Made by a program: the position numbers and the translations under genes. Under the pieces are notes generated by a model. The model saw nothing but the letters and a program-made list of their open reading frames with translations. It was not told the DNA's origin and did no database searches. Positions 1 to 51,253 of a DNA stretch of 51,253 nucleotides are shown here, in pieces. Numbering within the stretch: position 1 is the first letter of the stretch; each line of letters begins with the position of its first letter. Source of the DNA: an uncultured Pedosphaera sp. (GTDB taxonomy: Bacteria > Verrucomicrobiota > Verrucomicrobiia > Limisphaerales > UBA1100); assembly GCA_964533265.1 (NCBI GenBank), contig CAZHJW010000001.1, forward strand, positions 1 to 51,253. The letters are read 5' to 3'.

Positions 1-1
1 C

Positions 2-1036
2 CCCATATAAAAATTTACGGGCGTTAATGGCTTTTTCATCCAGTAGATCCAGCCCGTGCATATCCTTAGTTGGCTTGAAGCCCACTGCTTTGAGAGCCGT
101 CGGAACCATGTCGATACTGGAAACAGGCGTGGTGGACATGGCCGGTTTCACCTTGCCCGGCCAGCGCACCATGATGGGTGTACGCGTACCCCCGTCATAT
201 TGGCTGCGTTTGCTCTTCATGTCATAACCACGGGCCTTGGGATTCTGAATCCAGCCGTTATCGGTGACGTAGATAATGATCGTATCCTTAGCCATGCCCT
301 TCTTGTCAATGTGTCCGACCAGTTCTCCCACCGTTTCATCAAACCATTCGACCATTGCGTAGTAACGTGCCACATGAGGAGAATCTACTTTGGCGGCGTA
401 TTTATCAAAGAGTCGCTTAGGCGGATTGTGTGGTGTGTGTGGAAGAAAAGGCGCGTACCAAATGAAGAAAGGCTTCTCACCTGCTTCCTCAATGAAATCA
501 TAAATTGGCTTTAGTCCTTCCCGGCCGATCTTAAGACCTTCATCACCGTGACGACCTCGCCTTTTGGGGTCCCCATGAGTCATGCCGTGTGTGAAGCCGC
601 CCCTGCTGTAATGGCCCTGCCACCATTTGCCACTTTGATGACTCACGTAACCTTTCTCTTTAAGTATTCTCGGAAGCGACGGCCCTTTGTCGATTAGTGC
701 CACCTGCTCAGCAAAACGTTTGGCGTATTCCGGCGATCGTTTGCCTTGCGTCGGAATGGGCGGCTCGTTGCCTGTGATTTTGTTTTGATGTGGGTATAGA
801 CCGGTAATCATTGTTGCCAGAGATGGACAACATAAGCTACTGGGCACATAGCCATGTGTGTAGGTCAGGCTCTCTTTGGCAAGTTTATCGATATGGGGTG
901 TCTCAATAACCTTATGGCCCATAAAACTGTAATCAGTCCAGGTGTGGTCATCAGAAATGATGTAGATAATATTGGGCGACTTGGCGAAAGCCAGAATCGG
1001 GAGAAGCGTGGCAAGTAATAAAAATACACGGTGCAT
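2..1036 (-). CDS. Secreted sulfatase (formylglycine-dependent family), 3' end runs off the window
   Basis: Not in the ORF track. Manual translation from the ATG at 1036: MHRVFLLLATLLPILAFAKSPNIIYIISDDHTWTDYSFMGHKVIETPHIDKLAKESLTYTHGYVPSSLCCPSLATMITGLYPHQ... Signal peptide plus PNIIxIxxDD, TPxID, CxPS and TG motifs typical of sulfatases. Confidence 0.9.
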   Translation of the reverse strand, partial: MHRVFLLLATLLPILAFAKSPNIIYIISDDHTWTDYSFMGHKVIETPHIDKLAKESLTYTHGYVPSSLCCPSLATMITGLYPHQNKITGNEPPIPTQGKRSPEYAKRFAEQVALIDKGPSLPRILKEKGYVSHQSGKWWQGHYSRGGFTHGMTHGDPKRRGRHGDEGLKIGREGLKPIYDFIEEAGEKPFFIWYAPFLPHTPHNPPKRLFDKYAAKVDSPHVARYYAMVEWFDETVGELVGHIDKKGMAKDTIIIYVTDNGWIQNPKARGYDMKSKRSQYDGGTRTPIMVRWPGKVKPAMSTTPVSSIDMVPTALKAVGFKPTKDMHGLDLLDEKAINARKFLYG

Positions 1037-1082
1037 GGGGCGAATTTGGGGCAACTTCTGATCCTCTGCAAGCAAAGTCGGC

Positions 1083-1111
1083 TTGAGGAAAGATTGCCTG
1101 TAGGGTATATT
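1083..1111 (+). promoter_or_regulatory. Sigma70-like promoter of the 6S-like RNA (-35 TTGAGG, 17 bp, -10 TATATT)
   Basis: TTGAGG at 1083-1088 and TATATT at 1106-1111; the predicted +1 (~1118) coincides with the first base of the long hairpin. Confidence 0.65.
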
Positions 1112-1117
1112 GTTTGT

Positions 1118-1291
1118 ACCCGGCCGGGCCGCGCAAGGATACACGCCCTGGAAGGTAATAAATATAAATGGGGCCTTGCCTTCGATGCTGGCCGTCAGGC
1201 CTTGACTGGAAGTCGTAAGGCGTTGATTGGGCCCCACCTTGGAATCATCGTTCCTTGGGCCTTGTAAGCGCGGTTTGGTTTGGGTTTTTTT
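1118..1291 (+). ncRNA. ssrS: 6S RNA (ssrS)-like rod-shaped RNA
   Basis: 5' ACCCGGCCGGGCCGCGC pairs with 3' GCGCGGTTTGGTTTGGGT using many G-U pairs (fixes the + strand). Inner stems CAAGG/CCTTG, GCCC/GGGC, TGGGGCC/GGCCCCA and GCCTT/AAGGC flank an A-rich central bubble (TAATAAATATAAA). A U-run ends it; ~175 nt; lies upstream of rarA and ygfA, known 6S neighbours. Confidence 0.8.
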
Positions 1292-1328
1292 GTGCCCTTC
1301 TCCTGTTCTAACCGGTAAACTAAAACAA

Positions 1329-2705
1329 GTGGCAGAACGCGATCTATTCAGCGGTGAATCGGGGTCTCAAGCCGAAACTCCAAAGGCGGATCGTGCTGCA
1401 GGCCAGCGACAGGCGCCGTTGGCCGCTCGAATGCGCCCGCAAACTCTCGATGAGTATGCCGGTCAGCAGCATATTCTCAAATCGGGCATGCTGCTGCGGC
1501 GGGCAATAGAGGCTGACCGGATTCAGTCCTTAATCTTTTATGGTCCGCCCGGAACCGGGAAAACTACATTGGCCCAAATCATTGCCAATCGGACCGAGAG
1601 TAAGTTCGAACGCTTAAGTGGAGTGGAAAGTAACGTGGCGGAGATGCGGCGGGTATTAAGTGGGGCCGCAAACAGGCTTGAGAATACCGGGCGGCCCACC
1701 CTACTCTTTATAGATGAGATTCACCGTTTCAATAAATCTCAACAGGATGTGTTATTGCCCGATGTGGAAGGTGGCACCATTCGGCTTGTAGGGGCCACCA
1801 CTCATAACCCCTTCTTTTTTGTTAACTCACCATTAGTGTCACGCTCGCAAATATTCGAACTACAACCTCTCGGTGAGGAGGATATTCATAGTCTTCTGGA
1901 ACGGGCATTGGTGGACAGCGAACGCGGCTTGGGGCACATAAAAATGGAGGTCAAGCCGGAGGCTTTGGAACATTTGGCGAGGATTTCTGATGGAGATGCT
2001 CGAAAGGCATTAAATTCACTGGAGATCGCCGCTCTTACCACTGTTCCTGATGGGGAAGGCATAATCAGAGTGTCGATGGAAGTGGCAGAGGAATGCATCC
2101 AGAAAAAGGCGATTGTCTATGATGCTGACGGAGATCAACATTATGACACTATATCAGCTTTCATTAAATCGATTCGCGGCAGTGACCCCGACGCGGCTCT
2201 TTATTGGTTGGCCAAGATGATTCTTGCGGGTGAAGACCCTCGATTTATCACGCGCCGATTGATGATCAGTGCCTCCGAGGATATTGGATTGGCCGATCCA
2301 ATGGCCTTGGTGCTTTCCACCTCCGCGCATCAGGCAGCTGAATTTGTTGGCTGGCCTGAAGCACGTATACCCATTGCTGAAGCAACGGTATACTTGGCTA
2401 CTGCGCATAAGAGTAATAGCGCCTATACTGCAATCAATTCGGCTTTGGAAGAGGTCAAGAATGGGCGGACTATCCCTGTGCCCAAGCATTTACGGGATGG
2501 CCACTATAGTGGCGCAGAAAGACTGGGTAATGCTGAAGGATATAAATATTCGCATGATTATGAGGGGCATTATGTTGCCCAGGATTACCTTGGGGTTGAT
2601 GCTCGTTTTTATGAACCCACCGAACAGGGCGTTGAAAAGAAAATAAAAGATCGGGTTTTGCATTGGCGATCGCTTCAGGAGAAGGCAAAAACCGATGGCG
2701 GTTAA
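1329..2705 (+). CDS. rarA: Replication-associated recombination protein A (RarA/MgsA AAA+ ATPase)
   Basis: PLAARMRP, Walker A GPPGTGKT, FIDEIHRFNKSQQD, GATTHNP, SAFIKSIRGSDPDA, SEDIGLADP. GTG at 1329 preferred because the TTG at 1227 lies inside the 6S-like RNA. Confidence 0.95.
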   Translation: MAERDLFSGESGSQAETPKADRAAGQRQAPLAARMRPQTLDEYAGQQHILKSGMLLRRAIEADRIQSLIFYGPPGTGKTTLAQIIANRTESKFERLSGVESNVAEMRRVLSGAANRLENTGRPTLLFIDEIHRFNKSQQDVLLPDVEGGTIRLVGATTHNPFFFVNSPLVSRSQIFELQPLGEEDIHSLLERALVDSERGLGHIKMEVKPEALEHLARISDGDARKALNSLEIAALTTVPDGEGIIRVSMEVAEECIQKKAIVYDADGDQHYDTISAFIKSIRGSDPDAALYWLAKMILAGEDPRFITRRLMISASEDIGLADPMALVLSTSAHQAAEFVGWPEARIPIAEATVYLATAHKSNSAYTAINSALEEVKNGRTIPVPKHLRDGHYSGAERLGNAEGYKYSHDYEGHYVAQDYLGVDARFYEPTEQGVEKKIKDRVLHWRSLQEKAKTDGG

Positions 2706-3243
2706 TGAAGATAAATTAAAAGTTCGTGCTGAAATAAGTGCGATTCGAATTAGACCAGAAGAACGCGAAGAAGCTTCTTCGGCGATATGTAACCGGATAA
2801 AGGCACTTGAGGTGTGGAGGGATGCCAAAACAGTTCTGCTGTATGCACCACTGCCAGATGAGCCTGATGTAGTGCGGCTCTTTGACTATTCTAAAAGCGT
2901 TTGCTTCCCCCGTTTCAAAGTGGATCGAGTCTATGAATCGGCAATTGCTGAAAACGTTGAAAGTCTTGTGGTTGGTAAATTTGGAATTCAGGAGCCTCCG
3001 CCAGAGGCCGTTCATGTAAATGCCTCAGGTATTAATATAACTTTGGTCCCAGGACTTGCATTTGACGAGTCTTGCAACCGGCTTGGGCGAGGCCGAGGCT
3101 TTTATGACCGATGGCTACCCCATATATCAGGAATTAAAATAGGAATCGGCTTCGATCATCAACTGGTAGACTCTGTGCCAACCGAAAATCATGACCATCA
3201 ATTGGACATGGTTGTGATGCCGTCCAGGGAAATTAGAAGGTAG
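2695..3243 (+). CDS. ygfA: 5-formyltetrahydrofolate cyclo-ligase
   Basis: VPGLAFD...RLGRGRGFYDR and P-E-HD..LD motifs. Confidence 0.93.
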   Translation: MAVNEDKLKVRAEISAIRIRPEEREEASSAICNRIKALEVWRDAKTVLLYAPLPDEPDVVRLFDYSKSVCFPRFKVDRVYESAIAENVESLVVGKFGIQEPPPEAVHVNASGINITLVPGLAFDESCNRLGRGRGFYDRWLPHISGIKIGIGFDHQLVDSVPTENHDHQLDMVVMPSREIRR

Positions 3244-3423
3244 TTATCTATTGCGGCGACGATCAGTGCCGCCTCCAAAAAACTGGAAGCCGCGCGGCTC
3301 ATTCCAAGGTCTTTCTGAAACATTATCGGTATCAGGCGTTTCGCAGGCGGTGGTTCCGGTCAGGATAAGGCCGGAACCAATGATAATTAATATAGTGATT
3401 GGGGTGAGTAGATTACGTTGCAT
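3244..3423 (-). CDS. Small putative lipoprotein
   Basis: Hydrophobic N-terminus followed by TTAC (lipobox-like), then a short tail NVSERPWNEPRG; last gene of the minus-strand run. ATG at 3423. Confidence 0.65.
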   Translation of the reverse strand: MQRNLLTPITILIIIGSGLILTGTTACETPDTDNVSERPWNEPRGFQFFGGGTDRRRNR

Positions 3424-3428
3424 CAGGT

Positions 3429-4070
3429 TCAAGGGGTTTGTCCTGTTCTAAGGATGGGTTTATTCAGCTTCCCGGGTTTAATCGGCTTGGGGGCAATAAA
3501 CCGCGGCGAAGCTATTTCAATGGGTCTTTTCCGTTGTAATTCGATTATTTGCTCAGGAGTAACCCCTGTAGCCAAAAAAGGTTTTAGAGCTTGGATGGCC
3601 TTATCCAGTTCAACAGATGTTTCGGTATGGGTCTTATTTGCGTCAATCAGTGCCTTCGATAATTTTGCGTTGGTAGCGTTAAAGTCCATGATTGTTGTCT
3701 GAAGTTTAATTGCTTTATCAGCAAGTCCTTGGGCTTCCACTAATTGTGACTGCAATGTTGCGTTATTTGCTTGTGCTAACTGAAGGTCCCCCGCCATTTG
3801 CCCCTGGTCACCTTGGGCTGAGGCCAAGCTTTGATTAGCGGCTGCCAAAGCGTTGGTTGCTTTAGCAAGTTGGCCCTTAAGTGAAAAATTTTCTTTCTCT
3901 TCGGCAACCTTTTGCTCTGTTAACTTAAGGCCCTTTTTTTTCTGATCTTCCGCCGCTTCATGCGCATTGCTAATCAGCTTCTCAGATTTTTTTTGCTCCA
4001 TTAAAAGGTATGCGCTTGTCCCTAATGAACCTAGTAATAACAGGGTTAGGGCAATGAGAGCGGCTTTCAC
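3429..4070 (-). CDS. Membrane-anchored coiled-coil protein
   Basis: N-terminal TM segment and heptad-rich body; GTG at 4070 directly follows the upstream stop (TTG at 4088 is the alternative). Confidence 0.75.
   Translation of the reverse strand: MKAALIALTLLLLGSLGTSAYLLMEQKKSEKLISNAHEAAEDQKKKGLKLTEQKVAEEKENFSLKGQLAKATNALAAANQSLASAQGDQGQMAGDLQLAQANNATLQSQLVEAQGLADKAIKLQTTIMDFNATNAKLSKALIDANKTHTETSVELDKAIQALKPFLATGVTPEQIIELQRKRPIEIASPRFIAPKPIKPGKLNKPILRTGQTP
3721..3860. repeat. Copy 1 of a 140-bp segment shared with 4481-4620
   Basis: Ungapped alignment, 118/140 identical by hand count. Confidence 0.9.
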
Positions 4071-4071
4071 C

Positions 4072-4842
4072 TTAGTTTGCCTTGGCAACTTTGTCGCCGG
4101 CTTTGAGCAGTTGGCGGGTAAACTCTTTTACTGCATCAGCAATTGAAACAGTTGGTTGAGTTTGTTTGATTTTAATTTTCCCAACTAGATTCCCGGCGCG
4201 AAGGACATTGAATTCATCACCGGCCTTGACGCCATGATCTGCGCCGCGATTAATGACGTAAAAATTGAATTTAGGATCGTAGCTGGCAATGGCTCCAATT
4301 TCTGCTCCGGGCTTGGCATTGGTTCTAGGGGTGCCGCCCTTGGGGGTTTCGTTTTTGGATTCTGTGGCAGCTTTATCGGCATCGATTTTTTCAAGTCGTT
4401 TTTTCATCTTCCGCAGATCAGCAGGGGTTCCTAAAGCCTCGTAGTCTGCAAAATCCTTTTTCATGTTTTTGGCTTCTTCTGCAAGTCCTTGGGCTGCCAC
4501 TAATTGTGATTGTAATGTTGCGTTATCTGCTTGTGCCAACTGAAGGTCCTGTGCCATTTGGCCTTGGCCGCCTTGTACTGAAGCCAAGGTTTGATTGGCG
4601 GCTGCCAATTGGTTAGTCGCTTTGTTGAGCTCCCCTTGGGCAATTTGGAGGTCGCTATTAAGCTTTTGGTTATCAGTTTGAAGCTTTCCAGTGCCGCCTT
4701 TGGCTTGCTGGGCATCTGCTACTGCGGCCGTTTTTTCTTCTTCCGCTTTTTTGAGGTCTCCCTTGACACCCATTCCAAAGACGATACCCGCTATTCCGGC
4801 CAAAATATTCAGGCCCAGCATTATTTTGGTTACTTTACCCAT
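4072..4842 (-). CDS. Membrane-anchored coiled-coil protein with a C-terminal small beta domain (FlgT-C-like)
   Basis: N-terminal TM, long coiled coil, C-terminal VINRGADHGVKAGDEFNVLR..VGKIKI pattern. Confidence 0.75.
   Translation of the reverse strand: MGKVTKIMLGLNILAGIAGIVFGMGVKGDLKKAEEEKTAAVADAQQAKGGTGKLQTDNQKLNSDLQIAQGELNKATNQLAAANQTLASVQGGQGQMAQDLQLAQADNATLQSQLVAAQGLAEEAKNMKKDFADYEALGTPADLRKMKKRLEKIDADKAATESKNETPKGGTPRTNAKPGAEIGAIASYDPKFNFYVINRGADHGVKAGDEFNVLRAGNLVGKIKIKQTQPTVSIADAVKEFTRQLLKAGDKVAKAN
4481..4620. repeat. Copy 2 of the 140-bp segment shared with 3721-3860
   Basis: Offset of 760 bp, same strand, encodes the same peptide frame (ATNxLAAANQxLASxQGxQGQMAxDLQLAQAxNATLQSQLVxAQGLA). 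Confidence 0.9.
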
Positions 4843-4942
4843 ATTAAATCGTTCCCCTTAAGGTCTAACCTAGTCGGTAAGGCCAATAATGTCAATTATT
4901 GGGAACGACTTATGGCTCGAAAAACAAGTGAAATCTGGAAGA

Positions 4943-6169
4943 TTACTTGTTTGGTATGGGTGGCGGATTCAGAAAAGGGATGGGGGGTTCGCCCGGATTA
5001 GGTGGCTTGATAGCACCTTCTTCTTTATCCTTAAGCAATTCTTCCCTCTTTTTGAGGATGGAATCCACTGTGTAACTACTAACCCGGTAGGCATGTTTGG
5101 TGTACCCGGATTCTTTTTCCAACTTTTCCTTAAGAGTTTCCTGTTTGGCGGCCCAATCGTCATCAAGTTGTTTTTTATCCTCAGGCTTTTCGTCTTTTGC
5201 CGGGATGCGCTCCTTGGGCAAGTTTGCAGAAACGTTCACTTGGATGATTCGGTCGCTTCCCGAGGGGATTTGGCCAACTTTCACCTCATAGGTAAGCCCA
5301 TCAAATGTCTTGATGCTGATTTGGGTTGCGTTCTTATCCAGCTGTGATTTTTCGATGTCAGTTGCCAGGTCGTTAAATGAAGGTGAGCTTAAAGGCGAGA
5401 AAGGTGCGCTAGCTGTATCAAGGCTTTTTCCTTCAGGAATCTTGCCTTCCAGTTTCCATTCGGCGACGTCGCTGGATTTGGTAATTTTCCAAGAATTAGT
5501 TGATTCTCCGCCGGGGTATTTCACTTCAATGCTGTTGGCTTTCTCAACCTTGATGAAATCCTTATTTAACCAGTCGCTGGGCGTGGTGTTGGCATTGCTG
5601 AAAGTTTGGTCAACTACGGTGATCTTGCTCCGGTCGCTGTCTATCATCACGAAACGTCGGTCAGGAAACCCGCCTCCTCCCATTGGGGAGTTTTGGTTAT
5701 CTGAGCCTGGTGCAGAAAGCTCCTTGCCTAGATGGAGTGTATGCAGGGCTTTGCCCTCCTTATCCTGAAGGGTGATTCGAGTGGCAGAATTTTCAGATGC
5801 TGCGCCCGGATCAATTAGGCCGATGCGGCCTAATTGATCGCTTGCGGCACTTAGCTCTCTGAGCACCTTCATGTCTTTAAATTCACTGACAAATTTTTCA
5901 ATTCGTTCCGCATCTGCCGGGTATGCTTCCCGGTTAACCACAACCCACCCTTCGTCGGCTCGATTTAAGGTAAGGGTGTCCTTGGCTTCGCTTTTGTTGG
6001 CCGTAATTACTATTGCGTTAATTTTGCTGAAAGGCAGCTCGGCCAAGGGTTCTTTTCCTATAACAATGGAAGCAGTGCTACTCTTTCCTGCGGTCATTAA
6101 ATAAATAACGCCAAGGATTGCCAATACAATTGCCGGTCCAACGATTTTTTTTGATCTATCAGGTTTCAT
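4943..6169 (-). CDS. DUF4340-like periplasmic protein accompanying the Gld-type ABC system
   Basis: N-terminal TM, W-V..YPAD..I motif, 4-bp overlap with the upstream GldF/G-like gene; the usual context for DUF4340. Confidence 0.75.
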   Translation of the reverse strand: MKPDRSKKIVGPAIVLAILGVIYLMTAGKSSTASIVIGKEPLAELPFSKINAIVITANKSEAKDTLTLNRADEGWVVVNREAYPADAERIEKFVSEFKDMKVLRELSAASDQLGRIGLIDPGAASENSATRITLQDKEGKALHTLHLGKELSAPGSDNQNSPMGGGGFPDRRFVMIDSDRSKITVVDQTFSNANTTPSDWLNKDFIKVEKANSIEVKYPGGESTNSWKITKSSDVAEWKLEGKIPEGKSLDTASAPFSPLSSPSFNDLATDIEKSQLDKNATQISIKTFDGLTYEVKVGQIPSGSDRIIQVNVSANLPKERIPAKDEKPEDKKQLDDDWAAKQETLKEKLEKESGYTKHAYRVSSYTVDSILKKREELLKDKEEGAIKPPNPGEPPIPFLNPPPIPNK

Positions 6170-8952
6170 TTCGCAGCAGTACGTTTACGGTTTCTTACAG
6201 CTAGTCCAATTCCAAATACAGTTACCAAAAAAGGCATTCCGGCTGTGCTATACCATTTGATTCGATTCAAGAGAGAATTCTCAGCTTCGCGCCTCTGCTT
6301 TTTAATTCGTCGGACCGTTTTTTGCGCCCGGTCTCTGGCTTCTTCAGCTTCTGCCTGGCTGGATTCCAGCTTCTTCCTATCCTCCTCTGAGACTTGAAGG
6401 CGAATCACACCTGATTGGCCTGATTGAATTGCGTTGCGTAACTGATCTTGAAGTTTGTTGGCTACATCTTGAACTTTTGTTTCTGCATCCTCCAGTTCTT
6501 GTTCGGTCTTTTCAAGTTCCTTCCGGATTTGAGCAGTGGCTGCTTCTTTCATCTCATTAAGTTTTTTCAAAGGACGACTTCGGTTGGTAAGGCTACGTAT
6601 CCTAATTAGGTCTTCATCGCCGGTAAGATAATCGACCAGATTCAAAACAAAGTTCATGTTACTATTTCGAAAGCCTCGGAATTGATCCAGCTGCTGGTTG
6701 GTGTCGTGGAGAAAATCCACATCGCCGACTAAAACGACAACCGGGCTCACATCCTTCTTAACTGTCTTGAGTGAATTATCCGGGATCTCAGGTTGGGTTG
6801 AATTTGCGTCTTCCGAAGGGGCCGGTCTTTCGGGGTCCCCCTTCGGGAAAGCAGTTTTAAATCCACCCGTTAATTTGAGGGCTAGTATGTTAGTGCCGCT
6901 GGTTGCGCTAAAGGTTTTAGTGATTGCGGCCTGGGATTGTTGAAATGAGGGTAAAGGCAGTAGTCCCTTTGTTGAACTGACGTCAATGAGTGCTGAGTTT
7001 GTTGTGCTGTGTAGCAAAGTTGTAACTTCAGGTCGGGCCCCACCATCCTGAGCTGTTTCTATTCTGAAGGCCCCGAAATGTATGCCGACTAATGGTCCCA
7101 GTTGTTGCAGAATTGGATCATTCTGATTTTGCCCTTCAGTTTGAATATCAAGGGCAGTTAGCCAGGAACCGCCACTTTGAGGGGGGCGCAGGGCAAAGGC
7201 AGTATCAGCGACCACTTTGTTGTCTGTAAAATTAATGCCCCATGATGGGAGTAATTTGTCTAGATTAGAACTGCTGCCGGTGGGTGGGGAAAACCCCCCC
7301 ATGGGCCCTTGGTCAAGGGCATGATTCGGGTCCAAAAAAGCGGCAACCTTACCTCCACCAAGAACGTACTGATCAAGGGCAAATTGCGCCTTCTCGCTGA
7401 TACTCTTCGGGTGGATGACAATAAGTAAATCGATGTCATCGGCGATCGCGGGGACGTTCATGTCTATGGTTTGGATATTGTCCCGACCGTAGCTGGCTTG
7501 GAGCTGCCGCATGAGTAACCAGGGGGGAGCCGGACGTTGCCCTCTCATCATTTGAGGAGGGAGATTTGGCGGGAAACCACCGTTAATTTGTAGAGGCGAC
7601 ATAATCCCAATGGTGGGGGCCTTGCTTTCATCCTTAAGTAGGCGCGTTATGGCGGAGGAAATATCGTACTCGAGCATTGCTTCAGGTCGAAGCCCTCCTG
7701 GTCTGCCCCCAGGTCCCTGCTCCAGAAGGCTGATCATTTCGGATTTGTCGGCGTAACTCAAGGTGAGGCCGATGTAGGCAAACTCCTCCAAACCGATTTG
7801 CATTCGTGTGATATTATCCTGCCTGGCTAGATCCTCTTCATCAGTGTCGGGTTGCGGGTTGATTTCGTTGAAAACAATGGAGCCTTTACTGGCAGCTTCA
7901 TACTCATTGAGTAGTTCTTTTACCCGAGCTGCGTATTGGCGAACAAAGGGACTAATGCGTTCATCACCCTTGGTGAAATAGAGACGGGCATCAATCTTGA
8001 AAGCGTCCTTATCATTTCCACGTCCTTCAGCAACTCGGCTAAGGATGTTTTTACTGCCTTGAGAGAGCGTGTGTATTTTATTTTCAGTGAGATCCCATTT
8101 GCCGCTAATTGACCCAGCCAGCAGGTTAACAGTAACAAGGATTAGAGCCAGAATGGCAATTTGAGCGCCAGCAAAACCAAATGCTTGAGCAGGTTTGTTC
8201 TCCTGCCCTCCCCGGATAATCACAGTAGTAGCTGCCAAGGTGAAAACAATGACAGAAACAAAGAAAAGGAAATCACGTAAATGGACTACTCCTCTTTGAA
8301 TAGCTTCAAAATGAGTCATAACACTGAAGCTTGAAACGAGGTCAACTATGAATTCATTACCAGGGAAAAGCCCCTGCATGAAGTCAGTTACCGGTGGGAA
8401 CCCTGCTAGAATGGTGAATAAGCATAGAATTACTGAAATTACAAAACTGATGACCTGATTTCGGGTGAGTGCTGAGGTCATGCATCCTATTCCAAGATAG
8501 GCGCCTGCCATGAGAGCACTCCCGATATAAGCGCAAAGAATGGCTCCGTTATCAGGTGATCCTAGAAAGTTTGGAGTTAACCAAATAGGAAAAGTTAGAA
8601 TCAAACCCACAACTAAGAATGCCCAGGAAGCCAAGAATTTCCCTATAACCGCTTGGTTTGTTGTGATCGGCAGGGTTAAAAGTAATTCAAGGGTGCCGGT
8701 GCGTTTTTCCTCAGACCAGAGGCGCATGGCAATGGCGGGAACTAAAAATAGATACAGCCACGGGTGCCAAAGGAAAAAGGATCCCAGAGAAGCCTCGTTT
8801 CGGGCGAAGAAATCCTGACCAACCATAAAGGTGAAGAACCCGGAGAGCAGTAAAAAGATAACCAGAAACACATAGGCTACTGGAGACGTGAAGTAGGCGC
8901 TAAATTCGCGTTTGGCGACGACCAATACATTTCGGAGTGGACTGGAGTTCAT
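6166..8952 (-). CDS. Fused GldF-like ABC-2 permease + GldG-like auxiliary component
   Basis: N-terminal KREFxAYFxSPVAY, MRLWSEEKRTGTLELLLTLP (GldF-like); then DLTENKIHTLS, EYDISSAI, ALDQYVLGGG, VGDVDFL, N..FVLNLVDYL (GldG-like); C-terminal coil plus TM. Confidence 0.85.
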   Translation of the reverse strand: MNSSPLRNVLVVAKREFSAYFTSPVAYVFLVIFLLLSGFFTFMVGQDFFARNEASLGSFFLWHPWLYLFLVPAIAMRLWSEEKRTGTLELLLTLPITTNQAVIGKFLASWAFLVVGLILTFPIWLTPNFLGSPDNGAILCAYIGSALMAGAYLGIGCMTSALTRNQVISFVISVILCLFTILAGFPPVTDFMQGLFPGNEFIVDLVSSFSVMTHFEAIQRGVVHLRDFLFFVSVIVFTLAATTVIIRGGQENKPAQAFGFAGAQIAILALILVTVNLLAGSISGKWDLTENKIHTLSQGSKNILSRVAEGRGNDKDAFKIDARLYFTKGDERISPFVRQYAARVKELLNEYEAASKGSIVFNEINPQPDTDEEDLARQDNITRMQIGLEEFAYIGLTLSYADKSEMISLLEQGPGGRPGGLRPEAMLEYDISSAITRLLKDESKAPTIGIMSPLQINGGFPPNLPPQMMRGQRPAPPWLLMRQLQASYGRDNIQTIDMNVPAIADDIDLLIVIHPKSISEKAQFALDQYVLGGGKVAAFLDPNHALDQGPMGGFSPPTGSSSNLDKLLPSWGINFTDNKVVADTAFALRPPQSGGSWLTALDIQTEGQNQNDPILQQLGPLVGIHFGAFRIETAQDGGARPEVTTLLHSTTNSALIDVSSTKGLLPLPSFQQSQAAITKTFSATSGTNILALKLTGGFKTAFPKGDPERPAPSEDANSTQPEIPDNSLKTVKKDVSPVVVLVGDVDFLHDTNQQLDQFRGFRNSNMNFVLNLVDYLTGDEDLIRIRSLTNRSRPLKKLNEMKEAATAQIRKELEKTEQELEDAETKVQDVANKLQDQLRNAIQSGQSGVIRLQVSEEDRKKLESSQAEAEEARDRAQKTVRRIKKQRREAENSLLNRIKWYSTAGMPFLVTVFGIGLAVRNRKRTAAK

Positions 8953-9690
8953 TTATGCTGCCTCCTGTTGTTTGGTGTCTGGCATGGTTAGGTTGCGAAA
9001 GAGGTCGTCTAGTTTGTCGGTGGGGCTTTGTGCGATGAGCTCCTTGGGTGTGCCATTGGCAACAATCCTGCCCTGATCGATGATGATGGCGCGTGTGCAG
9101 GCCGCGTCCACCTCTTCAAGTATGTGGGTGGAAAAGACAATTGCTTTTGTTTCACCCAAACGTTTGATTAGTTGCCGGGCTTCATGTTTCTGGTTTGGGT
9201 CCAGGCCGTCTGTGGGCTCATCCAGAATAAGCACCTCCGGATCATGCAAGAGTGCCTGTGCCAGACAGGTGCGGTGGGTATATCCTTTTGAGAGTGTGTC
9301 AATCGATTGCAGGCGTACCGGCTGCAGAAAACATAAATCCATTGAGTGGTCTACGGCCTTATCGCGTTCTGCCCCATCCATGCCTCTGACCTCGGCGGCA
9401 AAGCGAAGGAAGCCTTGCACCGTCATCTCCGGATAGGAAGGTGCATTTTCTGGAAGGTATCCGATTAGTGATTTTGCGGCCTCAGGGCTCTGAAGGATAC
9501 TGTGTTCACCAATTGTGGCGTCCCCGCTATCAGGCATAATGTAGCCAGTAATCATCCTCATGGTAGTGGATTTGCCGGCTCCGTTAGGACCAAGAAAGCC
9601 CAAGACCTCGCCCTTTTGCACCTCGAAACTTAAATTATCTACGGCGACATTTTCACCGAATGTTTTACGAAGATTATTCGCTTTAATCAT
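8953..9690 (-). CDS. ABC transporter ATP-binding protein, GldA-like
   Basis: GFLGPNGAGKSTTM, LSKGY signature, ILDEPTDGLDP, STHIL. Confidence 0.92.
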   Translation of the reverse strand: MIKANNLRKTFGENVAVDNLSFEVQKGEVLGFLGPNGAGKSTTMRMITGYIMPDSGDATIGEHSILQSPEAAKSLIGYLPENAPSYPEMTVQGFLRFAAEVRGMDGAERDKAVDHSMDLCFLQPVRLQSIDTLSKGYTHRTCLAQALLHDPEVLILDEPTDGLDPNQKHEARQLIKRLGETKAIVFSTHILEEVDAACTRAIIIDQGRIVANGTPKELIAQSPTDKLDDLFRNLTMPDTKQQEAA

Positions 9691-9826
9691 TTTTAATTAT
9701 TAATGATGTCTTTGCACCTTTCCGCAAAACGCGGGCGGGATTTATACAATATCTGCTGATAGAATCAACCCCTTGGAAGGTAAAAATTTATTAGGGTCGC
9801 CGGCAGCGGTAATGCGGGTCAACTTC

Positions 9827-11608
9827 TCAATCCAGTTTTTTCAGTTCCGCCTTAATTTTGGCCTTAACATCTGCTTCAGTATCTTCTATTTTTGAAGCTT
9901 CTAAGATATATTTACGCGCACGTTTCTTGTCCTTGAGGGCGGCGTATATCATTCCCAAATGCAACAAAATCTCGGGATCTGGCTCTTCAGTTCCCTTTAG
10001 GGCTTTTAATTGCCACTCAAGTGCATCTTTAAGTTCACCGCGCCTGTAATAGACCCAGGCTAAACTGTCCATGTAGGCGGAGTTATCAGGAGTTACCTTT
10101 AATGCTCGTCTTATAAACTCTTCGGCTTCTTTAAGGTTTTCATTTCGGTCGGCCCACATATAGCCTAGGTAATTTAATGCGGTAGCATAGTCGGGCTTAA
10201 GTTTAATGGATTGCCTGAAATATTTTTCAGCTTCTTCGTACTTCTTGGCTCTTTCGGCAGTAGATCCAAGTTGAAAATATAATATGTGGGTAAGGCGATC
10301 AGGCTCAGCCTTTCTCGCTAGACCCTCGGCATCCAATAATTCCTCGTGAGCTTCAAGGTATTCCTTTTTCTCCAAATGAATCATGGCCGAGAAGTAGGGC
10401 TGCATGAAATTGGCCTTAAATCGTGATTTTGCATTTCTCAACGCATCACGTGCTTCCTCGACTTTTTCGTCAGCCAAAAGCGCGGATACCAAATCATAAT
10501 GAACTGATTCAAGTCTGCGATTTAGTTTAATCACTTCCCGGTAATGTTTAACTGCTAGGGGGTATTCCTCCTGATCCATTGCAATAGCCGCACGCAATTG
10601 ATGTCCTTGCCAGACACGCGGAAACTTTTTAGTCATCACATCCAAATGTAATTTGGCTTGATCCATGTCTCCTCCCATGGCGTGTTCTCTCGCGGTCTCT
10701 AATAACACCATGGGATTATCCGGGAGGATCTTTAAAAGAGATTCCATAGCTTCCGCGGCCTGTTTATGCGCACCGGCTAATCGATACCCACGCGCAATTT
10801 GCTCTAACTCGACTGGTTTCTTTGGTTTGCTGGCCCAGGCGTTATCAAGCATTTTGCGGATTTTAGGTTCCAGTTCTTTGGATGATTCTTTGTCGATGGA
10901 AAGGTATTCTGCCATCATCAAAGCTAGCCCAATTTGAAATGGGATCGTGGCGTCCTTTTGGGCCATTGCTTGGTCGAGAACCTCCCGTATTTGCTTCGCT
11001 CTTTTCGCCCCGGTTTGCATTTCATAGCGAAAGACCTGCATTAACGACTTGTAGCCAACGATTGATTTGGGGGATTTTTTGATTGCATGATTTGCTGCAA
11101 CCTTTGCCAGCTCGGGATTCTTTTTTTCCAGGTATGTCGCAGCAAGCAGGGCGTGTAAATCGGCTGGCGCTGCAGGATTCTTGGTGGCTTCAACCAGCAG
11201 TTTGAATGCTTTATCTCGTTGGCGCGCAGCCACGAGCATCTGAACTACCTCCATCATTACTTTTTGGTTGGATGGGTCGGCAAGCGCAGACTGGTAGTAT
11301 TCGTTTAAAGCTTCCAGTTCCTCGCCACGCTCCCTGTGGGCAGTTGCAGCTGCGTAATGTGCCATGGAACGGATTTGCCGTTCCATTTTGGCTTCTTCAG
11401 CCTCTGCTTTTTGATCAGGTGTTGGTTCCGCCTTTTTAGGTTTGCTATCAGGCTTATTAAACGCTGGCTTAAGAACGCCGGCTTGCTCAAGTGCTGGGCC
11501 TGCAGTTTCGTGCGGAGGGCGATCGGTTGGCACGGCACACCCTGGGGAGGCCGTGGTCACTACAGCCATTGCAACGAAAAAAATTGCGTAAACGAATACT
11601 TTCCTCAT
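9827..11608 (-). CDS. Tetratricopeptide-repeat envelope protein (possible lipoprotein)
   Basis: Signal peptide ending ASPGC; C-terminal ALNYLGYMWAD...AYMDSLAWVYYRRG TPR motif. ATG at 11608 preferred over TTG at 11653. Confidence 0.85.
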   Translation of the reverse strand: MRKVFVYAIFFVAMAVVTTASPGCAVPTDRPPHETAGPALEQAGVLKPAFNKPDSKPKKAEPTPDQKAEAEEAKMERQIRSMAHYAAATAHRERGEELEALNEYYQSALADPSNQKVMMEVVQMLVAARQRDKAFKLLVEATKNPAAPADLHALLAATYLEKKNPELAKVAANHAIKKSPKSIVGYKSLMQVFRYEMQTGAKRAKQIREVLDQAMAQKDATIPFQIGLALMMAEYLSIDKESSKELEPKIRKMLDNAWASKPKKPVELEQIARGYRLAGAHKQAAEAMESLLKILPDNPMVLLETAREHAMGGDMDQAKLHLDVMTKKFPRVWQGHQLRAAIAMDQEEYPLAVKHYREVIKLNRRLESVHYDLVSALLADEKVEEARDALRNAKSRFKANFMQPYFSAMIHLEKKEYLEAHEELLDAEGLARKAEPDRLTHILYFQLGSTAERAKKYEEAEKYFRQSIKLKPDYATALNYLGYMWADRNENLKEAEEFIRRALKVTPDNSAYMDSLAWVYYRRGELKDALEWQLKALKGTEEPDPEILLHLGMIYAALKDKKRARKYILEASKIEDTEADVKAKIKAELKKLD

Positions 11609-11657
11609 GAGCCCCGCTATTTGGGCACATACCACATGAATGGGGAAGCGCAAATTA

Positions 11658-11675
11658 CGGACACAACGGTGTCCG
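11658..11675 (-). terminator. Hairpin downstream of the bS22-like ORF (weak terminator or processing site)
   Basis: CGGACAC-AACG-GTGTCCG perfect 7-bp stem, followed on the minus strand by TAATTT. Confidence 0.45.
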
Positions 11676-11681
11676 GAGCAC

Positions 11682-11777
11682 CTACCGCTTGCGTTTCTTG
11701 TGGCGGTTTGCCCGTGAAGCTTTTCGACGCTTGTGTTTGTTGATTTTGGCCTTACGCCGTTTCTTTAATGATCCCAT
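11682..11777 (-). CDS. Small basic protein, bS22 / AURKAIP1-COX24 family-like (putative 30S ribosomal protein)
   Basis: Manual translation MGSLKKRRKAKINKHKRRKASRANRHKKRKR* (31 aa); MGS..KKRRK...KHKR.K pattern of this family; fills the hisG-TPR gap. Confidence 0.85.
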   Translation of the reverse strand: MGSLKKRRKAKINKHKRRKASRANRHKKRKR

Positions 11778-11806
11778 GTGTTCGTTATGTTTTCTTCTGT
11801 GAGAGT

Positions 11807-12691
11807 CTAATAAACAATCTTATTTAAAGGGTATTCCACAATCCCTTCGGCACCTGATGCCTTGAGTTCAGGTATGATTTCCCTGACAACGTGCTCGTCG
11901 ATAACAGTGTCGACTGCAACCCACCCCTTTTGGGCAAGCTGATTGACTGTTGGATTACGAAGTGAAGGCAGTGTTTCGAGGAGTGCGCCCAAGTTGGATT
12001 GTTTGATATTCAGCTTGAGGCCTACCTTGGTTTCCGCATCAATTGCTCCTCGCAGCAGCATAGCCATAGTCTCAATTTTATTCCTCTTCCATTCGTTTTT
12101 CCACGACGTCTTGTTGGCGATGAGGCGAGGCGTGCTGCTCATGAGCTCTTCCACAATGCGGAGATTGTTTGCTCGCAAGCTGTTGCCAGTTTCAGTGACT
12201 TCAACTATTGCGTCGACAAGTTCATGTGCCTTAACCTCGGTGGCTCCCCAGGAAAACTCAACATCTGCCCTGACCTTATTCTTCTTTAGCCAGCGTTTAG
12301 TCATTCCGACAACTTCGGTGGCAATGAGTTTGCCTTCGAGGTCTTTAACGGACTTAATCTTCGACTTCTCAGGAACTGCAAGAACCCACCGTGCTGGCCG
12401 ACGTGTTGACTTACTGAACAGGAATTCTCCGACTTCCACGACCTTAGAGTTGTTCTCTTGAATCCAGTCCAGACCAGTTATTCCACAATCAAGGTATCCG
12501 CGTTCAACATAAATACTCATTTCCTGAGCCCGAATCGTCCGGATATTCAACTCTTCATCATCCACGTAAGGTATGTAGGAGCGACTGCTGACGCTTACGT
12601 TCCAGCCGGCCTTGGCCAGTTTCTCAACGGTTGCATCTTGTAGGCTTCCTTTCGGTAGGCCAAATTTCAATTTATTTTTGTTTCGGCTCAT
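11807..12691 (-). CDS. hisG: ATP phosphoribosyltransferase (long form)
   Basis: [38 protein letters not shown] and a C-terminal regulatory domain ending [13 protein letters not shown]. Confidence 0.95.
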
Positions 12692-12789
12692 GCGGGAAAA
12701 GAACCCTGTCACGTGTATCATTCAGCGCGAGCCGGTTGGTTTGCCATTGTATCTCATGAAATGCGAATCAATTCTCATTTTTTCTCAGT

Positions 12790-13419
12790 TTACGCCGTTA
12801 AGCGGTGCGTGCGTCTCCCTTTTAGTGTGATGTCCCCACGTGCGATGTCTGCGATTGCCTTGGGGTAAATACGATATTCTGCCTGATGGATTCTATCTAA
12901 AAGTTCCTCTGAGGTATCGTTATCAAGAATCGGGACAGTTTCTTGGGCTATGATGGCGCCTGAATCAATTCCTTGCTCCACGAAATGGACGGTAGCGCCT
13001 GTGTGTTTTACTCCGTAATCCAACGCTTGTTGCCATGCTTCAAGCCCCGGGAAGGAAGGCAAGAGCGATGGATGAATATTCACTACTTTTCCGGTAAAAC
13101 ATTTTAGAAATTCTCCTTTCAGTATTCGCATAAAACCAGCCATAACAACCAAGTTTACACCTGCCTCTTGCAGGGCGTTTACATATGTTTTTTCTGCATC
13201 TTCATCCATTTTAGTGCGGTAATTACCTGGATCAATGAAGCGTGTCGCTATTCCCATCCTGTTTGCATGGCACAAAATCTCAGCTTCCTTGGAATCGCTT
13301 AAAACTAAAGCAATTTTTGCGGGAACTTCACCTCGTTCTATTGCTTCAGCAATGGCTATGAAATTGCTCCCGTTGCCCGAGCCTAATATCCCGAGTCGAA
13401 ATGTATCGCTGGCACCCAT
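12790..13419 (-). CDS. purN: Phosphoribosylglycinamide formyltransferase
   Basis: SGNGSN, AGFMRIL, NIHPSLLPSFPG, GATVHFV..GIDSG. Confidence 0.96.
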   Translation of the reverse strand: MGASDTFRLGILGSGNGSNFIAIAEAIERGEVPAKIALVLSDSKEAEILCHANRMGIATRFIDPGNYRTKMDEDAEKTYVNALQEAGVNLVVMAGFMRILKGEFLKCFTGKVVNIHPSLLPSFPGLEAWQQALDYGVKHTGATVHFVEQGIDSGAIIAQETVPILDNDTSEELLDRIHQAEYRIYPKAIADIARGDITLKGRRTHRLTA

Positions 13420-13504
13420 TCTATAACCAGAAGCTACACAAGTGTTCCGTTCTCAGCAAACAAATCCGTTGCTCTTAAAGTTACTCCGTTTTACCGTTGG
13501 GTTC

Positions 13505-16312
13505 ATGCATGCAACTGTTACTTGGGCATTGGGGCTTCTGCTGTTGGAAAGCGGCTTGATGGCTGCAGAAATACGCCCGCCAGGGGTTCGCCCCGAGGCT
13601 TTGGGAATACACGCTCTAACCGGGGGCCGGGTTTTCATCAAGCCTGGTTTGGTTTCAGAAGGTGCAACAATTTTAATTAAGACTGGTCGTATTGAAAACG
13701 TATTATCCAAGGAAAATTCTGTAATTCCAGAAGGCTATCGGGTGTGGGATCTTAAGGGCAAAACCGTCTATGCGGGTTTCGTTGAGCCGTATATTTCATC
13801 CGGCGAGAAGGCTAGGCCTGTCTCGAATCGCTGGGTAACTCCAATCGATGCTAGAGCAGGCGTTAATTTTAAAGGTCTTCCCACTACCAAAGAGGACATG
13901 GGTAAAAAGGGCCCTGGTTACGAAATTGCCGAGGTCCAGCCTCATCATAAAGTATCTGACACATTTACACCGGATCAGGAAGTGTTTTCAAAACTCCGGC
14001 AACTGGGTTTCACAGCGGCAAATTTTATACCAACTGACGGGATTATTCGTGGAAGTGGCGCTCTTGCCCTACTTGGGGATGGAGATCCGAATGACCTAAT
14101 ACTGATACCCAAAACAACACAGCATTTAGCATTTGAACCTGGTAAAGAATATCCCAAGTCATTGATGGGCGTGATTGCGGTGATTCGCCAGACGACGTTT
14201 GATACTCAACATTATATTCGAATGCAAACATGGTCGTCTAAAAACCCCGGAGGAATCCGGTCGGAATATAACCCTGCCCTGCAGTCTATGACTCAAGTCA
14301 TTGGGGTGGAGAAAAAACAATTAGCGGTCGTAGAACCTGGTAGCGTGCTCATGATTTCACGAACAGCAAAGTTGGCTGAAGAGCTAGGTATAGTTCCGGT
14401 GATTGTGGCAACAGGCCACGAATGGCGCCGTCCTGATATTTTAACAAAGGTTAATTTCCCTTTCATTGTGCCGGTTAATTTTCCAGCAGTTCCTGAATTG
14501 CCTGACGAAGAGGATTGGAAGGAGGTGTCTTTGGATGAATTGCGTTCATGGGATTGGGCCCCTGAAGTTCCGTCACTTATAACGGCAGGCAGCAGGGATG
14601 TGGCCCTTACGTTGCACGGCCTTTCAGATCACGCGGATTTCCGTAAAAATATTCGTCACGCCATTGATCGTGGATTAAAGGAGGAAGACGCCCTCGCCGG
14701 TTTGACCACAGTACCCGCTAAGCTGACAGGGTCCTCAGATTTTCTAGGTACAATAGAAAAAGGTCGAATAGCTAATTTGACAATAGTGGAGGGGGGGAGC
14801 TGGTTTGATCCTGACAATCCAGTCTCATCAGTATGGATTGAAGGCCGGAACTACCCAATTGATAAGCCGAAGTCAGGCAAGGGAAAGAAAGGGCGATCCG
14901 ATCTATCTAAAAAGAAAGACAAGGCTCGAGTGGCGAAAGCTCCGGGCAACTACCGCGGTCCACTTAAAAGACCTGATACCATTGTTATTCGAAATGCGAC
15001 GATATGGACCTGTGGTCCAGCAGGTGTGATCACTAATTCTAGTATTCGAATCACAAATGGTCGAATAAGCGCAATTGGCGATGTTATTGGCCCAAACCTT
15101 ACTCCCGACACGCTTTTGATTGATGGAACGGGAAAGCATATTACTCCTGGATTAATTGATTGCCACAGTCACAGCATGATTCTTGGAGGTGTCAATGAGG
15201 GCACCCTGCCCTCTTCGGCCATGGTGCGAATTTCTGATGTAGTTAATTCTGAGACTGAAAATATATATCGCCAGTTGGCCGGCGGGCTTACCACCGCTAA
15301 CCTTCTCCATGGTTCAGCCAATCCTATTGGGGGCCAGAATGCTGTTATTAAGTTACGTCACGGAGAACTACCTGATGACCTAATATTCAAGGAAGCCCCG
15401 CCCGGGATTAAATTTGCCTTGGGGGAGAACGTGAAACAGTCAAACTGGGGTGATGAAAAGAAAACTCGTTTCCCTCAAACACGTATGGGAGTGAAGACAT
15501 TTTTCATTAATCGATTTACGGCAGCCCGCCAGTACGTTGCGCTCTTGAGTCGAAAAGCTGAAGAGTCACCTCCTGTTCGTCGCAATCTTGAATTGGAGGC
15601 GTTGAGTCAAATAATAAATGGAGAACGCCTTATTCATTGTCATTCTTACCGGCAGGATGAGATGCTTGTTTTTCTTCGCACAATGGAGCGCTTTGGTGTT
15701 CGGGTTGGCACTTTGCAGCACGTATTGGAGGGCTACAAGATAGCTGATGAAATCGCAGCTCATGGAGCAGGCGCTTCAAGCTTTTCGGATTGGTGGGCTT
15801 ACAAATTTGAGGTATATGATGCTATTCCTTACAACGGGTCATTGCTTCAAGAACGGGGAGCAGTGGTTAGTTTTAATTCGGATTCATCAGATTTAGCGCG
15901 TCGCATGAACCTAGAGGCGGCTAAGGCCGTTAAGTATGGTGGTACTACTGAAGAGGAGGCCTTAAAATTTGTGACCATTAATCCAGCTAAACAGCTCAAG
16001 ATAGATAAATGGGTAGGATCTCTCGAGGCAGGTAAACACGCGGATTTTGTTGTTTGGACAGGGCACCCACTGAGCACGCAAACCCTTTGCGAGGAAACCT
16101 GGATAGAAGGCAGCCAATACTATAGCCGTACCCATGACACAAAGCGCGCTAAATCAATCGCTCTTGAGCGTACGAACCTTTTGTTGAAGGCCAGGAAAAA
16201 TGAGGGCAAGGAAGAGGCCAGTGCCTCCGCACGAGAGGCTTTCTTTCGTCGAGCGATGGAAAAATCGCATTCTTTAAACAACTGTTATCAGTGCAGAAAG
16301 GGACAGCCGTGA
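13505..16312 (+). CDS. Secreted two-domain amidohydrolase-family protein
   Basis: C-terminal domain has PGLIDCHSH, IKFALGEN, HCHSY, LQH, NSD, TINPA, GSLEAGKHADFV; the N-terminal repeat of the fold lacks HxH. ATG at 13505 precedes a signal peptide. Confidence 0.88.
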   Translation: MHATVTWALGLLLLESGLMAAEIRPPGVRPEALGIHALTGGRVFIKPGLVSEGATILIKTGRIENVLSKENSVIPEGYRVWDLKGKTVYAGFVEPYISSGEKARPVSNRWVTPIDARAGVNFKGLPTTKEDMGKKGPGYEIAEVQPHHKVSDTFTPDQEVFSKLRQLGFTAANFIPTDGIIRGSGALALLGDGDPNDLILIPKTTQHLAFEPGKEYPKSLMGVIAVIRQTTFDTQHYIRMQTWSSKNPGGIRSEYNPALQSMTQVIGVEKKQLAVVEPGSVLMISRTAKLAEELGIVPVIVATGHEWRRPDILTKVNFPFIVPVNFPAVPELPDEEDWKEVSLDELRSWDWAPEVPSLITAGSRDVALTLHGLSDHADFRKNIRHAIDRGLKEEDALAGLTTVPAKLTGSSDFLGTIEKGRIANLTIVEGGSWFDPDNPVSSVWIEGRNYPIDKPKSGKGKKGRSDLSKKKDKARVAKAPGNYRGPLKRPDTIVIRNATIWTCGPAGVITNSSIRITNGRISAIGDVIGPNLTPDTLLIDGTGKHITPGLIDCHSHSMILGGVNEGTLPSSAMVRISDVVNSETENIYRQLAGGLTTANLLHGSANPIGGQNAVIKLRHGELPDDLIFKEAPPGIKFALGENVKQSNWGDEKKTRFPQTRMGVKTFFINRFTAARQYVALLSRKAEESPPVRRNLELEALSQIINGERLIHCHSYRQDEMLVFLRTMERFGVRVGTLQHVLEGYKIADEIAAHGAGASSFSDWWAYKFEVYDAIPYNGSLLQERGAVVSFNSDSSDLARRMNLEAAKAVKYGGTTEEEALKFVTINPAKQLKIDKWVGSLEAGKHADFVVWTGHPLSTQTLCEETWIEGSQYYSRTHDTKRAKSIALERTNLLLKARKNEGKEEASASAREAFFRRAMEKSHSLNNCYQCRKGQP

Positions 16313-17604
16313 AAGAATTGATACTGTTATTTGGCGTTGCTCTAGCGGCTCAGGCAGAGCTCGTTCTCTATAAGTGTGCTATGATTCACACGGCTGATCA
16401 AGTGAGTATAAAGGATGGTCAAATGCTCGTGAAAGATGGCGAGATTTTGGAGGTTGGAACTAATATAAACCACCCTGGGGGAGCGCGGAATGTAGACCTC
16501 GGAAAGCTCCAACTCTATCCCGGGCTAATTGCCGCAGCCACATCTCTGGGACTGACTGAAATTAATGCGGTGCGCGCGACGCAAGATACCACTGAGGTCG
16601 GTGATTTTACACCCGACGTGGAAGCGTGGGTTTCAGTTAATCCTGACTCCGAGCTTATTCCTGTAGCTCGGGCTAATGGGTTTACTCATGTTTTAGTTGC
16701 GCCAATGGGTGGTGTTGTTAATGGAACCTCAGGTCTAATTAAAACATCAGGCTGGGGAGTTGAGGATATGACAGTGAAAGCGCGGGCAGCTCTTCACATC
16801 TGGTGGCCGACCTTGTCCATAAACACTAGGCCGAAGGAATCTTTGCGTGACCCTGACAAATACAAGTCACCGAAGGACCAAGCCCGGCAAAGGGAGAAAA
16901 AACTAAAAGAGATAGATCGCTTCTTCGATCAGGCAGAAGCGTACGCCAAGGCTCGGAAGGCGGACAAACAATTGGAAATTGTACCCGCATGGGAAGCTAT
17001 GCTGCCAGCGGTTAATGGCAAACACCCAATAATGATTCACGCAAATTACGAGCGCCAGATTACAAGCGCGTTAAAATGGGCAGCCAAAAGAAGCTATAAA
17101 ATAATCATCGCATCCGGCTTGGATGCCTGGCGGGTCGCAGATCAGTTGGCCAAGGAAAAGGTTCCGGTCATTTTAGACAATGTCTTTCGCCTGCCACAGA
17201 GAGATACTGACGGACATGATGCAAATTTCAAGGCAGCGGGCATCCTTAATAAGGCAGGAGTAAAAGTTGCCCATAGCGTTCGTATGGGTAACTGGGGGGC
17301 AACTGAAATACGAAACATAGTGTATGCTGCCGCTCGCTCGATGGCCTACGGACTTCCTAGAGATGATGCGTTGAAAAGCATCACTCTGAATCCGGCCCAA
17401 ATCCTTGGGGTAGGAAAAACACTTGGTTCATTGACTCCGGGAAAGGAGGCGACATTCATTGCTGTAGATGGTGATATATTTGACATACGGTCGAACGTGA
17501 AGTTTATGTGGGTCAAAGGAAAAGAGGTCAGTCTTCAAAGCCGGCATACGAGACTATATGAAAAATATCGGGAACGTCCGAAGCCCGAGGCGGTAAAGCG
17601 CTAA
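16309..17604 (+). CDS. Secreted amidohydrolase-fold protein, metal motif degenerate
   Basis: GTGA overlap with the previous gene; YPGLIAAATSLGL in place of PGLIDxHxH; TLNPAQILG, GSLTPGKEATF. Confidence 0.85.
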   Translation: MKELILLFGVALAAQAELVLYKCAMIHTADQVSIKDGQMLVKDGEILEVGTNINHPGGARNVDLGKLQLYPGLIAAATSLGLTEINAVRATQDTTEVGDFTPDVEAWVSVNPDSELIPVARANGFTHVLVAPMGGVVNGTSGLIKTSGWGVEDMTVKARAALHIWWPTLSINTRPKESLRDPDKYKSPKDQARQREKKLKEIDRFFDQAEAYAKARKADKQLEIVPAWEAMLPAVNGKHPIMIHANYERQITSALKWAAKRSYKIIIASGLDAWRVADQLAKEKVPVILDNVFRLPQRDTDGHDANFKAAGILNKAGVKVAHSVRMGNWGATEIRNIVYAAARSMAYGLPRDDALKSITLNPAQILGVGKTLGSLTPGKEATFIAVDGDIFDIRSNVKFMWVKGKEVSLQSRHTRLYEKYRERPKPEAVKR

Positions 17605-17660
17605 CAATGCATCAAATCAAGCGAGACAAGGCGAAGAAATACGCATTCTGTTGTGAAGGT

Positions 17661-18275
17661 TTAGCTCTTGGCTCCTTCATAGTTGGATCCAACTGTGTCC
17701 CAGTTTACCACGCTCCAAAACGCCTTCAGATAATCGGGGCGACGATTCTGGTATTTGAGATAATAGGCGTGCTCCCATACATCGCAACCCAGAATAGGCG
17801 TACGACCTTCCATTAAAGGGGTGTCCTGGTTGGGCGTGCTGCAAACACATAGGCTGCCGTCACCTTTTACACAAAGCCATGCCCATCCGCTACCGAAACG
17901 GGTGGCTCCTGCTGCCTCAAAGGCATCCTTGAACGCATCAAAACCACCTAGTTCAGACCCGATAGCCTCGGCTAGGATTCCGGAAGGCTCGCCCCCTCCG
18001 CCAGGGCTCATAATGTCCCAGAAGAGTGTATGGTTTGCGTGGCCACCGCCGTTGTTGCGTACAGCTCCCTGGATGTCCTTTGGAAGTGAATTAAGGTCGC
18101 TGACTAGTTCCTCGATAGATTTTCCAGCTAAATCATCGTGGCCTTCTAGGGCAGCATTCAGCTTGGCGATGTAGGTTGCGTGATGTTTCCCATGATGAAT
18201 CTCCATGGTTTGTGCATCAATGTGAGGTTCAAGCGCGTTATGCGCGTACGGTAAATCTGGTAATTCGTAAGCCAT
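17661..18275 (-). CDS. sodA: Superoxide dismutase, Mn-type signature
   Basis: [35 protein letters not shown]. Confidence 0.95.
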
Positions 18276-18339
18276 ACTAATAAGGGTTGTGCCCAGACTG
18301 TATCAATAGGCGACACATGGATGCAAGGGTTACAGGTGA

Positions 18340-18951
18340 CTATATCAAATTAACAAAATTAACCAGCAGCTTTATCCCAGCTTTTTGGCTTTTTTCTGGG
18401 TGGAACTGAGTGGCAAAAACGTTGTCCTTCCAAACCGCAGAGGAGAACTCGACTCCATAAGTTGTATGGGATGCGACAATAGATGGATCTCTTGGTTCCG
18501 GAAAATAACTATGCACAAAATAAAAATGGCTGCCTGAGTCAATTCCTCTGAATATGGGGCAATTTTGCTTTTGGATATTCACTTGATTCCATCCGATTTG
18601 AGGGATTTTTAACTTGGCATCGCTAAATCGCACTACTGTTCCCTGAAACACTCCCATTCCTGGAGAACAGGAGTTAAATTCCTCGCTTTTTTCAAAGAGT
18701 GCCTGATAGCCGACGCAGATCCCAAGAAATGGTTTTCCTGAAGCGATGAATTCACGGGTCGCCTCCAAAAGTTCCTGGCATTGCATGGCGTTAATGCAGT
18801 CGTCAAACGCGCCTACGCCCGGAAGGACAACCGCATCAGCCAACATAACTTTGTCAGGTGTGCTTACTAGTTGAACATCACCTCCAGCTGCAATCAATGC
18901 CTTGTGGACACTGCGGACATTGCCCGCGCCATAATCAAGTAGTGCAATCAT
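18340..18951 (-). CDS. hisH: Imidazole glycerol phosphate synthase glutaminase subunit
   Basis: DYGAGN, LPGVGAF, GICVGYQ, YFVHSY, QFHPEKS. Confidence 0.96.
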   Translation of the reverse strand: MIALLDYGAGNVRSVHKALIAAGGDVQLVSTPDKVMLADAVVLPGVGAFDDCINAMQCQELLEATREFIASGKPFLGICVGYQALFEKSEEFNSCSPGMGVFQGTVVRFSDAKLKIPQIGWNQVNIQKQNCPIFRGIDSGSHFYFVHSYFPEPRDPSIVASHTTYGVEFSSAVWKDNVFATQFHPEKSQKAGIKLLVNFVNLI

Positions 18952-18966
18952 GGTTGGCCATTTAAC

Positions 18967-20058
18967 TCAGCTTCGATTCGCATCCAATTCCTTTTCAGTC
19001 CGTAGCCTTAACTGGCCACATGCTGCATCGATATCATGCCCTTTTTCACGGCGTAGTGTTGCCGGTACGCCGAGTTTTATTAGTTTGTTCAGGAAAGCAT
19101 CTTGGGCAGATTGTCTTGGGCGCTCCCATTGGAATTCGTCGACTTCATTGTACGGAATCAAATTTAATTTTGCCCGGAGGCGTTTCGCAATTTCTCCTAG
19201 AGCAAGTGCTTGGCTGAGATTGTCATTAAGGCCAGCTATAAGAATATACTCGAGAGTAATCATCCCATTCTTTGAAGATTGATACTCTTCAATTGCTGCG
19301 ATCAGTTTACTCAGAGGATACTTCTTGTTAACAGGCATAAGCTTGTTGCGAATTTCATCTGTGGCGCCATGCAGGCTTACGGCTAGCCGGTATTGATGGG
19401 GCTCCTTCGCTAGTTTACGTATTTGTGGCGCTAGTCCACTTGTGGAAATTGTAATCTTACGTGCCCCAATATTTGCGCCCCACTGAGCATTGAGAATCTC
19501 CAGCGCGGACATGAGATTGGAGTAGTTTGCCAGAGGTTCACCCATTCCCATGATTACAAGATTTGTTATCAAGCGGCTATGATTCCCGCGTTGGCCTCGT
19601 TGCATGCGTTCCACAGAGAGCACTTGGTCCACGATCTCTGCAGGCTTTAGATTTCGCTTAAAGCCTTCGAGCCCACTCGCGCAAAATCTACAACCATATG
19701 CGCATCCGACTTGTGTGGACACGCAAAGTGTATATCGGTCGCTGGTTTCCCCGTAAAGGGATGTGTTTGCCGGGATAAGCACACTTTCAACAAGTTGATC
19801 GTCCTCTAGTCGCCAAAGGAATTTTTGTGTTGTTTGAAGGCGACCCTGCTCTCGCTCGATATTTACAGTGCTAAAAATAAAATTAGTGGCTAGAAGTTCT
19901 TGAAGTGAAGCGGGTAAATTAGACATTTGGCTCCATCCTGCTACTTGCCCTTGGTGTACCCATTTAATTATTTGCTGTGACCTATAATTAAGCTCTCCTA
20001 CCGAATATAACCATTCCTGCAGGTCACCAGGAGACAATATTGAAACTGGCCGGCGCAC
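18967..20058 (-). CDS. rlmN: 23S rRNA/tRNA m2A radical-SAM methyltransferase
   Basis: CVSTQVGCAYGCRFC, MGMGEP, ISTSG, NLIPYN, IDAACGQL. Confidence 0.95.
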   Translation of the reverse strand: MRRPVSILSPGDLQEWLYSVGELNYRSQQIIKWVHQGQVAGWSQMSNLPASLQELLATNFIFSTVNIEREQGRLQTTQKFLWRLEDDQLVESVLIPANTSLYGETSDRYTLCVSTQVGCAYGCRFCASGLEGFKRNLKPAEIVDQVLSVERMQRGQRGNHSRLITNLVIMGMGEPLANYSNLMSALEILNAQWGANIGARKITISTSGLAPQIRKLAKEPHQYRLAVSLHGATDEIRNKLMPVNKKYPLSKLIAAIEEYQSSKNGMITLEYILIAGLNDNLSQALALGEIAKRLRAKLNLIPYNEVDEFQWERPRQSAQDAFLNKLIKLGVPATLRREKGHDIDAACGQLRLRTEKELDANRS

Positions 20059-20062
20059 GCTA

Positions 20063-22168
20063 CTAAGACTGGTAATATTTAAGAGAATAATCCTGAACCA
20101 TCCGCCATGTGTTATATTGCGGGGTTATCGTTGCCATCGCGTGGCGCATTTTTTTGATCCAAGCTCGTGGTATTCCAGATGCATCTCGATTATAAAAAGT
20201 TGGGATTACTTCTTCAGAGAGCACGCGGAACAGATTCTGGCTATCTATCTGGTCTTGTTTCTCTATGTTTTCAGAGTGTTCGTCGCCTCCGATGGAAAAG
20301 CCGTTATCACCATCAAAAACCTCACGCCACCAGCCGTCCATAATACTGCAATTCAAGCCGCCATGGGCGGCCGTTTTCATTCCACTTGTGCCGCTAGCCT
20401 CCAAAGGTCTTCTAGGGTTATTAAGCCATACGTCGCACCCTCCGACTAGTGTGCGGCCAATCTGAATATCGTAGTTCTCTATAAAAACAAGATGGCCGGC
20501 TAATTCGCTTTGTTTAGACAGGTGGGCTATCTTCTGGATGAAGCGTTTACCTTCGTCATCTGCTGGATGAGCTTTGCCCGCAAAAATGAATTGGATTGGC
20601 CGCTCTGCATCATTGGCGAGTTTTGCGACTTTTTCAAACTGGTCAAAAATGAGGGGGGCACGCTTGTAGGTGGCAAAGCGCCGGGCAAAGCCAATAGTAA
20701 GGGTGTCCGCGCCCAATAGGTGGTCATAGTTAATAAAATCTCCTTCCCTGGCTTTGGGAACGTCAATCAGGCGGCTTCGGGTGAAATCAATTAGCTCGCG
20801 CCGGAGACGATATCTTAGGGCCCACAGTTCTTCGTCGGAAATAAAATCGGGGTCTTCTGCTTTAGACCAGAATTCACGGCTGTTGATTTCTTCGTAGAAT
20901 CCAGCTCCATTCGTTAGACGCGGCTGCCAGAAATCTCGTGCTGATCGACTCATCCAGCCAAGGAGATGAATGCCATTAGTTACATGTCCAATGGGTACTT
21001 CCTCCACCGATACATCATATTTATCCTGCCACATACTGCGACTCACCGATCCATGAAGTTCGCTGACACCGTTAGCCGCGCGGCTGGTGTTTAATGCCAA
21101 GACAGTCATGCAAAAGGTTTCATCTTCATCATCTGGATTCAGTCGGCCCAATGCCATCAACTGTGCGTGGGAAAGGTTGAGATGTTTTTCATACCGATTT
21201 AAAGCATACCTCATAAGCTCAGGATTGAATCGGTCGTGGCCAGCAGGCACCGGAGTGTGTGTTGTAAATATGCATTCCTGGCGCGTTGTATCCAGTGCTA
21301 TGTCAAATGATATATCATCTGCCATTTTTTCTCTAATGAGTTCTAAAGCCAGAAAAGCAGCATGACCTTCATTCATGTGGAATACCCTCGGCTGTTCCCC
21401 CAGAGCCCTCAAAAGCTTAACTCCACCGACGCCAAGCAGAATTTCCTGCTGGATTCGAGTAGCGCTATCGCCTCCGTATACGCGTAATGTTAAATCGCGA
21501 TAATGAGCTGGGTTTTCCGGGAGATTGGCATCCAATAGATACAGCGGACAGCGGCCTACATTTATTCTCCAAGATCGATAACGAACTGTGTCAGTTGCGA
21601 TATCAACACTGCAGATTAAAGGCTCTCCTTTTTCATCCAAAACCGGATCCATGGGAAGATTCTGTGGGTTAAGTTGATTGTAGTATTCGGTTTGCCAATT
21701 ATCTTGATTGATTGTCTGCTGGAAATATCCCTCTCTGTAAAACAAAGTGATACCGCAAAAATTAAGTCCAAGGTCACTTGCGCTTTTGATGTGATCTCCG
21801 GCCAAAACTCCAAGGCCGCCAGCGGCAATAGGCAAGGTTTCATGTAGGCCAAATTCTGCGGAAAAGTACGCGATCGGCTTTTCGCCTAAATCAGAATCTT
21901 CACGGCTAACCCAAGTGTCGTCAGAATTGATATATTCTTGGAACTCATCCAGCACGATTGCTACTCTTTTGGCATATTCTGGTTCAAGTAGGCGTGTTCG
22001 TAATTCTATTCCTGATACTTCCCTTAAAATGGCTACTGGATTATGATAAACATTCTGCCAAGTCCTAGGGGAGAGTTCTCCGAATATCCCTCGAGCATCC
22101 TGATTCCATGTCCACCAGATGTTCCGGGCTAGAGAATTGAGAGAAGTGATCGTCTCAGATATGTCCAT
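20063..22168 (-). CDS. glgP: Alpha-glucan phosphorylase
   Basis: AYFSAEFG, GGLGVLAGD, HMNEGH, FTTHTPVPAGH, ARRFATYKR, EASGTSGMK (PLP lysine). Confidence 0.95.
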   Translation of the reverse strand: MDISETITSLNSLARNIWWTWNQDARGIFGELSPRTWQNVYHNPVAILREVSGIELRTRLLEPEYAKRVAIVLDEFQEYINSDDTWVSREDSDLGEKPIAYFSAEFGLHETLPIAAGGLGVLAGDHIKSASDLGLNFCGITLFYREGYFQQTINQDNWQTEYYNQLNPQNLPMDPVLDEKGEPLICSVDIATDTVRYRSWRINVGRCPLYLLDANLPENPAHYRDLTLRVYGGDSATRIQQEILLGVGGVKLLRALGEQPRVFHMNEGHAAFLALELIREKMADDISFDIALDTTRQECIFTTHTPVPAGHDRFNPELMRYALNRYEKHLNLSHAQLMALGRLNPDDEDETFCMTVLALNTSRAANGVSELHGSVSRSMWQDKYDVSVEEVPIGHVTNGIHLLGWMSRSARDFWQPRLTNGAGFYEEINSREFWSKAEDPDFISDEELWALRYRLRRELIDFTRSRLIDVPKAREGDFINYDHLLGADTLTIGFARRFATYKRAPLIFDQFEKVAKLANDAERPIQFIFAGKAHPADDEGKRFIQKIAHLSKQSELAGHLVFIENYDIQIGRTLVGGCDVWLNNPRRPLEASGTSGMKTAAHGGLNCSIMDGWWREVFDGDNGFSIGGDEHSENIEKQDQIDSQNLFRVLSEEVIPTFYNRDASGIPRAWIKKMRHAMATITPQYNTWRMVQDYSLKYYQS

Positions 22169-22255
22169 GGCAAAACCTGAGGTTTTATGCCATTAAAAAC
22201 CAGCGGAATTTTGTAGCGCAATGGTAATTTGTTGTGCATGGTTCGGGCCATCCTT

Positions 22256-22933
22256 ATGAAGATAACGAGTATTACCGGCATTTTAGTTATTGCTTATGGA
22301 CTCCACGGGCAAGACAAGAACCCGCTAAAGGTTGAGCCGCCCAAAAAACCCGACATTAAAGAGGTCAGTCCAGGTATATTTCAGGTCGGAACCGTTCGCC
22401 TCAATAAAGAGAAGCGTGAAATTTCGCTTCCTGTTATTGTGAACATGAATGAAGGACCGATGGAGTACTTGGTTGTCACAGGAAAAGGAAAGACTCACGA
22501 GAGTCTTCTGGTTACAAGTGCAGAGCCATTTCACCTCCAAGTTGCAATGCTGTTGATCAACTGCAAAGGAAGCAATGGAAAACTTATCCCAGAAGATGCA
22601 GGAAAGACTATCCCAGGTGAGCCTGTCGAAATGGAATTGCAATGGAAGGTTGGCGATAAGAAAAAGAAATCTAGGCTCGAAAAGTTTATATCTCGTGCAG
22701 ACAAAAAACCGGTAAAAGAAGGGCCATTCATTTTTAATGGCTCCCGAATGTTTGACGGTTCTTTTCTTGCGCAACGGGACGGATCAATCGTCTCTTTGAT
22801 TACTGACAATTCAGCACAATTCAACAACCCGCGGGCCGGTCGTGAAGACGATGACATGTGGCGCCCCCATCGCAAAGGGTTGCCCTCTCTAGACAGTAAT
22901 GGGACGCTAGTTATTCGTGTAATTAAAAAATAA
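22256..22933 (+). CDS. YdjY-domain secreted protein
   Basis: Signal peptide; EY.VV..GKTHESLL...P..LQVAMLL..G..G and FxFNGS...GSIVSL patterns as recalled for YdjY. Start could be 22238 or 22256. Confidence 0.65.
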   Translation: MKITSITGILVIAYGLHGQDKNPLKVEPPKKPDIKEVSPGIFQVGTVRLNKEKREISLPVIVNMNEGPMEYLVVTGKGKTHESLLVTSAEPFHLQVAMLLINCKGSNGKLIPEDAGKTIPGEPVEMELQWKVGDKKKKSRLEKFISRADKKPVKEGPFIFNGSRMFDGSFLAQRDGSIVSLITDNSAQFNNPRAGREDDDMWRPHRKGLPSLDSNGTLVIRVIKK

Positions 22934-22977
22934 AGTAACCTATCACCGGTTTCGTTACTCTTAGAATTAGGCTTTAT

Positions 22978-23457
22978 ATGAAAAGCGCCATTTTTTTAGC
23001 TTCAATTTCAGTCTTATGGGCAATTCTGATGGGCTGCGCACCTGCTGAGAACGCGCCTCAAAATGATGCATCTGACTCTGGGCAGGCAAAAGAGGTAGTG
23101 CAGGTCTTGGGAAAGACTGCCAAACTTGAGAAGAAACCACCGATTGCGACTCTAATGGAAATGGAGCGCCGGGATGGAAAAGGTAATGTAGTTGGCCTTA
23201 ATGAGAAAGGCTTATGGTATAAAAGGGGCGAAAATGATCCTTATACAGGAATTATTGCGGGTTACTACAAGGCTAAGGGAGAGGGGGAACCCGTTATGGC
23301 TTCAAAACGAGAGTATAAACACGGAATTCAGGTTGGGACTGAGACTGGTTGGTATACGAATGGTAAGAAAAGGATAGAGCTGGCATACGAAAATGGAGAA
23401 GCAATCTCGATGAGACAATGGGACGCCGACGGCAAAGAATTAGGCAATAACGACTAA
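22978..23457 (+). CDS. Lipoprotein with MORN-variant repeats
   Basis: Lipobox LMGC; PYTG, YKHGIQVGTETGWYTNGKK, YENG repeats. Confidence 0.75.
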   Translation: MKSAIFLASISVLWAILMGCAPAENAPQNDASDSGQAKEVVQVLGKTAKLEKKPPIATLMEMERRDGKGNVVGLNEKGLWYKRGENDPYTGIIAGYYKAKGEGEPVMASKREYKHGIQVGTETGWYTNGKKRIELAYENGEAISMRQWDADGKELGNND

Positions 23458-23473
23458 AATAAGTTAGATTATC

Positions 23474-24616
23474 ATGAGAAAATCACTCGCTATATTGTTT
23501 TCTGTAATGATGGTATTTGTATTCTCCGGAACGGGGCAGACGGATATCTCTTTTCAGAATGAACTGCAACGATCGATCGATCGTGGCATTGAATCATTAA
23601 AGAAAAGCCAGAACCCTGAAGGTTTCTGGACAAATGCCGATCACCCTGCTGTGACAGCACTTGTCCTTGTAGCGTACCACGGTAACCCTAAAAAGCCAAA
23701 AGAGACTCCAGATTGGGTTAACAAGGGTCATGATTTCATGCTTAAGCACGTCCAGCTTGATGGCAGCATCTATGTTCCTGAGAAAGGCTTGGCGAACTAC
23801 AACACAGCTTTGTGTGTGATGGCTATGCTTGCATCTAAAGACGCAAAGTATAATCCGACAATAATTAAGGCTCGAAAATACCTTATAGGGCAACAATGGG
23901 ATTTAGGAGTTAAAGGTAAATCGGACCACCCATTGGATGGCGGGGTCGGGTACGGCAATCGATTTCCTCATGGTGACCTGAATAATACTCTTATGGCACT
24001 GGAGGCAATTTACTATAGCAAACATCTGGTCAAGGATTCTCCTGAAGCAAAGAACGATTTGAACTGGAAAGCGGCAATTTCTTTCATTCAAAATTGCCAG
24101 AACCTCAAATCCCATAATAAACAACCATGGGTCAGTGAAGATCCTGAGAATAAAGGCGGCATGATTTACTTCCCTGGCAAAAGTCAGGCTGGTGAAGTTA
24201 AGGGCAGTAAATCTGGTCGGACTGCTCTGCGCAGTTACGGTAGTATTAGCTATGCTGGAATGCTCAGTTACGCATACGCTAATTTAGATAAAGGTGATCC
24301 GAGAGTTCAAGCCGTTCAGAAATGGCTGGCCACTAACTATACCTTGAAAGAAAATCCCGGAATGGGTGCCCAGGGGCTTTTCTATTATTACTTCCTGATG
24401 ACCAAAGCCCTTACGATCTATGGCACGGATAATCTCACTTTGCCTAACGGGAAAAAAGTGGATTGGCGCAAAGAGGTAGGTCTTAAGCTTATGGGGGCGC
24501 AAGAGCAGGATGGCTCATGGGTCAACAAAGGCTCATCAAGATGGTGGGAAAACGAGAAGCCTCTTGTTAGTGCATACAGTATTATTGCGTTAAATTACCT
24601 TCATCGAGGGCAATAA
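23474..24616 (+). CDS. Secreted prenyltransferase/squalene-cyclase-fold (alpha/alpha barrel) protein
   Basis: QW-type repeats (SQNPEGFW, VQLDGSI, QEQDGSW), DGGVGY, GGMIY, YYYF; signal peptide. Confidence 0.8.
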   Translation: MRKSLAILFSVMMVFVFSGTGQTDISFQNELQRSIDRGIESLKKSQNPEGFWTNADHPAVTALVLVAYHGNPKKPKETPDWVNKGHDFMLKHVQLDGSIYVPEKGLANYNTALCVMAMLASKDAKYNPTIIKARKYLIGQQWDLGVKGKSDHPLDGGVGYGNRFPHGDLNNTLMALEAIYYSKHLVKDSPEAKNDLNWKAAISFIQNCQNLKSHNKQPWVSEDPENKGGMIYFPGKSQAGEVKGSKSGRTALRSYGSISYAGMLSYAYANLDKGDPRVQAVQKWLATNYTLKENPGMGAQGLFYYYFLMTKALTIYGTDNLTLPNGKKVDWRKEVGLKLMGAQEQDGSWVNKGSSRWWENEKPLVSAYSIIALNYLHRGQ

Positions 24617-24649
24617 AAAAAGGTGCTCCACCACCCGTCTCGGGATGTT

Positions 24650-27268
24650 TCAATCTATGGTGGCAGCCTCTTCCTGGTTGGCGGAAACCACAGGTGCAAT
24701 GTCCTGTAACCGGTCCTTATCATCGACATTTACCAATCGGACCCCTTGGGTATTGCGACCAGCTTGGCGGATGCCGCTTACTGAAGTACGAACCATTTGT
24801 CCGCCCACGGTAATTAGCATGATTTCATCACCATCATGAACGGTTAGCCCTCCAATAACCTTGCCTGTTTTTTTGGTGATTTTCATCGTTTTTATGCCCT
24901 TTCCTCCCCGTGACTGTACGCGGTAATCATCAAAGACAGTTCGTTTACCAATACCATTTTCCCCGGCAACAAGTAATGTTGCATCGGCGCTGACAATTGA
25001 TAATGCAACTACGTGGTCATCTTTGCCGAGTCGAATCCCACGCACTCCGGCAGCTGCGCGCCCCATGGTTCTGACGCCGTCTTCGTGAAAGCGAATGCTT
25101 TGACCATCGGCTGTCACTAGAACCACGTCATCGTGACCCGTGGTAAATCGGGCCTCAATTAAGGTGTCCCCAGGTGTAATTTTAATGGCAATAATCCCAC
25201 CGCGCCGGACATTTGCGAAATCGTTTAAGGCGGTCTTTTTCACTGTCCCTGACCGAGTGGTGAAGAAAATACACCTGTCTTGTTGCCATGTGAGATCCTC
25301 TTTGTTCTTGCCATATATGGCTTGCACACGGATGACGTCCGCAATCTTTTCGCTGTGTTTTAATTCCAGCACATTGGCAATGCTACGACCTTTGGAGGCG
25401 CGGCCTAGGTCGGGAATTTCATGTACCCGCTCAACATAAACGCGGCCACTATTCGTGAAGAACATTAAATAGTCGTGAGTGTTGGCTGGGAAAAGGTGCT
25501 CAATGAAGTCACTAACCTCCTTCTCAGTGGTAGCCTTCCGTGTTTTCATGCCGATTACGCCTTTGCCGCCACGGCGCTGAGCCTTAAAGGCGTTGGTGTT
25601 GGTGCGCTTGATAAGGCCGTTATGCGTAACAGTTATCATCACCGATTCATTTGCGATGAGATCCTCAATGGACATTTCCCCTTCGTCCGGAGCCAAATCA
25701 GTGCGTCTAGGGGTTGCGTATTTTTCTTTTACGACGTTCAGTTCATCTTTGATAATCGTAAGCACACGCGCTTCCTTGGACAGAATATCAAGTAGGTCCT
25801 TTATCTTTTTAACCAACTCCTTGTATTCAGCGCGTGTTTTATCGATTTCTAGGCCGGTGAGTTGGTAGAGGCGAAGTTCGAGAATAGCATTAGCCTGCTC
25901 TTCACTGAATTCATACCGTCCATTGATTAGGCGTCCCTTGTTTCTTATGAGGATACCTAGTTTTTCAACAGCAGCCTTGGTGAAATCAAAGGCCATCAGT
26001 TTTACTTTAGCCTCATCTCGGTTTGATGATCCCCTAATAATCTTGATGAATTTATCTAGATTAGAGAGAGCTATGATATAGCCCTCCAGTGTTTCAGCTC
26101 GACGTTCAGCTTTTTCCAGCTCGTAGCGTGTCCTTCTTATCACCACATCTCGCCGGTGCTCGATATAGCAGTTAATTGCATCCTTAAGCGAAAGCGTCTT
26201 GGGCCGCCCGTGGTCAATCGCCAGCATGTTAACACTAAAAGAGGTGGCGAGTTGGGTGTGTTTGTAGAGATTATTGATAACCACTTTGGGTACCGCATCT
26301 CGTTTTAGCTCAATAACCACCCGAGTGTTCTCATCTGACTCATCGCGCACCGCAGTAATTTCAGATAGGATTTTCTCGTTAGCCAGTTCAGCGATGCGTT
26401 CAACAAGTGTTGCTCGGTTAACGTTATACGGGATCTCGGTAACGACAATTTGTGTCTTGCCGCCGCGCATCTCCTCTACTCCTAGTTTGCCTCTAACTTT
26501 GATTGAACCTTTGCCGGTTGAGAAATAATCTTCTACGGGTTTAAGGCCTATAACCGTGCAGCCAGTTGGGAAATCAGGCCCTTTGATGTGTTTCATCAAA
26601 CCTTTGAGGTTGATTTCCGGGTCGTCTATCTGCGCGCAAATTCCGTCGATTACCTCACCAAGATTATGCGGGGCCATATTAGTCGCCATGCCAACCGCGA
26701 TTCCCGTGCCTCCATTAACAAGCAGGTTTGGGAATGAAGCCGGGAACACGGTCGGCTCCATGAGGCGCTCGTCGTAGTTGGCCACCCAATTGACGGTGTC
26801 CTTGTCCATGTCGGACATGAGCGAACCCCCCAGATTAGTCAGGCGCGCCTCGGTGTAACGCATGGCCGCTGGAGGGTCACCCTCCACGCTCCCAAAATTA
26901 CCCTGCCCGTCAATCAGAGTATCGCGCATGGACCAAGGCTGAGCCATGTTGACGAGCGTGGGGTAAATAACTGCTTCACCGTGCGGGTGATAATTTCCGC
27001 TAGTATCGCCGGCTATCTTGGCGCATTTAAAGTGTTTTTTGGGTGGATATAGCGACAGTTCATGCATCGCGTATAAAATGCGTCGCTGCGAAGGCTTGAG
27101 CCCATCACGGGCATCGGGAAGCGCCCGGGAGATGATGACCGACATCGAGTAGTCGAGGAATGAGTTCTTAATCTCATCAGCGACGTTGATGGGAGCGATC
27201 TTTTCGTTGGCTGCAAACAGAGGAGTGTTAGATACGGGCAATTCCTCAGAGCCCTTTTTCTTTGCCAT
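24650..27268 (-). CDS. gyrA: DNA gyrase subunit A
   Basis: RALPDARDGLKP, YHPHG, AAMRYTE (catalytic Tyr), GyrA-box QRRGGKG, CTD blades. Confidence 0.97.
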   Translation of the reverse strand: MAKKKGSEELPVSNTPLFAANEKIAPINVADEIKNSFLDYSMSVIISRALPDARDGLKPSQRRILYAMHELSLYPPKKHFKCAKIAGDTSGNYHPHGEAVIYPTLVNMAQPWSMRDTLIDGQGNFGSVEGDPPAAMRYTEARLTNLGGSLMSDMDKDTVNWVANYDERLMEPTVFPASFPNLLVNGGTGIAVGMATNMAPHNLGEVIDGICAQIDDPEINLKGLMKHIKGPDFPTGCTVIGLKPVEDYFSTGKGSIKVRGKLGVEEMRGGKTQIVVTEIPYNVNRATLVERIAELANEKILSEITAVRDESDENTRVVIELKRDAVPKVVINNLYKHTQLATSFSVNMLAIDHGRPKTLSLKDAINCYIEHRRDVVIRRTRYELEKAERRAETLEGYIIALSNLDKFIKIIRGSSNRDEAKVKLMAFDFTKAAVEKLGILIRNKGRLINGRYEFSEEQANAILELRLYQLTGLEIDKTRAEYKELVKKIKDLLDILSKEARVLTIIKDELNVVKEKYATPRRTDLAPDEGEMSIEDLIANESVMITVTHNGLIKRTNTNAFKAQRRGGKGVIGMKTRKATTEKEVSDFIEHLFPANTHDYLMFFTNSGRVYVERVHEIPDLGRASKGRSIANVLELKHSEKIADVIRVQAIYGKNKEDLTWQQDRCIFFTTRSGTVKKTALNDFANVRRGGIIAIKITPGDTLIEARFTTGHDDVVLVTADGQSIRFHEDGVRTMGRAAAGVRGIRLGKDDHVVALSIVSADATLLVAGENGIGKRTVFDDYRVQSRGGKGIKTMKITKKTGKVIGGLTVHDGDEIMLITVGGQMVRTSVSGIRQAGRNTQGVRLVNVDDKDRLQDIAPVVSANQEEAATID

Positions 27269-27276
27269 TGGGGAAA

Positions 27277-29772
<2,496 letters not shown>

Positions 29773-29860
29773 CTACTATTTGGGTCAAAATCCCAAAGAA
29801 GAGAAAGTAGACAAAATAGAGTTTTATCACAAACGTTTTTCATTAATAGCTAACACTAAT

Positions 29861-29907
29861 ACACTGTATATTGAACCGAGAGAGAGGGCGGCTACAATAT
29901 AGAGTGC
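29861..29907. promoter_or_regulatory. Tandem NrdR-box-like operators upstream of gyrB
   Basis: ACACTGTATATTGAAC (29861-29876) and CTACAATATAGAGTGC (29892-29907) resemble the consensus acaCwAtATaTwGtgt and are 31 bp apart start-to-start. Confidence 0.6.
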
Positions 29908-29930
29908 ATGTTAATAACTAGTGAGCAAGA

Positions 29931-29957
29931 AGAAAGCCCCGCAAGGCGGGGCTTTCT
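29931..29957 (-). terminator. Intrinsic terminator after the anti-sigma gene
   Basis: AGAAAGCCCCGC-AAG-GCGGGGCTTTCT perfect 12-bp inverted repeat; the minus strand continues TTTCTTCTT. Confidence 0.85.
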
Positions 29958-29976
29958 AAAAAATTGATAAAAGCTC

Positions 29977-30567
29977 TTATCGGTCTGGATTTTCTATGGA
30001 TTCAGGAAGAGTGTTGGGATCCTCAGGGCTGATGAGGTTTCCATTGCCCTGAATTCCCTCGAAGCTGAAAACTCCAACTTCCGGAGTCTTAGTTGATTCC
30101 TCTTCTAGCAAAGAGGTCGAATTTTCAGTTAATCCGCTAGTTGTCTCGTTATGAATGGAAGGATAATTCAGTGTTTCATTTGAATTATTATCCACGCTGA
30201 CCGAATCGTAATTTAGTATTAGGGCCGAAATAGCGAGCAAGCTTCCCGCAGGAAGCAACCAATGTAGTAAGCTTCCCTGCCCGGAAGGGTGCGACTCCAA
30301 TACTTGAGTTGGATTTGGCTCTTTGAGGGCAGTTGACTCCTCAAATTCAATTTGCCGTTGGATTTGAGACCAGTAAAAAGTCCTAGATTCTTCTAATTTT
30401 GCCTCGTTTTCGCCTGATTTTAGTAGTATTTGGATCGTTTCAAGCTCATCAGCTACGGACTTAGCCTCTAGGCTTGAGTCAACCAGATTGGCTATTATTG
30501 CTGATTCCTGAGGTGCAAGTTCACCGTCCAGCCAAGCTTGTATTTTTAGTCTATCTTCCTGATTCAT
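29977..30567 (-). CDS. Anti-sigma factor (single TM)
   Basis: IQAWLDGEL N-terminal anti-sigma motif, W..I...I, TM segment; directly downstream of the ECF sigma gene. Confidence 0.8.
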   Translation of the reverse strand: MNQEDRLKIQAWLDGELAPQESAIIANLVDSSLEAKSVADELETIQILLKSGENEAKLEESRTFYWSQIQRQIEFEESTALKEPNPTQVLESHPSGQGSLLHWLLPAGSLLAISALILNYDSVSVDNNSNETLNYPSIHNETTSGLTENSTSLLEEESTKTPEVGVFSFEGIQGNGNLISPEDPNTLPESIENPDR

Positions 30568-30586
30568 TATACGCTGATTTATAGAC

Positions 30587-31186
30587 TTATCCTCGCCTTT
30601 CTTTCTTCAAAGAAATTAACATTTTTGCCAGTCGCCTTCTAGCATAGAATAATCGACTCATCACCGTTCCGATCGAGCATTGCATGGATTTGGCTATTTC
30701 CCGATATTCCATCCGCTCAAATTCATGCAGGACAAGGACCGTTCGGTGTTCGTAACTTAGCTTTTCCATGGCCTTGTCAATTTCTTGGCGTAATTCAGAG
30801 CGTTCCATGCCTTCGGTAGGATTATATTCCTCAATGGGCATTCTGCGCTCAAATCCACCGGGTTCTTCATCCATTTGATCAAGCGAATCGGTCTTTTGTC
30901 TTTGCTTCTTTCGTAAAAGATCCAAGCATAGGTTAATGCAGATTCGCGTCATCCAGGTGGTAAAGCTAGAGTTGCGCTGGAATTGCGTTAACCGCTGCCA
31001 GCCTTTTACCCACGCCTCTTGAGAGATGTCCAAAGCTTCATCTGGATTGCGCAACATACTGAAAGCCCGTGCATAAATTTTATCCCTGTGTCGATGGATT
31101 AGCTCTTCATAAGGTTCCATGTTTCCTTTCTGGGAGGAAAGAACCAACTCATCGTCGGAAGAATTGGGGAAATCAGGCTTAGTCAT
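30587..31186 (-). CDS. ECF RNA polymerase sigma-70 factor
   Basis: D.ELV, A.DISQEAWVK, F.TWM.RICINL.LD, L.EFE.M.Y.EIA....C.IGTVMSRLFYAR. Confidence 0.92.
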   Translation of the reverse strand: MTKPDFPNSSDDELVLSSQKGNMEPYEELIHRHRDKIYARAFSMLRNPDEALDISQEAWVKGWQRLTQFQRNSSFTTWMTRICINLCLDLLRKKQRQKTDSLDQMDEEPGGFERRMPIEEYNPTEGMERSELRQEIDKAMEKLSYEHRTVLVLHEFERMEYREIAKSMQCSIGTVMSRLFYARRRLAKMLISLKKERRG

Positions 31187-31190
31187 ACCC

Positions 31191-31856
31191 TTATCCCTTC
31201 AATTGGCCCTTGGTGCTTGGTATAGAGTGACCGATGCGTGGGTCTTTTTGACAGGCAAAATCCATGGCCTTGGCAAAGGCTTTAAATATGGCCTCTACTA
31301 CATGATGTGGTTCTTGACCGTAGAGCAATTCCAAGTGGAGATTGCAACGGGCTTCGTTGGTGAATCCCTGGAAAAATTCGCGTGCCAACCCAAATCGAAA
31401 CCGGCAGGAATCATCTTGATTCATTTCTCCTTTCAATATTTTGAAGCCCAGCTTGTCCATGCCATTCCATACAAGGTATGGGCGTCCGCTGAAATCAACT
31501 ACGGCTCTAGCCAAGGTTTCATCCATGGGTAAATGCGCTTCACCCCACAGGGGGTTGCGTGGGTCAAATCCAGTGCCGTAGCGCCGAATGCCGCGCTTCT
31601 CGCCCAGAGCCTGCCAGTAGGCCTGCCCCAACGAAATACCTACATCCTCTACGGCATGATGCAAATCCACATCGATATCTCCGATGCATTTTACATGGAG
31701 GTCACAAACAGCGTGTTTGGCGAAGAGTGTGAGCATGTGGTCGAAGAATGGAATGCCTGTGACTATCGATGACTTGCCTTTGCCGTCGATCTTCAGTTTG
31801 AGGGTGATCCGGGTTTCGCCCGTGACGCGTTCAATATGCGCCGTGCGCGTGCTCAT
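31191..31856 (-). CDS. hisB: Imidazoleglycerol-phosphate dehydratase
   Basis: [40 protein letters not shown]. Confidence 0.95.
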
Positions 31857-31898
31857 GGTGACTGTTTCTTAGCGGAGAAATTGCAGAAAAGCGACTGT

Positions 31899-32843
31899 TT
31901 ATTGATTCTCGCTGGCCAGCAGGCGTTCTGCATCAATGGCGGCCGCACAACCCATTCCTGCCGCCGTGACGGCCTGTCTATAGACTTTATCAGAACAGTC
32001 ACCAGCCACAAATACGCCTTCAACATTTGTTTGGGAACCTTCACTTCGGCGAATGTAACCGTCCTCATCCATATCGAGTTTGCCGTCAAATATTTGCGTA
32101 TTTGGTATGTGTCCGATGGCAATAAACACACCAGCACATTCAATTGTTTGTTCTTCGTTGGTTTTGTTGTTCTGCAGGCGTACTCCGGCAACCTTGTCAT
32201 CATTTCCGCCTAAGATTTCGGTAACTTCTGAATTCCAGACAGGCTCAATATTATCGTTATTTAACGCCCTTTCAGCCATAACCTTGGAGGCTCGCAACTC
32301 ATCTCGACGATGCACAAGATAAACCTTACTAGCAAACCGGGTAAGAAAGGTGGCCTCTTCGCAGGCCGAATCACCGCCGCCTACAACAACAAGAGGTTTG
32401 TCTCGGAACATCGGTAGTGCCCCATCGCAAGTTGCGCAGTAAGTGACTCCTTTCTTATCCAATTTCTTCTCGCTTTCCAGCCCTAGATGGCGGTGTCCTG
32501 CTCCGCTGGCGATAATCAGGGTTTGTGCGGTCATTTTCTCTCCGTCCACTTTGAGTTCAAAGGGCCGCCTGCTCAGGTTGACTGAATCAACAGTGCTTCC
32601 GAATTTAACCTGTGCGCCAAAACGTTCAGCTTGTTGTTGAAGGTTAATCATTAGTTCGGTGCCATCAATCCCTTCAGGCCAACCTGGAAAATTCTCCACG
32701 ATACTTGTTGTGGTTAGGAGTCCTCCAGGCATTGCTCCGGTTAAAACAATAGGTTTAAGTTGAGCACGGGCTGTATATAGTGCTGCTGTAAGGCCAGCAC
32801 ATCCCGACCCAATAATTACGACCTTCTCTATCTCGCTTGACAT
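31899..32843 (-). CDS. trxB: Thioredoxin reductase
   Basis: IIGSGCAG, CATCDG, VGGGDSA, HRRDELRAS, GVFVAGD, YRQAVTAAG.GC.AA. Confidence 0.96.
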   Translation of the reverse strand: MSSEIEKVVIIGSGCAGLTAALYTARAQLKPIVLTGAMPGGLLTTTSIVENFPGWPEGIDGTELMINLQQQAERFGAQVKFGSTVDSVNLSRRPFELKVDGEKMTAQTLIIASGAGHRHLGLESEKKLDKKGVTYCATCDGALPMFRDKPLVVVGGGDSACEEATFLTRFASKVYLVHRRDELRASKVMAERALNNDNIEPVWNSEVTEILGGNDDKVAGVRLQNNKTNEEQTIECAGVFIAIGHIPNTQIFDGKLDMDEDGYIRRSEGSQTNVEGVFVAGDCSDKVYRQAVTAAGMGCAAAIDAERLLASENQ

Positions 32844-32851
32844 CTACGGCT

Positions 32852-32880
32852 ACGCTACGTAGACGCCTTGCTCATGGCAA
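32852..32880 (-). promoter_or_regulatory. Putative sigma70-like promoter for trxB (TTGCCA-17-TAGCGT)
   Basis: Minus strand reads TTGCCA TGAGCAAGGCGTCTACG TAGCGT, a few bases upstream of the ATG (near-leaderless). Confidence 0.4.
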
Positions 32881-32898
32881 GAGGAAGCTTTGAAGGGG

Positions 32899-35800
32899 CT
32901 ATTTCGCGAGAAAGACCTCTTCGTTATCTTTCTTCTCGGCGACTTGTTTGGTTTCTGATGCGAGGTCATTTTGGCTTTCCGCCTGCGCCGGGCTAAACTT
33001 GACGCTTACGATGCGGCTTACTCCTCGTTCCTGCATAGTTACTCCATACAGGACATCTGCTGCTGCGATAGTTCGTTTACTGTGAGTGATGACAATAAAC
33101 TGCGAGTGCACTAGGAATTCTTTGAGCTTTTGCACGTATCGTTCAATGTTCGCGTCATCCAATGGAGCGTCCAATTCATCAAGAACACAAAATGGACTGG
33201 GTTTCACTTGGTAAAGTGAGAACAAAAGCCCAACAGCGGTCATTGTTTGTTCTCCTCCCGAAAGTAAGCCAATGCGGTGAAGCTTTTTGCCCGGTGGTGA
33301 AGCAACGATTTCTACTCCTGCCTCAAGGACATCTTCATCTTCGGTGAGAACCAAGTCAGCCCGCCCTCCACCGAATAGATCTGGAAAAATTTTCTGGAAA
33401 TTAGCCCTAACTTTTTCGAAAGTTTCGGTAAACATTTCCCGCGATTGTTTATCAATTCGTGCAATGACTTCCTCGAGTTCCGTTTTAGCAGTAACTAAAT
33501 CTTCATACTGAGTGTTGAGAAAAGTATAACGCTCTTCCACTTCCTGGTATTCGTCAATGGCCACCAAATTCACAGGACCCATGCTGTCTATCTTCTCTTG
33601 CATTTGGTTTACTTGCTCTCTAACCATATTCCAATCGGTCGGTAAATTGGCGTCGGATGGCGAAACGGTTTCAATGCTAGTTCGCCCATCTGCAGTAATG
33701 TTGATTGTACTCTTCTCTCCATGCACTTCGCGGAGATCTAGGTTAAATTTTTCCTGAATACGCTCAACAAGCTGTTCCTGTTTCATTTGTTTTTGGGTGA
33801 CCTCCACCTCAATTTCGCCCTTCCGTTCCTGCATTTCTGAAAGCGAGTTACGTATATCGGAAAGTTTCATTTCTCGGCGTTCGGCGTTTTCAGCTTGTGA
33901 ATTACGTTTTTCGGTCAAACTTATAATCGCAGCAGAGGATGACTCGCGGTCAATCCGTAAACGTTCGGTTTCTCGTCTGGATTCAGCATTTTGAGATTCA
34001 AATTGTATCTTGCGTTCGGCACTTTCAGTTAATGTTTGCTGGGCTCTTTCAAGTGTGCGCCGTAGTTCTGCCAATTGTTGCTCCATTGGTATTTTTTGTT
34101 CCTGCAGGGAGGACTCGCGCTCTTCTGCTTTAGATAAAGCCACACGAGCCTCAGTCAGTTCCTCTTGGCCAATTTCACGATGTTCGCGTTGTTTATCTAT
34201 AAAAGACTCGTGACATTCAATTTGCTCGTTTAATAGGCGGGTTTGCTCTTCCTTTTGTCGAATATGTGTCGAAAGTTTGATGAATCTCTGTTTGGTAACT
34301 TCTTCCTGTTCGGCAAGGTTTTGCACTTCGAATAATACGGTTTCGATTTTCTGATCGAGCACTTTTCGCGAATTTTCAAGAGCGTTGAATTCTCCTTTTC
34401 TTGTGGCAACGGCAACCTCTCGGTCGCTCAATTCGTCGCGCGCATTTTGCAGGGTCGCATGAAGTTCGGTTTGTTCTGCTAACAGTTGGCCTTTTGTTCG
34501 ACTAATTTCATCAATTTTATCACACAATTCATTTATTTGAGCCCCCAATTCATCGATTTGGTTGCGACGCGCCAACACAGAGTGGTGTTCCTTGCCGGTC
34601 CCTTCTCCACCAGTGAAAACACCTTGCTGACTTAAGGATTCACCCTTATGTGTTACGTAATCGAAACGTCCTGGGTTCATCCCCCACAGTCGAGTGGCTG
34701 TTTTCAGGTTTTCCACGATCAATGTATGGCCAAGTAATGTCTGAATAAGGGGCTGTATGTGCTCATCGGTTTTCACCACGTCCAAAGCGTGAATTGCTTC
34801 GTTTGGCACATCGCTTGGCGGTATGGCCCCGCCTCGCTGGCGTAACAATTCCAACGAGACAATGCTCGCCCTTCCTAAGTCGTCATCTGTAAGTCGGCGA
34901 AGCATTTCGTCCACGTTTTGGGGCTGTTCAGTAATTACAAGTTGGATGTTGGCGCCCAAGGCGGCCGTTACTGCTTGTTCGTATTCTCTTGGCACTTCGA
35001 TTTGATCAGCAAGTGATCCAATGGCTGAATCAAATTGCATGAGGATCGTTTGTGCGCCTGTGCTGAAGCCTTCCTTTGATTCAATGAGTTGTTTCAACAC
35101 TTCTTTACGGGATTTAGCTTCTGCTTGGCGTTGGAGCAAATCATCTAGTTCATCTTCTGTTTCAATAAGGCAGCCGCTGATCACCGAAAGCCGCGATTGT
35201 CGTTCTTTAACAGTTCCGCGGTGGGTTTGGACATGCAGCGAATCATCTTCAACGCTTCGTTCAAATTCTCCGAGACTTGACTGAAGATTGCTTCGCTCTT
35301 CCTCTAGTTGTATTTTCTCAGCGGAAAGCTTTTCCAATCTTGCTGCGTTGCTCTGTTTTTGTATTTCTAGGCCATTGTATTTGTTGCGAATAGAGGCTAG
35401 GTGATCATTTTGTTCGGTGGATTCGGAGCTGGTGATTGAAAGATCAGATTGACGAGTGCTGATGGCATTATCGATATCTTCGACGACTCCTCGTTTTTCA
35501 TTTTCATGTTGATGCGCTCGCTCCAGGGAACGGTTTGAATCAGCAAGTTGTTGATTGATGCGTTCAAGTTCTGCATCAACCAGTTTTCGACGCTCCTGCG
35601 CGCCAGCGATATCTGTTTCCGCCTCGGAGTGCTGAATCTCAAGCTCCTCCATACGCTGTTCGTTGTATTGAATTCGATTACTGTGTTGATCAACCTCAGA
35701 CTTTAATTTCAAGCCCTGCTGTTGGGTGGTGCTTATCTGTTGGTCGATGTCCGCAAGTGCCTGCCGCAACTGCTTGAGTGTCGTTTCTTCTTCAATGATG

Positions 35801-36609
35801 CCAGAGGAGTGGTTCTCTAGATTATCACGGATGACATCTGATTCTTTGCGTATATTCCTTAGATCCTGTTCAATTGTATCGAATTCATGCCGTGCGAGCT
35901 TGGTTTCCAGATCTCGTAGATCATCCATTATTTTTTGGTATCGGCGTGCTTTGCCGGCTTGTCGCTGAAGTGAACCAATCTGCCTTTTAACCTCCCGAAT
36001 AGTATCTTCTAAGCGCAATACATTTTGCTCTGTGTATTCGAGTTTGCGTAAGGCTTCTTTTTTCTGCTGTTTAAATTTAGTGATACCTGCGGCCTCCTCG
36101 AATACGGTTCGCCTTTCGCTTGGTTTGCTTTTGATGATATTGGTAATCTGGCCTTGGGCCATGATGCTGTAACTGTTGCGCCCGACACCAGTGCCCATAA
36201 AAAGATGCTGGATATCGCGTAGGCGGCATGGAGCTCCATTAAGGAAATATTCGCTTCCGCCGTCTCTGAAGACTCGACGGGTAACGGTCAATTCGGTAAA
36301 GCTGAGGTCGACTCCCGCTGCACTAAGATTCTCCTCATCCATATCACCGAGTGTAATTGACACTTCGGCCATGCTGGTCGGCTTGCGGCCGCGGACTCCC
36401 TCAGTGCCGCTGAAAATGACATCGGCCATTTCTCCACCCCTTAAGGCCTTGGCCGATTGCTCGCCTAGCACCCATCGGATGGCATCAGATATGTTTGATT
36501 TTCCGCACCCATTAGGGCCAACAACTGCCGTTATCCCAGGTTCGAAATTCAGGGTTGTCTTATCGGCAAACGACTTAAATCCAATCGCTTTCAGGCTTTT
36601 TAGAAACAT
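32899..36609 (-). CDS. smc: Chromosome segregation protein SMC
   Basis: GFKSF, GPNGCGKSN, long coiled coils with hinge, GPVNL.A, LSGGE, VLDELDAPLD, ITH; AGGAGG RBS upstream. Confidence 0.96.
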   Translation of the reverse strand: MFLKSLKAIGFKSFADKTTLNFEPGITAVVGPNGCGKSNISDAIRWVLGEQSAKALRGGEMADVIFSGTEGVRGRKPTSMAEVSITLGDMDEENLSAAGVDLSFTELTVTRRVFRDGGSEYFLNGAPCRLRDIQHLFMGTGVGRNSYSIMAQGQITNIIKSKPSERRTVFEEAAGITKFKQQKKEALRKLEYTEQNVLRLEDTIREVKRQIGSLQRQAGKARRYQKIMDDLRDLETKLARHEFDTIEQDLRNIRKESDVIRDNLENHSSGIIEEETTLKQLRQALADIDQQISTTQQQGLKLKSEVDQHSNRIQYNEQRMEELEIQHSEAETDIAGAQERRKLVDAELERINQQLADSNRSLERAHQHENEKRGVVEDIDNAISTRQSDLSITSSESTEQNDHLASIRNKYNGLEIQKQSNAARLEKLSAEKIQLEEERSNLQSSLGEFERSVEDDSLHVQTHRGTVKERQSRLSVISGCLIETEDELDDLLQRQAEAKSRKEVLKQLIESKEGFSTGAQTILMQFDSAIGSLADQIEVPREYEQAVTAALGANIQLVITEQPQNVDEMLRRLTDDDLGRASIVSLELLRQRGGAIPPSDVPNEAIHALDVVKTDEHIQPLIQTLLGHTLIVENLKTATRLWGMNPGRFDYVTHKGESLSQQGVFTGGEGTGKEHHSVLARRNQIDELGAQINELCDKIDEISRTKGQLLAEQTELHATLQNARDELSDREVAVATRKGEFNALENSRKVLDQKIETVLFEVQNLAEQEEVTKQRFIKLSTHIRQKEEQTRLLNEQIECHESFIDKQREHREIGQEELTEARVALSKAEERESSLQEQKIPMEQQLAELRRTLERAQQTLTESAERKIQFESQNAESRRETERLRIDRESSSAAIISLTEKRNSQAENAERREMKLSDIRNSLSEMQERKGEIEVEVTQKQMKQEQLVERIQEKFNLDLREVHGEKSTINITADGRTSIETVSPSDANLPTDWNMVREQVNQMQEKIDSMGPVNLVAIDEYQEVEERYTFLNTQYEDLVTAKTELEEVIARIDKQSREMFTETFEKVRANFQKIFPDLFGGGRADLVLTEDEDVLEAGVEIVASPPGKKLHRIGLLSGGEQTMTAVGLLFSLYQVKPSPFCVLDELDAPLDDANIERYVQKLKEFLVHSQFIVITHSKRTIAAADVLYGVTMQERGVSRIVSVKFSPAQAESQNDLASETKQVAEKKDNEEVFLAK

Positions 36610-36689
36610 TCAGACCTCCTTATGCCGGCAAAATTGCGGGCGAGGTGATAATCCGGTGGATTTCGGCCTTGGCCAAGTGGATTTGCGTC

Positions 36690-37706
36690 TTAGTTATCCA
36701 CAATTGCTAGGGCTTCAGCGCGAACTGCGTCGGCTAATTCCTTCGGCGATAGAACCGTGGCGTTACTTCCCCAGCTGAGTATCCAGCGCCGGATGTCTGA
36801 TAAGTGGCTCAACTGTAGTTGCAGTTCAATACTTCCATTACTATTGTTTTTGATTCGTTGAGTTGGATGCCAGCTCTTCTCACGGATGTATGGTGCGACG
36901 GATTTATTGAACTTTACGCGGATATCATATGACTCGTCTCCCTTGAATACGGCAAATGAATCAGACAAATAATGATCCAATGAAAAAGTATTCGGTCGAT
37001 CAAACGTTTTTCCGGTGGTCGCAATCTCCATGATTCTGGTAGGCACGAAACAACGGATATCTCTGCGCTTGTGATCAAAGGCGTAGAGATACCATTCGTT
37101 ATTGATGTTTGCGAGTTGATACGGATCAATAACTCGGTCTTCGGGGTCTTGGTTCGGCTTACGGTAACGAATCTGGATCTGCCGGCGCTTGGCTGTAGCC
37201 TGGCAAACGTGGTCGAAGATTTTCACTTCGACATCTGATTCGCCGGTGTGACGGAAGCTTAGAGCTTCATCCCATTCGGTTAAGTGAATACTGACGGCGT
37301 CCGGTAATGAGTCAGCGATCTTGCGGAAGGCAGTGGATAGGCGCTTTTCAAAAACAGTGCCGCGATAATTTTGTATAGCTTTGTCAGCAATCAGTAGCGC
37401 GAAGAGCTCACCTTCATCGATCTGTAGCATTGGGAAGGATTCGACTGGGTGAGTGTATCTGAATCCGTTGTAAGCGGCGTCAAATTCGATGGGCAGACTC
37501 CAGCGATCACGCATGAATTGAATGTCACGATGAATGGTCTTAGTGCTCACCTCCATTTTTTTAGCCAGAGTGGTGGCGTTTGGATAGTTGTTACGCTTAA
37601 CGGATTCGTGGATTTCCATCATCCGCTCCAGCGGTGGACGCGAATATAGAACAGGAGAGCGCCCCTGTTTTGTACTCTTTGATTTTCCTCCTTTGGCACC
37701 AGCCAT
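36690..37706 (-). CDS. WYL-domain transcriptional regulator (wHTH + WYL + WCX; PafB/C- or DriD-like)
   Basis: LA...EVS.KTIHRDI..MR HTH; R.IDPY.L....EWYL.A.D..R.D.R.F...RI; WILSWG..A.VLSP..L. Confidence 0.92.
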   Translation of the reverse strand: MAGAKGGKSKSTKQGRSPVLYSRPPLERMMEIHESVKRNNYPNATTLAKKMEVSTKTIHRDIQFMRDRWSLPIEFDAAYNGFRYTHPVESFPMLQIDEGELFALLIADKAIQNYRGTVFEKRLSTAFRKIADSLPDAVSIHLTEWDEALSFRHTGESDVEVKIFDHVCQATAKRRQIQIRYRKPNQDPEDRVIDPYQLANINNEWYLYAFDHKRRDIRCFVPTRIMEIATTGKTFDRPNTFSLDHYLSDSFAVFKGDESYDIRVKFNKSVAPYIREKSWHPTQRIKNNSNGSIELQLQLSHLSDIRRWILSWGSNATVLSPKELADAVRAEALAIVDN

Positions 37707-37716
37707 GTGAGGATGA

Positions 37717-38847
37717 TCAGGTTTTCAGTTTGGAAAGCAACTCCGCGTTCGTGGGGTGCTTTTTAAGGGCCCCTGTGAGCGTTTCCATGGCGTTGATTGG
37801 GTCGAGGTCGACCATGGTGCGCCGAAGTTTGCGAATGGCGTCTAAATGAATTTCTGGGAAAAGCTTTTCTTCTTTCCGAGTGCCGCTCTTGGGGATATCA
37901 ATTGCCGGGTAAAGTCTCCGTTCGGAAAGCTTCCGGTCCAAAATTAACTCCATATTCCCAGTTCCTTTGAACTCTTGAAATATTAGTTCGTCCATTCGAC
38001 TGCCTGTATCTATAAGTGCAGTAGCAAGAATGGTAAGAGAGCCCCCGTTTTCGATATTTCTTGCGGCAGCAAACATGCGTCTTGGGATTTCGAGAGCACG
38101 AGCATCAACGCCTCCAGACATTGTCCTTCCGCTGCCCCCTTTCACATTGTTGTAGGCACGGGCAATGCGCGTGATGGAGTCCATAAGAACAAAGACGTCC
38201 TGCCCGCACTCTACCATGCGCCGGCAACGTTCAATCATGAAGCGTGATAGGCGTACATGGGTTTCCAAATCCATATCATTAGAGGATGCAACCACCTCAG
38301 CGTCCACCGAACGCTCAAAGTCAGTAACTTCTTCAGGACGCTCATCAATCAGCATCACAATGGTTTTTACTTCCGGATGATTGGTGGTAATCGAATTGCA
38401 AATCTGTTTGAGGATAGTCGTTTTACCTGTGCGTGGCGGTGCCACAATCAAGCCGCGTGTTCCCATTCCAATTGGGGTCACTAAATCAATCACTCGCGTT
38501 TCAATTATATCCGGAGAAGTCTCAAGGTTGAACTTATCTAATGGGTCAATTGTGGTTAGATTTTCGAAGCGCGAGCATTCCGTGTATTCCTTGAACGGCA
38601 TCTCGTTCACGGTGAAGATTTCGCGTAACTGCGGGCTATGCCCCTTGTGGGGAGGCACAAGTCGCCCTTTAACGAGACAACCCTCGCGCAAATAGTGGCG
38701 TCGAATCGTATCGGGCGTCACAAAAATATCGGTGGGTTTTGACTGGAACCGATTGCCCGGAGATCGAAGGAACCCGAAGCCTTTATCGGAGACCTCTAGG
38801 TAGCCTTCCCCTTCTTCAGGGTAATCAGTCTTATTGTTTTTAGTCAT
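37717..38847 (-). CDS. rho: Transcription termination factor Rho (short form)
   Basis: [66 protein letters not shown]. Confidence 0.95.
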
Positions 38848-39020
38848 AGTTTACGGTGTATGCGCGCGAGATACGAAAGGCGACCGCCTAAGTCGAATAC
38901 ATCGAACGGGGATTTCCTTGTGAAACGAATTCTCAAGGAGGGATGGAACCGGGCGTATTAAGGGCGAAGCCGACCGGGCTGGCAACACTTTTCTTTACTA
39001 TTTTATGGCACTCCGACAGC

Positions 39021-40028
39021 CTACTCTTCCGGATCCCGTACCTGTAATTCTGAAACCTTATTCCGAGACTCTTCTGCAAGAGGCGTGCTTAGATAACGTT
39101 CTCCTGTCGAGCAGGCGACAGTCACAATCATCTTGCCGGTGTTTTCCGGCCTTTTGGCAACCTGTATTGCCGCCCAAACGTTTGCTCCCGTAGAGATGCC
39201 GCCCAATATCCCCTCTCTAGAAGCAAGTTCTCGAGTCATAGCAAAAGCATTATCATTACTTACCTTGATGCACTCTGCTATCTGCTTAGAACCGTCTTCC
39301 CCGTTTAAGTGAAGGTTTTCCGGCACAAATCCTGCGCCAGTTCCCTGAATTTTATGAGGGCCAGGGGTTAACTCTTCACCAGTCAAGGTTTGTGAGATTA
39401 CCGGGGAATCTTCTGGCTCAACTGCAATGGCCTGAAAGTCTGGCTTCTGTGGTTTAATAACCTCAACGCACCCGGTAATAGTCCCTCCGGTTCCAACACC
39501 TGAAACAACGATATCGACTTCTCCATCGGTATCTTCCCAAATTTCTACGGCTGTGGTCTCTCGATGGATGGCCGGGTTAGCGGGGTTTTCAAATTGTTGG
39601 GGAATCCATGAATTCTTAGTTTCGGCCGCGAGTTTCTCAGCCATGGCAATGGCTCCTTTCATTCCTTTCGCTGCCGGGGTAAGGACTAGGTCTGCTCCAA
39701 GCATTGAAAGAAGAGTGCGGCGTTCTAGTGACATGCTTTCTGGCATGGTAAGAATGACCTTGTACCCCTTGGATGCTGCCACAAAAGCCAGGGCAATACC
39801 TGTGTTACCGCTGGTTGGTTCAATAATGACAGTATCCTTGGTTAGTGAACCGTCCTTTTCGGCTGCCTCGATCATGGCCATTCCTATCCGGTCTTTTACG
39901 CTCGAGAGAGGATTAAAGAATTCGCATTTCAGCAGCACAGTGGCGGTAGCACCTTCAGTAACCTTGTTGAGTTTGACGAGCGGTGTGTCGCCCACTGTTT
40001 CTACGATGTTGTTGTAAATTTTGCCCAT
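39021..40028 (-). CDS. cysK: Cysteine synthase A
   Basis: [13 protein letters not shown] (PLP Lys), [37 protein letters not shown]; ATG at 40028. Confidence 0.95.
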
Positions 40029-40120
40029 ATTTCGAGAGAGGGGTACTCGCGGAATGAACACGCTTAAAGCTTTGCGGGCAAGTATTTTCCTGCGGATTAG
40101 TCGGGAATTACGTTAGTCAA

Positions 40121-40157
40121 AACAAAAAGTCCCTTCCGAATCTAGTCCGGAAGGGAC
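40121..40157 (-). terminator. Intrinsic terminator of the large ncRNA candidate
   Basis: GTCCCTTCCG/CGGAAGGGAC 10-bp stem, extended by G-U and A-U pairs on the minus strand and followed by TTTTTGTT. Confidence 0.85.
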
Positions 40158-41168
40158 AAATTGGGGGGTGGGCGTTCGCCACGCGCTCTTTCCCGTTGCA
40201 ACCATTTGGCACCCACAGTGTGGGTCGGTTGCTCCCCGACGCTATTCTCCGTGACTTTCGGAGTTGCCGGCCTCATAGCAGGGCCGTCCAAGGCCTTGCA
40301 GCACATGGATTATTGGGTGAGGTTTATTTGCCCGCTCAGCCAGTGGTTGCGGCCACTGACATGCGAACCAGACTGGACGCGCAAGTAATCCGTTCGCATC
40401 CTAGCCCTTTGGAAGCAGGTCAGCCATCGCTTGTGACGATGCGTTCGCCTGCCCCACGGGTCTCGCCTCTTAACCCTCAGATTGCCATTCGTTTACTTTG
40501 CAGCGCTGCAGTTTTTGCCGCATCGCCACGGTTTCGGATAGTTTTCACGACCGTCGTCTTGGGCGCGTGGCTATCCCGACGGTAACCCCGGCTTTTGTTC
40601 TCCTTTCAGAGGATTTCGTTCGGCTGGCCGTTTCCGGCCAATTTGCGGTTCCCGCCGTGCTGATGTCTCAGTAAGCAATCAATACCTTTTAGGCAACTGT
40701 GTTCCACTTGAGCTCAAAGAGGGCTCAAGCTTCTGACTCAGACCTACATCCCGAAGGATTTCGGTCCGGGCAAGTCTGTACGCGCAACTCATTGTGCCGC
40801 CTTCCCGGAGGAACGCAGCCTCGCTACACATTCAAACAAACCAAGCTCGGGGTTACTTCTAATGGAATTGATCTTTGTTCCACATCCCCTCGCTCCTTAA
40901 GTACCATTTCGCATTCGGTGACGTGCGAACATCACCGGGCACTTAAGTGAACTTTGCCTTCGCTCCATTTGGTTAATTCCAATTAATCATTACACCCTTC
41001 GTCCGCCAAAGACGGATTCCAGTTGTATTATTCAACCAGACCAAACGGTTTGATAGGGGGCAAGCGTATCAGCCCCGCCTGCCCTTTTGCCCGGTTATCC
41101 CGGGTTTTATCTTGAGAAGCATCCAGCCGTACAAGCCGGCCCTTCAGCTTCTGTTCTTTCAAGGAACT
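40121..41168 (-). ncRNA. Candidate large (~1.05 kb) highly structured non-coding RNA; family unassigned (compare MISL, GOLLD, ROOL)
   Basis: The only ~1.3 kb gap without a credible gene; about 20 closely packed inverted repeats; cUUCGg and GAAA tetraloops on the minus strand; long-range helix 40582-40590/40848-40856; bounded by a promoter-like element and a terminator. Confidence 0.75.
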
Positions 41169-41174
41169 AGAAAC

Positions 41175-41202
41175 AACCTACCACTGTATTGGAGTTCGTC
41201 TA
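41175..41202 (-). promoter_or_regulatory. Putative promoter of the large ncRNA (-35 TAGACG, 16 bp, extended -10 TGgTAGGTT)
   Basis: Minus strand TAGACG (41202-41197) and TAGGTT (41180-41175) preceded by TGn; +1 at ~41168, where the hairpin series starts. Confidence 0.5.
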
Positions 41203-41428
41203 CCGATTTTTGCTACCACCTTTTTCACAAACATTCTATCCTTTGGCATGAATTACTTGTTGAGTGGCGCTTATTTAATTGAAAGATTTATCTCTATTGT
41301 GAAGTTCTTCACAATCCCTCTTGTGGCGACTCTTGCCTATGTGAATAAATTCAAATAATTGAACCGCCCATACATGGTAATGATTGTATCTTTACATGGG
41401 ATTTTGGAAACATTTATATCTCCGCAAA

Positions 41429-41935
41429 ATGCACTCATGCCTTAAGCTATTGGCCGCGGTTTTCCTGTTTGCCGGATGCAACTATCCCGTTGAAACCAAG
41501 CGGAATAAGGCTCAGTTTGCATTTTATATTGAAGAATTTCCTCAGCAAGGGGCAAAAACTATGCTTTTAAAGGTATATCAAGCCAGCCCTAAAATGGTAC
41601 ACGTTGCTCCTAAGCCGGTCCTGGTTGGAGGGCCTGGCATGCTTAAAGGGACACGTGTTATCAATACACAGGATGGGCTTCATGCAATTCAGCTTAATTT
41701 CACCACGCGCGGGCAGGCTTTAATGGAGTATTTAACCACTAATTTCAGAGATCGAAGGCTTTACGTGGTTGTTGCTCAAAGTGATCAATCCAAAACCAAT
41801 GGCGTCAATTCGCGATGCATTGGAGCGTCATATATTCGGCAAACATTGAGGGCTTCATCCATGGCCTTTACTCCTGACGCTTCCCGTGAAGAATCTGAAA
41901 GCATTGTTGATCTTGTAAACAAAACACTCGAATAA
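41429..41935 (+). CDS. Lipoprotein with a SecD/SecDF P1-head-like segment
   Basis: Lipobox FAGC after the ATG at 41429; AIQLNFTTRGQALMEYLTTNFRDRRLYVVV resembles the P1 head motif (cf. this window's SecDF: EIHFTLDALGANQFAKVT...RLLCIVLDG). Confidence 0.6.
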   Translation: MHSCLKLLAAVFLFAGCNYPVETKRNKAQFAFYIEEFPQQGAKTMLLKVYQASPKMVHVAPKPVLVGGPGMLKGTRVINTQDGLHAIQLNFTTRGQALMEYLTTNFRDRRLYVVVAQSDQSKTNGVNSRCIGASYIRQTLRASSMAFTPDASREESESIVDLVNKTLE

Positions 41936-41993
41936 CTAACAGTAACTCGATTATTAGATATAAGAATGATCAGCAGAGAATTATTAATTTTAA

Positions 41994-43037
41994 ATGCGTT
42001 TATTAATTAGTATCATCCTACTGCTATCTGCTTCGTGTAAGCCCTACGAACAAAAAGGAGATCGGGAATTACTTGCTACCGCAGAGGCACGCGTCCACTT
42101 TGCTTTTCCTACTGCAAACGTCGAATTATTGAAGGCTGGGGGGGAAACGAATTTCTTCGCTCGGACTAACCTGGAAAGACCGTGGCAAAGTGGTGCATTT
42201 GGATGCGTGAGGAACAGCGGCACGCGACTTCATGAAGGAATCGACATTCTAAGCCAAGTTCGGGACACCAAGAATGAGCCTGTTGACAAGGTAAAAGCCT
42301 CTCGGAAAGGAAAGGTCGTGCATTTAAACAGAAACATCGCTGCCTCTAACTACGGGAAATATGCTGTCCTAATACATAATGTGGATGGTCTGCCGGTATA
42401 CACTCTCTATGCCCATTTAAGGAACATCGAAGGAGATTTGGTTGTGGGGTGTTCGGTTGAAGAAGGCGAGATCATTGGTGTTTTAGGACGTACTGCTAAT
42501 ACACGGGATGAAATAGCTCAATGGCGAGCTCATCTTCATTTTGAGGTTGGGGTTCAGGTAAACACTAAATTTGATCGCTGGTTTGGCACTTGGTATAAGG
42601 GCGGCAACAATCATCACGGTAACTGGAGTGGCCTCAATTTATTGGGGCTGGACGCGGCTCAGATACTTAAATTGAGTAAATTAGGGGAATTCAGTTTCAA
42701 AGAATATTTAATGTCTTTGCCAATTCTTTGCAGAGTGACTGTATTTCAGAAAAATGTGGATTGGATAGACCGGTATCCTGAGTTAATTGATAATTCCAAC
42801 AACGACGGAGAAGCGCCAACCGCATGGGATCTAGATCTCAATTGGAATGGAATCCCTATCCGGATTACTCCTCGAAAAGATGAAGTGATAAGTGGTGGTG
42901 CAAAATACCAAATAATTAATGTTTATGAAGATGTTCGAGCCAAGCACCCTTGTAATGGTTTATTGTTTCGAAAAGGCCAAAAATGGATCTTTAGTAGTAA
43001 AGGAAAGAGGTTGATGGATCTATTGCTTTTCCGTTGA
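41994..43037 (+). CDS. M23-family metallopeptidase lipoprotein
   Basis: Lipobox LSASC; HEGID (HxxxD), YG.Y, YTLYAHL, HLHFE. Confidence 0.9.
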   Translation: MRLLISIILLLSASCKPYEQKGDRELLATAEARVHFAFPTANVELLKAGGETNFFARTNLERPWQSGAFGCVRNSGTRLHEGIDILSQVRDTKNEPVDKVKASRKGKVVHLNRNIAASNYGKYAVLIHNVDGLPVYTLYAHLRNIEGDLVVGCSVEEGEIIGVLGRTANTRDEIAQWRAHLHFEVGVQVNTKFDRWFGTWYKGGNNHHGNWSGLNLLGLDAAQILKLSKLGEFSFKEYLMSLPILCRVTVFQKNVDWIDRYPELIDNSNNDGEAPTAWDLDLNWNGIPIRITPRKDEVISGGAKYQIINVYEDVRAKHPCNGLLFRKGQKWIFSSKGKRLMDLLLFR

Positions 43038-43082
43038 TTCACCCTTGCCCGATTCAATCTCGCTTTCTAACCTCGCCGCGCG

Positions 43083-44252
43083 ATGGAATATAGACTTTCA
43101 GAACGCGCAGCATCTTTAGCACCCTCTATGACGCTGGCGATTACTGCCAAGGCAAAGGAGCTCAAGGCAGCTGGCGAGGATGTTATTGGACTAGGAGCGG
43201 GTGAGCCAGATTTTGATACACCTGAGCATATAAAGGAGGCAGCCACAAAAGCCTTGGCTGGCGGGTTCACTAAGTATACCCCAGCGGCTGGCACCCCAGA
43301 ACTTCGCGACGCTGTAGTGCGCAAATTTGAACGGGAAAACGGGCTGAGCTATGACCCTCAGCAAGTCATTGTTTCGAGTGGAGGCAAGCATTCCTGTTAC
43401 AATGTAATGATGGCTCTCTGTCAAACTGGAGACGAGGTGATTATCCCCTCGCCTTACTGGCTGAGTTACCCAGAAATGGTAAAACTTGCAGGGGCTGTGC
43501 CTGTCATTATTGAAACCACCGACGACACAGAATTTAAGGTGAGTCCGGATCAGCTACGTGCTGCAATCACTAATAAAACACGTCTTTTTGTCCTTAATTC
43601 ACCCAGCAATCCAACCGGCTCAGTTTACACCCCCGAGGAGCTGGCTGCACTCGGGGATGTGTGCGTGGAAAGAGGGGTTCTCATTATGAGTGATGAGATC
43701 TATGAAAAGTTGATTTATGGTGATGCTCAATTCACGAGTGTGGCATCCTGCTCAAAAGAACATCAAAATCACACCATCATTGTGCACGGCCTAGCTAAGG
43801 CATACTCCATGACGGGATGGCGCATTGGATTTATGGCTGCTCCCCTGTCTATTGCAAAGGCTGTTAGCGCTATCCAAAGTCACAGTACCAGTAACGCAAC
43901 TTCCTTTGCTCAGTCAGGTGCTGTGCAGGCGCTGGATGGCCCTCAAGATCACTTGAAGGGTTGGTTAAATGAATTTTCAAAAAGACGTATCTTTGCCTTC
44001 GAAAGGTTAAATTCGATGAAGAGTATAAGCTGCGTGAACGCGCAGGGAGCCTTTTACCTGTTCCCAAAGATTTCATCTGTTGGCATGAAGTCCGCACAAT
44101 TCTGTGATGGGCTTCTTTCTGAAGCCAAAGTGGCAGCGGTGCCTGGTATCGCTTTTGGGGCTGATGATTATATTCGGATTAGCTATGCCACCAGTATGGA
44201 GAATCTCGAAAAGGGGCTGGCGCGAATGGAAGATTTTGTGGAAAGTTTGTAA
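43083..44252 (+). CDS. aspC: PLP-dependent class I aminotransferase (aspartate aminotransferase-like)
   Basis: GEPDFDTP, NSPSNPTG, SDEIYE, AKAYSMTGWRIG, GAFYLF, RISYA. Confidence 0.88.
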   Translation: MEYRLSERAASLAPSMTLAITAKAKELKAAGEDVIGLGAGEPDFDTPEHIKEAATKALAGGFTKYTPAAGTPELRDAVVRKFERENGLSYDPQQVIVSSGGKHSCYNVMMALCQTGDEVIIPSPYWLSYPEMVKLAGAVPVIIETTDDTEFKVSPDQLRAAITNKTRLFVLNSPSNPTGSVYTPEELAALGDVCVERGVLIMSDEIYEKLIYGDAQFTSVASCSKEHQNHTIIVHGLAKAYSMTGWRIGFMAAPLSIAKAVSAIQSHSTSNATSFAQSGAVQALDGPQDHLKGWLNEFSKRRIFAFERLNSMKSISCVNAQGAFYLFPKISSVGMKSAQFCDGLLSEAKVAAVPGIAFGADDYIRISYATSMENLEKGLARMEDFVESL

Positions 44253-44266
44253 CCTCGGCATGAGAA

Positions 44267-45292
44267 TCAATTAATAGCCCAGTTTGGAGATATCTCCTCC
44301 TCTAGCGGGGAGTGTGGAGCTCCTTGGTCATACATCAATTTAGCGAGCAGCCCGACCATGCCTGCGTTATCGGTGCACATATCTGGCGGAGTAATTCGTA
44401 GTTGAATTTCAACGTCTTTACATGTCCGCTCAAATTCTGACCTTAATAAGGAATTGGAGGCTACACCCCCCGATACTGTAATGCATTTTACTTTCTCTCG
44501 CCGCGCTGCCCGTAAAGTTTTTTTCAGGAGAACCTCGACGATAGCGGCTTGAATGCTTGCACATAGATTAGGCATAGATTCGTTTCCGCACAGAAGCGAG
44601 GGGTTTTTTTCAAGAAAATATCTTACTGAGGTTTTCAGGCCGCTAAAGCTTAAATTGTCATTCTCCTTATTGATCATGGGCCTTGCGAAATTATAACTAT
44701 TGGGGTCTCCTCTTTTTGCTAGACGGTCAATCTGTGGGCCTCCTGGGTAGCCGAGGCCAAGCAGTTTTGCGGTCTTATCAAAACACTCACCAGCGGCATC
44801 ATCCTGTGTTTGGCCTAGAATCTTGTGGTTCAGCGGTTTGGTTGTTTTTGCGATGATTGTGTGGCCTCCGCTCACTATTAAGGAAATATTCGGCTCAAAA
44901 TTATCTATATTACTCTTGATGGGCGAACCGGAAAACCATGCAGAATATAGGTGTGCCATAACATGGTTTACCGCAATAAGAGGGCGGTTGATTGAATATG
45001 AAAATGCTTGGGCTGTTTTCCAGCCTACCCTTAAAGCTGAGGGAAGGCCGGGGCCTCGAGTAGCAGCTACTGCTGAAAGTTCTGATGCTGTGCAGGAAGC
45101 GAGTGAAAGCGCCTCTTGAATAACTGGCTGAATATTCTTTAAGTGTTCTCTGGTCGCTAGTTCGGGCACTACCCCGCCATATGCTGCATGTATTTCGATT
45201 TGTGAAGAAACTACATTCGAGAGGACTCGATTATTCTCAATAACAGCCGCGCTTGTTTCATCACAGGAGGTTTCGATGGCCAATAGGCGCAT
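44267..45292 (-). CDS. tsaD: tRNA t6A biosynthesis protein TsaD
   Basis: IETSCDETS, GGVVPELA.R.H, GPGL, HxxxH, VSGGHT, DDAAGE.FDK, SFSGLKT, CTDNAGM. Confidence 0.95.
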   Translation of the reverse strand: MRLLAIETSCDETSAAVIENNRVLSNVVSSQIEIHAAYGGVVPELATREHLKNIQPVIQEALSLASCTASELSAVAATRGPGLPSALRVGWKTAQAFSYSINRPLIAVNHVMAHLYSAWFSGSPIKSNIDNFEPNISLIVSGGHTIIAKTTKPLNHKILGQTQDDAAGECFDKTAKLLGLGYPGGPQIDRLAKRGDPNSYNFARPMINKENDNLSFSGLKTSVRYFLEKNPSLLCGNESMPNLCASIQAAIVEVLLKKTLRAARREKVKCITVSGGVASNSLLRSEFERTCKDVEIQLRITPPDMCTDNAGMVGLLAKLMYDQGAPHSPLEEEISPNWAIN

Positions 45293-45294
45293 CT

Positions 45295-46563
45295 TTAATT
45301 CGCCTTAAGGAGGTCAGATAAGATTTCGATCGCTTTTGTTAGCTGTGGGTCGACAGCATTGCTTATGCGCTCGCGTTCTTCTGGATCAAGCGTATCCATT
45401 AAACCTGGAGAACGCTTCATCATGATGTCGCGCATTTGTTCAGGGGTCATTTTGATTGGGTAATGCGGCTCAATTCCTTTTTCATGGATGGTGCGGTGAC
45501 TGGGAGTAAAATATTTTGCTGTAGTTAATCGCAGGGCCGACCCATCCCTCATTGGGAGGATGCTTTGAACCGAGCCTTTGCCGAAGGTCTTCGCTCCGAC
45601 AAGCTTGGCTCTATCAAGGTCTTTGAGGCATCCAGCAACAATCTCAGAGGCACTGGCACTGCCCCCGTTAACCAAGATTACTAACGGCATCTTCCGATGT
45701 GTTTCTGATTCAGAAACGAGCCTATCTTGTTCTTTTGCGTTTCTTCCTTCGGTGGAGACGATTAGTTGGTTTTCTGTCAAAAATTTTTCAGATACTCGCG
45801 CAGATTGCGTGAGAAGTCCTCCAGGATTGTCACGTAAATCTAAAACCAACCCTTGCATTCCATTCCCCTCCATTTTCACGAGGGCGTCTTCCAGTTCCTT
45901 AGAAGTGTTATCTGAAAAACTCGAAAGCCTAGCGTACCCAATTCCTCCAGAGATCAGATTGTATTCACCCTTCCCGTTAAGGTCTCGAACACTTTTGGTT
46001 TTGATGCGCTCGCGTTTAAGGGAGATATTGATGGTTTCTTCACTTGATGGACGATAGATGGTTATATCAACTTCGGTATCAATTTTCCCTCTTAACTGGC
46101 CGACAGCGTCTGTGATGTTCATTCCTTCTGTACTCTTGCCTTTGATCTTTATGATTCGGTCACCCGGTTGAAGGCCGGCACGCGCACCAGGAGTATCGTC
46201 CATTGGTGATATAATCGTTAGCCAGGCATTTCGCATGGTGACAACAATTCCAATCCCCCCGAATTGCTGGCGGGTATCATCGACAAGTGCTTTGTGCCGG
46301 TCAGCGGGCATGTATTCGCTGTGGGGGTCAAGTACGGACAGCATGCCTTTAAGGGCTCCCTCCATGAGTTTGTCATATGAAACTTTTTCCTCGTCGACAT
46401 AGTTTCTACGGACCTGTTCAAGGACACGCGAAAATTTTTCCATATGGGCATAAACGTTCTGATTGCCGGCGGCTTCTGCGCTGACCGTGAAATGTCTGAA
46501 ACCGACATAGAGGTTTACCGCTAAAACCGCTGCTAATAGTACGCTCACAAACCGTTGATTCAT
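45295..46563 (-). CDS. ctpA: S41A carboxy-terminal processing protease
   Basis: LDPHS, PDZ domain, DLRDNPGGLL, SASASEI, TFGKGSVQ, LTTAKY.TP. Confidence 0.92.
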   Translation of the reverse strand: MNQRFVSVLLAAVLAVNLYVGFRHFTVSAEAAGNQNVYAHMEKFSRVLEQVRRNYVDEEKVSYDKLMEGALKGMLSVLDPHSEYMPADRHKALVDDTRQQFGGIGIVVTMRNAWLTIISPMDDTPGARAGLQPGDRIIKIKGKSTEGMNITDAVGQLRGKIDTEVDITIYRPSSEETINISLKRERIKTKSVRDLNGKGEYNLISGGIGYARLSSFSDNTSKELEDALVKMEGNGMQGLVLDLRDNPGGLLTQSARVSEKFLTENQLIVSTEGRNAKEQDRLVSESETHRKMPLVILVNGGSASASEIVAGCLKDLDRAKLVGAKTFGKGSVQSILPMRDGSALRLTTAKYFTPSHRTIHEKGIEPHYPIKMTPEQMRDIMMKRSPGLMDTLDPEERERISNAVDPQLTKAIEILSDLLKAN

Positions 46564-46604
46564 GGCCCGAAACTATCCTACTACTAGCAGAAGGCAAGTA
46601 ACGG

Positions 46605-47282
46605 TTATCCCTCCAAAAGAAATTGGATAAATGGGAGGTCCGCGCTGGTTGTCACTTTGGGGTTTGGTCTTCGGGATTCAATCAAAATGACAGGATGGTC
46701 AATCAGCTCACAAGCAGCGGTGTCATCCGTGACAGAGGCTTTCTGAGCATCAACCGCTCTCATAGCCTCCAGAATCGTGGTGATCTTAAATACTTGGGGT
46801 GTTTGAACAGACCAGAGGTGGGTCCTGTCGATGTTTTGACTGATGCGAGATTGACCGTTAGAAAGCTTAATTGTATCCACAATTTTTGTTGCCGCTACGG
46901 AAGCACCATGTTCTTTGGCTGCCGAAATTGCATTTGATACAGTCTCGGGGTCAACACAAGGCCTTGCTCCATCATGGATGGCAACTATTTCACAATTTTC
47001 AGACGCTGCTCCAAGCCCATTGCGAACCGAGTCCTGCCTTTCTGGGCCTCCAATAGCAAAAGAATATGGCTTGATAGGGTTAATTTTAGTGGCGAGGTTT
47101 TCGAATTCGGATAAGGCCTCTTCGCGAATAACAAGGACTATCTCGTCAATGTCAGGGTGTTGGTCAAATGCGTGCCAAGTATGGCCAACTATTGGAAGAT
47201 TGTTCACTTCAAGAAAGAGCTTATCCCCCTTCTCATCCATGCGCGTACCGCGACCGGCGGCAACGATGACTCCAGTTGTCAT
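46605..47282 (-). CDS. ispD: 2-C-methyl-D-erythritol 4-phosphate cytidylyltransferase
   Basis: AAG.GTRM, RQDSV, IHDGARP, QTPQVF, TDD, N.KVT...DL. Confidence 0.94.
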   Translation of the reverse strand: MTTGVIVAAGRGTRMDEKGDKLFLEVNNLPIVGHTWHAFDQHPDIDEIVLVIREEALSEFENLATKINPIKPYSFAIGGPERQDSVRNGLGAASENCEIVAIHDGARPCVDPETVSNAISAAKEHGASVAATKIVDTIKLSNGQSRISQNIDRTHLWSVQTPQVFKITTILEAMRAVDAQKASVTDDTAACELIDHPVILIESRRPNPKVTTSADLPFIQFLLEG

Positions 47283-47293
47283 TCCTCAATTTG

Positions 47294-49012
47294 TCACTCA
47301 GAGGGTTGCCAGTCGAGCATCTTCAATTGAATGGATTTATTGCCTCGCCAGATGTTGATTGATGGTTGAACAGCAAGGTTAAATCTGCCCTCGGGCATAG
47401 GCTTGCCCAGTGCGTTCCAATAGACAGCCTCGACTGTTGAATTGCCGTCAGTGACATGCAGTTTTGCGTGTTGTTTATCGGCTCCCATCCATCTAACTGG
47501 AGCATTCACTTCTAAGTCGTTTACCGAAAGATGGACTGGCGCTACTCCCTGCCCAACCGGTTGCAAGGCTTGCAGAGAATCGATTGCATCAATAGTCAAT
47601 TTTCTCAAAGGAGTAGGCCCATCAAGGCGAAGGGTTGGCGTAAGTTCGCTTTCACGAATGCTAGAACGCACCGTATCATTAAGGCGCTTGCGGAAGAGGT
47701 TGATATTCTTTGGGTTCAGATTTACTCCTGCTGCCATAGCATGACCTCCGTGACGATTAACAACATCGCCGCATTGATGAAGTGCAGCTGCAAGATCAAA
47801 ACCTTTAATGCTACGTCCAGAACCTCTCATTCCATCAGGGCTGCCGCCAAGAATAAATGTTGGTCGGTAGAATTCCTTTTGTACTCTTGAAGCGACAATG
47901 CCTACTACGCCGATATTCCAATCTGGCTCACCTTCAACGATCGCGTAATCATTCTCAGGATCGAATTGAGCGCTTAATCGCTCCATGACCTGTTGAGTAA
48001 TATCTTTTTCAACCTTTTGTCGTTCACGGTTTTGGCGATCGAGCATGCATGCCAGATTTGAAGCGACGTCCTGCTCGGATGAAGTTAATAAATCAAGAGA
48101 AGTCATGGCGCTTTTTAAACGGCCGGCAGCATTGAGTCTTGGCCCTAATTGAAAGCCCACTTCAAATGAGCCTATGGGCCCTTTGATGTCTGATTCAGAA
48201 ATGAGCGCATTTAAGCCTATTCTATCCGTACGGTTCAGTTGCTCTAATCCTTTAACTGCCAATATTCGGTTTTCCTCCACGAGAGGCACCAAGTCAGCAA
48301 TAGTCCCAAGAGCCACCAAATCCAGCAGTAATCTAATATCATATTCCTTAAATGCCGGTTCTCCTTTGTTACGTCCCTGTTTGATCAAGCCGTGCACTAA
48401 CTTGAAGGCGAGGCCAGCTGTGCAAAGTTCATGAAATCTTTTGGGAGATTTAGTTTCCAATTGTGGGTTTACCAGTGCAACCGGCTTGGGGGGAGGATCG
48501 GAAACCTGGTGATGATCAAGAACAATAACATCAATCTTTTGGCTTTTGAGTTTCTCTATAACTGCGAGGGATGTAGACCCGCAATCAGCAGCAATCAAAA
48601 GTTTTGGGTTGTGAGTCTTAACACAGTTCTCAACGCCCTCGGAGGTTAAGCCGTATCCCTCATCTACACGATTAGGCAGATATGCGCATATATCCCAGCC
48701 CAGAGCCTGCATGCTTTCGAGTAAGATTGCCGTTGAGGTGATTCCATCGACATCATAATCGCCAAAAACAACAATTTTTTGCTTTTTAGATCGTGCCTGA
48801 AATAAACGATCGACTGCTACAGATAAATTTGGGATCAACTCCGGCGCAGCTAAGTTGGATAATTTAGGGGAAAGAAAATCAGCCGCAGACTCGACACTTG
48901 ATAAACCTCGATTAACAAGGCATCGGCATAAAAGTTCACTGACACCTAATTGCTTAAAAAACTCTTTTATCAAACCTTCATCAGGTTTTTCAATTTTCCA
49001 GATGTGCCTCAT
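47294..49012 (-). CDS. recJ: ssDNA exonuclease RecJ
   Basis: GDYDVDG, EGYG, DCG, DHH, GTIADLVPL..ENR, PRLNAAGR, GSGRS, GGHAMAAG. Confidence 0.95.
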   Translation of the reverse strand: MRHIWKIEKPDEGLIKEFFKQLGVSELLCRCLVNRGLSSVESAADFLSPKLSNLAAPELIPNLSVAVDRLFQARSKKQKIVVFGDYDVDGITSTAILLESMQALGWDICAYLPNRVDEGYGLTSEGVENCVKTHNPKLLIAADCGSTSLAVIEKLKSQKIDVIVLDHHQVSDPPPKPVALVNPQLETKSPKRFHELCTAGLAFKLVHGLIKQGRNKGEPAFKEYDIRLLLDLVALGTIADLVPLVEENRILAVKGLEQLNRTDRIGLNALISESDIKGPIGSFEVGFQLGPRLNAAGRLKSAMTSLDLLTSSEQDVASNLACMLDRQNRERQKVEKDITQQVMERLSAQFDPENDYAIVEGEPDWNIGVVGIVASRVQKEFYRPTFILGGSPDGMRGSGRSIKGFDLAAALHQCGDVVNRHGGHAMAAGVNLNPKNINLFRKRLNDTVRSSIRESELTPTLRLDGPTPLRKLTIDAIDSLQALQPVGQGVAPVHLSVNDLEVNAPVRWMGADKQHAKLHVTDGNSTVEAVYWNALGKPMPEGRFNLAVQPSINIWRGNKSIQLKMLDWQPSE

Positions 49013-49272
49013 TTTTTCTTGGCTTTCATTCTGCGTTTACGCCAAGCCCTAGCTTTATCCTCTAGATATGTAAGTTTTGATCCGAGCCTTGGAAATCTAC
49101 GCTTCAAGCCAATCTTCTGAGAGCGGACTAGGGCGGATCCCTTGGAAAGACACAATATTCCAATCACTATAAAAAGAACACCCTGTAAGACAGGCAGGAA
49201 AAGACCGATGACACCTAGGACGACAAAAGCCCCGCCAATCAGAAGCCATTTAATGCGTAAAATTTTTGCCAA
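49009..49272 (-). CDS. Small membrane protein (DUF454/PGPGW-like)
   Basis: GG.FVVLGVIGLFLPVLQG..F...G two-helix pattern; stop overlaps the recJ start. Confidence 0.7.
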   Translation of the reverse strand: MAKILRIKWLLIGGAFVVLGVIGLFLPVLQGVLFIVIGILCLSKGSALVRSQKIGLKRRFPRLGSKLTYLEDKARAWRKRRMKAKKK

Positions 49273-49374
49273 TGAAATAAACCTAATCTCGGCTGAGTTG
49301 CTTTTCCGAGGCTAATTTATTTCCGGGATATGAATATCTCTATTCCTATTTCTCGGAGTTTTTTGTTTGCGCAA

Positions 49375-51252
49375 TCAAGTGACAGCAGGAACAGGGTCGG
49401 TGTCAGTTGTAGGAGAGGCAAGTTCAGGACGTTTTCCCTTATGCCATTTGAGAACGATAAAGCAGGCGATATAGATAGAAGAATATGTTCCAACAATCAC
49501 CCCTACGAGGAAGGTGAAGGCAAAGTCATTGATGACTGTGCCGCCAAAGAAGTAAAGGGTTGCTGTAGACAATAAAGTTGTTCCAGAGGTGATAATGGTT
49601 CTGCTTAAGGTTTGGTTAATAGATTTATTCATCACATCTGCGAACGAGCCTCGTGAGCCCATGCGTAAATTTTCACGAATACGATCAAAAATAACAATCG
49701 TGTCATTAATGGAAAACCCAATAATGGTCAAAGCGGCCGCCACAATGGGAGCGTTAAGTTCTCGGCCTGTTAAAAAAAACCAACCTCCAGTCATTGCGAC
49801 GTCATGCAGAATTGCAATTACTGCGCCAATTGCAAATGAGTATTCGTAACGAAAAGCGACGTACACCAAGATGCCAAAAAGCGCCAACATCACTGCAATG
49901 GCCGCCGATTTTTGAATTTCATCGCTTACGCTGGGCCCAACCTTATCTAATTGCAAACGTACAAAGTTTGCTTCTCCGTATGTCGAGCTCAGGGCTTCCT
50001 CAACGCCTTTCGCATTATCCTGGTCGCTGTCGCTCAACGGGAAATCCACACGCAACAGGCGGTCGCCACTTTCTAAATCAGGTTGAAGTTGGGCCTGAAT
50101 CTGCGAAGCGTCGATCCCTGCCTTTTCGCCAATTAATTCACGCATGCCGCCGGTTACGGCCTCGTCTAATTTGCTTAATTCAGTTTGGTCAAATTTCATA
50201 ACCATGCTGTAACCTCCCGCAAAATCGACTCCCATCATACTGTCTTTGCCTTTGGATAAGCCGTAACCGAATCCACAAATAATTAGCACCCAAGATATAA
50301 TAAACGCCGGGGTGGCGTGTTTTAAAAAGTCAAACGTCGGTAAGTTTGTTGTCGGGCGAAGGTGCAGCAGGCGTTTTGAGGAGTCGGTCCCTATGAGCTT
50401 TGCATTAGCAAGCATATCAAATATGACGCGTGTTGCTACCAGGGCCGTAAACATACTGGTAATAATACCTATGGTAAGCGTGACTCCGAATCCTTTCACC
50501 GGGCCTTTCCCCATATAGATCAGGATCACTGAAGCAATCAAAGTCGTGATATTGGCGTCAAAGATTGTGCCAAATGCTTTATCGTAGCCTGATGAGATTG
50601 CTCCTTTGAGTGATTTACCAAGATTGAGTTCTTCACGGATTCGCTCAAAGATCAGTACGTTTGCGTCTACTGCCATACCTATAGTAAGAACAACACCCGC
50701 AATGCCAGGCAGGGTAAGCGTGGCATCAAACCAGCAGAGAATCCCCAATATCATTATAATGTTTAGGGAGAGTGCTATGTTTGCAACCACGCCACTCAAC
50801 AAGTAGTATATAAGCATGAAAACGGCTACCGCGGATAAACCCCAAATGGCAGCCTTGTAACCCTTGGCTACGGAATCTCTGCCCAATGATGGAGCCACAT
50901 CGCGTTCCTCAATGATTTGCACTGCGTTCTCCAGCGGATTTTCTAGCGAATTTGCCAACATGGTGGCTTCTTCTTCGGTGAAGCTGCCTGTGATTTGGCC
51001 TCGCGCATGGATTCGGCTGTTTATGGATGGGGCGGAGATTAAGACTCCATCGAGAACGATGCATAATAACCGTGGGTCTCCTCCGCTCACTTTATGAGTC
51101 TCCGTTACTTTAGCAAATTGATTGGCCCCCAGCGCATCAAGTGTGAAATGAATTTCAGGAGCCCCGGTTAATTCGTTTCTTCGGGAGCTGGCGTTTTTGA
51201 TATGGCTTCCAGATAAAGCAACCTCTTTTAGAACAAAGTGGCTTATCGGAGT
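49375..51252 (-). CDS. secDF: Protein translocase SecDF fusion, 5' end outside the window
   Basis: SecD part (PSLG, LTLPGIAG..LTIGMAVDANVLIFERIREE, IFDANITT) fused to SecF part (GVDFAGG, VGPSV, HDV, SINDTIVIFDRIRE, TLSRT, GTYSS); the frame stays open to the window end. Confidence 0.95.
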   Translation of the reverse strand, partial: TPISHFVLKEVALSGSHIKNASSRRNELTGAPEIHFTLDALGANQFAKVTETHKVSGGDPRLLCIVLDGVLISAPSINSRIHARGQITGSFTEEEATMLANSLENPLENAVQIIEERDVAPSLGRDSVAKGYKAAIWGLSAVAVFMLIYYLLSGVVANIALSLNIIMILGILCWFDATLTLPGIAGVVLTIGMAVDANVLIFERIREELNLGKSLKGAISSGYDKAFGTIFDANITTLIASVILIYMGKGPVKGFGVTLTIGIITSMFTALVATRVIFDMLANAKLIGTDSSKRLLHLRPTTNLPTFDFLKHATPAFIISWVLIICGFGYGLSKGKDSMMGVDFAGGYSMVMKFDQTELSKLDEAVTGGMRELIGEKAGIDASQIQAQLQPDLESGDRLLRVDFPLSDSDQDNAKGVEEALSSTYGEANFVRLQLDKVGPSVSDEIQKSAAIAVMLALFGILVYVAFRYEYSFAIGAVIAILHDVAMTGGWFFLTGRELNAPIVAAALTIIGFSINDTIVIFDRIRENLRMGSRGSFADVMNKSINQTLSRTIITSGTTLLSTATLYFFGGTVINDFAFTFLVGVIVGTYSSIYIACFIVLKWHKGKRPELASPTTDTDPVPAVT

Positions 51253-51253
51253 G

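Follow-up and report, generated by a model that had tools for sequence, protein, structure and literature searches.

The window (the whole 51,253-nt stretch of DNA analysed here) carries an interval, 40121-41168, most of which (40171..41112, minus strand) corresponds to the core of a MISL RNA. On one side of this interval lie cysK (cysteine synthase A, the downstream neighbour; 39021..40061, minus strand; NCBIfam TIGR01139, 431 bits vs a cut-off of 351) and rho. On the other side lie a divergent ORF encoding a lipoprotein-like protein of 183 aa (the upstream neighbour, given for context; 41384..41935, plus strand) and a gene encoding an M23 peptidase. The location in the chromosome amid core genes, claimed in a preliminary description made from the sequence alone, is thus borne out.

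Identity and fold of the RNA

A search against all 4227 Rfam families (cmscan/Infernal) gave a match of 40171-41112 (minus strand) to RF03079 (MISL RNA), with 514 bits (E 4e-155) for a gathering score of 274.6 bits. This match spans positions 1-751 of the 751 of the model, is not truncated and is 942 nt long in the window. Between 39900 and 41500, neither strand has another Rfam match at E ≤ 1; the covariance models rejected at this threshold include those of GOLLD, ROOL, OLE, HEARO, group I/II introns, RNase P RNA and tmRNA. The MISL copy is intergenic and is the only one of the window's genome. It keeps the consensus helices of RF03079, pseudoknot strands included, with only scattered non-canonical pairs, and its conserved junctions (GGCAnnnUUCAC, UAAGAGGCGAGACCCGU, CGGCCCUGCUAUGAGGCCG and GGGAAAGAGCGCGUGGCGAAC) are identical to those of RF03079 in the cmscan alignment. 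The Rfam type of the family is 'Gene; sRNA', and the window copy qualifies as a stand-alone non-coding gene. As the match reaches 514 bits and the homologues covary, an artefact appears very unlikely. We therefore consider, with a probability of about 0.9, that the interval is the gene for MISL RNA (RF03079), a large structured non-coding RNA of Verrucomicrobiota and one of the largest bacterial RNAs of unknown function.

The interval had been proposed to encode either a MISL-like long RNA or an undescribed class. The RF03079 match (514 bits) establishes the former option and the latter is wrong, as the class is already catalogued: the cmscan check suggested at that time returns a full-length MISL match that confirms the RNA and takes away the novelty of the class, any Rfam scan labelling the interval as MISL. 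The earlier statement that MISL measures ~0.8 kb and comes from Verrucomicrobia, the taxonomic range of the family, agrees with a model of 751 positions and with carrier contigs almost all labelled Verrucomicrobiota. MISL reportedly comes from the 2017 screen of large intergenic regions by Weinberg et al. The word 'MISL' is absent from the main text of that paper (PMC5737381); the family is presumably described in the supplements, and its gene context, 5' extension and longer variants may already be reported there. Among the papers searched, MISL RNA is named only in the Ribonanza preprint, where it is used as a chemical-mapping example.

Minus-strand folding reaches -370 kcal/mol vs -319 ± 5 kcal/mol for 20 shuffles (z = -9.95), which answers the check by folding z-score that had been suggested. 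As the z-score is -4.57 for the plus strand, folding favours the minus strand. The complementary segments noted previously sit where they had been placed for the four pairs checked by eye, i.e. ACCCAC 40211-16/GTGGGT 40220-25, GTCGG 40224-28/CCGAC 40236-40, CTCCG 40247-51/CGGAG 40259-63 and GTAACCCCG 40582-90, which is complementary to CGGGGTTAC 40848-56. Seven of the ten stems noted fit the Rfam consensus or the covariation of the expansions described below, and three do not. The 3' strand of GTCGG/CCGAC belongs to a different consensus helix, each strand of ATGCGAAC/GTTCGCAT has another partner in the consensus, and the complementarity of the 9-bp long-range helix 40582-90/40848-56 is not kept in homologues; CCCC 40848-52 pairs with a nearby GGGG in a covarying Rfam stem.

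Predicted transcript limits and expansion segments

Upstream of the model start, the window carries a 5' extension that lies outside the Rfam model (41113..41168, minus strand) and includes a conserved 5' motif and a covarying helix. It comprises a 5'-terminal hairpin, GUUC(41167-41164)-CUUGAAA-GAAC(41156-41153), and a helix AGAAGC(41152-41147)/GCUUCU(41120-41115) with an inner CCGGC/GCUGG stem. The 5' motif AGTTCNTTGAAAGAAC is present in 104 of the 107 loci having upstream sequence, and the hairpin is near-invariant. The closing helix, for which 61 distinct 5' strands were seen, has at least six contiguous pairs in 65 of 84 unique arm pairs, vs 29% when the arms are taken from different sequences. 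This per-sequence arm test, on which the result rests, replaces alignment-based ones. With 50 of 103 unique sequences of the extension aligned by MAFFT, RNAalifold detected the first Rfam hairpin and nothing more, the variable-length arm being misaligned; a fixed-column test gave 71.6% paired vs 31-54% when shifted.

A sigma-70-type promoter (41175..41202, minus strand) is predicted from the family consensus. It would consist in the window of a -35 box TAGACG (41202-41197), a 16-nt spacer and a -10 box TAGGTT (41180-41175), the family consensus 5' of the conserved motif being Ttg.c.-N16/17-tA...T. The minus-strand promoter of the preliminary description is supported by family conservation but not by a sigma-70 scanner, which detected nothing at the conserved positions; its sole minus-strand site (41410..41383) has no RNA contig. 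At the other end lies an intrinsic terminator (40119..40157, minus strand) composed of a hairpin (40157-40129; stem of 12 pairs, 7 of them G-C) and a U-tail (40128-40119; TTTTTGTTTT), in agreement with the U-tailed minus-strand terminator already noted. A simple terminator scan performs no better than on shuffles (2 found, 2.2 expected). A hairpin of ≤ -10 kcal/mol with a run of at least four Ts, at most 100 nt from the 3' end of the model, nevertheless recurs in 87 of the 99 homologous loci.

Taken as a whole, comparison of the family suggests the following: a sigma-70-type promoter belonging to MISL itself would drive minus-strand transcription starting near A41168, at the predicted A/G of AGUUCNUUGAAAGAAC, and the transcript would end at the U-tail 40128-40119 with a length of ~1.05 kb. 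This predicted transcript (~41168 to 40119) is nearly equal to the interval 40121-41168, so that the strand and the limits initially proposed fall within a few bases of the comparative prediction. The transcript appears to add to the Rfam model ~55 nt 5' of its start and the terminator hairpin 3'.

Among 104 full-length loci, 90 measure 725-774 nt and only 12 reach at least 825 nt. The MISL of the window, rightly called long in the preliminary description, is ~190 bases longer than usual (942 vs ~752 nt in most members) because of three expansion segments, all given here on the minus strand. Expansion segment 1 (63 nt; 40979..41041) is an insertion into the hairpin of model position ~68. Of the 14 members of genera g1/g5, 13 have it at 60-64 nt and the last, cut by a contig end, shows 42 nt; ~752-nt members do not have it. 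Its tip hairpin and a second small hairpin have 91.5% of cells paired vs 17-47% when slid, a level reached by none of 500 shuffles. Expansion segment 2 (20 nt; 40864..40883) lengthens the hairpin loop at model position ~163 and is enclosed in a GGGG/CCCC stem that covaries. Expansion segment 3 (104 nt; 40740..40843), inserted after model position ~183, contains the AUCC-UUCG-GGAU hairpin at 40748-40759; g1/g5 members have 97-108 nt of it and g2/g4 members 48 or 126 nt, and all others lack it. An alignment of segments 2 and 3, which also takes in the Rfam stem around segment 2, has 30 pairs, 91.6% paired vs 22-54% when slid, with double changes at 18 pairs. These data suggest that the window's marine lineage possesses three extra structured arms that are peculiar to it. 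Such arms would sit in peripheral hairpins and would leave the conserved core untouched; the expansions of rRNA and RNase P likewise occupy peripheral hairpins. The ~752-nt and ~940-nt forms would mark core vs periphery, which is useful for the design of cryo-EM constructs.

Distribution, RNA libraries and alternative readings

MISL was found in 31 of 41 relatives, including the window's genome (30 of 40 without it), and not in the 10 others, five of which are at least 90% complete. In seven MISL-negative genomes, searches of the syntenic site by nhmmer (E ≤ 10) and against Rfam (E ≤ 0.01) found no MISL; this site is filled by ORFs, and a hidden divergent MISL was rejected there. The sole match at these sites, a sub-threshold rliD (36 vs 50 bits), was taken as chance. 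Not found in 10 of 41 relatives and missing from the syntenic site in seven of these, MISL is therefore dispensable or replaceable. In a sample of the phylum, it was found in 9 of 151 genomes, and its presence in only 8 of 150 besides the window's own sits uneasily with a universal housekeeping role. A motif scan found 119 loci, all of which carry MISL by nhmmer; among the 80 of these 119 loci that were listed, nearly all titles are Verrucomicrobiota, Limisphaerales, Verrucomicrobiales, Opitutaceae or Pedosphaera. The alignment of 28 homologues from at least 13 families has 166 invariant columns and 118 more that are at least 90% conserved.

The check for transcription relied on four seawater metatranscriptome runs from four studies, picked for containing the interval and placed on 39000-42000. 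RNA contigs from the four studies are confined to ~40152-41153, with little or no cover of the flanks, and one of them (787 nt) has two differences. Seawater RNA libraries thus contain MISL as a separate RNA with deep cover, contigs of relatives (at least 90% alike) adding to the depth; contigs give neither strand nor exact ends nor expression level. For cysK, only two of the four runs give any cover, by contigs with a depth of 0.65-6.3, and no RNA contig was found above 41222 in any of the four. The contig-free parts, 39000-39200 and 41222-42000, serve as a silent control only, not as proof of unexpressed genes; given this control, DNA carry-over does not explain the RNA cover. At 41146 (two studies), 41153 and 40152, the contigs pass into foreign letters, which we take to be Illumina adapter. 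The contigs reach 41146-41153, i.e. 15-22 nt short of the predicted start, and therefore do not map the 5' end.

These observations bear on the reading of MISL as a long 5' leader or cis-regulator of cysK-rho. MISL lies upstream of cysK on the same strand at a distance of 110 nt, rho comes next, and in 37 of 85 homologous loci cysK is the codirectional gene that follows MISL, with rho found in 24 of 57. However, a strong terminator, conserved as described above, separates MISL from cysK; no RNA contig bridges the two, as contigs end at ~40152; and cysK is not downstream in 48 of 85 loci, nor in 14 of 16 of a divergent clade of 20 loci (cysK 2/16, rho 0/8, upstream ORF 0/18). This reading is close to refuted. 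The lipoprotein-like ORF is the upstream neighbour in 53 of 97 loci, but it occurs in 39 of 41 relatives, MISL-negative ones among them, which rules it out as a dedicated partner; no gene partner is universal for MISL. It is extremely improbable that the interval encodes a protein, be it a 129-aa plus-strand ORF (40196-40585) or a small peptide. Twelve of 28 homologues have no stop in the frame of this ORF, as can be expected by inheritance for a stretch that belongs to the most conserved and heavily paired half of the RNA. The frame is closed in the 16 others, substitutions at codon positions 1/2/3 (0.152/0.147/0.155) lack periodicity and the ORF has no Pfam match at E ≤ 0.1. The earlier statement that the interval holds no credible ORF stands: ORFs are short, this one being the longest, and no coding signal was found. 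As for a replacement of a missing universal RNA (RNase P RNA or tmRNA), the window's genome indeed gave no RF00010 match and only tRNA-like RF00023 matches of 17-29 bits, but this genome is a draft of 261 contigs, 90% complete, that has SRP RNA and a near-threshold 6S RNA. RNase P RNA was found in 35 of 41 relatives (13 of 14 of the same genus) and tmRNA above cut-off in 25 of 41, and their co-occurrence with MISL in genomes leads us to reject this replacement as next to impossible.

Control of MISL transcription by DnaA, with a role of the RNA in replication or the cell cycle, or a locus at or near the replication origin, is a possibility that we regard as less likely than not. Of 92 anchored loci, 73 have one or more DnaA-box-like 9-mers (at least 8/9 identical to TGTGNATAA/TTATNCACA, presumably the DnaA-box consensus) at 35-85 nt before the 5' motif, for 0.011 expected per locus, and 16 loci have a perfect box. 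The sites are phased at -56 (49 loci) and -67 (21) and, inverted, at -86 (16) and -97 (14), although conservation of the motif among relatives partly results from shared descent. In the complete chromosome G041, scanned as 20 sampled 20-kb pieces, the two densest clusters precede MISL (4 boxes) and dnaA (3), each with an 11-bp tandem pair. The composite GTGAAYAANNTGTGNATA has there, at ≤ 1 mismatch, five sites (none for the reversed control), one of them at the MISL promoter and another 340 nt ahead of dnaA, but the others adjoin unrelated genes (a FabF-like gene, a phosphoesterase and PNPase) and two of five genomes have no match at this threshold.

In the window, three DnaA-box-like 9-mers lie upstream of the predicted promoter (41221..41348, no strand assigned): TTTTTCACA at 41221 (8/9), TTCTTCACA at 41305 (8/9) and TGTGAATAA at 41340 (9/9). 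The cluster is the densest of the window per 300 bp (3; others ≤ 2), and the site 41221-41229 corresponds to the family box at offset -67. Boxes are however degenerate in the window's own lineage, with a single 9/9, and the window's genome is not enriched in them, with 72 perfect boxes vs ~83 expected and six other places with four boxes per 300 bp. MISL is 2.0 Mb away from dnaA in G041 and 0.57 Mb in G043. GC skew does not switch within the window, nor at 41 kb in the 150-kb contig, gene orientation is divergent for three genes only, and skew sampling in G041, whose sign alternates across 20 x 20 kb, is too noisy to place the origin. With no skew switch and a location far from dnaA in two genomes, an oriC in the intergenic region between MISL and the lipoprotein gene is not supported. 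The putative boxes upstream of the promoter constitute a lead, weak in this window, and the repeats at the MISL promoter make it a testable regulatory one.

Proposed role and comparison with other large RNAs

MISL is possibly, though we hold this with less than even confidence, a stable and abundant trans-acting RNA that forms the core of a ribonucleoprotein or of an RNA-only assembly. Its many invariant junction and loop nucleotides would build a compact tertiary fold, and this fold would serve as the core of such an assembly. A function as base-pairing sRNA or as cis-regulator of a neighbour gene is unlikely. A fuller scenario appears rather improbable: a very abundant MISL would be expressed from a promoter read by DnaA, with phased tandem boxes as at dnaA, its level would track replication initiation and it would act as a ribonucleoprotein or RNA-only core. 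If so, three structured arms and a 5' domain would be additions of the window's marine lineage to the MISL core.

Within its own family, the MISL of the window (942 nt, three expansion segments) differs from the usual ~752-nt form, which is devoid of expansions; part of the value of the comparison lies in the predicted limits of the transcript and in a conserved 5' domain that the Rfam model lacks. ROOL, GOLLD and OLE are described as forming RNA-only multimers by cryo-EM (10.1101/2024.12.08.627333). MISL resembles these RNAs by its large and intricate fold, its unknown function and its many conserved unpaired nucleotides. Unlike them, the MISL of the window lies amid core genes with partly conserved synteny and has no tRNA or prophage neighbours. 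The raiA motif RNA is presented as abundant and of unknown function (PMC12968392). Like it, MISL has the look of a housekeeping RNA that is structured, stands alone and appears abundant, but the two are unrelated in fold, size (~750-940 nt for MISL) and phylum.

A full-length MISL RNA

An Infernal search with 4227 Rfam families gave a single match above gathering score in the 51-kb window, the large verrucomicrobial RNA MISL (RF03079), at 40171-41112 on the minus strand (514 bits for a cut-off of 274.6, E = 4e-155, positions 1-751 of the 751 of the covariance model). Besides MISL, no Rfam family matched at E <= 1 in 39900-41500 on either strand; GOLLD, ROOL, OLE and HEARO, as well as group I/II introns, RNase P RNA and tmRNA, were rejected by this search as the identity of the gap. 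The RNA is assigned to MISL with a probability of about 0.97. The preliminary description had proposed either a MISL-like RNA or an undescribed class: the former holds and the latter is dropped, the full-length match confirming the RNA and ending its novelty, as had been anticipated. The window's own genome, a 90%-complete draft of 2.6 Mb in 261 contigs, carries one copy.

The comparison with dinucleotide shuffles suggested in the preliminary description gave -370 kcal/mol for the minus strand versus -319 +/- 5 for 20 shuffles (z = -9.95), and z = -4.57 for the plus strand. The stem segments that it named all lie in the window where it placed them, and seven of its ten stems correspond either to helices of the Rfam consensus or to helices that covary within the insertions (ACCCAC/GTGGGT, CTCCG/CGGAG, CAGTGG/CCACTG, the GAAA-capped stem at 40625-40640, CTTGAGC/GCTCAAG, the UUCG hairpin at 40748-40759 and CCCGG/CCGGG). 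The other three do not: the strands of GTCGG/CCGAC and of ATGCGAAC/GTTCGCAT are paired elsewhere in the consensus, and the 9-bp long-range helix 40582-90/40848-56 must be abandoned, as its CCCC forms a local stem with GGGG, one with covariation across families, and its long complementarity is not kept in homologues.

The longest ORF of the gap (129 aa, plus strand, 40196-40585) is open in 12 of 28 homologues. Its substitutions show no codon periodicity (0.152, 0.147 and 0.155 at positions 1, 2 and 3) and it has no Pfam match; MISL is non-coding. Conserved structured RNAs can bear long inherited open frames, as this antisense frame illustrates.

Predicted transcription unit and RNA libraries

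MISL has a conserved terminator. Among the matches listed, a hairpin of -10 kcal/mol or lower followed by at least four T is found within 100 nt 3' of the Rfam end at 87 of 99 loci, usually 45-51 nt from this end; in the window, it is a 12-pair stem with the tail TTTTTGTTTT (40157-40129, minus strand). On the 5' side, a near-invariant AGTTCNTTGAAAGAAC lies about 45-50 nt before the model start at 104 of 107 loci and is preceded by a conserved Ttg.c.-N16/17-tA...T that corresponds to sigma-70-type -35 and -10 elements (both among the matches listed), so that transcription would start at the A/G of the motif. The predicted elements of the window are TAGACG (-35, 41202-41197) and TAGGTT (-10, 41180-41175), both on the minus strand, with a predicted start near 41168. 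We infer that MISL is transcribed independently, from a promoter of its own. The predicted transcript, from about 41168 to 40119, differs by at most two bases at each end from the limits first proposed (40121-41168).

The AGTTCNTTGAAAGAAC motif can fold into a hairpin of 4 bp (GUUC-N7-GAAC). It is separated from the model start by a helix whose arms vary by genome while their complementarity is kept: among the matches listed, at least six contiguous pairs are found in 65 of 84 unique arm pairs versus 29% for arms taken from different sequences, with 61 distinct 5' strands. Taken together, the conserved hairpin and the covarying helix seem to delineate a 5' domain, some 55 nt long, that is omitted by the Rfam model.

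At least 60% of the sampled words of the 3-kb stretch 39000-42000 are present in each of 14 DNA runs of marine or seawater origin, versus 25-28% in six metatranscriptome runs, approximately the share of MISL in this stretch. Four RNA runs from four studies, chosen as containing the stretch, were compared with it. Their contigs from the MISL region span only about 40152-41153 (one of 787 nt has two differences). When summed, their word depths range from 512 to 5401 in three runs and from 36,000 to 126,000 in the fourth; such depths reflect expression poorly, and relatives at least 90% alike contribute to them. Contigs from the adjacent gene cysK reach a depth of only 0.65-6.3, in two of the four runs, and none of the four runs has contigs above 41222 within 39000-42000. 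With these near-silent flanks as a control, DNA carry-over does not explain the cover of MISL. Given the caveats on depth and the selection of the runs, the claim is limited to presence and no ratio is given: MISL is a discrete, deeply covered RNA species in environmental RNA libraries.

The RNA contigs, which carry no strand information, end at 41146 (two studies), 41153 (one) and 40152 (one). The letters beyond these positions, which we take to be Illumina adapter, suggest that the molecule itself ends there. The 5' ends lie 15-22 nt inside the predicted start: the near-invariant terminal hairpin may be removed by 5' processing, or it may halt reverse transcription. In one RNA-library run (X15), a contig of depth 427 passes directly from 40371 to 40454 and lacks the 82 nt of MISL between them, with a shorter side of only 28 nt; this junction could correspond to a variant, a relative or an artefact.

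Expansion segments and distribution

Among the matches listed, 90 of 104 full-length copies measure 725-774 nt and only 12 reach at least 825 nt; that of the window is 942 nt long. An alignment of 28 copies locates the extra length in three expansion segments. ES1 (63 nt, 40979-41041) lies within the hairpin at model position ~68, ES2 (20 nt, 40864-40883) belongs to the loop at position ~163 and ES3 (104 nt, 40740-40843) follows position ~183. Growth is stepwise in the window's family: one genus has copies of 763 nt, another of about 845 nt and a third of 893 or 996 nt, and about 940 nt is reached both in the window's genus and in a further one. The segments vary in sequence and keep their length, and their hairpins covary. 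In ES1, nine pairs are paired in 91.5% of cells versus 17-47% when the partner is slid, eight of them with double changes, a score reached by 0 of 500 shuffles; in ES2 and ES3 together, 30 pairs are paired in 91.6% versus 22-54%, 18 of them with double changes. These MAFFT alignments comprise just 13-14 related sequences and thus resolve the inner architecture of ES1 and of ES3 only in part.

Of 41 genomes from the genus, family and order of the window, 31 carry MISL (29 over cut-off), as do 9 of 151 genomes of a wider phylum sample, the window's own genome being counted in both. In this sample, matches cluster in few families (6 of 8 genomes in f21) and none was found in f20 (0/15), f22 (0/15) or f29 (0/24). 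A scan for a 21-base invariant pattern, with one genome per species, yielded at least 119 contigs; among the matches listed, nearly all titles are those of Verrucomicrobiota MAGs and nhmmer confirmed MISL in 119 of 119 (E <= 1e-65). In genome G009, the match is split over two contigs (C207:3071-3430, model 387-750; C42:23671-24240, model 8-381), and at G006:C2:27491-27855 only the 3' half is matched (model 383-750).

Searches of the window's whole genome gave no match for RNase P RNA and only tRNA-like matches for tmRNA, a lack likely due to assembly gaps in the 90%-complete draft. Relatives carry RNase P RNA (35 of 41) and tmRNA over cut-off (25 of 41), both alongside MISL, and this co-occurrence rules out MISL as their stand-in. 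The window's genome has SRP RNA, and a full-length, sub-threshold match to 6S RNA (RF00013, 1118-1285, plus strand, 42.5 bits for a cut-off of 46.4, E = 3e-7) is probably the 6S RNA gene of this genome.

Genomic context and putative role

On its own strand, MISL is followed by cysK (TIGR01139, 431 bits), then rho; divergently, on the other side, lie a 183-aa lipoprotein-like ORF, an M23 peptidase and an aminotransferase. Counted at those of 120 loci (the window and 119 among the matches listed) with enough flank, the lipoprotein-like ORF is found at 53 of 97, the peptidase at 38 of 71, cysK at 37 of 85 and a rho-like ORF at 24 of 57, the figures for a divergent clade of 20 loci being 0/18, 0/11, 2/16 and 0/8, respectively. 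The lipoprotein-like ORF occurs in 39 of 41 relatives, MISL-negative ones included. In seven MISL-negative genomes, the syntenic site holds ORFs and no MISL, which shows that lineages can dispense with this RNA. These data therefore indicate ordinary decaying synteny with no fixed partner, which argues against cis-regulation and for a trans-acting RNA.

The DnaA box consensus is TTATNCACA, and just upstream of the -35 element the family consensus gGtgAA.AA..TGtgcatA.cAA comprises two DnaA-box-like 9-mers 11 bp apart (among the matches listed). Control of the promoter by DnaA is a possible reading of these motifs, albeit one that we consider doubtful. Among the matches listed, at least one 9-mer with 8/9 identity or better lies in the 50-bp zone at 73 of 92 anchored loci, versus 0.011 expected per locus, with a perfect box at 16 loci, and sites, phased between -35 and -100, peak at -56 (49 loci) and -67 (21) and, inverted, at -86 (16) and -97 (14) from the conserved 5' motif. 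However, this conservation partly reflects shared descent, the boxes of the window are degenerate (41221, 8/9; 41305, 8/9; 41340, 9/9; within 41221-41348) and its genome is not enriched in them. In the complete 5.9-Mb chromosome G041, the two densest clusters of 20 sampled 20-kb pieces lie upstream of MISL (four boxes) and dnaA (three), both with the 11-bp tandem pair (at 5604 and 5615 of locus L171 for dnaA), and the composite motif with at most one mismatch occurs five times, MISL and dnaA sites included, versus 0 for the reversed control; yet it has no match in two of five genomes and the remaining sites adjoin unrelated genes. MISL and dnaA are 2.0 Mb and 0.57 Mb apart in two genomes, and the MISL locus shows no sign of an origin in GC skew or in gene orientation, so that a replication origin there is unsupported.

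At ~2149-2178 of locus L196 (G044:C18), three tandem DnaA-box-like 9-mers with 11-bp spacing directly precede TTGAAA and a TAAAT-like element upstream of the gene for a FabF-like ketoacyl synthase, a promoter with the same arrangement as that of MISL.

MISL has 166 invariant positions, many of them within junctions and loops. The following model can tentatively be drawn from sequence comparison: MISL would be a stable, abundant, trans-acting RNA whose invariant positions would build a compact tertiary core, and this core might serve as a ribonucleoprotein scaffold, form an RNA-only assembly or be a ribozyme; the arms specific to the lineage would be peripheral additions. Such a putative scaffold-type mechanism is one possibility, and not a probable one.

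"MISL motif" and "RF03079" are absent from the literature searched, "MISL" from the papers listed there on the large RNAs GOLLD and ROOL, and a term search found it 0 times in the main text of PMC5737381. "MISL RNA" appears there only in the Ribonanza preprint, in which a MISL window is a chemical-mapping example. As useful by-products, the present analysis gives predicted limits for the transcript, a 5' domain missing from the model, a short and a long natural form and a motif at the promoter. The MISL family, reportedly discovered in a 2017 paper, is already known, and the copy of the window is an expanded version of it, carried by a marine lineage of Verrucomicrobiota.
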